Of a DNA stretch of 64,000 bases, positions 1 to 64,000 are shown in pieces (the first letter of the stretch is position 1; every line of letters begins with the position of its first letter). The DNA is taken from positions 34,043-98,042 of the forward strand of contig JAHFQY010000003.1 of assembly GCA_023259065.1 (NCBI GenBank), in the 5' to 3' direction. The notes below the pieces were generated by a model, which did no database searches, had not been told where the DNA came from, and saw nothing but the letters and a program-made list of their open reading frames with translations. The stretch comes from Nitrosomonadales bacterium. GTDB taxonomy: Bacteria > Pseudomonadota > Gammaproteobacteria > Burkholderiales > Gallionellaceae. The position numbers and the translations under genes are program-made.

Positions 1-109
1 TCTTGGCGGCGAACACGCCCACGTCAAAGTCGCGGCCTACTTGCACCGTGCTGCAGGCAGAGAGCACGGCCAGGGCAAAAAACACAGCAGAGATACGGAG
101 AAACTTCAT
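1..109 (-). CDS. lipoprotein, N-terminal part only (gene runs off the window start)
   Basis: ATG at 109 preceded by AAGGA. Translation MKFLRISAVFFALAVLSACSTVQVGRDF... is a signal peptide with lipobox L-S-A-C. The reading frame stays open to position 1. Confidence 0.6.
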   Translation of the reverse strand, partial: MKFLRISAVFFALAVLSACSTVQVGRDFDVGVFAAK

Positions 110-147
110 GGCAAATCCTTTAAGTGAAATGAACCGCGAAGTATAAA

Positions 148-1635
148 TTATTTTTTCCTTTTCATTGCCGCCTCGATTTGCTGGCACAGGGTCTTCAGTA
201 TCTTGATGCGCGCAAAGTTCTTGTCGTTGGCCTCCACCAGCGTCCAGGGCGCAATTTCAGTGCTGGTGCGGTCTATCATGTCGCACACGGCGCGTTCATA
301 GTCGTCCCATTTCTCGCGGTTGCGCCAATCCTCAGCGGTAATTTTGAAGCGCTTGAAGCCGATCTTTTCGCGCTCCTTGAAGCGGCGCAACTGCTCGTCC
401 TTGCTGATGGCCAGCCAGAACTTCACCAGCACGGTTTTATTGTCTACCAGCTGCTCTTCAAAGTCGTTGATTTCGCTGTAGGCGCGCATCCAGTCCTGCT
501 CTGAGCAGAACTTCTCCACGCGCTCGACCAGCACGCGCCCATACCAGGAACGGTCAAATATGGTGACGCCGCCGTTGCGCGGAATGTGCCGCCAGAAGCG
601 CCACATATAAGGCTGGGCGCGTTCTTCCTCGGTGGGGGCGGCAATCGGAATGATGCGGTAATGGCGCGCATCCAGTGCTGCAGTGATGCGGCGCACGGCG
701 CCACCCTTGCCGCCGGCATCGGAGCCCTCGAACACGGCAATCACCGACATCTTGCGAAATCTGGGGTCACGTGTCAGCAGGTTGAGTTTGCCCTGGTATT
801 TTTCCAGTTCGGACTCAAACACTTTTTTCGCCAGCTTCTGCGCCATGTCGAGTTTGTCGAAAACGTCGAGCTTGTCGATGGGTGCTTGCAGCGGCGCGCC
901 TTTGACAGCGGCTGTCTTGGCCGGATGATCCAGGCGCTTGCGCAACGTTTCCAGCAGGATCTTGCCCACAGTCAGCCCGCGATAGCGCGGATCGGTGCCC
1001 TCTACCACCATCCACGGCGCCTCTGCGGTGCTGGTTTCGCGCAGCGCATGCTCGGAAACCTTGCGGAACTTGTCGTAAATCTTGAAGCGTTCCCAGTCGG
1101 TATCGGTGACGCGCCAGCGTGTCTTGGAATCTTTCTCCAGTGACTTGAGGCGCTTCTTCTGCGCATCCTTGGACAAGTGAAACCAGAATTTGAGTATCAG
1201 CGCGCCCTCATCAGTGAGCATTTTTTCAAAGCGGTTGATCTGGTCTATGCTCTGGGCAAGCTGGCTGGCCTTGGTCTTGCCCATGACGCGCTGCACGATG
1301 GGAGCGGTATACCAGGAGCCGAAAAACATGCCGATCTTGCCCTTGGGCGGCAAGGCGCGCCAGAAGCGCCACATCTGCGGACGCTGCAATTCTTCATCCG
1401 AGGGGGAGCCCATGGCATGGGCCTGCATAAAGCGCGGGTCCATCCACTCATTCAGCAGGTTGACCGTCTCGCCCTTGCCCGCGCCGTCTACCCCGCCCAC
1501 CAGAATAATCACGGGGAAGCTGGCCTTCTGGGCCAAGTCAAACTGCGCGTCGAGCAGGGCTACACGCAGCTTGGGCACCTCGGCATCGTAAGTGGCTTTG
1601 TCTATCTTGTGACCGAGTTCTGCAGATTCAAACAT
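148..1635 (-). CDS. ppk2: two-domain polyphosphate kinase 2 family protein (polyphosphate:AMP/NDP phosphotransferase type)
   Basis: Two tandem PPK2 modules, each with a P-loop (GVDGAGKGETV and GSDAGGKGGAV) and conserved W..FW/RFW motifs. Start moved to the ATG at 1635 (MFESAELG...), which is preceded by AGGAGAA. The upstream part of the 541-aa ORF is Arg/Gln-rich with no homology signal. Confidence 0.85.
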   Translation of the reverse strand: MFESAELGHKIDKATYDAEVPKLRVALLDAQFDLAQKASFPVIILVGGVDGAGKGETVNLLNEWMDPRFMQAHAMGSPSDEELQRPQMWRFWRALPPKGKIGMFFGSWYTAPIVQRVMGKTKASQLAQSIDQINRFEKMLTDEGALILKFWFHLSKDAQKKRLKSLEKDSKTRWRVTDTDWERFKIYDKFRKVSEHALRETSTAEAPWMVVEGTDPRYRGLTVGKILLETLRKRLDHPAKTAAVKGAPLQAPIDKLDVFDKLDMAQKLAKKVFESELEKYQGKLNLLTRDPRFRKMSVIAVFEGSDAGGKGGAVRRITAALDARHYRIIPIAAPTEEERAQPYMWRFWRHIPRNGGVTIFDRSWYGRVLVERVEKFCSEQDWMRAYSEINDFEEQLVDNKTVLVKFWLAISKDEQLRRFKEREKIGFKRFKITAEDWRNREKWDDYERAVCDMIDRTSTEIAPWTLVEANDKNFARIKILKTLCQQIEAAMKRKK

Positions 1636-1652
1636 GATAGTTCTCCTGAAGG

Positions 1653-2105
1653 TTATAACTGATCGGGCGCAATCACCAAGCGCAAATTGGTCTGCGTATC
1701 GCCCTCGCGGGTGCGACGTGCCAGCCACCATACGGCGCCCTTCTTGACGCTGAAGCTGGCGTTGCTGGCGCATAGCAAGTGTGCAGCCACCGCGCCCAGG
1801 GTGGGCTGGTGGCCGACAATCAGAACGCAGCCATCACCATGCTGCCAATTGGCGGCCTTGAGCAATGCGCCTACGGTAGCGTTGGGAGCAAGGGCCGGCT
1901 CGGTAGTGAAGTGCCTGGTCAGCGCATGAGCGGTTTGCTGCGTGCGCCTGGCTGGGCTGGCCAGGATGCGCGTGTCCTGCGGCAGGCGCTCGCGCAGAAA
2001 GGCGGCCATGCGCTCAGCCTGTTTCAGCCCCTTGTCGGTGAGCGCGCGCTCGAGGTCGGGAATGCCATCGGCAGCCTCGGCATGGCGCCACAGTATGAGT
2101 TCCAT
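1653..2105 (-). CDS. sixA: phosphohistidine phosphatase SixA (histidine phosphatase superfamily)
   Basis: 150 aa. N-terminal LILWRHAEA (RH catalytic motif) and downstream GHQP. Size and motifs are typical of SixA. Confidence 0.8.
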   Translation of the reverse strand: MELILWRHAEAADGIPDLERALTDKGLKQAERMAAFLRERLPQDTRILASPARRTQQTAHALTRHFTTEPALAPNATVGALLKAANWQHGDGCVLIVGHQPTLGAVAAHLLCASNASFSVKKGAVWWLARRTREGDTQTNLRLVIAPDQL

Positions 2106-2193
2106 GGCAACTCCTGGGAAATATTACATTTCGGCTGGAAGAATATACCGTATATACTGTTTTTACCAGAATCAAATCATTCAGGAGAGCAAC

Positions 2194-2631
2194 ATGACCG
2201 TGAAGAAAAGCGCACCCAGAACCAGCAGGACAGCACAGCCAAAACCGGGCGCAAGCGTGCGCAAGATTGCGGCCAGAAAACCGGTTGCCGCCAAGGTAAG
2301 CGCAACGGCCAAGCGCACGCCAGCCAAGCCCGCAATAAAGCCGGCAGTGGTGGCGAAGGCGCATGAGAAAAAAACCAAAAAGGACAAGAAGGCGGGCGGG
2401 AAAATCAAGGTGGTGCGCGACAGCTTCAGCATGCCGCAGAATGATTACGCCAGGATAGGCGAGCTGAAACAGCTGTGCCTGAAGGCGGGCGTGCACGTGA
2501 AGAAAAGCGAGTTGTTGCGCGTCGGTTTGCAGGCCTTGGCCAAGTTGAGCGCCGCTCAACTGCTACAGGCTGTGGCCAGCCTGGAAAAAATTAAAACCGG
2601 TCGCCCCGCAGGCAGTCAGGCAGAAAAGTAA
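2194..2631 (+). CDS. Lys/Ala/Pro-rich histone-H1-like protein with C-terminal ribbon-helix-helix-like domain
   Basis: ATG at 2194 preceded by AGGAGAG. The N-terminal ~70 aa are a KAAKP-type low-complexity basic tract. The C-terminal VVRDSFSMPQNDYARIGELKQLCLKAGVHVKKSELLRVGLQALAKL has a strand-helix-helix pattern. Function is not recognised. Confidence 0.6.
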   Translation: MTVKKSAPRTSRTAQPKPGASVRKIAARKPVAAKVSATAKRTPAKPAIKPAVVAKAHEKKTKKDKKAGGKIKVVRDSFSMPQNDYARIGELKQLCLKAGVHVKKSELLRVGLQALAKLSAAQLLQAVASLEKIKTGRPAGSQAEK

Positions 2632-2638
2632 CGCAACA

Positions 2639-4732
2639 CTAGCCGGCTTCCGGTTCCGTGACCGGATGCTTGCTCAAGTCCTGCAGCAAAAGCAGCTGGG
2701 CGCACTTGGGTGCGCTGCGGCGTGAGGGATTCTGCTTGTAGTGGCCGTCTGCATCCATGATCCAGGATTGGTGGTTGTCGCGCAGATAGATATTCAGCCC
2801 CTCATCGAGCACGCGTTTCTTCAGCTTCTTGTCGAGCACGGGAAAGCACACTTCAATACGGCGGAAGAAATTCCGGTCCATCCAGTCTGCGCTGGACAGA
2901 TACACATCATTGGCGCCGTTGTTGCCAAAATAAAAGATGCGCGTGTGCTCCAGGAAACGACCGATAACCGAGCGCACGCTGATGTTGTCGGACAAACCTT
3001 TCACATCGGGGCGCAGGGCGCACACGCCGCGCACGATCAATTCGATTTTCACCCCGGCCTGTGATGCCTCGTACAGTGCCGTAATGATTTCCGGCTCCAG
3101 CAGGGAATTCATCTTGGCAATGATGTGCGCGGCTTGGCCCTCGCGCGCCAGTTTGGTCTCGCGCTGAATCGCGTCCAGCACCTGGCTGTGCAGGGTGAAG
3201 GGTGACTGCCACAAATGGTGCAGCTTTCCCGCCTTGCCCAGGCTGGTGAGCTGCACAAACACCTCATTTACATCGGCGCAGATTTCCTCATTGCTGGTGA
3301 ACAGGCCAAAGTCGGTGTAAAAGCGCGCCGTGCGCGGGTGATAATTGCCGGTGCCCAGGTGCACGTAACGGCGCAGCTTGCCATCCTCGCGGCGCACCAC
3401 CATCAGCATCTTGGCATGTGTCTTGTGGCCCACTACGCCATACACCACATGCGCGCCCACTTCTTCCAGACGGGCAGCCCAGTTGATATTGGCTTCTTCG
3501 TCAAAGCGCGCCAGCAGTTCCACCACCACGGTGACTTCCTTGCCCATGCGCGCCGCTACTATCAGCGCCTCCATCAGCGCGGAATCAACACCGGTGCGGT
3601 ATACAGTCTGCTTGATGGCTACCACGCCGGGGTCGGTGGCCGCCTGCTGGATAAAGTCGATGACCGGCTTGAATGACTGGAACGGGTGATGCAGCAGGAT
3701 GTCGCTCTTGCGTATCACCTTGAACATGTCCGCGCCCTTTTTCTGCAGCACATTGGGCACGCCGGGCACGAAGGGCGGAAACTTCAAATCATCGCGCGCG
3801 ACCAGATCGGGGATGCCCATCAGGCGCACCAGGTTCACCGGCCCATTGACGCGATACAGATCATCCGCGCTCAGTTCAAATTGCTGCAGCAGGAATTCAG
3901 CGGTCTGCTCCGAACAGTTATCGGTAATTTCCAGGCGCACGGCATTGCCAAAGTGACGCTGCGGCAGCTCGCCCTGCAATTTGGTGCGCAGGTTTTTTAC
4001 TTCTTCGTCATCCACAAACAGGTTGCTGTTGCGCGTGACGCGGAACTGGTGGCAGCTGGCCACCACCATGCCGCCAAACAGCTCGCCCACATGGGCGTGC
4101 AGTATGGAGGAAAGAAACACAAAGCCGTGCTTGCAGCCGCTGATCTCGGGCGGCAGTGGTATGGTGCGCGGCAACACCCGCGGCGCCTGCACGATGGCGC
4201 GGGTCGAGTTGCGCCCGAAGGCATCCTTGCCTTGCAGCTCCACGGCAAAGTTCAGGCTCTTGTTGAGTACGCGCGGAAAGGGATGTGCCGGGTCTAGCCC
4301 GATCGGGGTCAGCACCGGCATCACTTCGTTGAAGAAAAAATTCTTTACCCAGGTGCGTTGCGCTTCGTTCCAGCTGGTGCGGCGCAGGAAACGCACTTCC
4401 TGCTGTTCGAGTGCGGGCAGGATGTCGTCATTGAGTATCTGGTATTGGCGCTCGACGATCTGGTGCGCCTGTTTGCACACCAGGTCAAACACATGCTGCG
4501 CATCCATGCCGTCCGCGCCCACGGCCACGCCTGCCAGGCCGATTTGCTCCTTCAGGCCGGCGACACGAATTTCAAAAAACTCATCCAGATTGCTGCTGAC
4601 GATGCACAGATACTTCAGGCGCTCCAGCAGCGGAACACGCACATCTTCAGCCTGTGCCAGCACGCGGCGGTTGAATTCCAGCAGCCCGAGTTCGCGGTTG
4701 AGAAACTGCTGTGCCGGAAATTTCTTGCCCAC
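2639..4732 (-). CDS. ppk: polyphosphate kinase 1
   Basis: About 697 aa with the PPK1 hallmark N terminus (FLNRELGLLEFNRRVLAQAED) and homology along the full length. Start set at the GTG at 4732, preceded by AAGGAG. The longer 797-aa ORF would overlap yggX. Confidence 0.9.
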   Translation of the reverse strand: MGKKFPAQQFLNRELGLLEFNRRVLAQAEDVRVPLLERLKYLCIVSSNLDEFFEIRVAGLKEQIGLAGVAVGADGMDAQHVFDLVCKQAHQIVERQYQILNDDILPALEQQEVRFLRRTSWNEAQRTWVKNFFFNEVMPVLTPIGLDPAHPFPRVLNKSLNFAVELQGKDAFGRNSTRAIVQAPRVLPRTIPLPPEISGCKHGFVFLSSILHAHVGELFGGMVVASCHQFRVTRNSNLFVDDEEVKNLRTKLQGELPQRHFGNAVRLEITDNCSEQTAEFLLQQFELSADDLYRVNGPVNLVRLMGIPDLVARDDLKFPPFVPGVPNVLQKKGADMFKVIRKSDILLHHPFQSFKPVIDFIQQAATDPGVVAIKQTVYRTGVDSALMEALIVAARMGKEVTVVVELLARFDEEANINWAARLEEVGAHVVYGVVGHKTHAKMLMVVRREDGKLRRYVHLGTGNYHPRTARFYTDFGLFTSNEEICADVNEVFVQLTSLGKAGKLHHLWQSPFTLHSQVLDAIQRETKLAREGQAAHIIAKMNSLLEPEIITALYEASQAGVKIELIVRGVCALRPDVKGLSDNISVRSVIGRFLEHTRIFYFGNNGANDVYLSSADWMDRNFFRRIEVCFPVLDKKLKKRVLDEGLNIYLRDNHQSWIMDADGHYKQNPSRRSAPKCAQLLLLQDLSKHPVTEPEAG

Positions 4733-4746
4733 GCGAGGCTCCTTGC

Positions 4747-5019
4747 TTACTTGGCGGGCGGAACGTAGCCCGGTGGCATCTGCGACGATTCGCCGAAGAA
4801 GTAATTCTCCATCTGTGCGGCCAGGAAGTTGCGCGCCTTGATGTCCGCCAGGTTGAGGCGGTTCTCGTTCACCAGCATGGTCTGGAACTTGATCCAGCCG
4901 GCCCAGGCTTCCTTCGACACATTTTCGTAGATGCGCTGGCCCAGTGCACCGGGGTAGGTTGGTCGATCCAGTCCTTCTGCTTCGCGACCGAGTTTTGCGC
5001 AGTGAATCATTCTTGCCAT
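4747..5019 (-). CDS. yggX: Fe(2+)-trafficking protein YggX
   Basis: 90 aa. [52 protein letters not shown]... matches the YggX family almost residue for residue in its conserved core. Confidence 0.9.
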
Positions 5020-5089
5020 CTATATTCTCCATTCCATTATTGTGAAGCCGGATTATGACACTACTGTGAATGTCATATCCAACGTGGGG

Positions 5090-6415
5090 TTACTTGAGTG
5101 ATTTTACAAACACCTTTGAGCGACGCTGGAAGTTGTACAGCACCTTCTTCTGCGCAGGCAGCTCGGAGACGTCGGTCTCGGTAAAGCCGCGTTCGACAAA
5201 CCAGTGTGCCGTGCGCGTGGTCAGCACGATGAGCTTGCGCAGACCCTGCACCCTGGCCTCGGCGCTGATGTGCTGCAGCAGGGCGTCACCGTAGCCATGG
5301 CGGCGGTAGGCGGGCTGGATGGCGAGGCAGGCCAGCTCGGCCGTTTTCTCGTCGGGAAACGGATACAGCGCGGCGCAGCCGATAATGCGGTGGTCATGCT
5401 CCAGCACTACAAAACGCTCGATCTCGCGCTCCAGCAATTCGCGGCTGCGCCTTACCAGTATGCCCTCGGCTTCCAGCGGCTGCAGCAGCTGCAGGATGCC
5501 GCCGACATCATCTATCGTCGCGTCGCGCAGGGTGTTGAGCGAGCTTTCCACCACCATGCTGCCCACGCCGCTGTCGGAGAACAGCTCCTGCAGCACGGCG
5601 CCGTCGAGATGACGGCTGATCAAATGGGTGCGCGCCACCCCCGCCTCGCAGGCGCGCACGGCGCAGGGCAGGAACAGCGCCACGTCGTCGGGCAGCTTGC
5701 GCTTGCCGTTGAGTACGGTGTTGGCGTTGGCTATGGTCAGCTCGTGCAGCAGCTCGCCCTTCTTGTCGGTGACGCCGTCGGTGTCCATCAGGAACACCAG
5801 CTTGTCGGCGTCCAGCGCAATGGCGGTGGCAGTGGCCACGTCTTCCAGGGTGAGGTTGAACACTTCGCCGGTGGGCGAGTAACCCAGCGGTGACAGCAGC
5901 ACCACCTCGTTGAACGCCAGCCTGTCCCGGATGGCGGCTGCGTCCACCTTGCGCACGCAGCCGGTGTGCAGCAGGTCCACGCCGTGGATCACGCCTATCG
6001 GTTGCGCGGTGATGAAGTTGCCGCCGGCCACGCGGATGTCGGCATTCGCCATCGGTGAATTGGCCAGACCCATAGACAACAGCGCCTCGATCTCGAAGCG
6101 CACGCGCCCCACGGCCTCCTTTACGCACAGCATGGTGGCGGCGTCGGTGAGGCGGATACCATGGTGGTAGCGGTCATCGATCTGGCTGTGCGACAAATGC
6201 TGTTCGATTTGCGGGCGCGCGCCGTGCACCAGCACCAGGCGCACGCCCAGGCTGGCGAGCAGGTTGAGGTCGTGCGTCAGCTCGACAAACTTGCCGTCGG
6301 CCACCACCTCGCCGCCAAACGCGACCACAAAGGTCTTGCCGCGAAAGGCGTTGATATAGGGCGCTACTGAGCGGAACCAGGTAACGAATTCGGCTGAGGC
6401 AAAGGAACTTAACAC
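5090..6415 (-). CDS. argA: amino-acid N-acetyltransferase (N-acetylglutamate synthase)
   Basis: Amino-acid kinase fold (FVTWFRSVAPYINAFRGKTFVVAFGGE) followed by a C-terminal GNAT domain (QPAYRRHGYGDALL). Start placed at the GTG at 6415. The upstream 160 aa of the 604-aa ORF have no ArgA counterpart. Confidence 0.8.
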   Translation of the reverse strand: MLSSFASAEFVTWFRSVAPYINAFRGKTFVVAFGGEVVADGKFVELTHDLNLLASLGVRLVLVHGARPQIEQHLSHSQIDDRYHHGIRLTDAATMLCVKEAVGRVRFEIEALLSMGLANSPMANADIRVAGGNFITAQPIGVIHGVDLLHTGCVRKVDAAAIRDRLAFNEVVLLSPLGYSPTGEVFNLTLEDVATATAIALDADKLVFLMDTDGVTDKKGELLHELTIANANTVLNGKRKLPDDVALFLPCAVRACEAGVARTHLISRHLDGAVLQELFSDSGVGSMVVESSLNTLRDATIDDVGGILQLLQPLEAEGILVRRSRELLEREIERFVVLEHDHRIIGCAALYPFPDEKTAELACLAIQPAYRRHGYGDALLQHISAEARVQGLRKLIVLTTRTAHWFVERGFTETDVSELPAQKKVLYNFQRRSKVFVKSLK

Positions 6416-6512
6416 GACAAGGGCGCTCCGAGAGAATGAGGGGGAATGGCTTGATTCCCGTCCGAGGCGTATTGTGGCATCATTCTCACCATAAAGTCCA
6501 AGGCAACAGTCC

Positions 6513-6917
6513 ATGCATTTCACCACGGCACACATACGCAATCTCGCCCGCGCTACGCTGGCGTTGCTGCTGTTTGCGCAGGGCATGGTGGCGGCGCAAG
6601 CCTGTGTCATGCCCGTGGCCGATCCGGTACAGGCTTTTGCGCCCGCCATGGAAGGGATGGCGATGCAGGGCGAGGAGCACATGCCCTGCCACGAGCAGCC
6701 GGGCGAAAACAAGAATGCCTGCCTGGTGCATTGCACCCAGGCCGACCAGATCAGCGCAGAGCAGGCAACACCGGTATTCCTGCCTTCCAGCAGTACCGTG
6801 CTGGTGCTGGATGTGCCAGCAGCACCCATTTCAAATACTCCCCGTTTCAATTCCGACCGGCTTGCTTTCAACAGCGGCCCGCCCATCTCCATCCGTTTCT
6901 GCACCTTCCTGATTTAG
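6513..6917 (+). CDS. small exported Met/His/Cys-rich protein upstream of the cus operon (CzcI/DUF2946-like, tentative)
   Basis: 134 aa. Signal-peptide-like N terminus ending AQA, then MPVADPVQAFAPAMEGMAMQGEEHMPCHEQPGENKNACLVHC. Sits directly upstream of cusC on the same strand. Confidence 0.5.
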   Translation: MHFTTAHIRNLARATLALLLFAQGMVAAQACVMPVADPVQAFAPAMEGMAMQGEEHMPCHEQPGENKNACLVHCTQADQISAEQATPVFLPSSSTVLVLDVPAAPISNTPRFNSDRLAFNSGPPISIRFCTFLI

Positions 6918-6998
6918 CCGTTCTCCGCCAGGCGCGCACTGTCACGCGCGCTTGTTTTCCTCCCTGTGCGGGAGAGAAAAGCTTACTGGAGAACCATC

Positions 6999-8249
6999 AT
7001 GGAAAGACTATTCATCACATTCATTTTGCTGCTGTGCAGCCCGCCGCTGTTGGCGGCTGCGTCCGTGCCCGGCGCGGACATGGCGGGGCTGTTGCAGTAC
7101 CTGGAAGACAACAGCGCCGAGCTTAATGTGGCACGGCTGGAGAGCAGTGCGGCAGAGCAGCGCAGTGAGGCAGCCGGGGTGTTGCCCGACCCCAGCGTGC
7201 GCATCGAGTGGCAGGACATCAACCAGCCCGGCGGCGTCACCCTCAACCCCAGCCGCGTGGGTGCGGTGAAGTATTCCTACCTGCAACCCCTGCCGGGCTG
7301 GGGCAAGCGCGATGCGCAGAAGCAGGCAGCCGAAGCCGGCGCCAAACAGATGCAGGAGCAGCAGCGCGGCGTGCGCGCCGAGCTGCGCAGCCGCCTGAAG
7401 CTGGCCTTCGCGCAGTATTACCGCGCCCATAACGCACTGCAGCTGAACCAGGACCTGAGCGGCTTTGCCGCCAGCGCCGCCAAGCTGGCGCAGGAACGCT
7501 ACGAGCGCGGCCTGGGCAAGCAGCAGGACTGGCTGAAGGCGCAGCTGGATGTGGCGGCGCTGCAATCCGAGCGCTTTACCCTGCAGGCCGAATACCAGCG
7601 CACCCGGGCGCGCATCAACGCACTGCTCAATCGCCCCGTCAATGCACCGCTGGCCGAGCCGCAACAACTGCCGCCTGTTCCCCAGGCGGCAAAACTGGAA
7701 GATGCTTATCTGCAGCAACGCCTGCAGGAATCCAGCCCGCAGCTGTTCAGCCAGAGCGCACAGAGCAGCGCGGCGCAGGCCAATATGGAGTTGACGCAAA
7801 AAAACCAGACGCCAGATTTCGTCGTGGCGATTTCACCCATACAGCGCGGCGACAGCATCAGCAGCTGGGACGCCATGCTGGAATTCACCATCCCGCTGCA
7901 GCAGGGCGCGCACAGCGCACACCGGCATGAAGCGGCGCAGCAACTCTCCGCCAGCCAGGCGCGCGAGCAGGCGCTGGCTCAGGCGCTGGCCGCCGACATC
8001 AGCGAGCACGGCGCCGCCCTGCGTGCCGCCAGCGAACAACTGCAGCTGATACGCACACAAACCCTGCCGCTTACCGAGCTGGCCTACAAGAGCGTGTTGT
8101 CCGGATACCAGAACGGCAATATGGATTACGCCACGCTGTGGCAGGCGCGCCGCGAGCTGCAGCGCAACCGCGCCGACGAACTGGATGCGCAACTCGCTCA
8201 ACAATTGCATCTGGCAGAAATAGAGCGCCTGATAGGAGAAGAGTTATGA
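6999..8249 (+). CDS. cusC: heavy-metal efflux outer membrane factor (TolC family, CusC/CzcC-like)
   Basis: Signal peptide MERLFITFILLLCSPPLLAAAS. Two-repeat OMF architecture rich in coiled Q/A/L segments. Its stop overlaps the cusB start (ATGA at 8246-8249). Confidence 0.8.
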   Translation: MERLFITFILLLCSPPLLAAASVPGADMAGLLQYLEDNSAELNVARLESSAAEQRSEAAGVLPDPSVRIEWQDINQPGGVTLNPSRVGAVKYSYLQPLPGWGKRDAQKQAAEAGAKQMQEQQRGVRAELRSRLKLAFAQYYRAHNALQLNQDLSGFAASAAKLAQERYERGLGKQQDWLKAQLDVAALQSERFTLQAEYQRTRARINALLNRPVNAPLAEPQQLPPVPQAAKLEDAYLQQRLQESSPQLFSQSAQSSAAQANMELTQKNQTPDFVVAISPIQRGDSISSWDAMLEFTIPLQQGAHSAHRHEAAQQLSASQAREQALAQALAADISEHGAALRAASEQLQLIRTQTLPLTELAYKSVLSGYQNGNMDYATLWQARRELQRNRADELDAQLAQQLHLAEIERLIGEEL

Positions 8250-9490
8250 AACAAGCAAAGATACTGGCCCTTGTATTGGCCCTGGCTGGATTCGCTTACG
8301 CCGGATATTACTTCGGCACGCATGCGCAGTCTGCGCAGGGCGCTGCCAAGGCGGCTGATGCACCGCGCAAGATTCTGTACTACCGCAACCCCATGGGCCA
8401 GCCCGACACCTCGCCCGTGCCCAAGCAGGACAGCATGGGCATGGATTACATCGCGGTGTACGAGGGCGAGGACGAATCTGGCGGCACGGTGACCGTGTCA
8501 CCCGAGAAGATACAGCTGCTGGGCGTGCGCACCGAGGCGGTGGCTATGCGCTCGTTACAGCGCAAGGTAAGGGCGACCGGCATGCTGGAAGTGGACGAGC
8601 GCAAACAGCAGTGGGTGGCGCCGCGCTTCGACGGCTGGGTGGTGAAACTCAACGTGAACCAGACCGGGCAGCAGGTCAGCGCCGGCACGCCGCTGCTGTC
8701 GGTGTACAGCCCGGAGCTGGAGAGTGCAGTGCGCGAATACCAGCTGGCGCGCGAATCCGGCCTGGCCGAGGTGGAGCAGAGCGCGCGCCTGCGCCTGAGC
8801 AACTGGGGCATCGCCACACAGGATTTGACCCATGATGACAAAGGCGCGACGCAGCTACTGTTGCGCGCGCCCATCAGCGGTGTGGTGCTGGAAAAGAAAG
8901 CCATCAACGGTGCGCGCTTTGCCGCGGGCGAGGTGCTGTTCCGGCTGGCTGACCTGTCCGGCGTGTGGCTGCAGGCCGAGGTGGCAGAGCAGGATCAGGG
9001 CGGCTTGCACACTGGGCAGAAAGTTGACGTCAGCGTGGACGCCTATCCCGGCGAGGAATTTAGCGGCCGCATCAGCTTTGTCGCGCCGGTGCTGAACGAG
9101 ATGACGCGCACCCTGCGTGTGCGTGTCGAGTTGAACAACCACAGCGGGCGTTTGCGTCCCGGCATGTTTGCCGCAGTGCAGATAGAAACCGGTGCGAAGC
9201 AAAAGGTATTGAGCCTGCCGCTGGCGGCGGTAATCGACAGCGGCGCCCGCCAGACCGTGCTGGTGCAGGTCGCGGAAGGCCGCTTCCAGCCGCGCAGCGT
9301 CAAGCTGGGGCAGCGCAACGAGGAGTGGGCAGAGGTGCTGGAAGGCCTGGGCGAGGGCGAGATGGTGGTGAGCCGCGCCAACTTCCTCATCGATGCGGAA
9401 AGCAATTTGCGCGCGGCATTGTCGGGCATGCAGTCCGCCCCATCTGCTGCGGGACAACAGGGAGGCGAGCATGCTCAAGCACATCATTGA
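8246..9490 (+). CDS. cusB: efflux RND periplasmic adaptor (CusB-like)
   Basis: N-terminal TM/signal sequence, then YYRNPMGQPDTSPVPKQDSMGMDYIAVYE, characteristic of CusB-type adaptors. Membrane-fusion barrel-sandwich motifs follow. Confidence 0.85.
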   Translation: MKQAKILALVLALAGFAYAGYYFGTHAQSAQGAAKAADAPRKILYYRNPMGQPDTSPVPKQDSMGMDYIAVYEGEDESGGTVTVSPEKIQLLGVRTEAVAMRSLQRKVRATGMLEVDERKQQWVAPRFDGWVVKLNVNQTGQQVSAGTPLLSVYSPELESAVREYQLARESGLAEVEQSARLRLSNWGIATQDLTHDDKGATQLLLRAPISGVVLEKKAINGARFAAGEVLFRLADLSGVWLQAEVAEQDQGGLHTGQKVDVSVDAYPGEEFSGRISFVAPVLNEMTRTLRVRVELNNHSGRLRPGMFAAVQIETGAKQKVLSLPLAAVIDSGARQTVLVQVAEGRFQPRSVKLGQRNEEWAEVLEGLGEGEMVVSRANFLIDAESNLRAALSGMQSAPSAAGQQGGEHAQAHH

Positions 9491-12400
9491 GTGGTCGGCG
9501 CGCAATATCGCGCTGGTGCTGATAGGCACGGCGCTGCTGGTTGCCGCAGGCGTTTATGCAGTGGTGAAAACGCCGCTGGATGCGCTGCCGGACCTGTCCG
9601 ACGTGCAGGTGATTGTGTACACCGACTACCCCGGCCAGGCGCCGCAGGTGGTGGAAGACCAGGTGACCTACCCGCTCACCACCGCGCTGCTGGCCGTGCC
9701 CAAGTCCAAGGTGGTGCGCGGCTTCTCCTTCTTCGGCAGCTCCTTTGTGTACGTCATCTTTGAAGACGGCACCGACATCTACTGGGCGCGTTCGCGCGTG
9801 CTGGAATACCTCAACAGCGCCAGCGGCAACCTGCCGCGCGGCGTTGCACCGGCGCTGGGGCCGGACGCCACCGGGGTGGGCTGGATTTACCAGTATGTGC
9901 TGACCGGCGCACAGCACACCCTGGCCGAATTGCGCACGGTGCAGGACTGGTATGTGCGCTACCAGCTGACCAAGGCGCAGGGCGTGGCCGAGGTGGCCAG
10001 CATCGGCGGCTTTGTGCAGCAATATCAGGTAGTGGTCGACCCGCGCAAGCTGCAGGCCTATGGCATCCCGCTTAACCGCGTCACCCAGGTGATACGCGAC
10101 AGCAACCGCGATGTGGGCGGGCGCAGCGTGGAGATGGCCGAGAACGAATACATGGTGCGCGGCCGCGGCTATCTGCGCGGGAATGCTGACATCGAACAGC
10201 TGGTGCTGCGCAGCAGCAAGGGCGTGCCGGTGTTGCTGCGCGATGTGGCGCGGGTGGAGCTGGCGCCGGACGAACGGCGCGGCCTGGCCGAGCTCAACGG
10301 CGAAGGTGAGGCGGCCGGCGGCATTGCGGTTGCGCGCTATGGCCAGAACGCGCTGGAAGTCATCGCCAGTATCAAGGCCAAGCTGGCGGAGCTGGCCCCC
10401 GGGCTGCCGCAGGGTGTGAAGGTAGAGGCGGTGTATGACCGCTCCGAGCTGATCTACCGCGCCATCGCCACCCTCAAGAGCACGCTGCTGGAAGAAAGCC
10501 TGATCGTGGCGCTGGTGTGCCTGCTGTTCCTGCTGCATGCGCGCAGTGCAATGGTCGCCATCATCATGCTGCCCATAGGCATACTGATGAGCTTTATCGC
10601 CATGCGTTTGCTCGGGCTGAACTCCAACATCATGAGTTTGGGCGGGATTGCAATTGCGATGGGCGCGATGGTGGATGCGGCGATAGTGATGGTGGAGAAC
10701 GCGCACAAGCATCTGGAGCGGGCTGCAAACCCCTCCCCATCCCTCCCCTTGTCAGGGGAGGGCGCCGCCACTCCTCCCCTGACAAGGGGAGGCCGGGAGG
10801 GGTTAGCATTTGATTTGCGCGCCAGCGCCATCCTGGAAGCATGCAAAGAAGTCGGCCCGCCGCTGTTTTTCTCCCTGCTCATCATCACCGTTTCCTTCCT
10901 GCCCGTCTTCACCCTGGAAGCCCAGGAAGGCCGTCTGTTCGCACCGCTGGCCTTTACCAAGACCTTTGCCATGGCCGCTGCGGCGCTGTTGTCGGTGACA
11001 CTGGTGCCGGTGTTGATGCTGCTGTTCATCCGCGGCCGCATTCGCCCGGAAGCGCAAAACCCGCTGAATCGCGGCATGATCGCGGTGTACCGCCCGCTGC
11101 TGACGACTGCACTCAGCTACAAGCCAGCCGTGATTGCGGGTGCGCTGCTGCTGATGCTGGCCACGATTTATCCGTGGAGCAAGCTGGGCAGCGAGTTCAT
11201 GCCGACGCTGAACGAGGGCACGCTGCTGTACATGCCCGCTTCCCTGCCCGGCATGTCGGTGACCAAGGCGGCCGAGCTGATGCAGACGCAGGACCGCATC
11301 ATCAAGAGTTTCCCCGAGGTGGCTACGGTGTACGGCAAGGCCGGGCGGGCGCTGACGGCGACCGATCCGGCGCCGCTGGAGATGTTCGAGACGGTGATCA
11401 ACCTCAAGCCTGAGAGCGAATGGCGCAAGGGTATGAACACCGAGAAGTTGATCGCCGAGATGGACAAGTCTCTGCAATTCCCCGGGGTGGCCAACTCGTG
11501 GACCATGCCGATCAAGGCGCGCATAGACATGCTCTCCACCGGCATACGCACGCCGGTAGGCATCAAGGTGTTCGGCAAGGACCTCAACGAACTGGCGCGG
11601 CTGGCGCGCGAGATTGAAGGCGTGGTGCGCCAGGTGCCGGGTACTTCCAGCGCCTATGCCGAGCGCCTCACCGGCGGTTATTACCTCAACATCGAACCAG
11701 ACCGCGCACAGCTGGCGCGTTATGGCCTGAACACCGGCGAGTTGCAGGAAGTGGTGGCAACCGCGCTGGGGGGCGAGATGGTGACCACCATGGTGGCCGG
11801 GCGCGAACGCTTTGCCGTGATCGTGCGTTACCCGCGCGAGTTGCGCGCAACACCGCAGATGATCGCCAGCCAGGTATTGGTGGCTACGCCGGATGGCGCC
11901 ATGCTGCCGCTGGGGCAGCTGGCGCGTATCGAGCTGGCGCAGGGCGCACCCAATATCCGCACCGAAAACGCTCTGCTGTCGGCCTATATCTACGTGGATA
12001 CGCGCGAATCCGACCTTGGCGGCTTCGTTGCGCGCGCGCAGCAGGCGGTGAGTGCGCAGGTAAAATTCACGCCTGGCTACTACGTCACCTGGAGCGGCCA
12101 GTTTGAATACATGCAGCGCGCGGCGGAGAAAATGAAGATCGTCATTCCGCTCACCCTGGTGCTGATCTTCCTGCTGCTTTACCTGCAGTTCCGCAGCATC
12201 ACGGAAAGCATGATTGTGCTGCTGTCCGTGCCCTTCGCGCTGGTGGGCGGGGTGTGGCTGCTGTGGCTGCTGGGCTATAACCTGAGCGTGGCGGTGGCGG
12301 TGGGCTTTATTGCGCTGGCCGGGGTGGCGGCGGAGACCGGCGTGGTGATGCTGGTCTATCTGGATAATGCCTGGAATGAAAACCGTGCTGCCAAGCGAAC

Positions 12401-12677
12401 CAGCATCGCAGATTTGTATGCTGCGGTGATGCAGGGCGCGGTGGAGCGCGTGCGCCCCAAGATGATGACCGTCGCCGCCATCATGGCCGGACTCCTGCCC
12501 ATACTGTGGAGCAGCGGCACCGGCTCGGAAGTGATGCGCCGCATCGCCGCGCCCATGGTGGGTGGGATGGTGACCTCCACCGTGCTGACCCTGCTGGTAA
12601 TTCCGGTGATTTATGTGCTAGTGAAAGAGCTGCAATTACAAAAAACTGATTTCGCAACGACAAGGAGTAGACCATGA
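9471..12677 (+). CDS. cusA: heavy-metal efflux RND permease (CusA/CzcA family)
   Basis: About 1068 aa. MLKHIIEWSARNIALVLIG... gives 12-TM RND topology with homology throughout. GGGAGG precedes the ATG at 9471. Contains an in-frame palindromic insertion at 10728-10804. Confidence 0.9.
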   Translation: MLKHIIEWSARNIALVLIGTALLVAAGVYAVVKTPLDALPDLSDVQVIVYTDYPGQAPQVVEDQVTYPLTTALLAVPKSKVVRGFSFFGSSFVYVIFEDGTDIYWARSRVLEYLNSASGNLPRGVAPALGPDATGVGWIYQYVLTGAQHTLAELRTVQDWYVRYQLTKAQGVAEVASIGGFVQQYQVVVDPRKLQAYGIPLNRVTQVIRDSNRDVGGRSVEMAENEYMVRGRGYLRGNADIEQLVLRSSKGVPVLLRDVARVELAPDERRGLAELNGEGEAAGGIAVARYGQNALEVIASIKAKLAELAPGLPQGVKVEAVYDRSELIYRAIATLKSTLLEESLIVALVCLLFLLHARSAMVAIIMLPIGILMSFIAMRLLGLNSNIMSLGGIAIAMGAMVDAAIVMVENAHKHLERAANPSPSLPLSGEGAATPPLTRGGREGLAFDLRASAILEACKEVGPPLFFSLLIITVSFLPVFTLEAQEGRLFAPLAFTKTFAMAAAALLSVTLVPVLMLLFIRGRIRPEAQNPLNRGMIAVYRPLLTTALSYKPAVIAGALLLMLATIYPWSKLGSEFMPTLNEGTLLYMPASLPGMSVTKAAELMQTQDRIIKSFPEVATVYGKAGRALTATDPAPLEMFETVINLKPESEWRKGMNTEKLIAEMDKSLQFPGVANSWTMPIKARIDMLSTGIRTPVGIKVFGKDLNELARLAREIEGVVRQVPGTSSAYAERLTGGYYLNIEPDRAQLARYGLNTGELQEVVATALGGEMVTTMVAGRERFAVIVRYPRELRATPQMIASQVLVATPDGAMLPLGQLARIELAQGAPNIRTENALLSAYIYVDTRESDLGGFVARAQQAVSAQVKFTPGYYVTWSGQFEYMQRAAEKMKIVIPLTLVLIFLLLYLQFRSITESMIVLLSVPFALVGGVWLLWLLGYNLSVAVAVGFIALAGVAAETGVVMLVYLDNAWNENRAAKRTSIADLYAAVMQGAVERVRPKMMTVAAIMAGLLPILWSSGTGSEVMRRIAAPMVGGMVTSTVLTLLVIPVIYVLVKELQLQKTDFATTRSRP
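10728..10804. repeat. nested inverted repeat (REP/MITE-like hairpin) embedded in frame in cusA
   Basis: Outer arms AACCCCTCCC (10728-10737) and GGGAGGGGTT (10795-10804). Inner perfect 20-bp arms 10742-10761 and 10773-10792 with an 11-nt loop. Translated as PSPSLPLSGEGAATPPLTRGGREG. Confidence 0.8.
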
Positions 12678-13009
12678 GAAATGAAATGCTGGCAGCAACA
12701 TTGTTATTGGCCTTGGGCGCCGCGCCTGTATGGGCCGAGACCCACGCCGGGGCGCATGCGCAGGGCAAGGTGACGCAGGCCACGCATCAGGGCACGGGCA
12801 AGGTGGTGGCGACCGAGCGCGAGAAGCTGAGGGTAAAACTGGAGCATGGGCCGATTGCATCACTGAACTGGCCGGGCATGACCATGGATTTTGCGGTCAG
12901 CCGCGCAGCCTTGCTGGACAAGCTGCAGCCGGGTGCGCGGATCAACTTCACCCTGGTGCCTGGGGATATGCCCGGGCGCTGGGTGATAGACAGGGTTGAA
13001 GTGAAATAA
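12674..13009 (+). CDS. cusF: periplasmic Cu(I)/Ag(I)-binding protein CusF
   Basis: 111 aa with a signal peptide. H..GTGKVV...LKVKLEHGPIASLNWPGMTMDF matches the CusF metal-site signature (H, M, M, W). ATGA overlap with the cusA stop. Confidence 0.85.
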   Translation: MRNEMLAATLLLALGAAPVWAETHAGAHAQGKVTQATHQGTGKVVATEREKLRVKLEHGPIASLNWPGMTMDFAVSRAALLDKLQPGARINFTLVPGDMPGRWVIDRVEVK

Positions 13010-13073
13010 ATTGACTATGCCGGGATGGGTGGGGCAATTGCTGCACTCATCCGGCCCGCATCAGCTGCGGCAA

Positions 13074-15635
13074 TTAAAGAATGCAGGGCTGGGTGGCGGA
13101 AAATTTTGCCTGGTTTTCTTTAAGCAGTGTCTCGAATTCAGTTGCTGAGACGGGCTTGGAATAAAGGTAGCCCTGTGCGTAGTCGCATGCTGCGGCCGCG
13201 AGCAGGTTGCGTTGAATTTCGGTTTCCACGCCTTCCGCGATGACTTTCAGCCCGAGTTTGTGGGCCATCACGATAATGGCTTCGGATAGCGCCATGTCGT
13301 TCGGGTCTGTTGCCAGGTCGCGCACGAAGGACTGGTCTATCTTGATGTAGTCGATATCAAACTTCTTGAGATAGGACAGCGATGAATAGCCGGTTCCAAA
13401 GTCATCAATTGAAATCTGTATACCTGCATTGCGGAACTCGAGCAATTTTTCTATCACATTGTTTTCTGCGCCCAGCAACAAGCCTTCGGTAATTTCAATC
13501 ACTATGCTTTGCCCGGGCATTTTCAGTTCAAGCAAGTTTGTGAACCAGGTTTTGTAACACTGGTTGTCGGCGCTGTGAAATTGTCTGGGCGACATGTTTA
13601 CGCTGATTTGCAACGCCGGGTTATAGGTATTCCGCCATTGTTTCACCTGGCGCGCCGCTTCCTTGAATACCCAGTTGCCAATCTCGATGATCAGGCCGGT
13701 TTCTTCGGCCAGGGGAATGAATTTTGTCGGGCTGATGATGCCCTGCTGGGGGTGGTACCAGCGTATTAGAGCTTCTGCCTTGTCGATACGGCCGGTGGAC
13801 AGGTTCACGATAGGCTGGAAATAAACCTTGAACTGGTTCTCGGCCAATGCGGAGCGCAGGTCATTGATCAGGCGCAATCTGCTTTGTGCGGCTTGCTGCA
13901 TTGAGCTGGTGAAGAATTCAAAGCGGTTGCGCCCGTCATTCTTGGCGACATACATGGCCTGGTCGGCATTCTTGAGGAGGACGTCGGCAGTCGTTGCATC
14001 GTCCGGATACAGGGTGATGCCTATGCTGGCCGATATATGCACCATTTCGTCATTCAGCTGGTAGCCATCAGACAATTGGCGCAGGATGTCGCGCACTATG
14101 CGCAGTATGCTGCTGGCGTCGTCCAGCTCGGACAGGATAACGGCAAACTCATCCCCGCCCAGGCGTACCACGGTATCAATTTCGCGCACACAGGCGACAA
14201 TGCGCTGTGCCGCCTGCACCAGCAGCATGTCGCCTATGTGATGCCCCAGCGTGTCATTGACCTCCTTGAAGCCGTCGAGATCGATAAACAGCAGAGCCAG
14301 CTGGAAATCGCCACGGTGCGCTTTCTTGATTTCCTGTTCGATACGGTCCTGAAACATGGCGCGGTTGGGCAGGCTTGTCAGCAGGTCGTAATTGGCCTGC
14401 TTCCAGATCAGTTCCTCGGATTTTTTGCGCTGGTCAAGTAGGCTGTTGAAGCCGCTCGCCATCTCGTTGAAGCTGTCGCCCAAGAGCTTGAACTCATCCC
14501 GGGTCTGCAGCCGGATGCGCCTGTTTGTATCACCCCTGGCAAAGGCGTGAGCCGAAAGCACCAGCGACTGTATGCTGTTTATGGTGGCGTAATAGATGCC
14601 GGTCGCAAAATATATGACGACCAGCAGCAGGATCAGGACGATGGAAACTATTGTGTCAAACTCGCGGTCCGTCCGGTCTATACGCGCCTGTATCAGCGCT
14701 TCGCACTCGGGCAATATGGTTTCCGTCAAATGTGCGTACTTGCTGTCTATCAGCGTGGTGCTCAGGGCAAAGAAATCTCCAGGCCGGGTGGCAAAGCGCC
14801 CGGTGAAAACATCCTCGCGCAGCAGATTGATCATCGTCGCTGTAGAGTTGGCAAAATCGCTTGATGCGGCAGGCAGGGAGTTTTGCAGCGCCGGATTGTA
14901 AAAAGTCGATTTGTTGATGTTGCTCATCAGCTGTGGCAGCGCGTCTTCAAGCTGGGCAACCAGCCCGCGAATATTCTGGATTTGCGCCTCGTTGCCACGC
15001 TTTCCAGATTGCAGCAACAGGGTGCCATAGGCGCGGATTTGCCCCAGGTGCTCTATGGCATCGGGTAGCCTGTTGAGCATGGTGTCTATCAGGTAGCTGG
15101 AGCTGATCTCCGGATCCAGGGTGAGGCCATATGCATCGGCAGTGGCAACCTCAATCGACAGCACCTCCTGGATCAACAGCGTATGCTCGGAAATATTATC
15201 CTCGGCTTTCCAGTCCAGGCCGTTGTTGCGCAGCTTGTCCCAGCGCCTCCTGATTTTTTGCCAGTCCGGACTGGATGCAAGCTGCGCGGGCAGCTTGTTC
15301 TCCAGCACCGCTATTGTGCGGGTTAAATCAAGCTCAACATCAGCGCGGTTTTTGTGCATGGAGCGGATGCCGCTGAGCTCGCCGGCAGAAAGGCCGCGAT
15401 GCTGCTGGGCCAGTTGCACGACTCTGGAAAAAGGTTTGATCAAGGCCAAACCCTCCAGTTCGCGGCGTGAATTGTTGATGGTCAGGTCATAACTGACCAG
15501 AAGTTTATAGGTCACCACCGAGGTGGCAAGCAGGGAGAGGGCGCCCAGCAGTGCGAGTTTGTGCGTGTAACCGAGCCGGTTGGTCAATGCGATGGCAGGT
15601 AGAAGGACATTCCGCATAAAGATTTTGTGCCTCAT
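13074..15635 (-). CDS. NIT-HAMP-GGDEF-EAL signalling protein (diguanylate cyclase/phosphodiesterase)
   Basis: N-terminal periplasmic region with a NIT-like motif (QQHRGLSAGELSG), a TM/HAMP segment, GGDEF (RLGGDEFAVIL) and EAL (EALIRW ... DDFGTGYSSL). The start is uncertain (ATG at 15635 or 15617; the ORF-track start at 15650 is TTG). Confidence 0.8.
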   Translation of the reverse strand: MRHKIFMRNVLLPAIALTNRLGYTHKLALLGALSLLATSVVTYKLLVSYDLTINNSRRELEGLALIKPFSRVVQLAQQHRGLSAGELSGIRSMHKNRADVELDLTRTIAVLENKLPAQLASSPDWQKIRRRWDKLRNNGLDWKAEDNISEHTLLIQEVLSIEVATADAYGLTLDPEISSSYLIDTMLNRLPDAIEHLGQIRAYGTLLLQSGKRGNEAQIQNIRGLVAQLEDALPQLMSNINKSTFYNPALQNSLPAASSDFANSTATMINLLREDVFTGRFATRPGDFFALSTTLIDSKYAHLTETILPECEALIQARIDRTDREFDTIVSIVLILLLVVIYFATGIYYATINSIQSLVLSAHAFARGDTNRRIRLQTRDEFKLLGDSFNEMASGFNSLLDQRKKSEELIWKQANYDLLTSLPNRAMFQDRIEQEIKKAHRGDFQLALLFIDLDGFKEVNDTLGHHIGDMLLVQAAQRIVACVREIDTVVRLGGDEFAVILSELDDASSILRIVRDILRQLSDGYQLNDEMVHISASIGITLYPDDATTADVLLKNADQAMYVAKNDGRNRFEFFTSSMQQAAQSRLRLINDLRSALAENQFKVYFQPIVNLSTGRIDKAEALIRWYHPQQGIISPTKFIPLAEETGLIIEIGNWVFKEAARQVKQWRNTYNPALQISVNMSPRQFHSADNQCYKTWFTNLLELKMPGQSIVIEITEGLLLGAENNVIEKLLEFRNAGIQISIDDFGTGYSSLSYLKKFDIDYIKIDQSFVRDLATDPNDMALSEAIIVMAHKLGLKVIAEGVETEIQRNLLAAAACDYAQGYLYSKPVSATEFETLLKENQAKFSATQPCIL

Positions 15636-15769
15636 GTGGTGCTTGATCAATACTGCTGGTCAGGGCACGTGTACACCATGCCCGCCACGAGCCGCGCTCT
15701 TAAGCTGATGGCCCAATACCGTGCTGCCTCAGGCAGCGCCGCCCACCATAACAAGGCGGCGGCTGAAAA

Positions 15770-16345
15770 TCAAACCGTGGTCAAGCCCAGCGAGCACCAG
15801 TCCTGCATGCCGCCGCGATACCATTGGAGCTTGGCTGCAGGATAGCCGAGTGACATCAGGGTGCGGATGTAGTTGGGCGTTTGCCCGCACCACGGGCCAT
15901 TGCAAAAGATGGTGAGAGTGCGTGCCGTGCTGAAATCGTACGCGCCTGCCGCCCCTTGTACGCCAAACAGTTGAGTAAAGGTGGCGTTGACTCCGGCCAG
16001 ATCGGTGGGCTGTCCAACGCTGTTTTGCGCGTAAGGAATGTTGATCGCGCCGGGTATGGTGCCTTTTGCGTACCAGTCCGGGGTGCGCGAATCTATCAGC
16101 ATGAGGCTCTGTTCACCCGTGCGGATGCGGGCTAGACAATCCAGCACTTCCAGCTCCCCCAGCGTTGCTATGCCCGGAGCCAGTTGCATGGGCTGTATGC
16201 AATAGGGCGGGCATTTGCGCGCGGTCAGGGCGAATTCTGCGCTGATGGTTGCCGCCGGGTTCTGCTCGCGCTGTATCAAAATCGGCTTGCCTTGATGCAG
16301 CACTTCTACCGCGGCCAGGCCGGCGCAGATGTTGTAGTCGGTCAT
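15770..16345 (-). CDS. rhodanese-domain sulfurtransferase-like protein
   Basis: 191 aa. Rhodanese fold with active-site loop FCNGPWCGQT and IDSRTPDWYAKGTIPGAINIP. Confidence 0.7.
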   Translation of the reverse strand: MTDYNICAGLAAVEVLHQGKPILIQREQNPAATISAEFALTARKCPPYCIQPMQLAPGIATLGELEVLDCLARIRTGEQSLMLIDSRTPDWYAKGTIPGAINIPYAQNSVGQPTDLAGVNATFTQLFGVQGAAGAYDFSTARTLTIFCNGPWCGQTPNYIRTLMSLGYPAAKLQWYRGGMQDWCSLGLTTV

Positions 16346-16349
16346 ACGA

Positions 16350-16535
16350 TTAATCCTCGTCCAGCAGCTTGCCGGCTATCGCCCAGTTTTCATCCGGCAG
16401 CTCATCGAAGGCAATGTAGGTATAGGACGCGGGCTTGTGCGCAATGCGCTCCAGGGTGTCGGTGATTTCGGCGGCGATCTTGGCTTTCTGTTCGCGGCTG
16501 AGGCTGCCGGCGATGCGGATGTTGACGTAGGGCAT
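16350..16535 (-). CDS. 4-oxalocrotonate tautomerase family protein
   Basis: 61 aa. MPYVNIRIAG... with catalytic Pro at position 2 after Met. Size and pattern are typical of the tautomerase superfamily. Confidence 0.8.
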   Translation of the reverse strand: MPYVNIRIAGSLSREQKAKIAAEITDTLERIAHKPASYTYIAFDELPDENWAIAGKLLDED

Positions 16536-16561
16536 GGTTGCTCCTTGAAAGATGGATCAAA

Positions 16562-17299
16562 TTAATTAAAGTCGCCCCACAGCGTTTGCAGTGCGGCGAT
16601 GCCGGCGATGGCGGCGGTTTCGGTGCGCAGCACGCGCGGGCCGAGCAGGACGGGCACGAAGCCGGCTTGCTGCGCCATAAGCGCCTCTTCAGGGGTGAAG
16701 CCGCCCTCGGGGCCGATCAGCAGGGTAGCCGCACCCTGTGGTCGGGCTTGTGCGTGCAGGGCGGTGGCGCCGTCGGGCAGCAGGATGAATTTGCTGCCGG
16801 CTTGCATGTCGGCAAGGGCGAGCCAGTGGCTGAGGTCTTGCGGGGCGTGTATCTGCGGCAGGGTGTTGCGGCCGCATTGTTCGCAGGCGGCGATGGTGAC
16901 GCCGCGCCAGTGTTCGCTGCGCTTCACTATGCGCTCGCCGCTAAGTTTTGCCACGCTGCGCTGGGTCTGCACCGGCTGGATTTCGGTGACGCCCAGCTCG
17001 GTGGCCTTCTGCACCACCCAGTCCATTTTCTCGCTGCTGCTCATGGCTTGCGCCAGAGTGATGTGCAGCGGGGGGACGCTGCCGGCGGCGCATAGCTGCA
17101 CCTGGTCCAGCACCACTTGTTTGCCGCTGATGCTGGCTATGCGTGCATCTACTGCATTCCCCTCGCCGTCAAAAACCTGCACCGCATCGCCTGTGCGCAG
17201 GCGCAGCACGCGCGTGGCATGGTGCGCCGCGTCAGCGGGCAGTTCGAAGCTGCCGCTGTCGGGCAGTGTTTGCGGGCAATAAAACCGGGGTGCGGACAT
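16562..17299 (-). CDS. rsmE: 16S rRNA (uracil1498-N3)-methyltransferase
   Basis: 245 aa. MSAPRFYCPQTL...HHATRVLRLRTGD (PUA-like N domain) and C-terminal LLIGPEGGF...LGPRVLRTETA (SPOUT knot). Confidence 0.9.
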   Translation of the reverse strand: MSAPRFYCPQTLPDSGSFELPADAAHHATRVLRLRTGDAVQVFDGEGNAVDARIASISGKQVVLDQVQLCAAGSVPPLHITLAQAMSSSEKMDWVVQKATELGVTEIQPVQTQRSVAKLSGERIVKRSEHWRGVTIAACEQCGRNTLPQIHAPQDLSHWLALADMQAGSKFILLPDGATALHAQARPQGAATLLIGPEGGFTPEEALMAQQAGFVPVLLGPRVLRTETAAIAGIAALQTLWGDFN

Positions 17300-17375
17300 G
17301 GTCGGGATTCAAGGGCAGGGCTAGGCCGTGATAATATAACGGGCTCAACGATAAGTATAATTCTGGAGCAACATT

Positions 17376-17933
17376 ATGGTGAGCTTGCAACCCCCCGTAT
17401 GCGATTTTGGCTGGAAGGCGCGTGATTTCAATCTGCTGGGAGTGGATGGAAAACGCTATACGCTGGAGAGCGTGCGCGGCAAGAATGGCCTGCTGGTGAT
17501 GTTCATCTGCAACCACTGTCCCTATGTGAAATCCATCCGCGAGCGCATTATCCGCGACACGCGCGAACTGCAGCAGCACGGCATCAACAGCATCGCCATC
17601 ATGTCGAATGACCCGGCCGACTACGCGGAAGATTCCTTTGACAACATGAAGCAGGTCGCGCAGGAATTCGGCTACCCCTTCCCCTATGTGTGGGACGAGA
17701 CGCAGCAGATCGCCAAGGATTATGGCGCGGTGTGCACGCCGGACTTCTTCGGTTTTAACGCCAAGCTGGAGTTGCAATACCGCGGCCGCCTGGATGCGTC
17801 GCGCAAGGAGGCGGTGGCGGATGCATCGCGCGACCTGTTTGAGGCCATGATGGCGGTGGCCAGCACCGGCAAGGGGCCGGCCGAGCAGATTCCCAGCATG
17901 GGTTGCTCGATCAAGTGGAAAGACGCGGCGTGA
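17376..17933 (+). CDS. thioredoxin-fold (AhpC/TSA-like) protein
   Basis: 185 aa. FICNHCPYV redox-type CxxC in a peroxiredoxin-like context. Confidence 0.7.
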   Translation: MVSLQPPVCDFGWKARDFNLLGVDGKRYTLESVRGKNGLLVMFICNHCPYVKSIRERIIRDTRELQQHGINSIAIMSNDPADYAEDSFDNMKQVAQEFGYPFPYVWDETQQIAKDYGAVCTPDFFGFNAKLELQYRGRLDASRKEAVADASRDLFEAMMAVASTGKGPAEQIPSMGCSIKWKDAA

Positions 17934-17971
17934 AAAAACCACTGGAAGTCGGCGGGAGCACCAATCCTGGC

Positions 17972-18763
17972 ATGAGTGCCATGCTGCGCGCAGTGGTGGC
18001 GGCCGCCAAGCTGGTGGCGGCTGAAGAGATCATGCCGCGCTACATGAAAGTGGCGCACCAGCTCAAGAGTGACGGCAGCCTGTGCACCGATGCCGATATC
18101 GCCGCGCAGGAGGCGCTGACGCGCAAGTTGCAGGCCATCCTGAATGTGCCGGTGCTGGGCGAGGAGATGAACGCCGCACAACAAAACGATTTGTGGGGTG
18201 ATGGTCATCAGGACGTGTGGTGCATAGATCCCATCGATGGCACTTCCAACTTTGTGCGCGGCTTGCCTTACTTTGCCGTATCCATCGCGCTGATACGCAA
18301 CGGCCTAAGCGTGCTGGGCGTGGTGTACGACCCGGTTGCGGATGAGGCGTTTGCCGCCGAGAGCGGGCGCGGCGCATTCCTGAATGGCGTGCGCATGGCA
18401 CGACGCAATGTCACAAATGAATTGTCCGGCGCGCTGGCCAATGTGGACCTGAAGCGCCTGGACAGCAAGCTGGCGGCGCGGCTGGCGAGCAAGCCGCCGT
18501 ATGCTTCGCAGCGCAATTTTGGCGCCAGCACGCTGGACTGGTGTTATACCGCGGCGGGTCGCTATGACGTGTATTTGCACGGCGGCCAGAAGCTGTGGGA
18601 TTATGCCGCAGGGTCGCTGGTGTTGCAGGAGGCGGGCGGGCAGGCGTGTTGCCTGGAGCTGGATGATTTCGCCCGGGGCGATGTGTGGCGGCGCTCGGTT
18701 GTGGCATCGCTGGATGCAAAGTTGTTTGAGGAATGGAAAAACTGGTTGCGGACACAGCATTGA
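17972..18763 (+). CDS. inositol monophosphatase family protein
   Basis: WCIDPIDGTSNF and WDYAAG motifs of the IMPase/SuhB family. Start is uncertain (ATG at 17972, or GTG at 17930 overlapping the upstream stop). Confidence 0.8.
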   Translation: MSAMLRAVVAAAKLVAAEEIMPRYMKVAHQLKSDGSLCTDADIAAQEALTRKLQAILNVPVLGEEMNAAQQNDLWGDGHQDVWCIDPIDGTSNFVRGLPYFAVSIALIRNGLSVLGVVYDPVADEAFAAESGRGAFLNGVRMARRNVTNELSGALANVDLKRLDSKLAARLASKPPYASQRNFGASTLDWCYTAAGRYDVYLHGGQKLWDYAAGSLVLQEAGGQACCLELDDFARGDVWRRSVVASLDAKLFEEWKNWLRTQH

Positions 18764-18814
18764 ACTGTGTAGCAAGGCAGGCTCGCTCTTGAGCCGGTAC
18801 GAAAGGCGGTAGGC

Positions 18815-20188
18815 GTGAAAATATTGATACTGGGCGCCGGGCAGGTTGGCTCTACGGTGGCGGAAAGCCTGGTGAGCGAGGCCAATGACATTACCGTGGT
18901 GGATCTCGATGGCGATAAGCTGCGCCAGCTGCAGGATCGCTTCGACCTGAGCACGCTCACCGGCAATGCATCACATCCTTCAATACTGGAACAAGCCGGA
19001 ATCGCCGATGCCGACATCCTGCTGGCGGTGACGCAAAGCGATGAAGTCAACATGGTGGCCTGCAAACTGGCGGCCAGCCTGTATAACACCCCGACCAAAA
19101 TAGCGCGCATACGCGCCACCGATTACTTGGAACACCCGCAGATATTCAGCAAGGATAATTTCTGTGTCGATTTTTCCATCTGCCCCGAGCAAATACTCAC
19201 CGATTACGTGTGCAAGCTGATCGAGTTTCCCGAGGCGCTGCAAGTGCTGGAGTTCGCCGACGGACACGTTTCCCTGGTGGCTGTGCGCGTCTATGAGGGC
19301 GGCCCGCTGGTAGGCAATCCGATCAGCCACATGCATATGCACATGCCGCAAATTGATACTCGCGTTGCGGCGATCTTCCGCCAGGACAGGCCCATTATTC
19401 CGGAAGGTGACACGGTCATCATGGCAGGGGATGAAATCTTTTTCATCGCGGCCACCGAGCATATACGCACCGTGATGAAACAGCTGCGGCGCATGGACAA
19501 GCCGGCCAAACGCGTGATGATAGTGGGCGGTGGAAATATCGGGCGGCGCCTTGCGCTGGCGCTGGAAAATGACTATCAGGTAAAGCTGATCGAGTACAAC
19601 AAAAAGGCCTGCGAAAAACTCGCCGGCGAACTTTCCAAAACCCTGGTGCTGCATGGCGACGGCACCGATGAGAATCTGCTTCTGTCCGAGCATATTGGCG
19701 ATGTGGATGTTTTTTGCGCGCTGACCAACGACGATGAAAACAATATCATGGCGGCGCTGCTGGCAAAGAGCGGCGGGGCGCACAAGGTGATATCGCTGAT
19801 CAATCGCAGTGCCTATGTGGGGCTGGTGCAGGGCGGCAAGATCGACATTGCGCTGTCGCCGGCGCACGTCACCATAGGCTCGCTGCTGGCCTATGTGCGC
19901 CAGGGCGATGTGGCGGCGGTGCACTCACTGCGGCGCGGCGCGGCGGAAGCGCTGGAGCTGGTTGCGCACGGCGATCGTCAGTCTTCCAAGGTGGTGGGGC
20001 GCCTGATCGGCGAAATTGACCTGCCCAAGGGGGCGACCATAGGCGCGATCGTGCGCAACGGGGTGGTGATCATGGGCCACCACGATCGCCTGATCGAGCC
20101 AGACGACCATGTGATCGTGTTTGTGATCAACAAGCAGATGATACGCAAGGTGGAAAAACTGTTTCAGGTCGGGCTGGGATTTTTCTGA
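18815..20188 (+). CDS. trkA: Trk system K+ uptake protein TrkA
   Basis: 457 aa. Two RCK/NAD-binding repeats (MKILILGAGQVGS and MIVGGGNIGRRLA). GTG start. Confidence 0.9.
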   Translation: MKILILGAGQVGSTVAESLVSEANDITVVDLDGDKLRQLQDRFDLSTLTGNASHPSILEQAGIADADILLAVTQSDEVNMVACKLAASLYNTPTKIARIRATDYLEHPQIFSKDNFCVDFSICPEQILTDYVCKLIEFPEALQVLEFADGHVSLVAVRVYEGGPLVGNPISHMHMHMPQIDTRVAAIFRQDRPIIPEGDTVIMAGDEIFFIAATEHIRTVMKQLRRMDKPAKRVMIVGGGNIGRRLALALENDYQVKLIEYNKKACEKLAGELSKTLVLHGDGTDENLLLSEHIGDVDVFCALTNDDENNIMAALLAKSGGAHKVISLINRSAYVGLVQGGKIDIALSPAHVTIGSLLAYVRQGDVAAVHSLRRGAAEALELVAHGDRQSSKVVGRLIGEIDLPKGATIGAIVRNGVVIMGHHDRLIEPDDHVIVFVINKQMIRKVEKLFQVGLGFF

Positions 20189-20246
20189 TGGGCGGCAATC
20201 GACCAAGCCGGTTCCTGAACATGCGGCATGCTAGCCGGGAACGCAT

Positions 20247-21704
20247 ATGCTGCGCGCACTAACCGTTCTCCATGCCCTGGGTTTGATGCTGGTGGTATTC
20301 AGCATTGCCTATGTTCTGCCCATGGTGGCATCGCTGATTTATGGTGACGAGACCCTGATAGATTTTGCCCTGGCGATGCTGGGGACGTTTGCTTCCGGCC
20401 TGCTGTTGTGGGTGTTGACGCGGCGCTACCGGGGAGAGTTGTCGATACGCCATGGATATTTGCTGGTAGTGGTGATGTGGACGGCGATGCCGCTGTTTGC
20501 CATGATACCGCTGCTGCTGGTGCTTCCCAATCTTTCCCTGACCGACGCCTATTTCGAAACCATGTCCGGGCTGACCACAACGGGAGCAACCGTGCTGACC
20601 GGCCTGGATACCCTGCCGCCGGGAATCAATCTGTGGCGGCATGAACTCAACTGGCTGGGCGGCATGGGTATCATCGTGCTGGCGGTGGCCATTCTGCCCT
20701 TGCTGGGCATCGGCGGACGGCAATTGTACAAGGCCGAAACGCCCGGCCCGATCAAGGATGCAACGCTGACGCCGCGCATTACGGAAACGGCGCGCAACCT
20801 GTGGCTGGTCTATCTCGGCATCACCATAGCCTGCGCCATATCACTTAAAATTGCCGGCATGTCCTGGTTTGATGCGGTGTGCCACGCTTTTGCCGCATTG
20901 GGGCTGGGCGGCTTTTCCACGCATGATGCCAGTGTCGGTTACTTCAACTCGCCCGCGATTGAGGCGGTGTTGATTGTGTTCATGCTGCTGGCGGCGATGA
21001 ACTTTGCCACGCACTTCATGGTGTGGCGACAAAAAAGCCTGAAGCTGTATTTGCACGATACTGAAGGCATAACCACTGTCATGGTGGTGCTGGCGAGCTG
21101 CCTGGGTATCGGTTTTTACCTGTGGTGGCAAGGCACCTACCCGAATTTCTGGACGGCGTTGCGCCATGCCAGCTTCAATCTGGTGTCGCTGGCGACGGAC
21201 TGTGGTTTTGCCGGCGAGGACTTTAACAAGTGGCCGATCTTTGCACCCATGTGGATGCTGTTCCTGAGCAGCATCACTGCCAGTTCCGGTTCCACCGGGG
21301 GCGGCATCAAGATGATACGCACCATAGTCCTGTTCAAGCAGGCGGGGCGTGAATTCCGCAAATTGCTGCATCCGGCGGCGGTCAATCCCATGAAAATTGG
21401 CGGGCATGTTGTCCCCAACAACATCGTTTTCTCGGTGCTGGGTTTCATCTTTTTGTATTACATGAGCGTGGCCACGCTCACCTTTGCCCTGCTGATCAGC
21501 GGGCTGGATTTCATATCCGCGTTTTCGGCCATCATTGCCTGCATCAACAACGCCGGGCCGGGCCTGGGAGTGGTGGGGCCGGCAGGCAACTATGGCGTGC
21601 TAAGCGACTTTCAGACCTGGGTCTGTACGCTGGCGATGTTGATAGGCCGCCTGGAAATTTTTACCCTGCTGATCATTTTCACCCCGCGCTTCTGGCAACG
21701 CTAG
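20247..21704 (+). CDS. trkH: Trk system K+ uptake protein TrkH
   Basis: 485 aa polytopic membrane protein with TrkH selectivity-filter-like motifs (TTTGAT, GLGGFS, SGSTGGGIK). Adjacent to trkA. Confidence 0.9.
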   Translation: MLRALTVLHALGLMLVVFSIAYVLPMVASLIYGDETLIDFALAMLGTFASGLLLWVLTRRYRGELSIRHGYLLVVVMWTAMPLFAMIPLLLVLPNLSLTDAYFETMSGLTTTGATVLTGLDTLPPGINLWRHELNWLGGMGIIVLAVAILPLLGIGGRQLYKAETPGPIKDATLTPRITETARNLWLVYLGITIACAISLKIAGMSWFDAVCHAFAALGLGGFSTHDASVGYFNSPAIEAVLIVFMLLAAMNFATHFMVWRQKSLKLYLHDTEGITTVMVVLASCLGIGFYLWWQGTYPNFWTALRHASFNLVSLATDCGFAGEDFNKWPIFAPMWMLFLSSITASSGSTGGGIKMIRTIVLFKQAGREFRKLLHPAAVNPMKIGGHVVPNNIVFSVLGFIFLYYMSVATLTFALLISGLDFISAFSAIIACINNAGPGLGVVGPAGNYGVLSDFQTWVCTLAMLIGRLEIFTLLIIFTPRFWQR

Positions 21705-21828
21705 AATAATATGCGCTAAAACATTGAACAGTATGTGTAAAGTGCGGTAGCATCGCAGGCAATTACGATTAAGCGCGCAATTACAGTAAACGGTCGGGCT
21801 GAAAACCAATGTTTATGGAAGAAAAAAA

Positions 21829-22239
21829 GTGAGCGAAAGCAATCCTCTGGCTGGCATAAAAGTGGTTCTGATTGATGACAGCAACACCATCCGTCGCAGC
21901 GGGGAAATTTTTCTTTCCCAGGCAGGTTGCCAGGTTGTATTGGCTGAAGACGGTTTCGATGGTTTGTCCAAGGTGGTCGATACCAAGCCCGATATCATCT
22001 TCGTGGACGTGATGATGCCGCGCCTCGATGGTTACCAGACTTGTGCGCTGATCAAGAATCATCGTGAATTCAAGAACACCCCGGTGGTCATGCTGACCAG
22101 CAAGGACAGCCTGTTTGACCGGGCGCGGGGCAAACTGGTGGGGGCTGATCAATATCTGACCAAGCCCTTCAGCAAAAAAAGCCTGACCGATGCGGTCATT
22201 ATGCATACACAACAAAAGGAGAGTGATTATGGCTATTAA
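21829..22239 (+). CDS. pilG: CheY-like response regulator PilG
   Basis: Single REC domain (VLIDDS...DVMMPRLDGY...TKP). First gene of the pilGHIJ-chpA order. Confidence 0.8.
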   Translation: MSESNPLAGIKVVLIDDSNTIRRSGEIFLSQAGCQVVLAEDGFDGLSKVVDTKPDIIFVDVMMPRLDGYQTCALIKNHREFKNTPVVMLTSKDSLFDRARGKLVGADQYLTKPFSKKSLTDAVIMHTQQKESDYGY

Positions 22240-22594
22240 ACAGATACTGGTGGTGGATGATTCCGCAACCGAGCGTCACATCATGGGCGAGATCCTGACT
22301 AAGCAGGGCTTTACCGTGACGTTTGCCGAGGACGGTGAGTCGGGCGTGGCCAAGGCCAAAGCTGACAAACCCGACCTGGTGATCATGGATGTGGTGATGC
22401 CGGGCCTGAACGGCTTTCAGGCGACGCGCGCAATTACCACGGATGAAGTAACCAAGCATATTCCGGTCATTATCTGCACCACCAAGGGCCAGGAAACCGA
22501 CAAGATCTGGGGTGAGCGCCAGGGCGCGAAAGATTACGTGACCAAGCCGGTGGACGGCGCCGAACTGCTGCGCAAGATAGCCGCACTTAACTAG
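22229..22594 (+). CDS. pilH: CheY-like response regulator PilH
   Basis: 121 aa REC domain (ILVVDDS...DVVMPGLNGF...TKP). Start at the ATG at 22229 (MAIKQIL). Confidence 0.8.
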   Translation: MAIKQILVVDDSATERHIMGEILTKQGFTVTFAEDGESGVAKAKADKPDLVIMDVVMPGLNGFQATRAITTDEVTKHIPVIICTTKGQETDKIWGERQGAKDYVTKPVDGAELLRKIAALN

Positions 22595-22596
22595 CC

Positions 22597-23091
22597 ATGG
22601 CCAAGCGTTTCAGTCTGCGCGAATTCCAGCAGAACGTGCTTAACCGCCTGCAGGAGCAGGCGAGTGCGGGTGACCGGATTACCACGCTGGGGGTGCAGGT
22701 GGGGAGCGAAAACTGGCTGGTGGACATGACCGAGATCAGCGAAGTTCTGGAGGTGCCCAGAATGACGCCGGTGCCCCTTACCAAATCGTGGTATCGCGGT
22801 GTTGCCAATGTGCGCGGAAATATATACGGCATCATTGATTTGGCCGCTTACACCAGCCATGCTGAAACGGCGCAGGATGCGCAAAGCAGGGTGCTGCTGC
22901 TGGGGCAGAAGTACTCCTTCAATGCCGGCTTGCTGATCAGCAGGGTATTGGGATTGCGCAATGCCAGGGAGTGGCAGCGCAGCGAGCAGGATGGAACAGA
23001 GCGCTATCAGGACGATAGCGGACAGATGTGGACAAAACTCGACATAAAACAGTTGCTGCAACAGCCCGAATTCATGCAAATCGGGGCGTAA
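22597..23091 (+). CDS. pilI: CheW-like coupling protein PilI
   Basis: 164 aa CheW domain (VPLTKSWYRGVANVRGNIYGIIDL). Position is between pilH and pilJ. Confidence 0.8.
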   Translation: MAKRFSLREFQQNVLNRLQEQASAGDRITTLGVQVGSENWLVDMTEISEVLEVPRMTPVPLTKSWYRGVANVRGNIYGIIDLAAYTSHAETAQDAQSRVLLLGQKYSFNAGLLISRVLGLRNAREWQRSEQDGTERYQDDSGQMWTKLDIKQLLQQPEFMQIGA

Positions 23092-23118
23092 CACTAAGCT
23101 CACCCGGAAGGACACAAG

Positions 23119-25137
23119 ATGGCACTCAAAATCAATATACCGTTTAAATTGAACAACCCCTTCAAGAAGGGGGCGAGCGCACCCAAGAAATCTGCCGGGC
23201 CCATGGCCATCCCCCTTATCGGGCATATGTCCATAGGCAAGCAGCTGCAACTGCTGGGTGTGTCGCTGCTGGTATTCCTGATGATCGCAGTGGTGTCGGC
23301 GTATTTTGATAACCGTGCCGCGTCTTACGGTACGGTGTACGTGGCGGAATCTTCCAAACTGCTGATGTTGTCGCAACGCCTGGCCAAGGATGCGCAGCAG
23401 AGTCTGTCGGGTAACTTCAATGCGTTCGAGGGCTTGACCCAGAGCCGCCAAAGCATGACCGAGGTGATGACCACGCTGGACGTGGGCGACGCGCATCTGC
23501 CGCCTACCCGCGGCAAGCCGCGCGAAGCGCTGGATGAGCTGATTCCGCATGTAAAGAAAACCGTTGCAAACGTCAAGATCATGGAAGAGGGCCGCACCGG
23601 CCTGTTGACCTTGTCCCGCGCGATTACCGTTATCAACTCGATGGAACTGGAACTGCGCGGCATGACGCAGCAGTTGATGGAACACACCAGAAGCCCGGAG
23701 GCCACGCGCTTCACCTTGCTGATCGAGCGTATGGCCAAGGATGCGACCTCGATGCTGGCGGAAGTGTCCAATGAACAGCTGGCATCCCTGGGGAAGGATA
23801 CACAGGAAGCCGACGAGCTGCTGTCCAAGTTCCCGCTGACCGATCCGCTGGTGTCGGACATACGTGAGTTGTTTGACGGTTACCGCGTGGCCTCGGACAC
23901 GATCGTGGCCAACTCGCAAAACCTGGTGGGTGCGAAGCAGGCGGGTAAGGCGATTTTTGATACCAGCGACCAGTTGCTGGAGCAGGCGCAAAAACTGACC
24001 AACGCCTACGAGGGCTCGCTGTCCAACAGGATCACCAGTTACACCATGGTGGCCGCCGGTGTAATGGTTATCTTGCTGTTGGCGCTGCTGGCCAAGGTGT
24101 ATCTGGAAGATTCGCGTCATCGCGCACAGGAAGCGGAGCACGTAAACAGCGTTAACCAGCAGGCGATTTTGCGCCTGATGAACGAACTGTCCGATCTGGC
24201 TAACGGAGACCTGACAGTCAAGGCGACGGTGTCCGAGGATATTACCGGCGCGATCGCCGACTCGGTCAACTACACCACGGACGAGCTGCGCAAACTGGTT
24301 GTGGGTGTGAGCTCGGCCTCACAGCAGGTGGCCAAGGCGACCAGCGAAGCGGGTGCAGTGACCAAGGAGTTGCTGGTGGCGTCGCAGAAACAGTCGGAGG
24401 AAATTCGCGATGCGGGTAGCGCGGTAGAACTGATGACCAAATCCATTCAGGAGGTTGACGCCAGCGCGGCCAAATCTGCCGAGGCGGCGCGCAAAACACT
24501 GGAAGTGACGGTGCAGGGTGCGCAGGCGGTGCAGAACTCCATTTCCGGCATGGACGGCATTCGCGAGCAGATCCAGGAAACCTCCAAGCGCATCAAGCGG
24601 CTGGGCGAGAGCTCGCAGGAGATTGGTGAGATCGTGGACCTGATTTCGGACATTACCGAACAGACCAACGTGCTGGCGCTGAATGCGGCGATTCAGGCGG
24701 CGTCGGCGGGTGAGGCGGGCCGGGGCTTCTCGGTGGTTGCGGAGGAGGTGCAGCGACTGGCGGAACGTTCCGGCGAGGCGACCAAGCAGATCGGTTTGCT
24801 GGTGAAGGCGATTCAGAGCGATACGCACGATGCCGTGTCGGCGATGGAAAAGAGCACGCAGGGTGTGGTTGAGGGTGCCAGGTTGTCAGACGCTGCGGGT
24901 CAGGCGCTGCGCGAGATTGAAGAGACCACGCACGAACTGGCTGACTCGGTTAACAGCATTTCCGTATCGACCCAGATGCAGACAGACATGGCGACAGAAG
25001 TGGCTTCGGTGATGAAGGAAATTCTGCAGATTTCCAAGCAAACTGCTGACAACACACAACGTACCGGACACTCTGTAGCGCAATTGGAAAAATTGGCAAC
25101 GGATCTGAGCGGATCCGTTTCAGGCTTTAAGCTTTAA
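23119..25137 (+). CDS. pilJ: methyl-accepting chemotaxis protein PilJ
   Basis: 672 aa. N-terminal PilJ-type periplasmic domain, TM/HAMP, and a highly conserved MCP signalling hairpin (EQTNVLALNAAIQAASAGEAGRGFSVVAEEV). Confidence 0.9.
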   Translation: MALKINIPFKLNNPFKKGASAPKKSAGPMAIPLIGHMSIGKQLQLLGVSLLVFLMIAVVSAYFDNRAASYGTVYVAESSKLLMLSQRLAKDAQQSLSGNFNAFEGLTQSRQSMTEVMTTLDVGDAHLPPTRGKPREALDELIPHVKKTVANVKIMEEGRTGLLTLSRAITVINSMELELRGMTQQLMEHTRSPEATRFTLLIERMAKDATSMLAEVSNEQLASLGKDTQEADELLSKFPLTDPLVSDIRELFDGYRVASDTIVANSQNLVGAKQAGKAIFDTSDQLLEQAQKLTNAYEGSLSNRITSYTMVAAGVMVILLLALLAKVYLEDSRHRAQEAEHVNSVNQQAILRLMNELSDLANGDLTVKATVSEDITGAIADSVNYTTDELRKLVVGVSSASQQVAKATSEAGAVTKELLVASQKQSEEIRDAGSAVELMTKSIQEVDASAAKSAEAARKTLEVTVQGAQAVQNSISGMDGIREQIQETSKRIKRLGESSQEIGEIVDLISDITEQTNVLALNAAIQAASAGEAGRGFSVVAEEVQRLAERSGEATKQIGLLVKAIQSDTHDAVSAMEKSTQGVVEGARLSDAAGQALREIEETTHELADSVNSISVSTQMQTDMATEVASVMKEILQISKQTADNTQRTGHSVAQLEKLATDLSGSVSGFKL

Positions 25138-25155
25138 GCGAGGCCAAGCCGTAGA

Positions 25156-28100
25156 ATGGTTGATACCCGGCAATTTAATTCACTACCACTGCTGTCGGCA
25201 AAGCATGGGCTGGATAGTTCGCTGTCCATAGTTGGAAGCGAACTGGAAACGTATTTCTCAGAGGGTGTAGCCGGCTCACAGCACTTGCAGGACGCGCTGG
25301 CGGAGCTTCATCGTGTCACCGGTGTGTTGCGCATGCTGTCCCTGGATGGCGTCGCCGTCTTCAGCAATGAATTTGAAAATGCCCTCAATGAGATAAAGTC
25401 GCAGCAGCAGGCGCCCTCGGCCATGCAGCGGGAAGTCGTGCTGGGCGCCATGCAGGCGCTGACGTATTATCTGGATGCGCTGGCCAGCGGGGCGTCCAAT
25501 ACCGCCCTGCGCCTGTTCTACACCTACCAGGAGCTGCACCAGTTGCGCGGACTGGAAAGCGCCTTCGAAGTCGATCTGTTTTTCCCCGATCTGGATGTCA
25601 CACTGCCCGCCTCCGTTATGGAAGCGCCCGCCGGCAATGATGCGCAGGCGCAGATTAAAACCTCCAGGGCGCAGTACCAGCAGGCGCTATTGAAGTGGTT
25701 GCGCCAGGATAGCCCAATCGACGCATTGCGCACCATGCGCGCTGCAGTGATGACCGTGATGAGCTGCGTGCCGCAGAATCAGGAACGCGCATTCTGGTGG
25801 ATTGCTGCCGGTCTGCTGGATTGCCTGATACTGGACGGACTGCCGCCGGAATTGAGCGCCAAGAAATTGCTTGGGCGCATAGATCTGCAGATGAAATCAC
25901 TGGCCGATCACGGCCGCGCCGACGAATACGCGGCAACCTGTGAAATGCTGTACATGCTGGCGCGCAGCCATTCGGTGAACGATACGGTGGAAAGCATCAA
26001 ACAGGTGTACGCCTTGTCCAGCTACCTGCCGGAAGCTCCCCCGCTGCCGCCCGGAGAGACTGCTCAAGTTCTGGAACAGATGCGCCATCACCTGAATACG
26101 ACCCAGGAAATCCTGGAGCGGTACGTAAAGGGCGATGCGGCCACCAGCCAGGCTTTCACCGAGCATCTGGAACGGCTCTACGCCCTGTCGGAACAGCTGG
26201 ATCCGAACACGCTGCAATTCCTGTGCAAGCAGATGTACGCCGCAGTGTCACATCCGGACGATCCAGACGCTGTGCATAACATCATGTCGGACATGACCAT
26301 GGGCTTGTTGTTGCTGGCCAATGGCATTGAGCATTATTTGATACTCGGAAACAATTTCCACGAGCAGGTTCGCATCATAGGCCAGCGCCTGCAGGCGGCG
26401 GCAGATCTGGCGCCGCTGGATGAAGAAAGCATGGACAACCTGATTGCCTTGCACTGTCAGGGTGCGGAGCATGAAGTGTTGATTCCGCTGGCAAGCGAGA
26501 TGAAAAACAACATGCAGCAGGTTGAGCTGATCCTGAGCGCGTTTTTCAACGACAACGGCAAGCGTGCTGAATTGGCTCCCTTGCGCAGGCAGCTGAGCCA
26601 GGTGCACGGCGGCCTGTATATTCTGGGCCTGGCAACGCCAGCCAGATTAATGTCCGGCTTGTTGCAGTGCATTGAGCGCTATATAGGCGGGGGCAATCCG
26701 GCGGCCACGGAAATGCATAATGTCGCTTCAGCAGTGAGCGCCCTGGACGCTTATGTAAACGATCTGGCGCAGGGACAGAAATCGGACAGCAGTGCCATGG
26801 AGCCGCTGGTCGAAGCGCTGCACACAGAACAGGCGCCGGTCGCCGAGGAAGAGGCGCCTGCTGCTGCAATCGCTCCGGTGGGCGTATCGGTGCGCGAGGG
26901 CGGCGAAGACGACGAATTGCTGGAAGTCTTCCTGGAAGAGGCGCAGGAAGTGCTGGAAACGCTGCATGCCAATCTGCTGGCCTGCCAGGACAATCCGCAT
27001 AACCGTGAATCCTTGATTACCATCAGGCGCGGCTTCCACACCCTGAAAGGGAGCGGACGCATGGTGGGCCTGACCAATCTGGGCGAGGTCGCGTGGGCGC
27101 TTGAGAAGGCGATGAACAAGTGGTTGCAGGAGGAGAAACCGGCCACACCGGCCCTGCTGGAAATGATAGGCGATGCCGAGGTTCTGTTTGAGCACTGGGT
27201 GGACAGGTTGCGCACCGGCGCAACAGCCCTGATCGACACCGTTGCCCTGCTGGCTGCCGCGCAACGCATAGAAAACGGAGTCGAGGTGGAAATTCCGGTG
27301 GCTAAAGCAGTCGTGCCGGAAAAGATTGAAGAACTGGAGACGATCGCCACAGAGCCGGAGGTGCAAGCGCAGCCGGCACCCGAGCCGGAAGGCGTGTTGA
27401 TAGGTGCGGTGACTATCTCGCCGGTGCTGTTCAAGATAGCCACGGAAGAGGCGGCGAGCAATGTGGCTGCGCTGCAGCGCCAGGCTGCCGAGTTGCGCGC
27501 AGCAGAGATCCCGCTTGTTACCTACGACAGCATGCGTGCCGCCCATACCCTGGCGGGCATCAATCGCACCATGGGAATCAAGCAAATCGCGGAACTGGCG
27601 AGTGCGTTCGAGCTGTGGCTGCAAACCCATCTGGATGGCCCGGCAACGCTGGATGAAGAAAAATTGGCCCTGCTTGACCAGACTGTCGCGCGCCTCGATG
27701 AAATGAACCAGCAGCTGCGCAGCATGCAGGAACCACAAGCCCAAGCGGAACTCATCGCACAATTGCAGGCAAGCAAAATCCAGGCTGCAGCAAGCGCGGA
27801 GCAAGTCAAACCAGCGGAGTTGGCGGCAGCAAACGATACCGAAGGCTTGGCGCTGGCGCTGGATGCATTGCAGTTCGGCCAGGAAGAAGCAGAACCGGAA
27901 AAGATCAATTTTGCAGAGCTGGAGTTGATGGCTCCAGAGGAAGACAAGGCGCTGGATTGGCAGCTCCCGGTGACCCACGACAGGGAGCTGGAGCCTGTTG
28001 CACTGGAACCCCTGACAGAGCCGCAAACCCAGGCAGAAGCGGAAACTGCTTTCTCCTTCAAGCTGCCAGAAATTGAGCAGGAGCCGGAGTCGCCAGGGTT

Positions 28101-30726
28101 ATTGCAAAGCAGTGCGATAGAAGATTTCAAACTGGCAGATCTGGAGCTTCCCGCTGCAGCAACCGAAGCAGGGCTGCATGCAGAACCCGCCACCGAGTTT
28201 GAGCTGGCGCTACAGCCTGAACAGATGGAAACGGAATTTCTGCCAGAAATTGCCCCCGTCGAACAGCTGGTGGCCGAGATGCCTGCCGAGCCAGAGGCCG
28301 CAGCAGAACCAGGGGCGGCAGCAGAAGTGGAACAGCTGGATGAGCTGATTGCGGTTGCGCATGCCGAAGAAGAATTGCTGCGCGCCCAGCAAACCCCCAA
28401 ACATCGCACCGTGCAGGACGATCTGGATGAGCAATTGCTGCCCATCTTTCTGGAAGAGGCGGATGAGCTTTATCCGCAGATCAGCAATGAAATGCACGCC
28501 TGGCGCGAACAACCTGAAGCTTCAAGCGAAGCACTCAAGTATGCGCGCAATCTGCAGCGCAGCCTGCACACGCTGAAGGGCAGTGCGCGCATGGCGGGCG
28601 CGATGCGTCTGGGTGAGCTGACACATCGCGTGGAAGATTGCCTGGAAAAGGTTCTGGCTGGCGGCCAGCAAGATGCGGCCCAGATGGACGAGCTGGACAA
28701 TTATTTCGATCGCATCGCCAACGCGCTGGAACAGCTGCGCCAGGGGAAAGCTGTCGAGGCGCTGGAGCCGGAAGCAGAAGCTGTCGCGAAAGAGCGTGTT
28801 GCCTCCGAGCAGCCGGCGGCAGCCAAGGTTGCCGAGACAATTCAGCCCATACGCAAGGTGGCCCAGCAGCTTGAGGCGCAGGCGGAAAAGCAGGCTGAGA
28901 GTATTGAGGAACGCGGCGCCGCGGCCATGTTGCGCGTGCGCTCGGATGTGGTGGATACCCTGGTAAACGAGGCCGGCGAAATCAGCGTGGCGCGCTCGCG
29001 CATCGAGATTGAATTGCGCGCGTTCAAGGACGGCTTGCTGGAGCTGACTGACAGCGTGAACAATATGCGCAAGCTGGTGCGCGAGATCGAGATTCACGCC
29101 GAGGGCCAGATGCAGGCCCGCGTTACCGTGGCCGGAGACAGTGCGGAGAAATTCGACCCGCTGGAGTTCGACCGCTTTACCCGCTTCCAGGAATTGACAC
29201 GCTTTATGAACGAAGGCGTGCACGACGTGCAGACCGTTCAGCAGACCCTGCTGAAAAATATGGACGAGACTGCCAAGGCGATGTCCGCGCAGGCTCACCT
29301 CAACCGCGAGTTGCAGCAGACGCTGATGTCGATACGCATGTTGCCGTTCTCCAGCATCAGCCAGCGTCTGTACCGCATCGTGCGGCAAACCGGCAAGGAG
29401 CTGAACAAGAAGGTCAACCTGGAATTGCGCGGCACTGAGGTTGAGCTGGATCGCAGCGTGCTGGAAAAAATGACGGCGCCGTTCGAACACCTGCTGCGCA
29501 ACTCCATCGTGCACGGACTGGAAGACGCCGCCCAGCGCGAGGCAAAAGGCAAGCCGCCGCTGGGCAATATCGCGCTGTCACTGCGTCAGGAAGGCAATGA
29601 GGTCGTGTTTGAATTTATCGACGACGGCGCCGGATTGAATTTGCCCAAGTTGCGCCAGAAGGGTCTGGAGCGCGGCTTGTTGCAGCAGGGGGAAACCTTC
29701 AGTGACGAGCAGCTGATGCAACTGATATTTGCCACCGGCCTGTCGACTGCATCGGAACTCACCGAGATCTCCGGCCGTGGTGTGGGTATGGACGTGGTGC
29801 GCAGCGAAATCATGAGCTTGGGCGGGCGCATTGATGTGTTCTCGGAAACCGGCAAGGGCACGCGTTTCGTGATTTACCTGCCATTGACTCTGGCGGTGAT
29901 GAAAACGCTGACCGTGCGTGCGGTGCAGCAAATATACGCAATTCCATCAGTGATGGTGGAACAGGTGCAGCAGATCAAGCCGTCTGCACTGGAAGCGCTG
30001 TACCGCGAAGGCCGTGTCGAGTGGCAGGACAAAATCTATCCGCTGCACTACCTGCCCAGCCTGCTGGGCGACTACGAGCACATGCCGGAAATCAAACCGT
30101 ATAACGCGGTACTGTTGCTGCGCAGCGGCGAGCAGCGCATGGCGTTGCATCTGGATGAGCTGCTGGGTAATCAGGAGGTGGTGGTCAAGAACATCGGCCC
30201 GCAACTGGCGCGCCTGCCCGGCATCGCCGGCGCCACGGTGCAGGGTGACGGCAGGGTGGTGTTGATCCTGAATCCGGTGCAGTTGCTGCAACAGGTCGAG
30301 ACTACGCATGAAGTCACTCCTGCGGCAGTAGTGGAACCGGTGCACCGCACACCCGTGGTGATGGTGGTGGATGATTCGCTTACCGTGCGCAAGATTACGA
30401 CGCGTCTGCTCGATCGCGCCGGCTATCAGGTGGTAACGGCAAAAGATGGCGTGGATGCGCTGGAACAACTGGTCGACATGACGCCCGACTTGATGTTGCT
30501 GGATGTGGAAATGCCGCGCATGGACGGTTTTGAGCTGACCAAGCAGTTGCGCCGTGAGCCCAAGACGCTGCTGATGCCCATCATCATGATTACCTCACGC
30601 ACGGCTGACAAGCACAAGAACTACGCCCTTGAGCTGGGGGTGGATGAGTATCTGGGCAAGCCCTACCAGGAAGAAGAACTGCTGGAGAATATTGCGCGCC
30701 TGCTCTCGGCTCGCGCCGCCGCATAA
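25156..30726 (+). CDS. chpA: ChpA/PilL hybrid CheA-type histidine kinase with multiple Hpt domains and C-terminal receiver
   Basis: 1856 aa. Several Hpt-like modules (for example FHTLKGSGRMVGL and LHTLKGSARMAGA), an acidic Pro/Glu/Ala linker, a CheA dimerisation and HATPase core (DDGAGL, GRGVGMDVV), a CheW-like domain and REC (MVVDDS...DVEMPRMDG...KP). Confidence 0.9.
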   Translation: MVDTRQFNSLPLLSAKHGLDSSLSIVGSELETYFSEGVAGSQHLQDALAELHRVTGVLRMLSLDGVAVFSNEFENALNEIKSQQQAPSAMQREVVLGAMQALTYYLDALASGASNTALRLFYTYQELHQLRGLESAFEVDLFFPDLDVTLPASVMEAPAGNDAQAQIKTSRAQYQQALLKWLRQDSPIDALRTMRAAVMTVMSCVPQNQERAFWWIAAGLLDCLILDGLPPELSAKKLLGRIDLQMKSLADHGRADEYAATCEMLYMLARSHSVNDTVESIKQVYALSSYLPEAPPLPPGETAQVLEQMRHHLNTTQEILERYVKGDAATSQAFTEHLERLYALSEQLDPNTLQFLCKQMYAAVSHPDDPDAVHNIMSDMTMGLLLLANGIEHYLILGNNFHEQVRIIGQRLQAAADLAPLDEESMDNLIALHCQGAEHEVLIPLASEMKNNMQQVELILSAFFNDNGKRAELAPLRRQLSQVHGGLYILGLATPARLMSGLLQCIERYIGGGNPAATEMHNVASAVSALDAYVNDLAQGQKSDSSAMEPLVEALHTEQAPVAEEEAPAAAIAPVGVSVREGGEDDELLEVFLEEAQEVLETLHANLLACQDNPHNRESLITIRRGFHTLKGSGRMVGLTNLGEVAWALEKAMNKWLQEEKPATPALLEMIGDAEVLFEHWVDRLRTGATALIDTVALLAAAQRIENGVEVEIPVAKAVVPEKIEELETIATEPEVQAQPAPEPEGVLIGAVTISPVLFKIATEEAASNVAALQRQAAELRAAEIPLVTYDSMRAAHTLAGINRTMGIKQIAELASAFELWLQTHLDGPATLDEEKLALLDQTVARLDEMNQQLRSMQEPQAQAELIAQLQASKIQAAASAEQVKPAELAAANDTEGLALALDALQFGQEEAEPEKINFAELELMAPEEDKALDWQLPVTHDRELEPVALEPLTEPQTQAEAETAFSFKLPEIEQEPESPGLLQSSAIEDFKLADLELPAAATEAGLHAEPATEFELALQPEQMETEFLPEIAPVEQLVAEMPAEPEAAAEPGAAAEVEQLDELIAVAHAEEELLRAQQTPKHRTVQDDLDEQLLPIFLEEADELYPQISNEMHAWREQPEASSEALKYARNLQRSLHTLKGSARMAGAMRLGELTHRVEDCLEKVLAGGQQDAAQMDELDNYFDRIANALEQLRQGKAVEALEPEAEAVAKERVASEQPAAAKVAETIQPIRKVAQQLEAQAEKQAESIEERGAAAMLRVRSDVVDTLVNEAGEISVARSRIEIELRAFKDGLLELTDSVNNMRKLVREIEIHAEGQMQARVTVAGDSAEKFDPLEFDRFTRFQELTRFMNEGVHDVQTVQQTLLKNMDETAKAMSAQAHLNRELQQTLMSIRMLPFSSISQRLYRIVRQTGKELNKKVNLELRGTEVELDRSVLEKMTAPFEHLLRNSIVHGLEDAAQREAKGKPPLGNIALSLRQEGNEVVFEFIDDGAGLNLPKLRQKGLERGLLQQGETFSDEQLMQLIFATGLSTASELTEISGRGVGMDVVRSEIMSLGGRIDVFSETGKGTRFVIYLPLTLAVMKTLTVRAVQQIYAIPSVMVEQVQQIKPSALEALYREGRVEWQDKIYPLHYLPSLLGDYEHMPEIKPYNAVLLLRSGEQRMALHLDELLGNQEVVVKNIGPQLARLPGIAGATVQGDGRVVLILNPVQLLQQVETTHEVTPAAVVEPVHRTPVVMVVDDSLTVRKITTRLLDRAGYQVVTAKDGVDALEQLVDMTPDLMLLDVEMPRMDGFELTKQLRREPKTLLMPIIMITSRTADKHKNYALELGVDEYLGKPYQEEELLENIARLLSARAAA

Positions 30727-30752
30727 GCTGCAGCCGGTATGAAGGCTGCAGC
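30727..30752 (+). terminator. stem-loop immediately after the chpA stop
   Basis: GCTGCAGCC (30727-30735), 8-nt loop, GGCTGCAGC (30744-30752): a perfect 9-bp stem. There is no clear U-tract, so intrinsic-terminator status is tentative. Confidence 0.4.
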
Positions 30753-30793
30753 TGCAAATTGTTATCGCAGTACTGCAGGTTTACAATGGCGCC

Positions 30794-31354
30794 ATGTCTC
30801 AACTCGACCTCAGTAATCATTTCCTGATCGCCATGCCGGCGATGGCAGATCCCTTTTTTGTAAAATCACTCACCTATGTGTGCGAGCACAACGAGCAGGG
30901 TGCGCTGGGTCTGGTGGTAAACCGGCCCGTCAGCCTCACGCTGGGTGAGTTGTTCGAGCAGATCAAGCTGCCGCTCAATGCGCCGGACATGGAAGGCGTG
31001 CCCGTGCATTTTGGCGGCCCGGTGCAGACGGATCGCGGCTTTGTGCTGCACGAGCCGGCCGGTGAATGGCAATCCACCCTGAATATCAATGGCAAGATCG
31101 GGCTGACCACCTCCAAGGATATTCTGGAGGCGGTGGGTCAGGCCAGGGGACCGAAAAACCTGCTGGTGACTCTGGGATATGCAGGCTGGTCGCAGGGTCA
31201 GCTGGAGCACGAGATTTCGCAGAATGCCTGGCTCACCGTGCCGGCGACGGAACATATCCTGTTTGATCTTCCCGCGGAGGAACGGCTGGCAGCGGCCATG
31301 GCCTTGCTGGGCATAGACTATGCCTCGCTCTCGGAGGAATCGGGGCATGCCTGA
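30794..31354 (+). CDS. YqgE/AlgH family protein (UPF0301)
   Basis: 186 aa. [34 protein letters not shown]...GGPV is typical of the YqgE/AlgH family. Conserved neighbour of ruvX. Confidence 0.85.
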
Positions 31355-31817
31355 GGGCACTGCAAGCGCGATATCTGCGGAGATCCCCAAGGGAACATTG
31401 CTGGCATTTGATTTTGGCAGCAAGCGCATAGGCGTGGCAGTGGGCAATTCCATTGCCTGCACAGGACAGGCGCTTACCACCTTGCACGGCGAGCAGAATG
31501 ACCAGCGTTTTGCGGCGATCCTGGCGCTGATACAGGAGTGGCAACCGGTGGCATTGATAGTCGGCCTGCCCTGCAACGATGACGGAACGCCACACGAGAT
31601 GACCCGGCAATGCACGCGCTTTGCGAACCGCCTGAAAGGGCGGTTTAAATTGCCTGTCATCCTGGTGGATGAGCGTTATACTTCCGCCGCCGCCAGCTCG
31701 CAGCTGAGCGAAATGGGAGTGCGCGGCATCAAGCAGAAACCGCTGCTGGACCAGGTAGCCGCGCAACACATATTACAAGCCTATTTTGACGAACCCACCA
31801 TGGCGCTTATCGCATGA
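31347..31817 (+). CDS. ruvX: Holliday junction resolvase-like protein RuvX (YqgF)
   Basis: [19 protein letters not shown] and VDERYTS motifs. Start at the ATG at 31347. Stop overlaps the pyrB start. Confidence 0.85.
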
Positions 31818-32767
31818 ACAATCCACAACTGAACAAACACGGTGAGTTGCAACATCTGCTTTCCACCGAGGGCTTGCCCGCGCGCATCCTGACGGACATC
31901 CTCGACCGTGCGGCCGGCTTCGTGAATGTGGCCGAGCGCGGGGAAATCAAGAAGGTGCCCCTGCTGCACGGCAAATCGGTGTTCAACGTGTTTTTCGAAA
32001 ACAGCACGCGTACCCGCACCACCTTCGAGATTGCCGCCAAGCGCCTGTCCGCAGACGTGGTGAACCTGAACATCGGCTCCTCTTCGACCAGCAAGGGCGA
32101 GACCCTGCTCGATACCGTGGACAATCTGTGCGCCATGCACGCCGACATGTTCGTGGTGCGCCATGCACAGAGCGGCGCCGCGCACCTGATCGCCAAACAT
32201 GTGGCGCCGGAAATCAGCGTCATCAATGCCGGCGATGGACGTCACGCGCATCCCACGCAAGCCTTGCTGGACATGTTCACCATACGCCACTACAAAAAAG
32301 AATTTCACAACCTGCGCATTGCCATCGTCGGCGATGTCCTGCACTCGCGCGTGGCGCGCTCGCAGATACACGCGCTCACCACGCTGGGTGTGCCGGAGGT
32401 ACGCGTGATTGCGCCCAAGACTCTGTTGCCGACCGGCGTGGAAAAAATGGGTGTGCGCGTGTTTCACGATATGGTGCAGGGCTTGCGCGACGTGGATGTG
32501 GTGATGATGCTGCGCCTGCAGAATGAGCGCATGCAGGGTGCTGCGCTGCCCTCGGCGCAGGAATATTTCAAATACTACGGCCTGACCCAGGAAAAACTGG
32601 CACTGGCGAAAGAGGACGCCATCGTGATGCACCCCGGCCCGATGAACCGCGGCGTAGAGATAGATTCCAGCGTGGCCGATGGTTCGCACTCGGTGATCTT
32701 GCCGCAGGTAACCTTTGGCATTGCGGTGCGCATGGCGGTAATGAGCACGCTGGCGGGGGCAAAATGA
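31814..32767 (+). CDS. pyrB: aspartate carbamoyltransferase catalytic subunit
   Basis: 317 aa with [26 protein letters not shown] and HPGPMNRG signatures. Confidence 0.95.
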
Positions 32768-34041
32768 ACATACACATCAAGAACGGACGTCTGATCGATC
32801 CGAAGAACATGGTGGACTCACTGCAGGATATCTACATCGCTTCAGGCAGGATCATCGCCACGGGCAAGGCGCCGGCCGGTTTTTCTGCGGACAAGAGCAT
32901 CGATGCCACCGGGCTGGTGGTTGCGCCCGGCCTGATAGACCTGGCAGCGCGACTGCGCGAGCCAGGCTATGAATACAAGGCCACGCTGGAGTCCGAGATG
33001 GATGCGGCCGTTGCGGGCGGAATTACCTCGCTGGCCTGCCCTCCGGATACCGATCCGCCGCTGGATGAGCCGGGGCTGGTGGAGATGCTGAAACATCGCG
33101 CGCGTGCGCTGAACCAGGCGCATGTCTACCCGGTGGGGGCGCTGACTTACGGCCTCAAAGGTGCGGAGCTCACCGAGATGGCCGAGCTAGCCGATGCAGG
33201 TTGCATGGCATTCAGCCAGGCCGATGCGGCGCTGACCGATACGCGCGTGCTGATGCGCGCGATGCAATATGCGGCCACCTTCGACTTTGGTGTGTGGCTG
33301 CGCCCGCAGGACAGCTTTCTGGCACGCAACGGCGTGGCGCACGACGGTGAAGTGGCCACGCGGCTGGGTCTGCCCGCCATCCCGGTGTGTGCCGAGACCA
33401 TCGCGCTGGCCACCATGCTGAAACTGGCGCGCGAGACGGGAGTGCGTTTGCACATAGGACGCATTTCCAGCGCCGAGGGTGTGGAGATGGTGCGTGAGGC
33501 GAAGAAGCAGGGGCTGCAGCTGACCTGCGATGTATCGATGAACCACACGCATTTGTCGGAAATGGATATAGGCTACTTCGACTCCAACTGCCACCTGATA
33601 CCGCCATTGCGCAGCCAGCGCGACCGCGCAGCACTGCGCGCGGGTTTGCTGGACGGCACCATCGATGCGATATGCTCCAATCATTCGCCGGTGGATGAAG
33701 ACGCGAAACAGTTGCCGTTTGCAGAAGCCGAGGCCGGTGCAACCGGCCTGGAACTGTTGCTGCCGCTGGTGCTCAAATGGGCCGGGCAGGAGAAAATTGC
33801 GCTGAGCGATGCAATCGCCAAGGTGACGGTTCAGCCTGCGCGCATACTTGCCGTGGATGCGGGCCACTTGACAGTAGGCGCCGCCGCCGACATCTGCATA
33901 TTCGACCCGGCCAGATACTGGAAGGTGGAGGCTGCAGCGCTGAAAAGCCAGGGCAAGAATACCCCGTTCCTGGGCATGGAGTTGCAGGGCAAGGTGCGCT
34001 ATACCCTGGTCAATGGTCAGCTGGTGTATCAAAGCGAGTAA
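32764..34041 (+). CDS. dihydroorotase-like protein, probably the non-catalytic PyrC' type
   Basis: 425 aa amidohydrolase fold. ATGA-coupled to pyrB. The canonical D-x-H-x-H metal motif position reads [13 protein letters not shown], so the His pair is absent. Confidence 0.75.
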
Positions 34042-34124
34042 GGTGCAAAATAGAAGCAACAGGGCGCGACAGGTTTTATCCCGCGCCCATGGCATTACCC
34101 TGAAATTTAATTAGGTCTTTCTTC

Positions 34125-36188
34125 ATGAACCCATTGCTAGATTTTTCCGGCCTGCCGCGTTTCGCGGAGGTCAGGCCAGAACACGTTACGCCTGCGGTAG
34201 AGCAGTTGCTGCAGCATAACCGCGAGGTGGTCGAGAAGCTGCTGGCAGACAAGACTGCTCCAACATGGGAAAATTTTGTCTTGCCGCTGGATGACGCCAA
34301 CGAGCAGGTTTCTCGCGCCTGGGGCCAGGTCAGCCATTTGAATGCGGTGATGAACAGCCCGGAGTTGCGCGAAGCGTACAACAGCAACTTGCCCGGCATC
34401 ACCCAATATTACGCAGAGCTGGGGCAGAACCCGGCCTTGTATGCAAAGTACAAGGCGCTGCGCGCCAGCCCGGCGTTTGCACAGTTGAGTGCAGCGCGCA
34501 AAAAAAAAATAGAAAACGAGTTGCGCGATTTTCGCCTGAGCGGCGCAGAGTTGCCGGATGACAAGAAGGCGCGCTTTCTGCAAATACAGGAAGAGATGTC
34601 GGCGCTGTGTTCGCGCTTCAGCGACAACATACTCGATGCCACCAATGACTATACCGTGCTGATCGAGGACGACACTGAGCTGACCGGCATTCCGGCTGAT
34701 GACCTGCAGGCAGCGGCAGAAGCAGCACAGACGGCAGGGAAAAGCGGCTGGCTGTTTACCTTGAAAGCCCCGTCATACATGCCGGTCATGCAGTATGCAG
34801 ATAATCGTGCACTGCGCGAGAGGATGTATGAGGCCTACAGCAAACGCGCGAGCGAATTCGGCAAACCGGAATTGGACAATACACCCCTGATCTCGCAAAT
34901 CCTGAAATTGCGGGCAGAGGAAGCTCAGTTGCTGGGTTACACCAACTACGCCGAGTTATCGCTGGCCAGCAAGATGGCCAACACGCCGCAACAGATACTG
35001 GAATTCCTGCGCCAGCTCGCGCAGCAGGCACGGCCCCATGCGGAAAAAGATCTCGCCGAGTTGCGCGATTTCGCCCGCACACAACTCGTGCTGGCTGACA
35101 TGCAGCCATGGGATACGGCTTATGTAAGCGAGAAGTTGCGCGAACAACGCTATGCGTTTTCGGAGCAGGAGGTGAAGCAGTATTTTCCTGAAGACGCGGT
35201 GCTAGCAGGAATGTTCAAGGTGGTGCAGAGCATTTACGGCTTGAGCATGAAGCCGGCCAGTGCGCCGGTGTGGCACGAGACGGTGAAGTTTTTCGACATG
35301 CACGATGCCGACAACAAGCTGATCGGCCAGTTTTATGTTGACCTCTATGCGCGCGGCAGCAAGCGTGGTGGTGCATGGATGGATGACGCGATGACGCGGC
35401 GCAGGGTGGCCCCCAGCATCCACGTGCCAAGCGGCATACAAACCCCCGTGGCCTATTTGAACTGTAATTTTGCCCCGCCCGTGGGTGGCAAGCCCGCGCT
35501 GTTTACCCATGATGAAGTCATTACGTTATTCCATGAATTCGGCCATGGCTTGCATCATTTGCTCACCGAGGTTGAGGACATGGGCGTATCAGGTATCAGC
35601 GGGGTAGAGTGGGACGCAGTGGAGCTGCCCAGCCAGTTCATGGAAAATTTTTGCTGGGAGTGGGATGTGCTGGGCAGCATGACGCGCCAAGTCGACAGCG
35701 GCAACAAACTGCCGCGAGAGTTGTTTGACAAGATGCTGGCGGCAAAGAATTTCCAGATAGGCATGCAAACCTTGCGCCAGATAGAATTTTCCATCTTCGA
35801 CATGCGCGCGCACAGCGACTTCGATGCGCAAGGCAATAAAACCGTGCTGCAACTGCTGGATGAAGTGCGCAAGGAAGTTGCCGTGCTGATGCCACCAGCG
35901 TACAACCGCTTTCCCAACAGCTTTTCACATATATTTTCGGGCGGCTATGCTGCAGGCTATTACAGCTACAAATGGGCCGAAGTGTTGTCAGCCGACGCAT
36001 ACAGCCTGTTTGAAGAGCATGGCATACTGAATGCGGAAATTGGCGAGCGTTTCCGCAAGGAGGTGCTGGCAGTGGGTGGCAGCCGTGATGCCATGGCGTC
36101 ATTTATTGCGTTTCGTGGACGCGAGCCCAGTATCGACGCACTGCTGCGGCATAATGGTTTGATTGAAAGCAAGTCAGTTCATCGTTAA
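34125..36188 (+). CDS. prlC: oligopeptidase A (M3 family zinc metallopeptidase)
   Basis: 687 aa with the HEFGHGLHH zinc motif and full-length M3 architecture. Confidence 0.9.
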   Translation: MNPLLDFSGLPRFAEVRPEHVTPAVEQLLQHNREVVEKLLADKTAPTWENFVLPLDDANEQVSRAWGQVSHLNAVMNSPELREAYNSNLPGITQYYAELGQNPALYAKYKALRASPAFAQLSAARKKKIENELRDFRLSGAELPDDKKARFLQIQEEMSALCSRFSDNILDATNDYTVLIEDDTELTGIPADDLQAAAEAAQTAGKSGWLFTLKAPSYMPVMQYADNRALRERMYEAYSKRASEFGKPELDNTPLISQILKLRAEEAQLLGYTNYAELSLASKMANTPQQILEFLRQLAQQARPHAEKDLAELRDFARTQLVLADMQPWDTAYVSEKLREQRYAFSEQEVKQYFPEDAVLAGMFKVVQSIYGLSMKPASAPVWHETVKFFDMHDADNKLIGQFYVDLYARGSKRGGAWMDDAMTRRRVAPSIHVPSGIQTPVAYLNCNFAPPVGGKPALFTHDEVITLFHEFGHGLHHLLTEVEDMGVSGISGVEWDAVELPSQFMENFCWEWDVLGSMTRQVDSGNKLPRELFDKMLAAKNFQIGMQTLRQIEFSIFDMRAHSDFDAQGNKTVLQLLDEVRKEVAVLMPPAYNRFPNSFSHIFSGGYAAGYYSYKWAEVLSADAYSLFEEHGILNAEIGERFRKEVLAVGGSRDAMASFIAFRGREPSIDALLRHNGLIESKSVHR

Positions 36189-36206
36189 CTTTACAGGTAG
36201 ATCGAT

Positions 36207-36743
36207 ATGAAGAAATTCATGATGATTGCGGGAGTGTTGTCTGGCCTGATGAGTGTTGCACAAGCAGATTCATTATTTCGCTGGGTAGACAGCGAAGGAG
36301 CGGTGCATTACGGAGACAGACCTGCAACTGACGCCGTAAAGGTGGAGCCAAAAAAATTCACCGCTCCAGAAGTCCCGGATGACGGCATACTTCCCTATCA
36401 AACCCGCCGGGCAAAACAGAGTTTTCCGGTTACCTTGTACGTAACAGAGCGCTGCGGTGAGCCCTGCATGCAAGCGCGTGCATTCCTGAACAAGCGTGCA
36501 ATTCCCTTTGCCGAGAAAGTATTGGGATTGAAGGACGAGAATGATGAGTTCAGACGAATCTCCGGGAGTAACGTAATACCCACGCTTGCAATTGGTAAAT
36601 CATTTTTAAAGGGATTTGACTCAACACAATGGGGTAATGAACTGGATTTTGCGGGTTACCCCAAGGAAGCCTATTACGGTGCGCGGCCAATTCAGCCGGC
36701 GCCACAGAAAGAACAAGAAGAATCTTCGGTGCAAGCTGAATGA
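36207..36743 (+). CDS. DUF4124 plus glutaredoxin-like domain protein
   Basis: Signal peptide. LFRWVDSEGAVHYGDRP is the DUF4124 signature. VTLYVTERCGEPCMQARAFLNKRAIPF is a glutaredoxin-like CxxC fold. Confidence 0.7.
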   Translation: MKKFMMIAGVLSGLMSVAQADSLFRWVDSEGAVHYGDRPATDAVKVEPKKFTAPEVPDDGILPYQTRRAKQSFPVTLYVTERCGEPCMQARAFLNKRAIPFAEKVLGLKDENDEFRRISGSNVIPTLAIGKSFLKGFDSTQWGNELDFAGYPKEAYYGARPIQPAPQKEQEESSVQAE

Positions 36744-37498
36744 AAATTGCTACCTGGAATGTAAACTCGCTCAAGGTGCGCCTCGAGCAAGTACAAAATT
36801 GGCTAGCTGCAAATCAACCGGATGTCCTGTGCCTGCAGGAAACCAAAACCGAAGATGCAAAGTTCCCGCTGGCCAAAATTCAGGAGACTGGTTACCAGGT
36901 GGTGTATAGCGGACAGAAGACCTATAACGGTGTCGCCATCATCAGCAAACAGCCTGCAACGGACGTGCAATATGGTATCCCCGAATTTGCCGATGAGCAG
37001 AAGCGCGTGATCGCTGCTACGATCAGTGATGTGCGCGTCATCAACGTCTATATACCCAATGGGCAGAGTATCGACTCAGACAAATACCAATACAAACTGG
37101 CATGGTTGGCTGCATTGCAGTCATGGTTGAAGGATGAAATGCGGCGCTATCCCAAGCTGGTTTTATTGGGTGACTACAATATTGCACCGGAGGACCGTGA
37201 TGTGCACGACCCTGCTGCGTGGGTTGGCAATGTATTGGTGAGTGAGCCGGAGCGTGCGGCTTTCCAGGGTTTGCAGCAACTGGGTCTGCGCGATGCGTTT
37301 CGTCAGTTCGAGCAGGCTGAAAAGTCATACAGCTGGTGGGACTACCGCATGATGGGTTTCAGGCGCAACCAGGGGCTGCGCATCGACCATATTCTGCTCA
37401 GTTCGGCTATCACCTGCAGTTCATGCAGCATTGATAAGGCCCCGCGCAAACTTGAGCGTCCTTCGGATCACACGCCTGTGGTTGCCGAGGTTATCTGA
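36740..37498 (+). CDS. xthA: exodeoxyribonuclease III
   Basis: 252 aa. MKIATWNVNSL...CLQETK...GDYNIAP...SDHTPV are EEP nuclease motifs. Confidence 0.95.
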   Translation: MKIATWNVNSLKVRLEQVQNWLAANQPDVLCLQETKTEDAKFPLAKIQETGYQVVYSGQKTYNGVAIISKQPATDVQYGIPEFADEQKRVIAATISDVRVINVYIPNGQSIDSDKYQYKLAWLAALQSWLKDEMRRYPKLVLLGDYNIAPEDRDVHDPAAWVGNVLVSEPERAAFQGLQQLGLRDAFRQFEQAEKSYSWWDYRMMGFRRNQGLRIDHILLSSAITCSSCSIDKAPRKLERPSDHTPVVAEVI

Positions 37499-37534
37499 AA
37501 TGAATGAGCGGGCCAGTGGCCCGCTCATTCATTT
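37498..37534. terminator. bidirectional stem-loop terminator between convergent xthA and the OMP gene
   Basis: Perfect 17-bp stem AAATGAATGAGCGGGCC / GGCCCGCTCATTCATTT with a 3-nt loop. A/T runs lie at both stem ends. Confidence 0.75.
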
Positions 37535-37556
37535 CAATGGCTCTGTGGCCAGTAGC

Positions 37557-38210
37557 TTAGAAGGCGTAGCCGATACCCAGTGAGACAACAGGATAGAGTT
37601 TGATTTTTGCTAGATCCTGATCTAATTGTGCCTGTGCAGCTGCAACGTCATTGGCAGCTGCGCTAGCAGCGGAGCCAGTAACCGAGAGTTCGGATTTGGG
37701 TGAGCCGATAAACATCACGCCTATGTCTGATTTAAACGAGAAGCCGGTCTTGCTTGCGCGCCCACTCCAGCCGAAACCGATATAAGGTGCGACCTTGTTG
37801 AAGGTTACGTTAGCATTCAGGCTGGAAATCTGGCTGGTAAGGTATGTGGTGCCATTGATGGTGAAGGTAGATCCCACGGGAACAGCAGTCATCGTAAAAT
37901 CATTGTTATTGAAAATGATGCCGGCAGTCAGGTGGGTGTAACCTCCAAACACATGCCAGTCAGCCAACGCGGCTACGCTACCCAATTTGAAGGTGGCGTC
38001 ATAGTTGATCTGATCCTGGTTGGTCTGGAAAGTGTAATTGAGTTTGCTCAGGCTGATGCGTGCAGCCACATTTTCACTTAAGGGTAGGGAAAATCCGACG
38101 CCGGCGCCGATACTGGAAGCGTGCAGATCAATATCCACTCTGGCAGATTCGGCATGCGCAGCAAGAGGTAACAGGGTCAATGCGCTACCAAGCAAAATGA
38201 TGTTTCTCAT
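37557..38210 (-). CDS. small outer-membrane beta-barrel protein (OmpW/OmpA-barrel-like)
   Basis: 217 aa. Signal peptide MRNIILLGSALTLLPLAAHA, alternating hydrophobic beta-strand pattern, C-terminal GIGYAF. Confidence 0.7.
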   Translation of the reverse strand: MRNIILLGSALTLLPLAAHAESARVDIDLHASSIGAGVGFSLPLSENVAARISLSKLNYTFQTNQDQINYDATFKLGSVAALADWHVFGGYTHLTAGIIFNNNDFTMTAVPVGSTFTINGTTYLTSQISSLNANVTFNKVAPYIGFGWSGRASKTGFSFKSDIGVMFIGSPKSELSVTGSAASAAANDVAAAQAQLDQDLAKIKLYPVVSLGIGYAF

Positions 38211-38329
38211 GGGGGCTCCGAAATTGAATGCCGTGCTGATCAGGCATGAATATTGAAAATGAAATAAATCAACTTAAAGCAGGCGCATTTTGGCAGCTTT
38301 TCCCGTTTTGATCCATAGCAGGCAAAGTG

Positions 38330-39739
38330 CTAGGTATTATCAGTATCCATCCCCAGCTCTTGTATCTTGCGCGTAAGCGTATTGCGCCCCATGCCCAGCA
38401 GTGTGGCAGCCTCGATGCGACGACCACCGGTATGCTGCAATGCCTGAGCGATCAGGGTACGCTCGAATTGCTGGCTGAAGCTGTCGAGAATATGCGGCTC
38501 GCCGCGTTGCAAAGCGAGCGTGACCTGTGCCCCCAGTGAGCTGCGCCAGTCACCCGAGGGTGCGCTGGTTGCCTGGTTTTCACGCCAATCTGGAGGCAGG
38601 TCGGCAATTTCAACCTGCTGGGTTGGCGTCATCACGGTAAGCCAGTGGCACAGGTTTTCCAGTTGTCTGACGTTGCCTGGAATGTCCTGCGCGGCAAGAT
38701 AGCGCAATGCAGTTTCGCTCAGTGTTCTTTGCTCCACTCCCAGTTCGCGCGCGCTCTTGTGCAAAAAATATTTGGCCAGCAGGGGAATGTCCTCGCGGCG
38801 TTCGCGCAATGGCGGCAGGCGCAGGCGGATGACGTTGAGGCGATGGAACAGGTCTTCGCGGAACAGGCCTTGCTTGACGCGCTCGTCAAGATTCTGGTGA
38901 GTAGCAGCAATGATGCGCACATTGGCCTTGATCGGCTGGTGGCCGCCGACGCGATAAAAATTTCCGTCTGACAGTACGCGCAGCAAACGCGTTTGCAGTT
39001 CGGCGGGCATATCGCCAATTTCGTCGAGGAACAGCGTGCCACCCTCGGCCTGTTCAAAGCGGCCGCGCCGCGTGGCCGCTGCACCGGTAAAGGCGCCGCG
39101 TTCATGGCCAAACAGTTCGGATTCCAGCAGATCCTTGGGAATGGCTGCGGTGTTGATGGCGATAAACGGCTTGTCTGCTCGCGGGCTGTGGCGGTGCAGT
39201 GCATGAGCCACCAGTTCCTTGCCAGTGCCGGACTCGCCGTTGATCAGCACGGTGGCATGCGAGTGAGCGAGACGGCCGATGGCGCGAAAAACTTCCTGCA
39301 TGGCGGGCGCTTGCCCGAGAATATCAGGCGCCGCAGAGCTTTCATCGGCGGGAGAGCTCTTGCGCTGGCTTTGCTCCAGGGCGCGGCGGATCAATTCAAC
39401 CGCATAGTCTATGTCGAACGGTTTGGGCAAATATTCGAATGCGCCACCCTGAAACGCAGACACGGCGCTTTCCAGATCCGAATAGGCGGTCATGATGATG
39501 ACGGGCAAATAAGGGTAGCGTTCGCGCAGATTTTGCAGCAGGTCGAGACCGGAGCTGCCGGGCATGCGTATGTCGCTGATGACCATTTGCGGTGTCTCGC
39601 GCTGCAGTGCGGCCAATGCCTCATCAGCAGAGGCAAAACTTTTGAATTCGATGCCTTCACGCGCCAGTGCCTTTTCAAGCACCCAGCGTATGGAGCGGTC
39701 ATCGTCAATAATCCAGACTGGTTTTAGCATGGGATTCAC
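38330..39739 (-). CDS. ntrC: nitrogen regulation response regulator NtrC (sigma54 activator)
   Basis: REC domain, AAA+ domain with GESGTGKE and GAFTGA, and a C-terminal Fis-type HTH. Downstream of ntrB and glnA. Confidence 0.9.
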
Positions 39740-39742
39740 CGG

Positions 39743-40786
39743 TTATTTTAAGGGCAACATCACGCTAAAGCAGGTGCGCCCGGGTTCACTGTCAAATTCA
39801 ATGCTGCCCTGATGCTGGCTGATAAAATCCTGCGCCAGGGTAAGCCCGAGTCCGTGGCCGTCACTGCGCCCGGAGACCAGGGGATAAAAAATCTTGTCAC
39901 GCAGATGCACTGGAACGCCGGGCCCATTGTCGATAACCTGTACCATCACGGCCAGGCGATGGCGCTTCTTCATCAGGGTAACCTGGCGCGAAATACGTGT
40001 GCGCAGGATGATGTTGCCTTTGCCCTGCATGGCTTGCGCCGCATTGCGCACAATATTCAGGATGACCTGTATCAATTGCTCCTTGTCGCCATGCAAGGAC
40101 GGCAGGCTGATATCGTAATCACGCTGTATTTGCAGGCTGGCGGGAAACTCGGCGAGCACCACGCTGCGCACCCGTTCCAGCACCTCATGAATATTGAGCG
40201 CCCCAAAATGGGGCTCGTGTTGCGGCGTCAGCAGGTTCTCCATCAAAGAGCGCAGGCGGTCGGCTTCCTGAATAACTACTTGGGTGTATTCGCGCAACGC
40301 GGGTTTGTCCAGCTCATGCTCAAGCAGCTGTGCTGCGCCACGTATGCCACCCAGCGGATTTTTGATTTCATGCGCAAGATTGCGCAACAGCAGCCGGTTG
40401 GCCTGGGTCTGGTCTATCATTTGCTCTTCGCGCGCCATTTTGAGCGGGCGATCGATGGTGTGAAACTCGAGCATTAAAGCATAGGGTTGAAGCTGCAGTT
40501 GGGTAGCGGTGCAGCTCAGGTGGTATTTGTTTCCCGTAGCATATGTGCCCAAAGTCAGATCATGCTCAATATGGCTGGCATGGTTGGCAAGCGCCGACTG
40601 TATGGTGCCGAAGAGTTGCTCGGTATGGGTAAAGGCATATTGCAGGGGGTGGCCAAGCAAATTGGTTCGGCTCAAGCCAAAAAGATTTTCTGCCGCCGGG
40701 TTCAGGTAGGCGACGCGCGACTGCTCATCCAGCAGGATGATGGCAGTTGTGAGATGCTCTAATGTGGGTAGATTCGAGAGGGGCAT
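39743..40786 (-). CDS. ntrB: nitrogen regulation sensor histidine kinase NtrB
   Basis: PAS domain, H-box LAHEIKNPLGG, and HATPase (DNGPGVP, GHGLGL). Confidence 0.9.
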   Translation of the reverse strand: MPLSNLPTLEHLTTAIILLDEQSRVAYLNPAAENLFGLSRTNLLGHPLQYAFTHTEQLFGTIQSALANHASHIEHDLTLGTYATGNKYHLSCTATQLQLQPYALMLEFHTIDRPLKMAREEQMIDQTQANRLLLRNLAHEIKNPLGGIRGAAQLLEHELDKPALREYTQVVIQEADRLRSLMENLLTPQHEPHFGALNIHEVLERVRSVVLAEFPASLQIQRDYDISLPSLHGDKEQLIQVILNIVRNAAQAMQGKGNIILRTRISRQVTLMKKRHRLAVMVQVIDNGPGVPVHLRDKIFYPLVSGRSDGHGLGLTLAQDFISQHQGSIEFDSEPGRTCFSVMLPLK

Positions 40787-40823
40787 GAGAATCTATAAAG
40801 CAGAAAGCATGCCAGAGAAGTGG

Positions 40824-41288
40824 TTAGCGGAGGTTGGAAATTTCTTTCTTTAGTGCATCTATATTCTTTTCGTGCATGGCAACCTCGTCTTGAGCAGCTT
40901 TCACCTTTTCTTCATATTTGGCCACGTTGCGCAAGGTTTTCCCATCCTTTGTTTTATAGACCTCGGGATTACCTTCCGTATCAGCCAGATTTTTTTTCGC
41001 TTCCTCTAACAGCTTTTCCTCGGAAACCAGCTCATCTTGCAGAATAGCGAGGCGCGTGGCATCGCGGTTCTTTTGGGTCTGAGTATCAACCTTGGGAAAA
41101 TCCTTGGGGCCAGCTCGTGGCGCCTGCATGGTAGGTAGCGGTTCAAGGTTAAGTTTTTTTCCGCCCTTCAGGGGTTCGCTGGAGTAAGTGACATGGCCGC
41201 TTGCATCGACGCGTTTGTATATTTCAGCTTGTGCCAGATTGACGCAGCCCAAACAAAATACAACAAAAAGATAATAAGCTGACTTCAT
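40824..41288 (-). CDS. DUF4124 domain protein (exported, coiled C-terminal half)
   Basis: Start moved to the ATG at 41288 (MKSAYYLFVVFCLGCVNLAQAEIYKRVDASGHVTYSSEP). Signal peptide plus DUF4124 signature. Lies between glnA and ntrB. Confidence 0.7.
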   Translation of the reverse strand: MKSAYYLFVVFCLGCVNLAQAEIYKRVDASGHVTYSSEPLKGGKKLNLEPLPTMQAPRAGPKDFPKVDTQTQKNRDATRLAILQDELVSEEKLLEEAKKNLADTEGNPEVYKTKDGKTLRNVAKYEEKVKAAQDEVAMHEKNIDALKKEISNLR

Positions 41289-41420
41289 GGTGTAACCCCG
41301 ATAATGGAGTGGGAAGTATAGGTCATGCCGGATGCCGTGACAAACAGCCGTGGCGATCAGGCGGGCGCAGAAATGCAAACGGGACCCGAAGGTCCCGTTT
41401 TGCATGCTGCTGATTGCTGC

Positions 41421-42836
41421 TTAGATGCTGTAGTACATGTCAAACTCAACTGGGTGAGTTGTCATGCGGACACGGTTAACTTCGTCCATCTTCAGCGCGA
41501 TGAAAGCATCGATGAAGTCGTTGGAGAACACACCACCGCGGGTCAGGAACTCGCGATCCTTGTCCAGGTTGGCCAGAGCTTCATCAAGTGAGGCGCACAC
41601 TGTTGGAATCTTTGCATCTTCCTCTGGTGGCAGGTCGTACAGGTTCTTGTCTGCTGGATCGCCTGGGTGAATCTTGTTCTGGATACCGTCCAGACCAGCC
41701 ATCATCAGTGCGGCGAAGCACAGGTATGGGTTGGCTGTAGGATCGGGGAAACGTGTTTCGATGCGGCGAGCCTTGTCGCTGGCTACATGCGGAATACGGA
41801 TGGAAGCAGAACGGTTCTTGGCGGAGTAAGCCAGTTTTACCGGAGCCTCATAGTGTGGAACCAGACGCTTGTAGGAGTTGGTGCCCGGGTTGGTAATCGC
41901 GTTCAGTGCCTTGGCATGCTTGATGACGCCGCCGATGTAGTACAGAGCAGTCTCGGACAGGCCAGCATAGCCATTGCCTGCAAACAGGTTCTTGCCGCCT
42001 TTCCAGATGGACTGGTGCACGTGCATGCCGGAACCGTTGTCGCCAACGATAGGCTTGGGCATGAAGGTTGCAGTCTTGCCGTACTGGTGTGCAACGTTGT
42101 GCACGATGTATTTCAATTGCTGGGTCTGGTCGGCGCGATGTACCAGGGTGCTGAACTTGGTGCCGATTTCGCACTGTCCGGCAGTCGCTACTTCATGGTG
42201 ATGAACTTCCACTTCGATGCCGATTTCTTCCAGCGCCAGGCACATTGCAGAGCGGATGTCATGCAGCGAGTCTACTGGTGGAACCGGGAAGTAGCCGCCC
42301 TTTACGGTAGGACGGTGGCCGGTATTGCCGCTTTCATATTCCTCGGCAGAAGACCATGCGGCCTCTTCCGAATTGATTTTCAGGGAGCAGCCGGACATGT
42401 CGATGTGCCAGTTCACGGAATCAAAAATGAAGAACTCTGGCTCAGGACCAAAGAATGCGGTATCGCCAATGCCGGATGATTTCAGGTAAGCCTCGGCGCG
42501 CTTGGCGATGGAGCGTGGGTCACGGTCGTAGCCCTTGCCATCGGATGGTTCGATAACGTCGCAGGTTATAACCAGTGTGCTTTCGTCCATGAACGGATCG
42601 ATGAAAGCAGAAGCAGGATCGGGCAGCAACAGCATGTCGGAAGCCTGAATGCCTTTCCAGCCGGCGATGGAGGAGCCGTCAAAAGCGTGGCCATCGGTGA
42701 ATTTGTCTTCGCCAAAATATTTGGCTGGCACGGATACGTGCTGCTCTTTGCCGCGCGTATCGGTAAAACGCAGATCGACGAACTTGATTTCGCCGCCTTG
42801 TATGGATTTCATTGCTTCTGCTGCAGACTTGAACAT
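41421..42836 (-). CDS. glnA: glutamine synthetase type I
   Basis: 471 aa with canonical GSI motifs, including the adenylylation-site region NLYDLPPEE. Confidence 0.95.
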
Positions 42837-42902
42837 TATCGCTCTCCCAATAAACGTAAAAACAAAACTAATAAAACTGAACCGGAACTGAATCCAGATG
42901 TG

Positions 42903-42918
42903 AGCACAAAGCGTGCCA
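42903..42918 (-). promoter_or_regulatory. sigma54 (-24/-12) promoter of glnA
   Basis: The minus strand reads TGGCACGCTTTGTGCT, matching TGGCAC-N5-tTGCw with GG/GC correctly spaced. About 65 nt upstream of the glnA ATG. Confidence 0.8.
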
Positions 42919-42982
42919 CATCAAAAGCTGTGCGAAAGCGGCCATTTTGCCATAACCATCAGGGGGAATGGGTAAAATTATG

Positions 42983-43030
42983 TGCGCCAATATGGGGCGG
43001 GATAGCACTTGTTTGCACCATTATGGTGCG
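42983..43030. promoter_or_regulatory. NtrC enhancer sites upstream of glnA
   Basis: TGCACCATTATGGTGCG (43014-43030) closely matches TGCACC-N5-GGTGCA. A weaker site TGCGCCAATATGGGGCG lies at 42983-42999. The sites lie roughly 100 and 130 nt upstream of the predicted start site. Confidence 0.7.
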
Positions 43031-44208
43031 TCACTGTGGTAAAGCTTGATGCTGCGGAAATAGGGATCGTCTGCGCAAATGTCAGAAAATTTGTCCAGAC
43101 AGCCTTTAAGTTGGTGCGCAGTGAATTTTTTATGCGCATCCAGAAACAACTCGACATCGACCTTACCATCCAGATAGTGCAAGACTACACGAGTATAAGG
43201 AAGGTGCGCATCTCCCATGCGATCCAGCAAGTGGCTGAGCAGGGCTGCACGGGCAGGCAAGTGAATGTTGGGCTTGGCGACAGCGTCATCTTCGGGATCT
43301 ATATGTACCATGACGTCGAGCACATGATGGCCGCGCAGCACGGCTTGTCTGGCAGATTCGGCAATAAAGTGACCTTCTGACACGCTGATTTTGGGGTCAA
43401 CCAGAATGTGCGCATCGACCAGGGCGTTATCCGCCATCTTGCGCGTGCGCAACTCATGCAGGCTGATGACGCCCGGCGTCTGCATCAGGGTGGCGCGAAT
43501 TTCGGCCACCTCTTCTTCCGACAGGCCTGTATCCACCAATTCTGACAGCGCCTCCAGCGCAAACTTTGCGCCCATGTGCGCAATCATCCCGCCCACCACC
43601 GCTGCGGCCACCAGATCGAGGAAGGTGTAACCCAGCAGATTGCCGGCAATGCCCACCATGACCACCAGTGAGGATGCTGCATCGGAGCGCGCATGCCAGG
43701 CATTGGCGACCAGCATTTGCGAGCGTACACGTTGCGCCACTGCCAGCATGTATCTGAACATTCCCTCCTTGGCGGCCAACGCCACCAGGGCAATCCAGAA
43801 GGTAAAGGGGTGCACGGCCTGGACGTTCTCGGGATGCTGCAGGCGCAAGCCGGCAGAGATCAGCAGACCCACGCCGAGAGCGGCCAGGCTGACGCCCAGT
43901 ATCAGTGAGGCGGCAGTTTCAATGCGGGCATGGCCGTAGGGGTGCTCGGCATCGGCGTGCTTGTTGCCGTGGCGGTTGGCAAACAGCACCAGCACGTCCG
44001 CCAGCAAATCGGAAAATGAATGCAGGCCGTCGGCCATCAAGGATTGTGACTTGCCGAAAAAACCGGCCAAAACCTGCAAAACTGTCAACAGCATGTTGAT
44101 GATGATGCTTACCCAGGTACTCTTCTGTGCGGCGGCAAAGCGTTCCGGATGAGCGGGTTCAAAGGCGTCGGGCTTGCCGTGGGCATGCGAGTGGGCGGGA
44201 TTTTTCAT
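43021..44208 (-). CDS. cation diffusion facilitator family transporter
   Basis: His-rich N terminus (HSHAHG), six TM segments with the CDF signature (SDLLADVLVL, HARSDAASS), and a C-terminal cytoplasmic domain. Start at the ATG at 44208. Confidence 0.85.
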   Translation of the reverse strand: MKNPAHSHAHGKPDAFEPAHPERFAAAQKSTWVSIIINMLLTVLQVLAGFFGKSQSLMADGLHSFSDLLADVLVLFANRHGNKHADAEHPYGHARIETAASLILGVSLAALGVGLLISAGLRLQHPENVQAVHPFTFWIALVALAAKEGMFRYMLAVAQRVRSQMLVANAWHARSDAASSLVVMVGIAGNLLGYTFLDLVAAAVVGGMIAHMGAKFALEALSELVDTGLSEEEVAEIRATLMQTPGVISLHELRTRKMADNALVDAHILVDPKISVSEGHFIAESARQAVLRGHHVLDVMVHIDPEDDAVAKPNIHLPARAALLSHLLDRMGDAHLPYTRVVLHYLDGKVDVELFLDAHKKFTAHQLKGCLDKFSDICADDPYFRSIKLYHSDAP

Positions 44209-44287
44209 GGCGCTTGCGCTAGTATGGAAAGACACCGCGCAGAATAGCATTTGCGGGCCACATTATGAATACTGGCGAGGGAACATC

Positions 44288-44740
44288 ATGGGCAAAATAA
44301 CTGAAATTCTCAGCGTTGCGCAAAGCCGTGCAAAAGACATGGGCCTGCCCTATGAGGGGTCATTGATGCCGGATGAGGCCTACACCATCATGCAGATGGC
44401 GCCGGGTGCAAAACTGGTGGATGTACGCTCGCGGGCGGAGCTGGATTTTGTCGGACGCATACCGGGAGCGGTAGAAATTGAGTGGGCCAGCTATCCCGGC
44501 ATGAAGCCCAATCCGCATTTTCTCGCGGCGCTGGAACAGCAAGTGGACAAGGAAGCGCTGCTGATGTTTATTTGCCGCAGCGGTCACCGCTCACACTATG
44601 CCGCCAATGTGGCGACCCAGGCGGGCTATAACGACTGCTACAACGTGCTGGTCGGCTTTGAAGGCGACATGGACGCCAGAAAACATCGCAATGTGAGCAA
44701 CGGCTGGCGCGTGCTGGGGTTGCCGTGGGAGCAGAGTTAA
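44288..44740 (+). CDS. rhodanese-like domain protein
   Basis: 150 aa. [22 protein letters not shown] and active-site loop CRSGHRS. Confidence 0.75.
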
Positions 44741-45564
44741 ACCCCTGACCAGCTCACCCACCCCGTGTAATAAGTGACCAGCACCACCAGGCCGAATGCG
44801 ATCCTGTACCAGGCAAACACGGTGAAATCATGGCTGCTGATGTAGCGCAGCAGCCAGCGCACGCACAGGAAAGCCGAGACAAACGAGGCAACGAAGCCTG
44901 CCGACCACATACCCAGATCATCCATGGCAAGCAGGGCGCGCTCCTTGTAGAGCTCATACAGTGTTGCGGCAATCAGCGTGGGCATGGCCAGGAAGAAGGT
45001 GAATTCCGTCGCCGCCTTGCGACTCAAGCCGAAGAACAAGCCGCCTATGATGGTGGCGCCCGAGCGTGAGGTGCCGGGTATCAGCGCCAGTGCCTGTGCA
45101 AAACCTACCTTCAGTGCGTCTTTCCAATTCAGGTCATCCACCGAGTTCACGCTCACCGTGTGCTTGCGCTTCTCCGCCCACAAAATAAACAGCGCACCAA
45201 TGATGGAAGTTGTTGCCACCGTAATGGGATTGAACAAGGCAGCCTTGATGTGTTTGCCGAAAAGCAGCCCGAGTACGGCCAGCGGCAAGAAAGCGATGGC
45301 CACATTGAGGATAAAGCGTTTTGCGCTTTCCTGTCCTTGCGCCAGGCCGCTAAACACCGTGGCAATCTTGGCACGGTATTCCCACATCACGGCCAAGATG
45401 GCAGCAGACTGAATGACGATCAGGAACAGCTTGCCGCGCTCATCGTTAAAACCGAGCAGGCTTTCTGCCACGATCAAATGGCCGGTGCTGGAAATGGGGA
45501 GGAATTCGGTCAAGCCTTCCACCACGCCAAGGATGGCGGCTTTAAGCAACAGCAAAATATCCAT
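44737..45564 (-). CDS. uppP: undecaprenyl-diphosphate phosphatase
   Basis: 275 aa. [17 protein letters not shown] and [10 protein letters not shown] are the BacA/UppP motifs. Confidence 0.95.
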
Positions 45565-45610
45565 GAATCAGTTCGTTGTTATTCGTTAATGGGTTGCTGC
45601 CGCCGCAGCT

Positions 45611-45811
45611 TCAGCAAGACAGGCGGCCAAGCGCGATGCGACGGTTGATGCGAATGCGCTCTTCATCGGTCAGCTCCGGCCAACGCGTGACTTCTTCGAA
45701 GGTGCGCAGGCAGCTGCGGCACACATCATCGCCCAACGCAGTGGTGCAATGGCCCGTGCACGGGCATTGGGAAGTGACCTCGGGAGAGAAGGACGTATCA
45801 TGCAAATGCAT
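45611..45811 (-). CDS. DUF1289 domain protein (Cys-rich)
   Basis: 66 aa. CPCTGHC....DDVCRSCLRTFEEVTRW is a typical DUF1289 pattern. Confidence 0.7.
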   Translation of the reverse strand: MHLHDTSFSPEVTSQCPCTGHCTTALGDDVCRSCLRTFEEVTRWPELTDEERIRINRRIALGRLSC

Positions 45812-45817
45812 GGCGCA

Positions 45818-46087
45818 TTATAACTCGGGGAGAGTCAAGTGCTCCAGCTGCGCTAGCCAGGCCAGTGCTCCATCACGCGAAGTGCCGCACATTTCGGTCG
45901 AAGGTTGCAGCCCGGCGCAAAACGCCGGCCGTTCCGGTTTGCCAAACACCTTGCAGCGCAGCGCCTCATCCAGCTGCACGCACGGCACACCGGCGGGCTT
46001 GCCGTCAGGCATGCCGGGCAAGGGCGAAGTGATGGAGGGCGCGATGCAGCAGGCGGCGCAGTGGGGGCGGCATTGCGCCTTTTTCAT
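45818..46087 (-). CDS. YkgJ family cysteine-cluster protein
   Basis: 89 aa. CRPHCAACC cluster (CxxCxxCC type) plus downstream Cys residues. Confidence 0.7.
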
Positions 46088-47775
46088 AACGGCTCCAGCA
46101 GCTTGATGAAATTGCGCTTTGCCTTGAAACGAATGCGCAATTCAGCCAGATAGCTGTGACGCTCATCCCTGAGTAGCAATGGCAGTAACTTTTTGAGGAA
46201 ATCCAACGACTGCTCGTAACTCCGGTTGCCTCCAAGGTCAGCCCAATATTCCACCTCATGACGATAGATAGGCACACTGATTTGTGGATGGGCCTTTCTT
46301 GCCTGGTCGGCCAACATTAACCACAATGGCCTGCTTGTCACACAGCCACGGGAAACGGCCACGGCTTCTTCCACTCTCTTTTCCTGCAACAGAATTTCCA
46401 GCCGCATGCTGACATCGCGCAAGGCGTCCGGTTTGCGTTTTCTTGCGTGTTCCCACGAGGTAAGCTCGCGTCCCTCCAGAAAAGTAAATGCACGTTTGCG
46501 CCAACTGGCTGCATGTTTGCCTGCCTGCTTCATCAGCGCGAAAAAATGTTCTGCCGACGGCCAATGCTCAAACCATTGCCAAAGCAAGTCATTTGCTTCT
46601 TCATCCAAACCGTCGTGGCGGTAACAGGTCGACAGCTCCACATAAAAGCCTGGATCATCCGGAAACAGTCGATGCGCCTTTTCCGCCCATGTCAGCGCAT
46701 CGCGCTGGCGGTCATATTCGCGGTACTGCGCTATGAGATTCCGGTAATCACATGGCTCCTGCAATTCACGTACCTTGAGTGCCAGCAGTGCATCACGGTC
46801 ATCGTTAAGTGCATACCATACCTCCAGCATGCGTGTTAATTGTTCGCGCTCCAATGATTCGTCGGTCATGGACCAGCGGTTTTTGGGTTTCACGAACGGC
46901 GGCAATTTGGCATGCGCCGCTTCGATACAGCGCCCATACTCCGCCCACGCCGCATCGCCCAGCAGCGGGCGATAAGCCTTCGGATCGAAGAAACCCCAGC
47001 CGTCCGCCAGCATCAGCTTGAAAAAACGCCCACCGAATTTTTTGTCCGGCTGCAAAGCCGCCATCGCCTTGCGATGCAGTTTGGCTAGTTCCTCCATCGC
47101 GCCGCTGATGGCGCCCGCCGAATCGTCGCTTTGCTCCAAAGTCTTGAACAAGCGCAGCAGCGCATACTCGGCTGCTTCTGCGCACACGGCGGGGCGGGAC
47201 TTCACCAGCCCGTGCAGCAACTCAGCGACCTGATCCACACGCCGCGCAAAGTCGAAGCTCTTGCGGTAATCCACAAAGCCACCTCCACGCAACAGAGCGC
47301 CGATCACCTTGTTCAGCTCTGCACCACTCTCTGCTTGAGTGCTCTTGTGCCAGAACAGTAAATCCTTCTCCACTTCGCGGTACTCGGCGGCAATGGAGAG
47401 GAGCTTGTCCACCAGCAATTCCGGCGGCTGGGCGCGCAGGAAAGCCGCAAGTGAGGCGTCGGTAGTCGGCGTTTCTGCAGATGCAAGATCACCGCGTGCC
47501 GCCAGCGCCAACGCGACCTGATGCTTGCAAAAATCGCCATCTGCCGCCGCCGGGCAACTGCAATCGCCGTGCAGATCGCCCCCGTCCAGAAACAGCGCCA
47601 CGTCATAACATGCCCCGCCGCGCACACTGCCGGTTAATTGATGTGCAGAAACCTCCTCCACCTGCGCCCGGCCCTCTTGCGCATACTTTTTTCCGCGTGC
47701 AAAAGCACCATCGCCCGCGAGATTGCGCAGGGTATCGTCGTCAACTTGAGACCAGGAGAGGGAAGAAGAAGTCAT
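46084..47775 (-). CDS. SWIM zinc-finger protein with helical-repeat C-terminal region
   Basis: 563 aa. [20 protein letters not shown] is the CxC...CxH SWIM signature near the N terminus. Stop overlaps the ykgJ-like start. Confidence 0.7.
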
Positions 47776-47859
47776 GGCGCGATTATACCGGCGCTTGACT
47801 CAAGACATGATCGCTGGCTTAATTAGCTCATAAATCAGAGCCAAACAAGGAGCAGAATT

Positions 47860-48117
47860 ATGGCAATGGAAACGATACTGTCCGACCTCTCTGTCAGCAT
47901 GACGGAGTTCAAGAAAAATCCAAACGATGCCCTCAGAGAATCGGGAGGGCAAACGGTTGCGGTGCTCAGCCACAACAAGCCTGCCTTCTACATGGTGCCA
48001 CCAGAACGCTATGAGGCCATGCTGGAAGAACTCGACGACTTGCAGTTAGTACGCTTGGCAAAGGAGCGCCTCAAGCAAAAGGGCCGCGCCGTCGAGGTGA
48101 CGCTGGATGACCTCTAA
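47860..48117 (+). CDS. type II antitoxin, Phd/YefM (StbD-like) family
   Basis: 85 aa. SVSMTEFKKNPNDAL...VAVLSHNKPAFYMVPPERYEAMLEELDD. Overlaps the downstream toxin gene by 11 nt. Confidence 0.85.
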   Translation: MAMETILSDLSVSMTEFKKNPNDALRESGGQTVAVLSHNKPAFYMVPPERYEAMLEELDDLQLVRLAKERLKQKGRAVEVTLDDL

Positions 48118-48424
48118 GCAGGCCAAGACACCCACGAAATATCGCCTCAAGTTTGTGCCGGATGCATGGCGCGAGTGGCAGGCGCTGGACGGCTCAATCA
48201 AACAGGCCCTCAAGCCGCTGCTGGCAAAGCGCCTGCAAAACCCGCATGTGCCGGGTTCGCTTCTGCACCGAGAGTTGGCAGGCTGCTACAAGATCAAACT
48301 GCTCAAGCAGGGTTACCGTCTGGTGTACATGGTCGAGGATGGCGTACTGGTTGTGCTGGTGCTGTCAGTAGGGAAACGTGCAGACAATGCGGTGTATCGG
48401 GCGGCAGCAAGGCGGAATAAATGA
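48107..48424 (+). CDS. type II toxin, RelE/StbE family
   Basis: 105 aa. YRLKFVPDAWREWQALDGSIKQALKPLLAKRLQNPHVPGS...CYKIKLLKQGYRLVYMVEDGVLVVLVLSVGKR closely follows the RelE/StbE pattern. Confidence 0.85.
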   Translation: MTSKQAKTPTKYRLKFVPDAWREWQALDGSIKQALKPLLAKRLQNPHVPGSLLHRELAGCYKIKLLKQGYRLVYMVEDGVLVVLVLSVGKRADNAVYRAAARRNK

Positions 48425-48497
48425 TCTGAAGATAGGGCAGAAATATCCAAGCAATCAGGAGAAAACTGTATTCAACAACATATAAAGGAGTAATGAA

Positions 48498-48791
48498 ATG
48501 ATTACGTCTATCCCCACCCTTGATGAATCCATCGAACGCATGAAACAGGAAATTATTGACGATATCAAAGCCGGGCGAGTGCCCGCAGATTGCTCCTCAT
48601 TTTCCGCCCTGCATGATTATGTTGATGCCAATTGCTACGGTGGATTCTGCGAAGAGAATGAGATGGAAGCATTGATGGATCACTTCGGTGGACTTAATGA
48701 AGAAGAAAGTATGCCTGCCGCCCTGATTGATTATCTGAACGAAGCCCAGAATTCGATTGACCGCTGGATTAAGGGTGGCGGGATACAGTAA
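48498..48791 (+). CDS. hypothetical acidic protein
   Basis: 97 aa ORF with AAGGAG 6 nt upstream of the ATG. About 20 Asp/Glu versus 6 Lys/Arg. No recognisable motif. Confidence 0.45.
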   Translation: MITSIPTLDESIERMKQEIIDDIKAGRVPADCSSFSALHDYVDANCYGGFCEENEMEALMDHFGGLNEEESMPAALIDYLNEAQNSIDRWIKGGGIQ

Positions 48792-48852
48792 CCACGATAG
48801 GCTGCTTTGAGTGAAAAAAAATACAATTCGCGGCTCTGCCGGGGTTTCTTAC

Positions 48853-49311
48853 TCATTTCTCTTGGGTTTCGCAGGGCCATTCAACGAGTTTACTATTCCC
48901 ATATTGTATTTCTGATGGTAACCACGCCAACTGAGACTCCCCAGATTTTCTGAGCCCGCACTCCCACAGGACGATGACACGCCATCCTTCTTTAATCAGC
49001 GCTCGGGTATTAGTTCGGTCACGTTGGATGTTCTGCTTGAACTTTGCTTGCCACATTTTCACGTTGCTGGCAGGCGTATAACTCAGACGACACCCTTTAT
49101 GTCGATGCCAAAAACAACCCTGTACAAAAATTACAGTCTGGTACTTGGGCAAGCAAATGTCCGGCGTACCGTGCAACTCACGAACATGCAACCGATAACG
49201 AAATCCTTTGGCATGAAGAAAGCGCCTCACCCTCATTTCCGGCTGAGTATCTTTGCTCTTGATGCCCGACATCATGCGGGATCGGGTCGATTTATCGACT
49301 ATGTCTGTCAT
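48853..49311 (-). CDS. vsr: very short patch repair endonuclease
   Basis: MTDIVDKSTRSRMMSGIKSKDTQPEMRVRRFL...PDICLPKYQTVIFVQGCFWHRH...FWQAKFKQNIQRDR...GWRVIVLWECGL is collinear with E. coli Vsr. Start at the ATG at 49311, preceded by AGAGG. Confidence 0.9.
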   Translation of the reverse strand: MTDIVDKSTRSRMMSGIKSKDTQPEMRVRRFLHAKGFRYRLHVRELHGTPDICLPKYQTVIFVQGCFWHRHKGCRLSYTPASNVKMWQAKFKQNIQRDRTNTRALIKEGWRVIVLWECGLRKSGESQLAWLPSEIQYGNSKLVEWPCETQEK

Positions 49312-49355
49312 TCTTGGTAACCTCTGCCGAGTTTCCATCTACCTTAGCCGAATTC

Positions 49356-50909
49356 ATGCCGCAACCAAAACCCATTCCCATAGTTGACTTGTTTGCAGGG
49401 CCCGGAGGGCTGGGTGAGGGTTTCTCATCAGTTGATGATGGCAAAGCATTCAAGATAATTGTATCCGCTGAGATGGATGCCGCTGCTCACAAGACTCTTC
49501 GTTTGCGTTCGTTTTACAGAATTCTTCGCCGAAAAGGCGGCGAGTATCTGGAGAGCTATTACCGATACTGCAATGGTGAGGCAGCATCGCCATATAATCA
49601 GTCTACATCAACAGAGTGGGAGCAGGCAGGCAAGGAGGCCAAGCAAATTACTCTAGGTACGAAAGATGGAAACAAAGTACTTGATAACATTCTGAATGAA
49701 GAAGGCATAGGCTCAGAAAAGCCATGGGTTTTGATCGGAGGTCCGCCTTGCCAAGCCTACTCTCTCGTAGGCAGAGCGCGAAACAAAGGCAAACTAGATT
49801 ACAGGGCAGAAGAAGACCATCGCCATTTTTTGTATCAGGAATATTTGCGAATCATCCAGCAATACAAGCCCGCTGTATTTGTAATGGAGAACGTCAAAGG
49901 CATTCTTTCCTCGAAGATCAATGAACAATTAATTTTTCACACCATCCTCCGTGACCTTGCTGACCCAGATCTTGCGATATGTAAAAAATCTGGAGTGGGG
50001 TACAAGATACATTCCCTGGTTACCTCAACCGTATTTGATTCCAGCAGGAATCCAGAAGATATTGATGTACGAGATTTCATTATTCGAGCAGAGGAATATG
50101 GCATACCACAAGCGCGCCACCGCGTAATTTTGCTGGGCATCAGGGAAGATATCGATGCAAAACCGGGCAAACTCCTGAAACAGGAAGAGATGTCTTTTGA
50201 TAAAGTGACAAACGACTTACCTAAGTTGCGAAGCAAGCTGAGTAAGGAAACGGACAGCGCGGAAACTTGGGCTAAAGTAGTAAGGCAACATTTGATTGAA
50301 CTTGCCCGTGATGCAGCACGCAAAAAAGACTATCCAAAGCTGGCGATTGAGCTTGAAAAATGCGCAGCCAAAATCTCGTCGAAGCTTGAGTCGGGTAATT
50401 TGCGCAAAACAAAGCCAGAAAATGTAAAACAGCCGTTCCCAAAACTTAGCTGGTGGTATTCAGATCGCCATCTGAAGGTTTGGCTAAATCATGAAACGCG
50501 TGGGCATATGAATAGCGATCTTCGTCGATACGTCTATGCGGCAGCCTTCGCAAAGGAAAATAAACGCTCCCCCAAAGGCCATGAAGAATTCAGCTTAAAC
50601 GGGCTGGCACCAGCTCACGCCAATTGGGAAACAGGGAATTTTTCTGACAGATTCAGGGTGCAACTTAAAAACTCACCTTCAACTACGATAACCAGCCATA
50701 TTTCGAAAGACGGACACTACTTCATTCATCCCGATCCTTTGCAGTGCCGTAGCCTGACAGTGCGAGAAGCGGCACGGTTGCAAACATTTCCGGACAACTA
50801 TTTTTTTCAAGGCAACCGAACGCAGCAATTTCACCAAGTTGGGAATGCTGTCCCGCCTCTATTGGCGAGATATATAGCCAGCATTGTCAAAGACATACTT
50901 CCGGAATAA
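49356..50909 (+). CDS. dcm: DNA (cytosine-5)-methyltransferase
   Basis: Motif I DLFAGPGGLGEGF, IV GGPPCQAYS, VI FVMENVKG, VIII QARHRV, IX REAARLQTFPD, X QVGNAVPPLL. A long variable region lies between VIII and IX. ATG at 49356 chosen over the TTG at 49314. Confidence 0.9.
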   Translation: MPQPKPIPIVDLFAGPGGLGEGFSSVDDGKAFKIIVSAEMDAAAHKTLRLRSFYRILRRKGGEYLESYYRYCNGEAASPYNQSTSTEWEQAGKEAKQITLGTKDGNKVLDNILNEEGIGSEKPWVLIGGPPCQAYSLVGRARNKGKLDYRAEEDHRHFLYQEYLRIIQQYKPAVFVMENVKGILSSKINEQLIFHTILRDLADPDLAICKKSGVGYKIHSLVTSTVFDSSRNPEDIDVRDFIIRAEEYGIPQARHRVILLGIREDIDAKPGKLLKQEEMSFDKVTNDLPKLRSKLSKETDSAETWAKVVRQHLIELARDAARKKDYPKLAIELEKCAAKISSKLESGNLRKTKPENVKQPFPKLSWWYSDRHLKVWLNHETRGHMNSDLRRYVYAAAFAKENKRSPKGHEEFSLNGLAPAHANWETGNFSDRFRVQLKNSPSTTITSHISKDGHYFIHPDPLQCRSLTVREAARLQTFPDNYFFQGNRTQQFHQVGNAVPPLLARYIASIVKDILPE

Positions 50910-50921
50910 ATCGCTGCGTCA

Positions 50922-50944
50922 CAGTACATTTGTGAAATGTACTG
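50922..50944. promoter_or_regulatory. perfect 10-bp inverted repeat just after the dcm stop (terminator or operator)
   Basis: CAGTACATTT gtg AAATGTACTG. It is followed by an AT-rich tract containing TGTATACA and TATATA upstream of the 78-aa ORF. Confidence 0.4.
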
Positions 50945-51015
50945 CTTGTACTTCAACTGTATACACTATATATTTGCGCCCCATAGGCAATTAATGCGCG
51001 AGTATAGGGGCGTAC

Positions 51016-51252
51016 ATGAGCGAAATTATTCAATCTAAGAACAGAGAAAAATTCATTGAACTGGCGGAAAAACGAGTATCGCGAGTTATCAAGGATATTC
51101 GTTTAGTGGGCAACCTCTCGAATCGAAGTAACTATACGTATACGCAAGAAGATGCACGAAAGATTGTAAAAGCCTTGCGTGATGAGGTTGACGCACTAAA
51201 GGCTCGATTCGATGCAAAAGGTGGCGATGCAAAAGCAGTATTTAAACTCTGA
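51016..51252 (+). CDS. hypothetical small helical protein
   Basis: 78 aa ORF (MSEIIQSKNREKFIELAEKRVSRVIKDIRLVGNL...), with AGGGG upstream. On the same strand between dcm and the GHKL operon. No motif recognised. Confidence 0.5.
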   Translation: MSEIIQSKNREKFIELAEKRVSRVIKDIRLVGNLSNRSNYTYTQEDARKIVKALRDEVDALKARFDAKGGDAKAVFKL

Positions 51253-51420
51253 CGAACCAGTCAGCGGCAGAGGTTTACATGAAATGGCAATTTGAGGAAT
51301 ACCCCAATTCACTAGTCGAAACTGAGGTAACACAGCGAAATCAGTTCCGAAACGACGAGGCTTTCAATATTTGATTGGTCGGCCAGTAATAGCCTTGGAT
51401 CTGATGGAGGCAGGAAAATT

Positions 51421-53370
51421 ATGACAGCAAATTGGTGGTTCGAGCGTAAGCGGCGTGGCCAAAAATCACGTGATCCAATGCAGGCGAGTTTTTTTACCAA
51501 CTCGAGTATAGACGACGATACACACGCATTGGTGCGTGAAGCGATCCAGAATTCGCTGGATGCGAAATCGGATCGCTTATCGACAGAACCTGTGAAGGTA
51601 CGCTTCTCCTTAGGGTCTCACGCTGCGGCAACTGGTGTGATGGCGCGTTATGTGTCGGACGAGGCATGGCAACATTTCAATGCCGAAAACAATGGACTGG
51701 TGTCCCCACCAACGGCGTCTGATGTTTGCAGGTATTTGGTCTATGAGGATTTCAACACGAAAGGACTCGTGGGCGACGTAATGTCCGATGAAGCACAATC
51801 GGAGAACTCATTCTTTTTTTTCATGCGTGCCGAGGGGCAGTCCGGAAAGAAAGAGGGCGAACTAGGGCGCCACGGCATAGGGAAGTACGTCTTTCCCTAT
51901 ACCAGTGGTATCCGTATGTTCATTGCGGCCACTGTTCGAATCACGGATGGTCGTTGCCTCATAGCCGGCCAAAGTGTGCTTAAGTCTCATCAAGTGGATG
52001 GTGAGCGCTACACGCCAGATGGCTGGTGGGGTGGAATAGAAAGGGATGCTAAGGATGACAATTTCCCACTTCCTGTAGAAGATCCAATCCTCTTTGCACA
52101 GCTCGTTACGGACTTCGGTCTCGCAAGATCATCCGATCAGTCGGGTTTGTCACTTATCATGCCTTACGTTCAGCCGGAGGTGACGGTCAATAAACTTTCT
52201 GAGCACGTGGTCTGCGAATACTTCTGGCCGATAATGAATGGCCAGTTAGTGGTCGAGGTAGTTGAAGACGGGCAGTCGCGTATGATCGACAGCTCCAGTA
52301 TTCGTGAGAAACTTGATGGGCTTCTACTGCCCGGACAAATTGATCAGATTGCTCCATTTACAGCGCTCACCTCAAGGGCTCTCAATAGTGGGAGCTATCC
52401 GACTTTCGAACTGAAACCTCCTGAAGTGCCGTCGCAGCCAAAGTGGGATAAGGACTATCTGACCAAGGAAAAAGCAAGTCAGATTCACGAAGAGCTATCG
52501 AAAACTGATGGATTCATTCGTGTTCGTTGCTATCTGCACGTGCAGGAAATCAGCACGAAAGAAGCGAGGAAATCACACTTCGATATATATCTGTCCAAGG
52601 ATGTCTCAGATATTTCGCGTAAACCTCGGTTCCTGCGTGAAGGCATCCTCATCCCTGAGGATCGCGTGCCGAAGGTGCGCGGCTATACAAGCATGGTTGT
52701 GATAGAGGAGGGGTCGCTCGCGACACTGCTCGGAGATTCAGAAAATCCGGCACACACAGAGTGGGAAAAGAATGCGACCAAGTTCAAAGGCAAGTACCGT
52801 TGGGGGGCTACCACCATTGATTTTGTCCGCCTTTCTGTAAGAAATTTTCTGCATCTGATGAGTCAAGGGGATGAAGAGGAGGATGTTGCGATTCTCTCTG
52901 ATATTTTCTATCTCGATCTGCCCGAGAACGATGATGATGTTCCTGGATCTCGCAAGCGTGCGAAACGTGAAAAGCCCGAGCCAGGCACAGTGCCGCCTAT
53001 CGAGCCACCACCGCCACCTCGCCCTCAGTCCTATCGGTTGGCCAAGTTAGAAGACGGCTTCATCCTCAAAGGTCCCACTGAGAATCTTCAGCAAAGACGC
53101 AGATATGTTATCAAGGTTGCGTATGACTTTGCTGGGGCATCGAAAGCTCGTGCATTGAAGCAGTGGGACAAGAAGGATTTTGACCTTGGCAAAGCAAGCA
53201 ATGTCTGTGCTCCCGAAACTGAGAATATGAGCAACGTTGTTATCGGTGGTAACACTGTGGCATTTGAGGCAGACACGAATGATTTCATTCTGTCTGTCCA
53301 CGGGTTTGATCGTCGCAGGGACATAATCGTGGACGTAGATTCGGAGGTGGTGCTCGATGAAACGGTTTAA
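51421..53370 (+). CDS. divergent GHKL (Bergerat-fold, sacsin/MORC/HSP90-like) ATPase, 649 aa
   Basis: N-box LVREAIQNSLDA (ExxxNxxDA), then YEDFNTKGL and GELGRHGIGKYVF (GxxGxG). GGAGG/AGGA precedes the ATG. About 500 further residues have no nameable domain, plus a Pro-rich linker PPIEPPPPPRPQ. Confidence 0.7.
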   Translation: MTANWWFERKRRGQKSRDPMQASFFTNSSIDDDTHALVREAIQNSLDAKSDRLSTEPVKVRFSLGSHAAATGVMARYVSDEAWQHFNAENNGLVSPPTASDVCRYLVYEDFNTKGLVGDVMSDEAQSENSFFFFMRAEGQSGKKEGELGRHGIGKYVFPYTSGIRMFIAATVRITDGRCLIAGQSVLKSHQVDGERYTPDGWWGGIERDAKDDNFPLPVEDPILFAQLVTDFGLARSSDQSGLSLIMPYVQPEVTVNKLSEHVVCEYFWPIMNGQLVVEVVEDGQSRMIDSSSIREKLDGLLLPGQIDQIAPFTALTSRALNSGSYPTFELKPPEVPSQPKWDKDYLTKEKASQIHEELSKTDGFIRVRCYLHVQEISTKEARKSHFDIYLSKDVSDISRKPRFLREGILIPEDRVPKVRGYTSMVVIEEGSLATLLGDSENPAHTEWEKNATKFKGKYRWGATTIDFVRLSVRNFLHLMSQGDEEEDVAILSDIFYLDLPENDDDVPGSRKRAKREKPEPGTVPPIEPPPPPRPQSYRLAKLEDGFILKGPTENLQQRRRYVIKVAYDFAGASKARALKQWDKKDFDLGKASNVCAPETENMSNVVIGGNTVAFEADTNDFILSVHGFDRRRDIIVDVDSEVVLDETV

Positions 53371-54121
53371 CTACACGGGTCGCAAAAAAATTCTTCGCGA
53401 GGATGTGAAGATCCGCCTGCAGGGAAATTTCAACGATAAGCCAATCGTCGATGTAGTGATGAATCTCAGTGATTACGGCTTTCCGCAGGAAAGCAGCGTC
53501 TTTCTGGAGCCACAACGAAAAACCCGCTTCATGAGAATAGAGCTGGGCGAGGCTGCGAACAGCGTCAGGCGAAACAGCATTAAGCTGACAGAGTTTGACG
53601 ATGCCCAGGACATCGACTTTCGGGTGAAAGTAGTCGATGCATCAAAGGGGCTGCTGCTGGGTATTGCGGAAAATATCAAGCCATACAGCAAAGATGACCA
53701 GCTTGACGAAAACCAGCAGAGCATTCTGCCGGTTTCAAGTGTTGATTTGTCTTCGGCTGGAGTGCTATGGCGCATTTCGCAGGATGACCAGAAGGCCGTT
53801 TTGGAGATAGAGCGTGAACTGGGTAGCCGTGATCAGGTCGTGCGCTCGTTGATGTTCAGAGCATTCATTTTGCCTGCAGCAATGCGTCAGATTCTGGTTC
53901 AGGTATTGTCTGAAGACGATTGGGATGAGGAGTTTTCTGATCCGCAGGATTTATCTACCAAGTGGCTGTTGTTTACGCGTCAGATTGGAGCTGGCATGCC
54001 TGAGAAGAACGCCGCAGATCGAAATGAGGAATGGATCGATACAGCTGTTAGGATTCTTGCGAACAGGATTGGTGTTCGCCGGGAGGCAATTGAAGCCTCT
54101 GCTGAAGGAGCATGGAAATGA
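53357..54121 (+). CDS. hypothetical protein, 254 aa, translationally coupled to the GHKL gene
   Basis: ATG at 53357 with GGAGG 9 nt upstream. Overlaps the GHKL stop by 14 nt. No motif recognised. Confidence 0.6.
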   Translation: MKRFNYTGRKKILREDVKIRLQGNFNDKPIVDVVMNLSDYGFPQESSVFLEPQRKTRFMRIELGEAANSVRRNSIKLTEFDDAQDIDFRVKVVDASKGLLLGIAENIKPYSKDDQLDENQQSILPVSSVDLSSAGVLWRISQDDQKAVLEIERELGSRDQVVRSLMFRAFILPAAMRQILVQVLSEDDWDEEFSDPQDLSTKWLLFTRQIGAGMPEKNAADRNEEWIDTAVRILANRIGVRREAIEASAEGAWK

Positions 54122-54837
54122 AAATAATGCGAATGACCGAGCAGGGCAAGCTCCGCTTCATGGGTTTTCTCGACAGTCAGAAGACTGATCAGCCACAGGC
54201 ATTTCCTCAGGAACTGCTGACCCCATCGGAGTTTGCTGAGCCCATCGGTGGAAACAGCGCAGTGCTTGACGGTTTGAATCTTGACGACAAACTGGCAACA
54301 GCCAAGGTGCTAAATGAAATTGTCGTAGACTTGGAACTGATATCAGCAGAGAGAGACCAGGGCTTCTGGACGTGGTGCTCTGCATATCTGTTCGACCGGC
54401 TCTGTAAAAAATCCGGAGGCAAATTGGCACCGGGTGAGATGCCAATTTGGGTGGCTGAGCCCGACAACTGGCAGCGCTACTATAGGCACTATCTTGCTTC
54501 AATCTGGCGTGTGTATGTTGCTCACCGTGAGAAGGTGGAAGAGCTCGTAGTGCTTCTGAACGGGCCTGTGAATACACCAGGAGAACTATGGGCGCAGATA
54601 GCAGCAACGCAGACACTTATTACAAACCCGTCTATGATCGATGCGGTTCATTACCTCTACTGGGATAAAGAGAACCAGACAAGGAAGCGAGGTGCCGGAG
54701 GAGAGAGTCCAAGGCGCCTTACTAAAGTGTTAAGACAATTTGAGCGAACCTATGATTTTGTGGCAATGACTGGAAGCCAGATCGTTGAACTATTGCCGTC
54801 TGAGTTCGATCGTTTCAAGGAGCTGAATGCGGCATAA
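54118..54837 (+). CDS. hypothetical protein, about 239 aa, third gene of the GHKL operon
   Basis: ATGA stop/start overlap at 54118-54121 with GGAG 7 nt upstream. An alternative ATG lies at 54112. No motif recognised. Confidence 0.6.
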   Translation: MKIMRMTEQGKLRFMGFLDSQKTDQPQAFPQELLTPSEFAEPIGGNSAVLDGLNLDDKLATAKVLNEIVVDLELISAERDQGFWTWCSAYLFDRLCKKSGGKLAPGEMPIWVAEPDNWQRYYRHYLASIWRVYVAHREKVEELVVLLNGPVNTPGELWAQIAATQTLITNPSMIDAVHYLYWDKENQTRKRGAGGESPRRLTKVLRQFERTYDFVAMTGSQIVELLPSEFDRFKELNAA

Positions 54838-54936
54838 ACTTTAGCAACACATTGTGCTGAGAAGAGTTAGTTATGAAACAGGCTACTGCGCTACCCCAAT
54901 TTTCGGTTGATAGGCAATAGTCTGCACACAAAGGGT

Positions 54937-55077
54937 TTACGCCTTGTGATAAACCTCCGCCCCCTGCTTCACAAACTTCACCGGCTTCACTTCCATTCCT
55001 TCTTCCAACGCTGCTTGCTCGGATAGGCCTTCCTTCGCGGCGCAGTCGCGCACGTCCTGGCTGATCTTCATCGAGCA
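54937..55077 (-). pseudogene. thiC: orphan 3' fragment of thiC (last 46 codons plus stop)
   Basis: The minus strand translates to [46 protein letters not shown], against the intact ThiC C terminus [46 protein letters not shown]. 126/138 nt are identical to 57081-57218, with no indels. Confidence 0.9.
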
Positions 55078-55089
55078 AAGGGCCTCTTG

Positions 55090-55118
55090 TTGACATCAGA
55101 ACGTTCGTTCTCTACGAT
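55090..55118 (+). promoter_or_regulatory. sigma70-type promoter with an embedded palindromic operator upstream of the Bro-N/dinD pair
   Basis: TTGACA (55090-55095), 17-nt spacer, TACGAT (55113-55118). The spacer contains the perfect palindrome AGAACGTTCGTTCT (55098-55111), which is GAAC-N4-GTTC. Confidence 0.55.
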
Positions 55119-55196
55119 GCGGAAGCCGTTTCGCCAACCGGTGATACAAGTCGCCGACTGACATTTCCCTGCATCCCATATCGAGGAGTCCCGAGC

Positions 55197-56033
55197 ATGC
55201 GGCCCCAGCCAGCCATCTTTGAAGAACACGCGATCCGTCGCGTGTATGACGAGGCCACTGAGACATGGTGGTTCTCGGTTGTGGACATCGTGCAGGTGTT
55301 GACGCAACAGCAGGATTATCAGACCGCCAGAAAATACTGGAACAAGCTGAAAGAGCGACTAGGCAAGGAGGGTAGTGAGTCGGTGACAAATTGTCACCGA
55401 CTGAAATTGCCTGCCGCAGACGGCAAGAATTACCTCACCGATGTTGCAACTGCCGAGATCCTGCTGCGTCTGGTGCAGTCTGTGCCCAGCCCGAAGGCCG
55501 AGCCGATCAAGTTGTGGCTGGCGAAGGTGGGTTATGAACGGATGCAGGAGATGGCCGATCCCTCACTCTCGCTGGAGCGCGCCCGCGAGACTTGGCAGAA
55601 ACACGGACGCAGCGAGAAGTGGATTCAGCAGCGCATGACCGGGCAAGAGACGCGCAACAAGCTGACCGACTATTGGAAGGAGCACGACATCAAGGAGGGC
55701 GAGGAATACGCGATCCTCACCAACATCATTCATCAGGAGTGGGCCGAGGTGGATGTCAAAACTCACAAGACGATGAAGGGGCTGAAGACGCAAAACCTGC
55801 GCGACCACATGAGCGAGGCCGAATTGATCTTTACTGCGCTGGCAGAACTGTCCACGCGCCAGATCGCCGAGAGCGTGGATGCGACGGGTATGAACGAGAA
55901 TGAAGATGCCGCGAGGAATGGCGGCGGTATCGCCCGGAAAGCTCGGCTGGAGCTGGAAGGTAAAACCGGAAAGAAGGTGGTTACGACAGAAAGTTATTTG
56001 CCCCCTGCCAGGAAGAAACTGGAAAAGAAATAA
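55197..56033 (+). CDS. Bro-N domain protein with DinD-like C-terminal domain
   Basis: 278 aa. N-terminal FEEHAIRRVYDEATETWWFSVVDIVQVL is a Bro-N pattern. The C-terminal half shares YAI / KGLK / DHM..EL landmarks and the KK(L/V)EKK tail with the next gene. GAGGAG lies 8 nt upstream. Confidence 0.7.
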   Translation: MRPQPAIFEEHAIRRVYDEATETWWFSVVDIVQVLTQQQDYQTARKYWNKLKERLGKEGSESVTNCHRLKLPAADGKNYLTDVATAEILLRLVQSVPSPKAEPIKLWLAKVGYERMQEMADPSLSLERARETWQKHGRSEKWIQQRMTGQETRNKLTDYWKEHDIKEGEEYAILTNIIHQEWAEVDVKTHKTMKGLKTQNLRDHMSEAELIFTALAELSTRQIAESVDATGMNENEDAARNGGGIARKARLELEGKTGKKVVTTESYLPPARKKLEKK

Positions 56034-56060
56034 GCACGTGACCGGCACAAGGAGTGACAC

Positions 56061-56903
56061 ATGGCAAACAAGCGAGTCGACGAGCAACATCACCAGACCT
56101 TCGATGGCATACGCCAGTTCGATGATGAAGACAACGAATACTGGCCTGCGCGCCAGCTTGCGAATGTGCTGGAATATTCAGAGTATCGCCATTTCCTGCC
56201 GGTTATCGAGCGCGCCCGCGAAGCCTGTCGCAACAGCGGTCATCCCGTAACGGACCATTTCGAGGATGTCCTCGAAATGGTCGAGATCGGTTCGGGCGCG
56301 AAACGCCAGATCGCCGATATACGCCTCTCGCGTTATGCCTGTTACCTTATCGTCCAGAACGGTGACCCTTCCAAATCCGTTATCGCTAACGGCCAGACCT
56401 ATTTCGCCATGCAGACCCGGCGGCAGGAACTGAGCGACAACGATGCATTCGCGAAACTATCGGAAGACGATAAACGCCTCGCCATTCGCAACGAATTGGC
56501 CGAGCACAACAAGTATCTTGCCGCAGCAGCCAAGGATGCCGGTGTGGAAACTCCGCTGGACTACGCGATCTTTCAGGATCATGGCTACAAGGGGTTGTAC
56601 GGCGGGCGTGGTGCCAAGGATATTCATGCCGCGAAAGGGCTGAAGAAAAGCCAGAAAATACTCGACCACATGGGCAGTACCGAACTCGCCGCCAACCTGT
56701 TCCGCGCCACGCAAACGGAAGAGAAGCTGCGCCGGGACGAAGTGCGCGGGAAGCAGAAAGCCAACCAGACCCACTATGAAGTGGGCAAGAAAGTGCGCCA
56801 GACTATCGATGAACTGGGCGGCACCATGCCTGAAGCGTTACCGGTGCCGGAGGCGAGTATCAGGCAACTGGAGAGCGGCAAGAAGAAAGTGGAGAAGAAA
56901 TAA
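56061..56903 (+). CDS. dinD: DNA damage-inducible protein D
   Basis: 280 aa. HHQTFDGIRQ...WPARQLANVLEYSEYRHFLPVIERAREACRNSGHPVTDHFEDVLEMVEIGSGAKRQIADIRLSRYACYLIVQNGDPSKSVIANGQTYFAMQTRRQEL is collinear with E. coli DinD. Confidence 0.85.
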   Translation: MANKRVDEQHHQTFDGIRQFDDEDNEYWPARQLANVLEYSEYRHFLPVIERAREACRNSGHPVTDHFEDVLEMVEIGSGAKRQIADIRLSRYACYLIVQNGDPSKSVIANGQTYFAMQTRRQELSDNDAFAKLSEDDKRLAIRNELAEHNKYLAAAAKDAGVETPLDYAIFQDHGYKGLYGGRGAKDIHAAKGLKKSQKILDHMGSTELAANLFRATQTEEKLRRDEVRGKQKANQTHYEVGKKVRQTIDELGGTMPEALPVPEASIRQLESGKKKVEKK

Positions 56904-56972
56904 CTTGTGGCGGTCACCATTGGAAAGGTAATTCTGCCTTTAGGAAGCGCGCTGGTTTATTCGGTTTTGTCG

Positions 56973-57031
56973 CACCGGCGAAGGCCGGTGCCCAGTTGAA
57001 TTAAGGCGCTGGATACCGGCCTTCGCCGGTA
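56973..57031. repeat. pair of mutually inverted REP-like palindromes between convergent dinD and thiC
   Basis: CACCGGCGAAGGCCGGTG (56973-56990) and TACCGGCCTTCGCCGGTA (57014-57031). Each is self-complementary and the cores are reverse complements of each other. An imperfect outer repeat TTAGGAAGC / GCTTCCTTAGG lies at about 56939 and 57049. Confidence 0.7.
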
Positions 57032-57077
57032 TGACGGACAAATCAGTGCTTCCTTAGGTGTTTAGGCGATGCGGGCA

Positions 57078-59082
<2,005 letters not shown>

Positions 59083-59205
59083 CTGCAAGTTACTGGAAAC
59101 AGGCCTCAAAAGCAAGCCGGCAGGTTACATTGAGCGCGGCAGGTGGTATTGTTATACTCAAGTCGATTTCAAGAGTGTCATTGCAGACAGCAAAGGGGCA
59201 GGCGC

Positions 59206-59859
59206 ATGAACAACAGGGAACAAGCTCGATTCAATATGGTTGAACAACAAATCCGGCCGTGGGGTGTGCTGGATATGGGTGTGCTGGACCTGCTGCCCCT
59301 GGTCAGGCGCGAACAGTTCGTGCCGCAAGGCATGGAGGCGCTAGCATTCATGGAGATCGAAATACCGCTGGGGCACGGGGTGGCTATGTGGCAACCCAAG
59401 ATGGAGGCGCGCGTGTTGCAGGAATTGCACATTCAGCCTGCGGACAAGGTGCTGGAGGTCGGTTCGGGCAGCGGCTACCTGGCAGCCTTAATGTCGCATC
59501 TGGCAGCCCATGTTACCAGTGTCGAAATCGTGCCGGAGCTGAGCGAATACGCCGCGCGCAAGCTGACTTCGCAGAATATCGAAAACGTATCCGTGGTTGT
59601 GGGCGATGCGGCCAACGGCTGGGGCACAGAACAATACGATGTGATCGTACTGACCGGCTCGGTGCCCATGGAGCCGGAAGCCTTGCTGAAGAATCTGCGT
59701 GTCGGTGGGCGTATGTTTGCTGTGGTGGGCAACGCCCCGGCCATGCAGGCCAGATTGATTACACGCACGGGGCCGGAAACATTTCAGCGCGTGACCTTGT
59801 TCGAGACAAACATGATGCCGCTCAAAAATGCACCGCAACTGGAACGATTTGTATTCTGA
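59206..59859 (+). CDS. pcm: protein-L-isoaspartate O-methyltransferase family protein
   Basis: 217 aa. SAM motif VLEVGSGSGY and QIRPWGVLD. Start at the ATG at 59206. Confidence 0.75.
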   Translation: MNNREQARFNMVEQQIRPWGVLDMGVLDLLPLVRREQFVPQGMEALAFMEIEIPLGHGVAMWQPKMEARVLQELHIQPADKVLEVGSGSGYLAALMSHLAAHVTSVEIVPELSEYAARKLTSQNIENVSVVVGDAANGWGTEQYDVIVLTGSVPMEPEALLKNLRVGGRMFAVVGNAPAMQARLITRTGPETFQRVTLFETNMMPLKNAPQLERFVF

Positions 59860-59973
59860 TCGATCGAATTGCCCTATTCAACGCGTCATGCATGATGCGC
59901 ACACTTTTAAGGATTGCTTGAAAAACGCGCAGCATCTGTATAGTATTAGCAAATTCTAATATTCAGGCCGACC

Positions 59974-61314
59974 ATGAAAAAATCCAAGCTATTTTTAGTT
60001 GTGTTATCCACTTTGGGCTTCAGTATACCGGTATCAGCGGCTGACCTGCTGGAGACCTACTATGCAGCACAGGGCCAGGATTCCGTATTTGCCGGAGCGC
60101 GTGCATCGCATCAGGCGGGGCAGGAAAAGCTCACGCAGGGGCGTTCGTTAATGCTGCCCAGTGTGAACCTTACAGCAAACAGCACATACAACAACAACGA
60201 GACTCAATATAACCCCGTTGTGCCATTTCCATATTCAGGCACCAGCCGCTTTGTCAATAATGGCGCGGCAGTGACCCTGGTGCAGCCCCTGTTCCGCCAG
60301 AACAACTGGGTTGTATACACCGAATCCGAGCTGCAAGTGGCACAGGCTGATGCGCAATTCAAGAATGCAGAGCAGGATTTGATCCTGCGTGTCGCGCAGG
60401 CCTACTTCGATGTACTGACGGCGCAGGATGGCGTGAATCTGACCGCTGCGCAAAAAACCGCCATTTCCGAGCAACTGGCGCAGGCCAAGCGCAATTTCGA
60501 GGTGGGCAGTTCCACGATTACGGATACTCACGAAGCACAGGCGCGCTACGACTTGATTCTTTCCCAGGAAATTGCGGCGCAGAGTAATCTGGAAATCAAG
60601 CAGCGCACACTGCAACAATTGACTAATGCGGTGACCCAGCTGCAGCCTCTGGGCCAGGGGTTCAAGCTGGAAGCACCGCAGCCTGCTGACGTGGATAAAT
60701 GGGTGGAACAGGCGCAGCAGGGTAATCCGCAATTGGCTGTGGCGCAGGCCAATGCCGAGATAGCCGAGAAAGAAGTGGCGCGCAATCGTGGCGGCCACTA
60801 CCCCACGCTGGATCTGGTAGCCAGTTATGGCAAAAACAAGATCAGCCCTGTGGGTGAAGATCCCAATCTTGCGCTGAATTCGGAATCAACCAATGCATCA
60901 GTGGGAGTGCAGTTGAATATCCCACTGTTTCAGGGTGGGGCAACGCAATCCAGATGGCGCGAGGCCGAAGCCAATCGCGACCGTGCCAAACAAGAACTGG
61001 AAAGTGCGCGTCGCAATGTAGACCTGCAAACACGGCAGGCATACGTTGGCGTGGTAAACGGCATTGCCCAGGTGAACGCACTGCAGCAGGCATTGAAATC
61101 CAGCGAAAGCCTGCTCGAAGCCAGCAAGCTGGGGCAGGAAGTGGGCGTGCGCACCAACCTGGATGTGCTCAATGCACAGCAGCAACTATTTTCCACCAGG
61201 CGTGATTTGTTTCAGGCGCAATACAATTATCTGATCAGCCGTCTGCGCCTCAGGGCAGCCGCCGGAACATTGGCGGAAGACGAATTAACCCAGGTCAATC
61301 AGGCTCTGCATTAA
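59974..61314 (+). CDS. tolC: TolC family outer membrane channel
   Basis: 446 aa with a signal peptide. Duplicated OMF repeat with typical A.A......A......LP motifs. Confidence 0.85.
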   Translation: MKKSKLFLVVLSTLGFSIPVSAADLLETYYAAQGQDSVFAGARASHQAGQEKLTQGRSLMLPSVNLTANSTYNNNETQYNPVVPFPYSGTSRFVNNGAAVTLVQPLFRQNNWVVYTESELQVAQADAQFKNAEQDLILRVAQAYFDVLTAQDGVNLTAAQKTAISEQLAQAKRNFEVGSSTITDTHEAQARYDLILSQEIAAQSNLEIKQRTLQQLTNAVTQLQPLGQGFKLEAPQPADVDKWVEQAQQGNPQLAVAQANAEIAEKEVARNRGGHYPTLDLVASYGKNKISPVGEDPNLALNSESTNASVGVQLNIPLFQGGATQSRWREAEANRDRAKQELESARRNVDLQTRQAYVGVVNGIAQVNALQQALKSSESLLEASKLGQEVGVRTNLDVLNAQQQLFSTRRDLFQAQYNYLISRLRLRAAAGTLAEDELTQVNQALH

Positions 61315-61350
61315 ATTGGGCAATAGCGCACAGAGAATGTGCGCTTTACC

Positions 61351-62241
61351 TCAAAGATTGTTTTTTTCCTGCAGGCACAAGCGCAAATTTTCACGCCAGT
61401 CCCCGGCGCTCAATCCAAACGTACGCAGCAATTTGTCGTTAGCCAATACCGAGTTCATCGGGCGTGGGGCAGGCAAGGGATATTCCACTGACGGTATGGC
61501 CAGGAGGTTGGGCATGGGTTGCACTGCAGCCATGCCCAAAATTTCAGCAGCAAAGCCGTGCCACGAGACACTGCCGGACGAGGTCGCGTGGTAGGTGCCG
61601 CTGCCTTGTGCGAGTGCTTCGCTACCTTTGCCGGGCGCATAGAGCTGCGACAAAATCAGCGCAGTAACTTCGGCCAGCGAGCGGCTCCAGGTTGGCGCAC
61701 CAATCTGATCGTCAACTACGCGTAATTCGTTGCGTTCACGCGCCAGACGCAGCATGGTCAGCAAGAAGTTCTTGCCGCGCGTGCCATATACCCAGCTGGT
61801 GCGCAAAATCAGGTGATGACATCCGGCGGCCCGTATTGCCTGTTCACCCGCCAGTTTGGATTTTCCATAAACGCTTAGCGGGTTGGGTATGTCCTCTTCC
61901 ACATAAGCGCCCTGCTTGCGCCCGTCAAAGATGTATTCGGTCGAGTAGTACACCAGCAGTGCGCCAAGCTTGTGTGCTTCTTCAGCCAATATGCCGGGCG
62001 CAATGCCATTGATGGCCATGGCCAGTTCCGGCTCCGATTCGGCCTTGTCCACAGCGGTATGTGCGGCAGGGTTAACGATAATGTCGGGCTTGATTGTTTG
62101 CACTGCCTTGCGAATGGCATCCACCCGGGTGAGATCCAGATCGTCAACATCCAGCGCTATGACCTGCCCCAGTGGCGCCAGGGTGCGTTGCAACTCCCAG
62201 CCTACCTGGCCATGCTTGCCGGTGAGCAGGATTTTCTTCAA
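61351..62241 (-). CDS. rmlD: dTDP-4-dehydrorhamnose reductase
   Basis: 296 aa. MKKILLTGKHGQVG Rossmann motif and STEYIFDG / YGKSK catalytic motifs. Confidence 0.9.
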   Translation of the reverse strand: MKKILLTGKHGQVGWELQRTLAPLGQVIALDVDDLDLTRVDAIRKAVQTIKPDIIVNPAAHTAVDKAESEPELAMAINGIAPGILAEEAHKLGALLVYYSTEYIFDGRKQGAYVEEDIPNPLSVYGKSKLAGEQAIRAAGCHHLILRTSWVYGTRGKNFLLTMLRLARERNELRVVDDQIGAPTWSRSLAEVTALILSQLYAPGKGSEALAQGSGTYHATSSGSVSWHGFAAEILGMAAVQPMPNLLAIPSVEYPLPAPRPMNSVLANDKLLRTFGLSAGDWRENLRLCLQEKNNL

Positions 62242-62795
62242 GCAAACACCTCTGCATCCTTGAAGGCCTTGCCGGCCTGATCCTTGGCTGAGAGCAGCGG
62301 CGTCGCTCCGGCCAGCTGCCAGTCTATCGCGAGGTCAGCATCATTCCAGGCAATGGAGCGTTCATATTCGGGCGCCCAATAATCGGTAGTCTTGTAGAGA
62401 AACTCGGCGTAATCGCTCAGCACAACAAAGCCGTGAGCAAAGCCGGGCGGTATCCACAGCATGCGCTTGTTGTCAGCCGACAGGTTTACCCCCATCCACT
62501 GGCCGAATGTAGGCGAGCTCTTGCGTATATCAACAGCAATATCCCACACCTCACCGGCAACAACGCGCACCAGCTTGCCCTGCGGCTGCTGAATTTGATA
62601 GTGCAGTCCGCGCAGCACATGACGCGCCGAACGCGAGTGATTGTCCTGCACGAAGCTAACGGAAAGGCCGGTGAGCTGCTCAAAGGCCTTCTGGTTATAG
62701 CTCTCGAAAAAGAAACCGCGCGCATCACCAAAAACTTTGGGCTCGATGATCAGCAAATCCGGAATGGTGGTAGGAACAATCTGCATATCAGTCAT
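62238..62795 (-). CDS. rmlC: dTDP-4-dehydrorhamnose 3,5-epimerase
   Basis: 185 aa. FGDARGFFFES, RGLHYQ and PPGFAHGF cupin motifs. Confidence 0.9.
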   Translation of the reverse strand: MTDMQIVPTTIPDLLIIEPKVFGDARGFFFESYNQKAFEQLTGLSVSFVQDNHSRSARHVLRGLHYQIQQPQGKLVRVVAGEVWDIAVDIRKSSPTFGQWMGVNLSADNKRMLWIPPGFAHGFVVLSDYAEFLYKTTDYWAPEYERSIAWNDADLAIDWQLAGATPLLSAKDQAGKAFKDAEVFA

Positions 62796-63661
62796 TAATC
62801 TTTCAGCAGGCCCAGCAAATATTTACCATAGCCGTTCTTGGCCAATGGTTGCGCGAGTTGATTGAGCTGCTCGGCCGAGATGTAGCCCTTGCGGAAGGCG
62901 ATTTCCTCGGGGCAGGCAATCTTAAGCCCCTGACGCTTTTCCAGGGTTTGCACGAAAGAGCCGGCTTCCAGCAGTGATTCATGCGTGCCGGTATCCAGCC
63001 AGGCATAACCACGGCCCATCATTTGCACATCCAGCTTGCCGCGATCAAGGTATATCTGGTTAACCGTGGTGATTTCGAGTTCGCCGCGTGCCGAAGGCTT
63101 GATCGTCTTGGCGATTTCCACGACATCGTTGTCGTAGAAATACAGACCTGTTACAGCGTAATTCGATTTGGGCTTGAGCGGTTTTTCCTCAATGCTGAGC
63201 GCACGACCGGTGGAATCAAAATCAACCACGCCGTAACGCTCGGGATCCTGCACGTGGTAGGCGAACACCGTGCCGCCATCCTTCTTGCTGGCAGCAGCGC
63301 TGAGCAAACTCTCAAAACCGTGGCCGTAGAAAATATTGTCGCCCAGCACCAGCGAGCAAGGGTCGTTGCCGATAAACTTCTCGCCGATGATAAAGGCTTG
63401 CGCCAGACCATCGGGTGAAGGCTGCTCAGCGTAAGAAAAATTCATTCCCCATTTGGCGCCATCGCCCAGCAGGTTGCGGAACAGCGGCAAATCATGCGGC
63501 GTGGAGATAATCAGCACATCACGAATCCCCCCCAGCATCAGCGTGGTCAGCGGATGGTAAACCATGGGCTTGTCATAAATCGGCAACAGCTGCTTGGATA
63601 TGGCCTGGGTAACCGGATACAAGCGTGTGCCGGAGCCGCCGGCCAGAATAATTCCGCGCAT
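62795..63661 (-). CDS. rmlA: glucose-1-phosphate thymidylyltransferase
   Basis: [18 protein letters not shown]...; start set at the ATG at 63661. The 19-aa N-terminal extension in the ORF track is translated low-complexity repeat. Confidence 0.9.
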
Positions 63662-63719
63662 GTGCGAGGACTGAGGACTGGGGGCTGAGGGCTGAGTACG
63701 GGGTGCTGAGGATGTCATG

Positions 63720-64000
63720 TTATTTCCTTTGTTTGCTTACTGCAGATCGTAAACCACCAACAAGTCGGGCTACCTCATCACTGAGTAGCGTAGCCTCGTC
63801 AAATTGCGTTGTTGAAATGTAGCCAATATCGAGAGCAAGGTATAGCTGCGAGCGTAGTTCGCCGCAGGATGCTTTTGCGATTACTAAAAACTGATGGAAT
63901 TCAGGTCTGCCGCCACGCTCGAAGCCTTCTGCAATATTTGACATCACTGAAACCGCGGCACGCTGAATTTGATCTTTAAGCCCATAATCCTTGGCGAATC
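63720..64000 (-). CDS. four-helix-bundle protein (23S rRNA intervening-sequence protein family), partial
   Basis: ...[55 protein letters not shown]... is typical of this family. The reading frame stays open to the window end, so the N terminus is missing. Confidence 0.75.

Follow-up and report, generated by a model that had tools for sequence, protein, structure and literature searches.

A candidate defense module beside dcm and vsr that centers on a predicted GHKL ATPase and resembles PDC-M33

An operon of three genes (A, B, and C) lies beside genes for a C5-cytosine DNA methyltransferase (dcm) and a very-short-patch repair endonuclease (vsr) in the window, by which we mean the whole 64-kb stretch of DNA that was analyzed. 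In this setting, A-B-C probably represents a candidate anti-phage or anti-plasmid system. Our best reading, to which we give a probability of roughly 0.5, is an R-M-like defense module that uses Dcm as its self-mark, has no classical restriction enzyme, and is a sister of PDC-M33. A sequence-only reading of this DNA had proposed an undescribed methylation-associated defense system. The GHKL fold, the co-occurrence of the three genes as an operon, the linkage to dcm/vsr, and the defense context held up under analysis, but the description as novel did not.

Organization of the locus

The features of the locus are as follows.

48498..48791, + strand: 97-aa acidic ORF within the low-GC island
48853..49338, - strand: vsr, very-short-patch repair endonuclease (profile matches)
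49314..50909, + strand: dcm, C5-cytosine DNA methyltransferase (profile matches)
50922..50944, + strand: hairpin with a perfect 10-bp stem and a 3-nt loop (terminator-like scan and sequence)
51016..51252, + strand: s78, 78-aa helical protein, conserved upstream of A
51421..53370, + strand: A, 649 aa, predicted GHKL ATPase with transducer domain (AF2, Foldseek, motifs, profiles)
53357..54121, + strand: B, 254 aa, ORF with a 14-nt overlap with A
54118..54837, + strand: C, 239 aa, mostly helical (ATGA overlap with B; AF2; hhalign)

The gene order given by the sequence-only reading, with vsr on the minus strand followed on the plus strand by dcm, the 78-aa ORF, A, B, and C, is correct, and every ORF is present. 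A, B, and C (649, 254, and 239 aa) are translationally coupled and lie in a low-GC island. Both junctions that had been described can be read off the sequence: A and B overlap by 14 nt (the ATG of B is at 53357 and the TAA of A ends at 53370), with GGAGG 8 nt 5' of the ATG, and the B/C junction is an ATGA at 54118-54121 with GAAGGAG upstream. C has two possible starts, 54112 (241 aa) and 54118 (239 aa); because its homologues begin MKI, we use the 239-aa form, which agrees with the approximate length first assigned. The GC content of the island is indeed below that of its flanks, but the figures are 44 to 52% versus 54 to 62% rather than the 42 to 48% versus 60% stated earlier. By part, vsr, dcm, and the 78-aa ORF have 44 to 49% GC and A-B-C about 50%.

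The profile scores for vsr (Pfam Vsr 2.6e-30, TIGR00632 1.1e-40, PADLOC Vsr 1.1e-30) and for dcm (PF00145 2.2e-48, TIGR00675 1e-41, a PADLOC DrmMII-type profile 3.1e-96) identify both genes. Vsr has 161 aa when read from the first ATG and 152 aa, with the start at 49311, in the gene call of L079, a metagenome contig identical to this locus. Dcm has 531 aa from a TTG and 517 aa from the ATG at 49356, the likely start; FAGPGG, PPCQ, ENV, QxRxR, and GNAVPP are all seen in its translation, and the catalytic motifs are all intact. The hairpin begins 13 nt past the dcm stop and, lying between dcm and the operon that follows, may serve as a terminator or an operator.

An ORF for the small protein s78, which has the conserved motif LIGNLSNRSNYxYT, directly precedes A in the same orientation in 13 A-B-C loci; s78 is an optional fourth member of the system and has no informative Pfam or PDB relative. 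The 97-aa acidic ORF is an uncertain member: it is also present on L079, has a homologue in 0 of 78 related loci, and has no family match in the profile searches. Elsewhere in the window are Phd/ParE, PDC-S62, and two PDC-S13 genes; no PD-(D/E)xK, HNH, PLD, or GIY-YIG endonuclease was found within its 64 kb.

Proteins A, B, and C

The AF2 model of A (pLDDT 85.4, pTM 0.70) comprises an N-terminal strap and GHKL ATPase domain (residues ~1-250), a transducer/S5-like domain (~250-480) that ends with an invariant E441-x3-H445-T-x-W, a disordered basic/Pro-rich linker (484-535), and a beta-rich C-terminal domain (539-643). Foldseek searches with this model matched topo VI-B (1e-10) and the ParE/GyrB ATPase (1e-8), as well as Hsp90, SMCHD1, and MutL, with E values from 1e-10 to 1e-5 over the set. 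A contains each of the Bergerat landmarks reported from the sequence (LVREAIQNSLDA, YEDFNTKGL, and GELGRHGIGKYVF) as well as the reported PPIEPPPPPRPQ linker. The ATP-binding motifs and the N-terminal arm are conserved, and E40, N44, D47, D110, G115, G118, G149, G152, and G154 do not vary among 42 family members with identities as low as 33%. The fold that had been suggested from motifs is thus borne out by the model: A is a genuine GHKL ATPase that also carries a transducer domain, as in the topo VI-B / GyrB / MutL / MORC type.

B was encoded directly 3' of A without exception in 65 loci. Its homologues form 1968 representative clusters, each of ~250 aa and standalone. B has a conserved N-terminal RFNYTGRKKI, whereas conserved acidic or His positions are few. 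Sequence searches of Pfam, PADLOC, NCBIfam, PHROGs, and the PDB gave no match to B. C is modeled with high scores (pLDDT 93.3, pTM 0.89), and its model has no structural match in the PDB or BFVD (best E 3.1 and 5.4, respectively). Twelve of its residues are invariant (W86, W88, R122, Y124, R125, H126, G194, R201, R202, Q209, D215, and E231). In hhalign, C matched PDC-M33C/DUF6339-type proteins over 220 columns with a probability of 97.4% and an E of 1.1e-11, and 3 of 44 C members gave faint direct matches to PF19866; C would be a divergent DUF6339-like protein. The earlier statement that the three proteins contain no nuclease, helicase, or Walker-A family holds for sequence searches of Pfam, NCBIfam, PADLOC, PHROGs, and the PDB, and neither a nuclease, a helicase, nor a 5mC-reading domain was found in A, B, and C by profile searches or by structure searches with A and C.

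Conservation and genomic context

In a gene-neighborhood census, homologues of A, B, and C co-occurred as a single operon across many phyla: the A-B-C order is kept in 57 of the 78 fetched loci, from more than 12 phyla, and the three genes are inherited as one operon across this range. The linkage to an m5C methyltransferase and Vsr is strong and variable. A dcm gene was present within the fetched flanks of 34/57 A-B-C loci versus 0/19 loci with A only or A-B only (p = 1.4e-6). It was no more than 500 bp away in 21 A-B-C loci and was linked in 18 of the 29 that had at least 5 kb available on both sides. Nine arrangements of A-B-C and dcm were seen. In 10 loci, C was followed on its own strand by dcm after a gap of 16 to 66 bp; vsr was within 150 bp of C in several; and four had the order dcm-A-B-C-vsr, which puts A-B-C at the position where the R gene would stand. 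A Dcm subfamily of ~510-530 aa, 45 to 50% identical to the Dcm of the window, recurs beside A-B-C in 15 of 32 loci.

No dcm was found in the fetched flanks of the other 23 A-B-C loci (~40%), of which 11 are among the 29 that had 5 kb or more to either side. A vsr gene was not seen in 31 of the 57. The closest complete genome, Burkholderia sp. 8Y (A 75% identical), has no linked dcm, and no other methylase recurs among the neighbors of dcm-less loci. A and Dcm show no co-diversification (Spearman 0.13, Mantel p 0.06).

Several loci have defense or mobile surroundings, including EcoRII-C, VapBC, BrxR with a Bil-like system, HEPN-Hsp70/UvrD, Shedu, and AIPR, and some dcm-less loci have ordinary metabolic neighbors. 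In Aeromonas, the island consists of exactly A-B-C-dcm-vsr between housekeeping genes, and in a marine gammaproteobacterium A-B-C-dcm-vsr stands alone after trmE; neither island has another restriction gene. EcoRII-C or a type II endonuclease accompanies Dcm/Vsr at six loci and at the Arthrobacter PDC-M33 locus. A search of 72,556 plasmids and 50,697 phage records gave no close match, and one of 2.9 million viral contigs gave three matches. The module forms a low-GC island that moves horizontally.

Interpretation

Under our preferred reading, the unit would be a five- or six-gene mobile module, namely vsr, dcm, s78, and the translationally coupled A-B-C complex. Dcm would mark host DNA, and Vsr would mend the T:G mismatches that arise from 5mC deamination. 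On binding ATP, A may dimerize to form a DNA clamp in the manner of other GHKL+transducer enzymes, and A, B, and C together would act on incoming DNA that does not carry the mark, either cleaving it through an unrecognized nuclease site or trapping it and blocking its replication. B may be an adaptor; C, with its invariant D/E/H/R residues, looks more enzyme-like; and s78 may be a small regulator or accessory subunit. On this reading, A-B-C would be the effector arm guarded by methylation. The fold of A, the coupled operon, the dcm linkage and its arrangements, the minimal islands, the defense neighbors, the origin of PDC-M33, and the low GC speak for it. The loci without dcm, those with an endonuclease of their own, the lack of co-diversification of A and Dcm, and the failure to find a nuclease, helicase, or 5mC-reading domain in the searches above speak against it.

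An alternative that we regard as possible though unlikely is that A-B-C is an independent, methylation-blind defense, for example a second-line or abortive one triggered by phage factors, which rides in or beside Dcm/Vsr(-REase) cassettes because defense genes nest inside each other; Dcm and Vsr would then be a separate and often orphaned R-M remnant. The ~40% of loci without dcm are in its favor, since a true R should not persist without its M. So are the six loci with a complete EcoRII-Dcm-Vsr and the dcm-vsr-REase beside Arthrobacter PDC-M33, where the methylase is already partnered. The swapping of Dcm partners relative to the A phylogeny, the discovery of PDC-M33 itself embedded in other systems, and the failure of profile searches and the C structure search to find a methyl-reader domain also fit this alternative. 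Against it, dcm linkage is specific to the full triplet, A-B-C lineages that are very far apart share a single recurrent Dcm subfamily, islands of A-B-C-dcm-vsr alone exist, and the dcm-A-B-C-vsr operons put A-B-C exactly at the R-gene position.

E. coli MutL stimulates Vsr, and A-B-C could in principle be a repair accessory, a private MutL-like ATPase complex that stimulates Vsr or targets it to T:G mismatches left by deamination of Dcm-methylated cytosine. The GHKL+transducer architecture of A and the closeness of vsr to C at several loci agree with this, but many A-B-C loci have no vsr or no dcm and the module is mobile, and we consider this reading improbable. To our knowledge, most natural Dcm-Vsr pairs are without A-B-C. 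The MutL-Vsr functional interaction is established (cited in PMC2292703) and speaks for a repair role, but the PDC-M33 sister clade adjoins AIPR and Shedu and was discovered inside BREX, DISARM, and Type I systems. Least probable of all is that A-B-C compacts DNA or alters its topology on behalf of a mobile element, for instance as a MORC-like silencing or partitioning clamp, and has no immune role. This would suit the structural resemblance of A to topo VI-B, SMCHD1, and MORC-type ATPases, the lack of a nuclease in profile searches and the C structure search, and the metabolic neighbors of some dcm-less loci, but plasmids and phages are all but devoid of the family, no partner of the Toprim/Spo11 type was seen, and the strong dcm/vsr and defense-gene context would be left unexplained.

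Comparison with known systems

The general class, GHKL+S5 'paraMORC' ATPases in Dcm/Vsr operons, had been predicted in 2008 by Iyer, Abhiman & Aravind (PMC2292703), which also speaks against the description as novel; the sequence-only reading had itself mentioned MORC/paraMORC-type ATPases in R-M-like neighborhoods. A shares with them the N-terminal GHKL and S5/transducer domains, a sporadic, laterally mobile distribution, and cytosine methylase and Vsr neighborhoods, and E441...H445 corresponds to the ExxxH described for paraMORC2 at the C-terminal end of the transducer. Unlike the operons in PMC2292703, which center on SF-II helicases and RE-fold nucleases, ours has neither; paraMORC2 is described there as mainly cyanobacterial and Gram-positive; and partners like B and C are absent from its text.

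The intact-motif Dcm-family methylase, Vsr, the low-GC mobile island, and the R-gene position of A-B-C at several loci recall the classical type II R-M cassettes that have an m5C methylase and Vsr (R + M + V, as in the EcoRII type). Unlike such cassettes, the window has no endonuclease of the four families sought, six related loci have EcoRII-C in addition to A-B-C, and A-B-C often lacks a methylase.

Mza, attributed to Gao et al. in 2020, is reportedly a GHKL-containing defense system with experimental support, and dcm/vsr are common neighbors of Mza-type clusters. Shedu type I-D / paraMORC3 (VcSduA) is another such system with experimental support (PMC12137116). In both, as proposed here, a GHKL ATPase serves an anti-phage system as its regulator or motor, but A has no fused DUF4263/PD-(D/E)xK nuclease, and A, B, and C do not match the PADLOC Shedu or Mza models.

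Topoisomerase VI (B subunit plus Spo11/Toprim A subunit) provides the best structural matches to A (topo VI-B chains, E 1e-10 to 1e-7), and A is likewise encoded with separate partner subunits. However, the TM-scores are low (0.3 to 0.4), sequence identity is 7 to 10%, B and C show neither a Toprim or 5Y-CAP signature nor a family match, and C resembles no solved fold.

PDC-M33 (GHKL + M33B + DUF6339) is a PADLOC candidate predicted by 'guilt by embedding' (Payne et al., bioRxiv 10.1101/2024.01.29.577857), having come from a screen of BREX, DISARM, and Type I R-M systems for genes lodged inside them; we found no experiment on it or on the A-B-C family in the literature. A matches PADLOC PDC-M33A, and A, C, and s78 tie the operon to PDC-M33 loci, contrary to the earlier claim that it matches no named system. 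The two share gene order and sizes (a GHKL protein of ~630-650 aa, then ~250-350 aa, then ~240-260 aa), overlapping starts and stops, co-linearity of A with PDC-M33A over 549 columns (hhalign probability 100%), the E-x3-H-T-x-W motif, and the homology of C to PDC-M33C/DUF6339. The small upstream protein is also common to both (E 2e-21): s78 is homologous to the small ORF 5' of PDC-M33A in Arthrobacter (1.8e-21) and in locus L082 (4.2e-21; HMM full-sequence E). B resembles PDC-M33B-type proteins weakly (E 1.7e-3 local and 1.3e-4 global; controls 0.26-0.47). Both clades adjoin dcm/vsr; PDC-M33 lies beside dcm in Arthrobacter and Halorussus plasmids. Judged by these alignments, the A-B-C module is a distant, divergent sister of PDC-M33. 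A matches only positions 30-269 of the 627 in the PADLOC profile (4.9e-22, versus 3.5e-82 over the full length for a true member) and is 24 to 27% identical to PDC-M33-type proteins found on plasmids, and the PADLOC models miss the A-B-C clade, with no match to B or C at E <= 0.1 even when distant members are included. The A-B-C clade belongs mainly to Gram-negative and environmental phyla, whereas the PDC-M33 examples seen come from Actinomycetota, Bacillota, Rhizobium, and Halobacteria.

Gene content of the low-GC island

The vsr(-)/dcm(+) pair is followed on the (+) strand by a small ORF and three coupled genes, whose products we call s78 (78 aa) and A, B, and C (649, 254, and 239 aa). The region contains the following features.

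46084-47775, (-): SWIM zinc-finger/TPR protein, 563 aa (PADLOC PDC-S62, 7.6e-38; DpdE N-terminus, 9e-7)
47860-48424, (+): Phd/YefM antitoxin and ParE toxin genes with an 11-nt overlap (PF02604, 2.1e-13; PF05016, 5.6e-8)
48853-49338, (-): vsr (Pfam, 2.6e-30; TIGR00632, 1.1e-40)
49314-50909, (+): dcm, C5 methylase (PF00145, 2.2e-48; motifs FAGPGG, PPCQ, ENV, QxRxR, and GNAVPP in the translation)
50922-50944: perfect 10-bp inverted repeat of the AGTACATTTG/CAAATGTACT type, 13 nt past the dcm stop, then an AT-rich stretch
51016-51252, (+): 78-aa ORF, s78
51421-53370, (+): A, 649 aa, same strand as B and C
53357-54121, (+): B, 254 aa
54112/54118-54837, (+): C
55197-56033 and 56061-56903, (+): tandem DinD/Bro-N paralogs directly 3' of C (PADLOC PDC-S13, 2.3e-119 and 1e-121)

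The raw sequence and the gene calls of a metagenome contig carrying an identical cassette (L079: vsr 152 aa, dcm 517 aa, then 78, 649, 254, and 239 aa) bore out the ORF coordinates and overlaps described in the sequence-only reading. The ATG of B lies 14 nt ahead of the end of the A stop codon, with GGAGG upstream, and B and C meet at an ATGA junction with GAAGGAG upstream. We take C to be 239 aa because its homologs start MKI... In the translation of dcm, catalytic motifs I, IV, VI, VIII, and X are all intact.

The low-GC island is real, although the contrast first described was slightly exaggerated: we measured 44 to 52% GC over ~48.45 to 55.0 kb and 54 to 62% in both flanks. Housekeeping genes border the region on the left (CDF transporter, rhodanese, uppP) and on the right (thiC, pcm, tolC), and the window ThiC shares a 90% cluster with Sideroxydans lithotrophicus, which makes a betaproteobacterium of the Gallionellaceae the probable host. 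Among the accessory genes between these flanks is a 97-aa acidic ORF. The Phd/ParE pair lies at the left edge of the low-GC island, and the PDC-S62 match of the SWIM/TPR protein strengthens the defense-island character of the 46 to 57 kb region. The DinD/Bro-N paralogs (the first matching phrog_15286 at 3.8e-87, the second NCBIfam DinD at 7e-134) have host-like GC and lie immediately downstream of C. We searched the island limits for att-like direct repeats, tRNA genes, and an integrase and found none.

The inverted repeat past dcm is a candidate terminator or operator between dcm and the s78-A-B-C operon; promoter and terminator scans gave no excess over shuffled expectation. The spacer between s78 and A (51253-51420) is 168 nt long in the window versus about 20 to 45 nt in the closest relatives, and it holds a 31-aa ORF (51279-51374) that is gene-called on the identical metagenome contig. 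Rfam searches of the dcm-to-A intergenic regions, including this spacer, found nothing. Upstream of thiC, a TPP riboswitch (58981-59083, (-)) spans all 105 positions of the model with 50.4 bits (E 3.7e-9), just below the Rfam gathering score of 54.3, and was therefore missed in the default scan.

GHKL ATPase and transducer domains of protein A

A had no match in Pfam, NCBIfam, or PDB sequences. The GHKL fold proposed from its motifs nevertheless held up both in alignment and in structure. Its Bergerat residues (E40, N44, D47; D110, G115, G118; G149, G152, G154) do not vary among 42 aligned sequences with identities as low as 33%, and they correspond to superfamily motifs I (ExxxNxxD), II (DxGxG-like), and III (GxxGxG). 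The AlphaFold2 model (pLDDT 85.4, pTM 0.70) gave 20 Foldseek matches in the PDB at E <= 1e-3, all of them GHKL+transducer enzymes with the Bergerat alpha/beta sandwich: topo VI-B (1e-10), ParE and GyrB ATPase regions (about 1e-8), Hsp90, topo II ATPase regions, and SMCHD1. A match to the MutL-NTD fell just outside this cutoff, at 3e-3. For topo VI-B, GyrB, topo II, SMCHD1, and the MutL-NTD, the alignments ran through the GHKL+transducer regions over 490 to 770 columns. A is thus an ATP-binding GHKL+transducer protein, with four parts.

~1-250: GHKL domain with a conserved N-terminal arm (AF2 model)
~250-480: transducer domain, with an invariant LLGDSENPAHTEW motif at its end (AF2 model)
484-535: disordered basic/proline-rich linker including a PPIEPPPPPRPQ stretch (pLDDT < 50)
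539-643: beta-rich C-terminal domain (AF2 model)

B, C, and the small upstream proteins

Neither B nor C had a match in Pfam, NCBIfam, PADLOC, PHROGs, or PDB sequence profiles. A profile search with B returned 1968 representative clusters, every one a standalone protein of ~250 aa. The conserved positions of B are largely hydrophobic except for an N-terminal RFNYTGRKKI motif. The AF2 model of C is of high confidence (pLDDT 93.3, pTM 0.89), and Foldseek found no structural neighbor for it in the PDB (best E 3.1) or BFVD (best E 5.4). Invariant residues in C are W86, W88, R122, Y124, R125, H126, G194, R201, R202, Q209, D215, and E231, and D82 is nearly invariant; as a set, they resemble an active or binding site more than the conserved residues of B do. 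With respect to DUF6339 (PF19866), the window C had no Pfam match, and 3 of 44 family members reached E 0.012. The lack of a nuclease signature noted from the sequence was upheld: family searches found no nuclease family in any ORF of 48.4 to 55.1 kb, and Foldseek found no nuclease among the matches of the A and C models. Pfam and PDB profiles gave no Toprim/5Y-CAP match in B or C. A topo VI-like enzyme seems unlikely, since a Toprim partner was detected neither in B and C by sequence profiles nor in the C fold.

Searches with s78, singly and as a profile, against Pfam, NCBIfam, PHROGs, and PDB sequences found nothing. In five loci from Planctomycetota and Acidobacteriota (L008, L015, L030, L031, L040), an uncharacterized protein of ~200 to 250 aa (cluster c11, no Pfam match) replaces s78 upstream of A and may be an alternative fourth component.

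A, B, and C form a widespread, co-inherited triplet

Homologs of A, B, and C are numerous, all annotated as 'hypothetical', and many lie on shared contigs. We found 317 relatives of A in 185,579 species-representative genomes (one genome per GTDB species) and mapped the loci of the best 78 by tblastn and clustering of called ORFs. On the question of co-occurrence raised in the sequence-only reading, 57 of the 78 loci have the order A-B-C, while 8 lack C and 13 lack both B and C, mostly in Planctomycetota sub-branches or on truncated contigs. A-B-C is a translationally coupled, co-inherited triplet. It occurs in Pseudomonadota, Planctomycetota, Verrucomicrobiota, Chloroflexota, Acidobacteriota, Bacteroidota, Nitrospirota, Actinomycetota, Myxococcota, Gemmatimonadota, Hydrogenedentota, and a CPR bacterium. 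Members are all but missing from curated plasmids, phages, and IMG/VR: plasmids carry distant PDC-M33-type relatives only (PDC-M33 is a predicted phage-defense candidate in PADLOC), and viral carriage amounts to one weak phage match and 3 of 2.9 million viral contigs. The A-B-C family moves on chromosomal islands.

Several lineages depart from this pattern or extend it. Planctomycetota sub-branches have lost C (L048-L051, L056, L075) or both B and C (L054, L058, L060, L064, L068, L069, L072, L076, L077); these loci are without dcm and lie among ordinary metabolic or membrane genes, and they may represent domesticated or functionally different uses of the ATPase. A VapBC-like pair (MazE-type antitoxin and PIN toxin) lies directly upstream of A, complete in five loci (L013, L018, L019, L036, L041) and partial, with one gene each, in two (L017, L034). 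The operon order in this lineage is A-B-C-dcm-(76-aa ORF)-vsr, which suggests an eight-gene cassette stabilized by the toxin-antitoxin pair. Recurrent neighbors also include a HEPN-Hsp70/UvrD-like set. In two unrelated MAGs (L035, 13382-18941; L039), a conserved trio 3' of A-B-C encodes a HEPN_Swt1-Hsp70-like protein of 977 aa, a UvrD-like helicase of ~400 aa, and a protein of ~470 to 525 aa; a HEPN_Swt1/DUF3320 protein likewise lies upstream of the Arthrobacter PDC-M33 locus.

Linkage to dcm and vsr is specific but not obligate

Of the 57 A-B-C loci, 34 carried dcm in the flanks that were fetched (at <=500 bp in 21 of these), and 26 carried vsr. Where at least 5 kb was available on both sides (29 A-B-C loci), dcm lay within 5 kb in 18. 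By comparison, dcm was absent from all 19 non-truncated loci with A only or A-B only (0/19 versus 34/57; Fisher p = 1.4e-6). Adjacency to an m5C methyltransferase and Vsr is thus common, but 23 of the 57 A-B-C loci have no dcm in the fetched flanks, including 11 of the 29 with >=5 kb on each side. Burkholderia sp. 8Y, whose A is 75% identical to the window A, has no linked dcm. A Pfam census of 105 proteins neighboring the dcm-less A-B-C loci revealed no other recurrent methylase, and the PADLOC census of the same proteins gave scattered matches only (for example, kinase-type PD-T4-6, PDC-S11, and MkoA, two members each).

Nine arrangements of dcm and A-B-C occur, including dcm directly ahead of A and convergent vsr-dcm pairs. 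Ten loci from several phyla carry dcm on the same strand directly 3' of C, with gaps of 16 to 66 bp, and four have the order dcm-A-B-C-vsr. An insertion between a glyoxalase gene and rnfA in Aeromonas veronii consists only of A-B-C, dcm(-), and vsr. Marine gammaproteobacteria carry s78-A-B-C-dcm(-)-vsr next to trmE, and the same s78-A-B-C-dcm-vsr cassette is found on a mobile element on another contig, beside BrxR and a Bil-like ubiquitin system. Six loci have an EcoRII-C endonuclease between C and dcm/vsr. These observations show that the linkage of the triplet with Dcm/Vsr is specific but non-obligate and that the island is mobile.

Pairwise identities of A show almost no correlation with those of its linked Dcm (Spearman 0.13, Mantel p about 0.06). 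The closest relatives of A (69%) are linked to a different Dcm, 41 to 42% identical, and A is only 31 to 37% identical in lineages whose Dcm is 45 to 50% identical to that of the window. The Dcm subfamily of the window (~510 to 530 aa) nonetheless accounts for 15 of 32 partners. The triplet thus has a preferred methylase, but one that has been repeatedly exchanged.

Function of the triplet

We assign a probability of about 0.5 to the reading that A-B-C is a defense system coupled to Dcm with R-M-like logic. We favor this logic because A-B-C occupies the place expected of an R gene and because some islands consist of A-B-C-dcm-vsr only. Under such a scheme, A would dimerize on ATP and clamp DNA, like topo VI-B, GyrB, MutL, and MORC; recognition and effector functions would come from B and C; Dcm would provide the self-mark; and Vsr would repair deamination damage.

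The methylation-guarded defense proposed from the sequence is, as a whole, partly supported. Triplet-specific linkage to dcm speaks for it, and the dcm-less and EcoRII-bearing loci speak against it. The latter, along with the lack of co-diversification between A and Dcm, favor the view of A-B-C as a methylation-independent defense system nested beside Dcm/Vsr cassettes; we consider this main rival rather unlikely, and if A-B-C does prove methylation-blind, it remains a candidate system for which the point mutants of interest are well defined. Two other readings are less likely than either coupled or independent defense. A MutL-like role for A-B-C as a helper for Vsr repair is improbable, as it leaves the many vsr-less loci and the defense context unexplained, and a pure topology or compaction role, slightly more improbable still, leaves the methylase linkage unexplained.

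Coupled defense could take a more radical form, which we regard as doubtful: A-B-C and Dcm would constitute a new methylation-gated immunity without a classical nuclease, in which a prokaryotic MORC-like GHKL clamp (A) and two proteins of unseen fold (B and the DUF6339-like C) recognize DNA lacking 5-methylcytosine, then trap or silence it or cleave it via a novel active site in C. If true, this would be a bacterial counterpart, and possibly an ancestor-like state, of the eukaryotic link between MORC and DNA methylation in genome defense.

The locus is a real, widespread module that combines a GHKL motor with a protein of unseen fold and is tied to cytosine methylation. For two of the three core proteins neither fold nor function is known, and the motor is of the type found in MutL, topoisomerases, and eukaryotic MORC silencers. 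If it is a defense system, it is a widespread one (about 2,000 representative clusters of B at 50% identity; relatives of A in >12 phyla) that current detection models miss. Working out how clamp and methylase cooperate would put to the test the prediction of 2008 that MORC-type ATPases originated in restriction systems, could uncover new effector chemistry in DUF6339 proteins, and would give a function to the PDC-M33 candidate and its sister clade.

Comparison with known systems

A, B, C, and s78 matched none of BREX, DISARM, Druantia, Mza, Shedu, Detocs, MADS, or the other PADLOC v2.0.0 systems, in agreement with the earlier statement about BREX, DISARM, and Detocs. System matches at the locus are limited to the methylase (generic C5-MTase models DrmMII, DruM, and MTase_II). 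Accordingly, we rejected Mza, BREX, DISARM, Druantia, Detocs, and MADS, whose signature matches are absent, and Shedu/paraMORC3, for which there is no DUF4263. The window locus shares with Type II R-M systems a methyltransferase with intact motifs, but no cognate endonuclease of known nuclease fold was found (ORFs of 48.4 to 55.1 kb; A and C models).

The general concept dates from 2008, when Iyer, Abhiman, and Aravind showed GHKL+S5 ATPases (MORC and paraMORC1-5) in operons with cytosine methylases and Vsr and proposed that they loop or reorganize DNA for an associated nuclease (PMC2292703); one of these families, paraMORC3, was later validated as a variant of Shedu (PMC12137116). Like these proteins, A has a GHKL domain followed by an S5/transducer domain, and A-B-C shares their neighborhood of DNA methylase and Vsr. 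It differs in that a SF-II helicase and RE-fold nuclease are not conserved around it: we found no recurrent helicase in A-B-C neighborhoods, and the EcoRII-C nuclease is confined to its six loci. The hallmark of paraMORC2, an ExxxH motif that closes the S5 domain (PMC2292703), is present in A as invariant E441-x3-H445. Compared by motif description alone, this is a lead that may point to paraMORC2, to which no Pfam model corresponds.

The closest relationship is to PDC-M33 (PDC-M33A GHKL, PDC-M33B, and PDC-M33C/DUF6339). The 145 PDC systems are predicted candidates, derived from genes that lie inside BREX, DISARM, and Type I R-M systems (10.1101/2024.01.29.577857); a study that tested some of them did not include PDC-M33, and we found no characterization of PDC-M33, DUF6339, or GHKL-plus-methylase defense in the literature. 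When PADLOC was run on the locus, as the sequence-only reading had proposed, PDC-M33A was the only defense-library match of A, and a partial one (profile positions 30 to 269 of 627, E 4.9e-22). Distant members of the A family matched equally partially, and B and C (window and three distant loci each) did not match PDC-M33B or PDC-M33C at E <= 0.1. True members from Arthrobacter scored 3.5e-82 (positions 4 to 622), 6.4e-30, and 1e-31 against the PDC-M33A, PDC-M33B, and PDC-M33C models, respectively. Existing PADLOC models therefore miss the window clade.

Searches of plasmids by tblastn recovered relatives of A, 24 to 27% identical, in loci of the same architecture. Arthrobacter agilis pAAG24-152 has dcm-vsr-type II REase-HEPN/DUF3320, a 75-aa ORF, a 628-aa GHKL protein, a 295-aa protein, a DUF6339 family protein, and Shedu; an Enterococcus faecalis plasmid has HTH-AIPR-GHKL-288 aa-262 aa; and a Halorussus plasmid has dcm ... 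GHKL-356 aa-DUF6339. Because a metagenome scan with the Arthrobacter PDC-M33A gave a single locus, the PDC-M33 comparison profiles comprise 7 sequences only. Against these profiles, hhalign aligned A co-linearly over 549 columns (probability 100%), spanning the S/L-E-N-x-x-H-T-x-W motif, the linker, and the C-terminal domain; the E441-N-P-A-H445 motif, invariant in the A family, aligned with the same motif of PDC-M33A-type proteins. C matched the PDC-M33C-type profile over 220 columns (probability 97.4%, E 1.1e-11), a putative link to DUF6339 drawn from profile-profile comparison only. B gave E 1.7e-3 (local) and 1.3e-4 (global) against the PDC-M33B-type profile (7 loci), and mismatched pairs, used as negative controls, gave E 0.26 to 0.47. 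The s78 HMM found counterparts in 13 A-B-C loci, in each case immediately 5' of A, and also recovered the small ORF that precedes PDC-M33A in the two actinobacterial loci (E about 2e-21), so that, as judged from profiles, s78 is the best-conserved link between the window cassette and PDC-M33.

Through A, C, and s78, then, the two groups share operon architecture and remotely homologous components, and we therefore place the window cassette as a divergent sister clade of PDC-M33. The sequence-only reading had called the system undescribed, a label that does not survive these profile comparisons or the 2008 precedent. The locus is a new, unmodeled variant of candidate PDC-M33/paraMORC-type systems, a kind already described.
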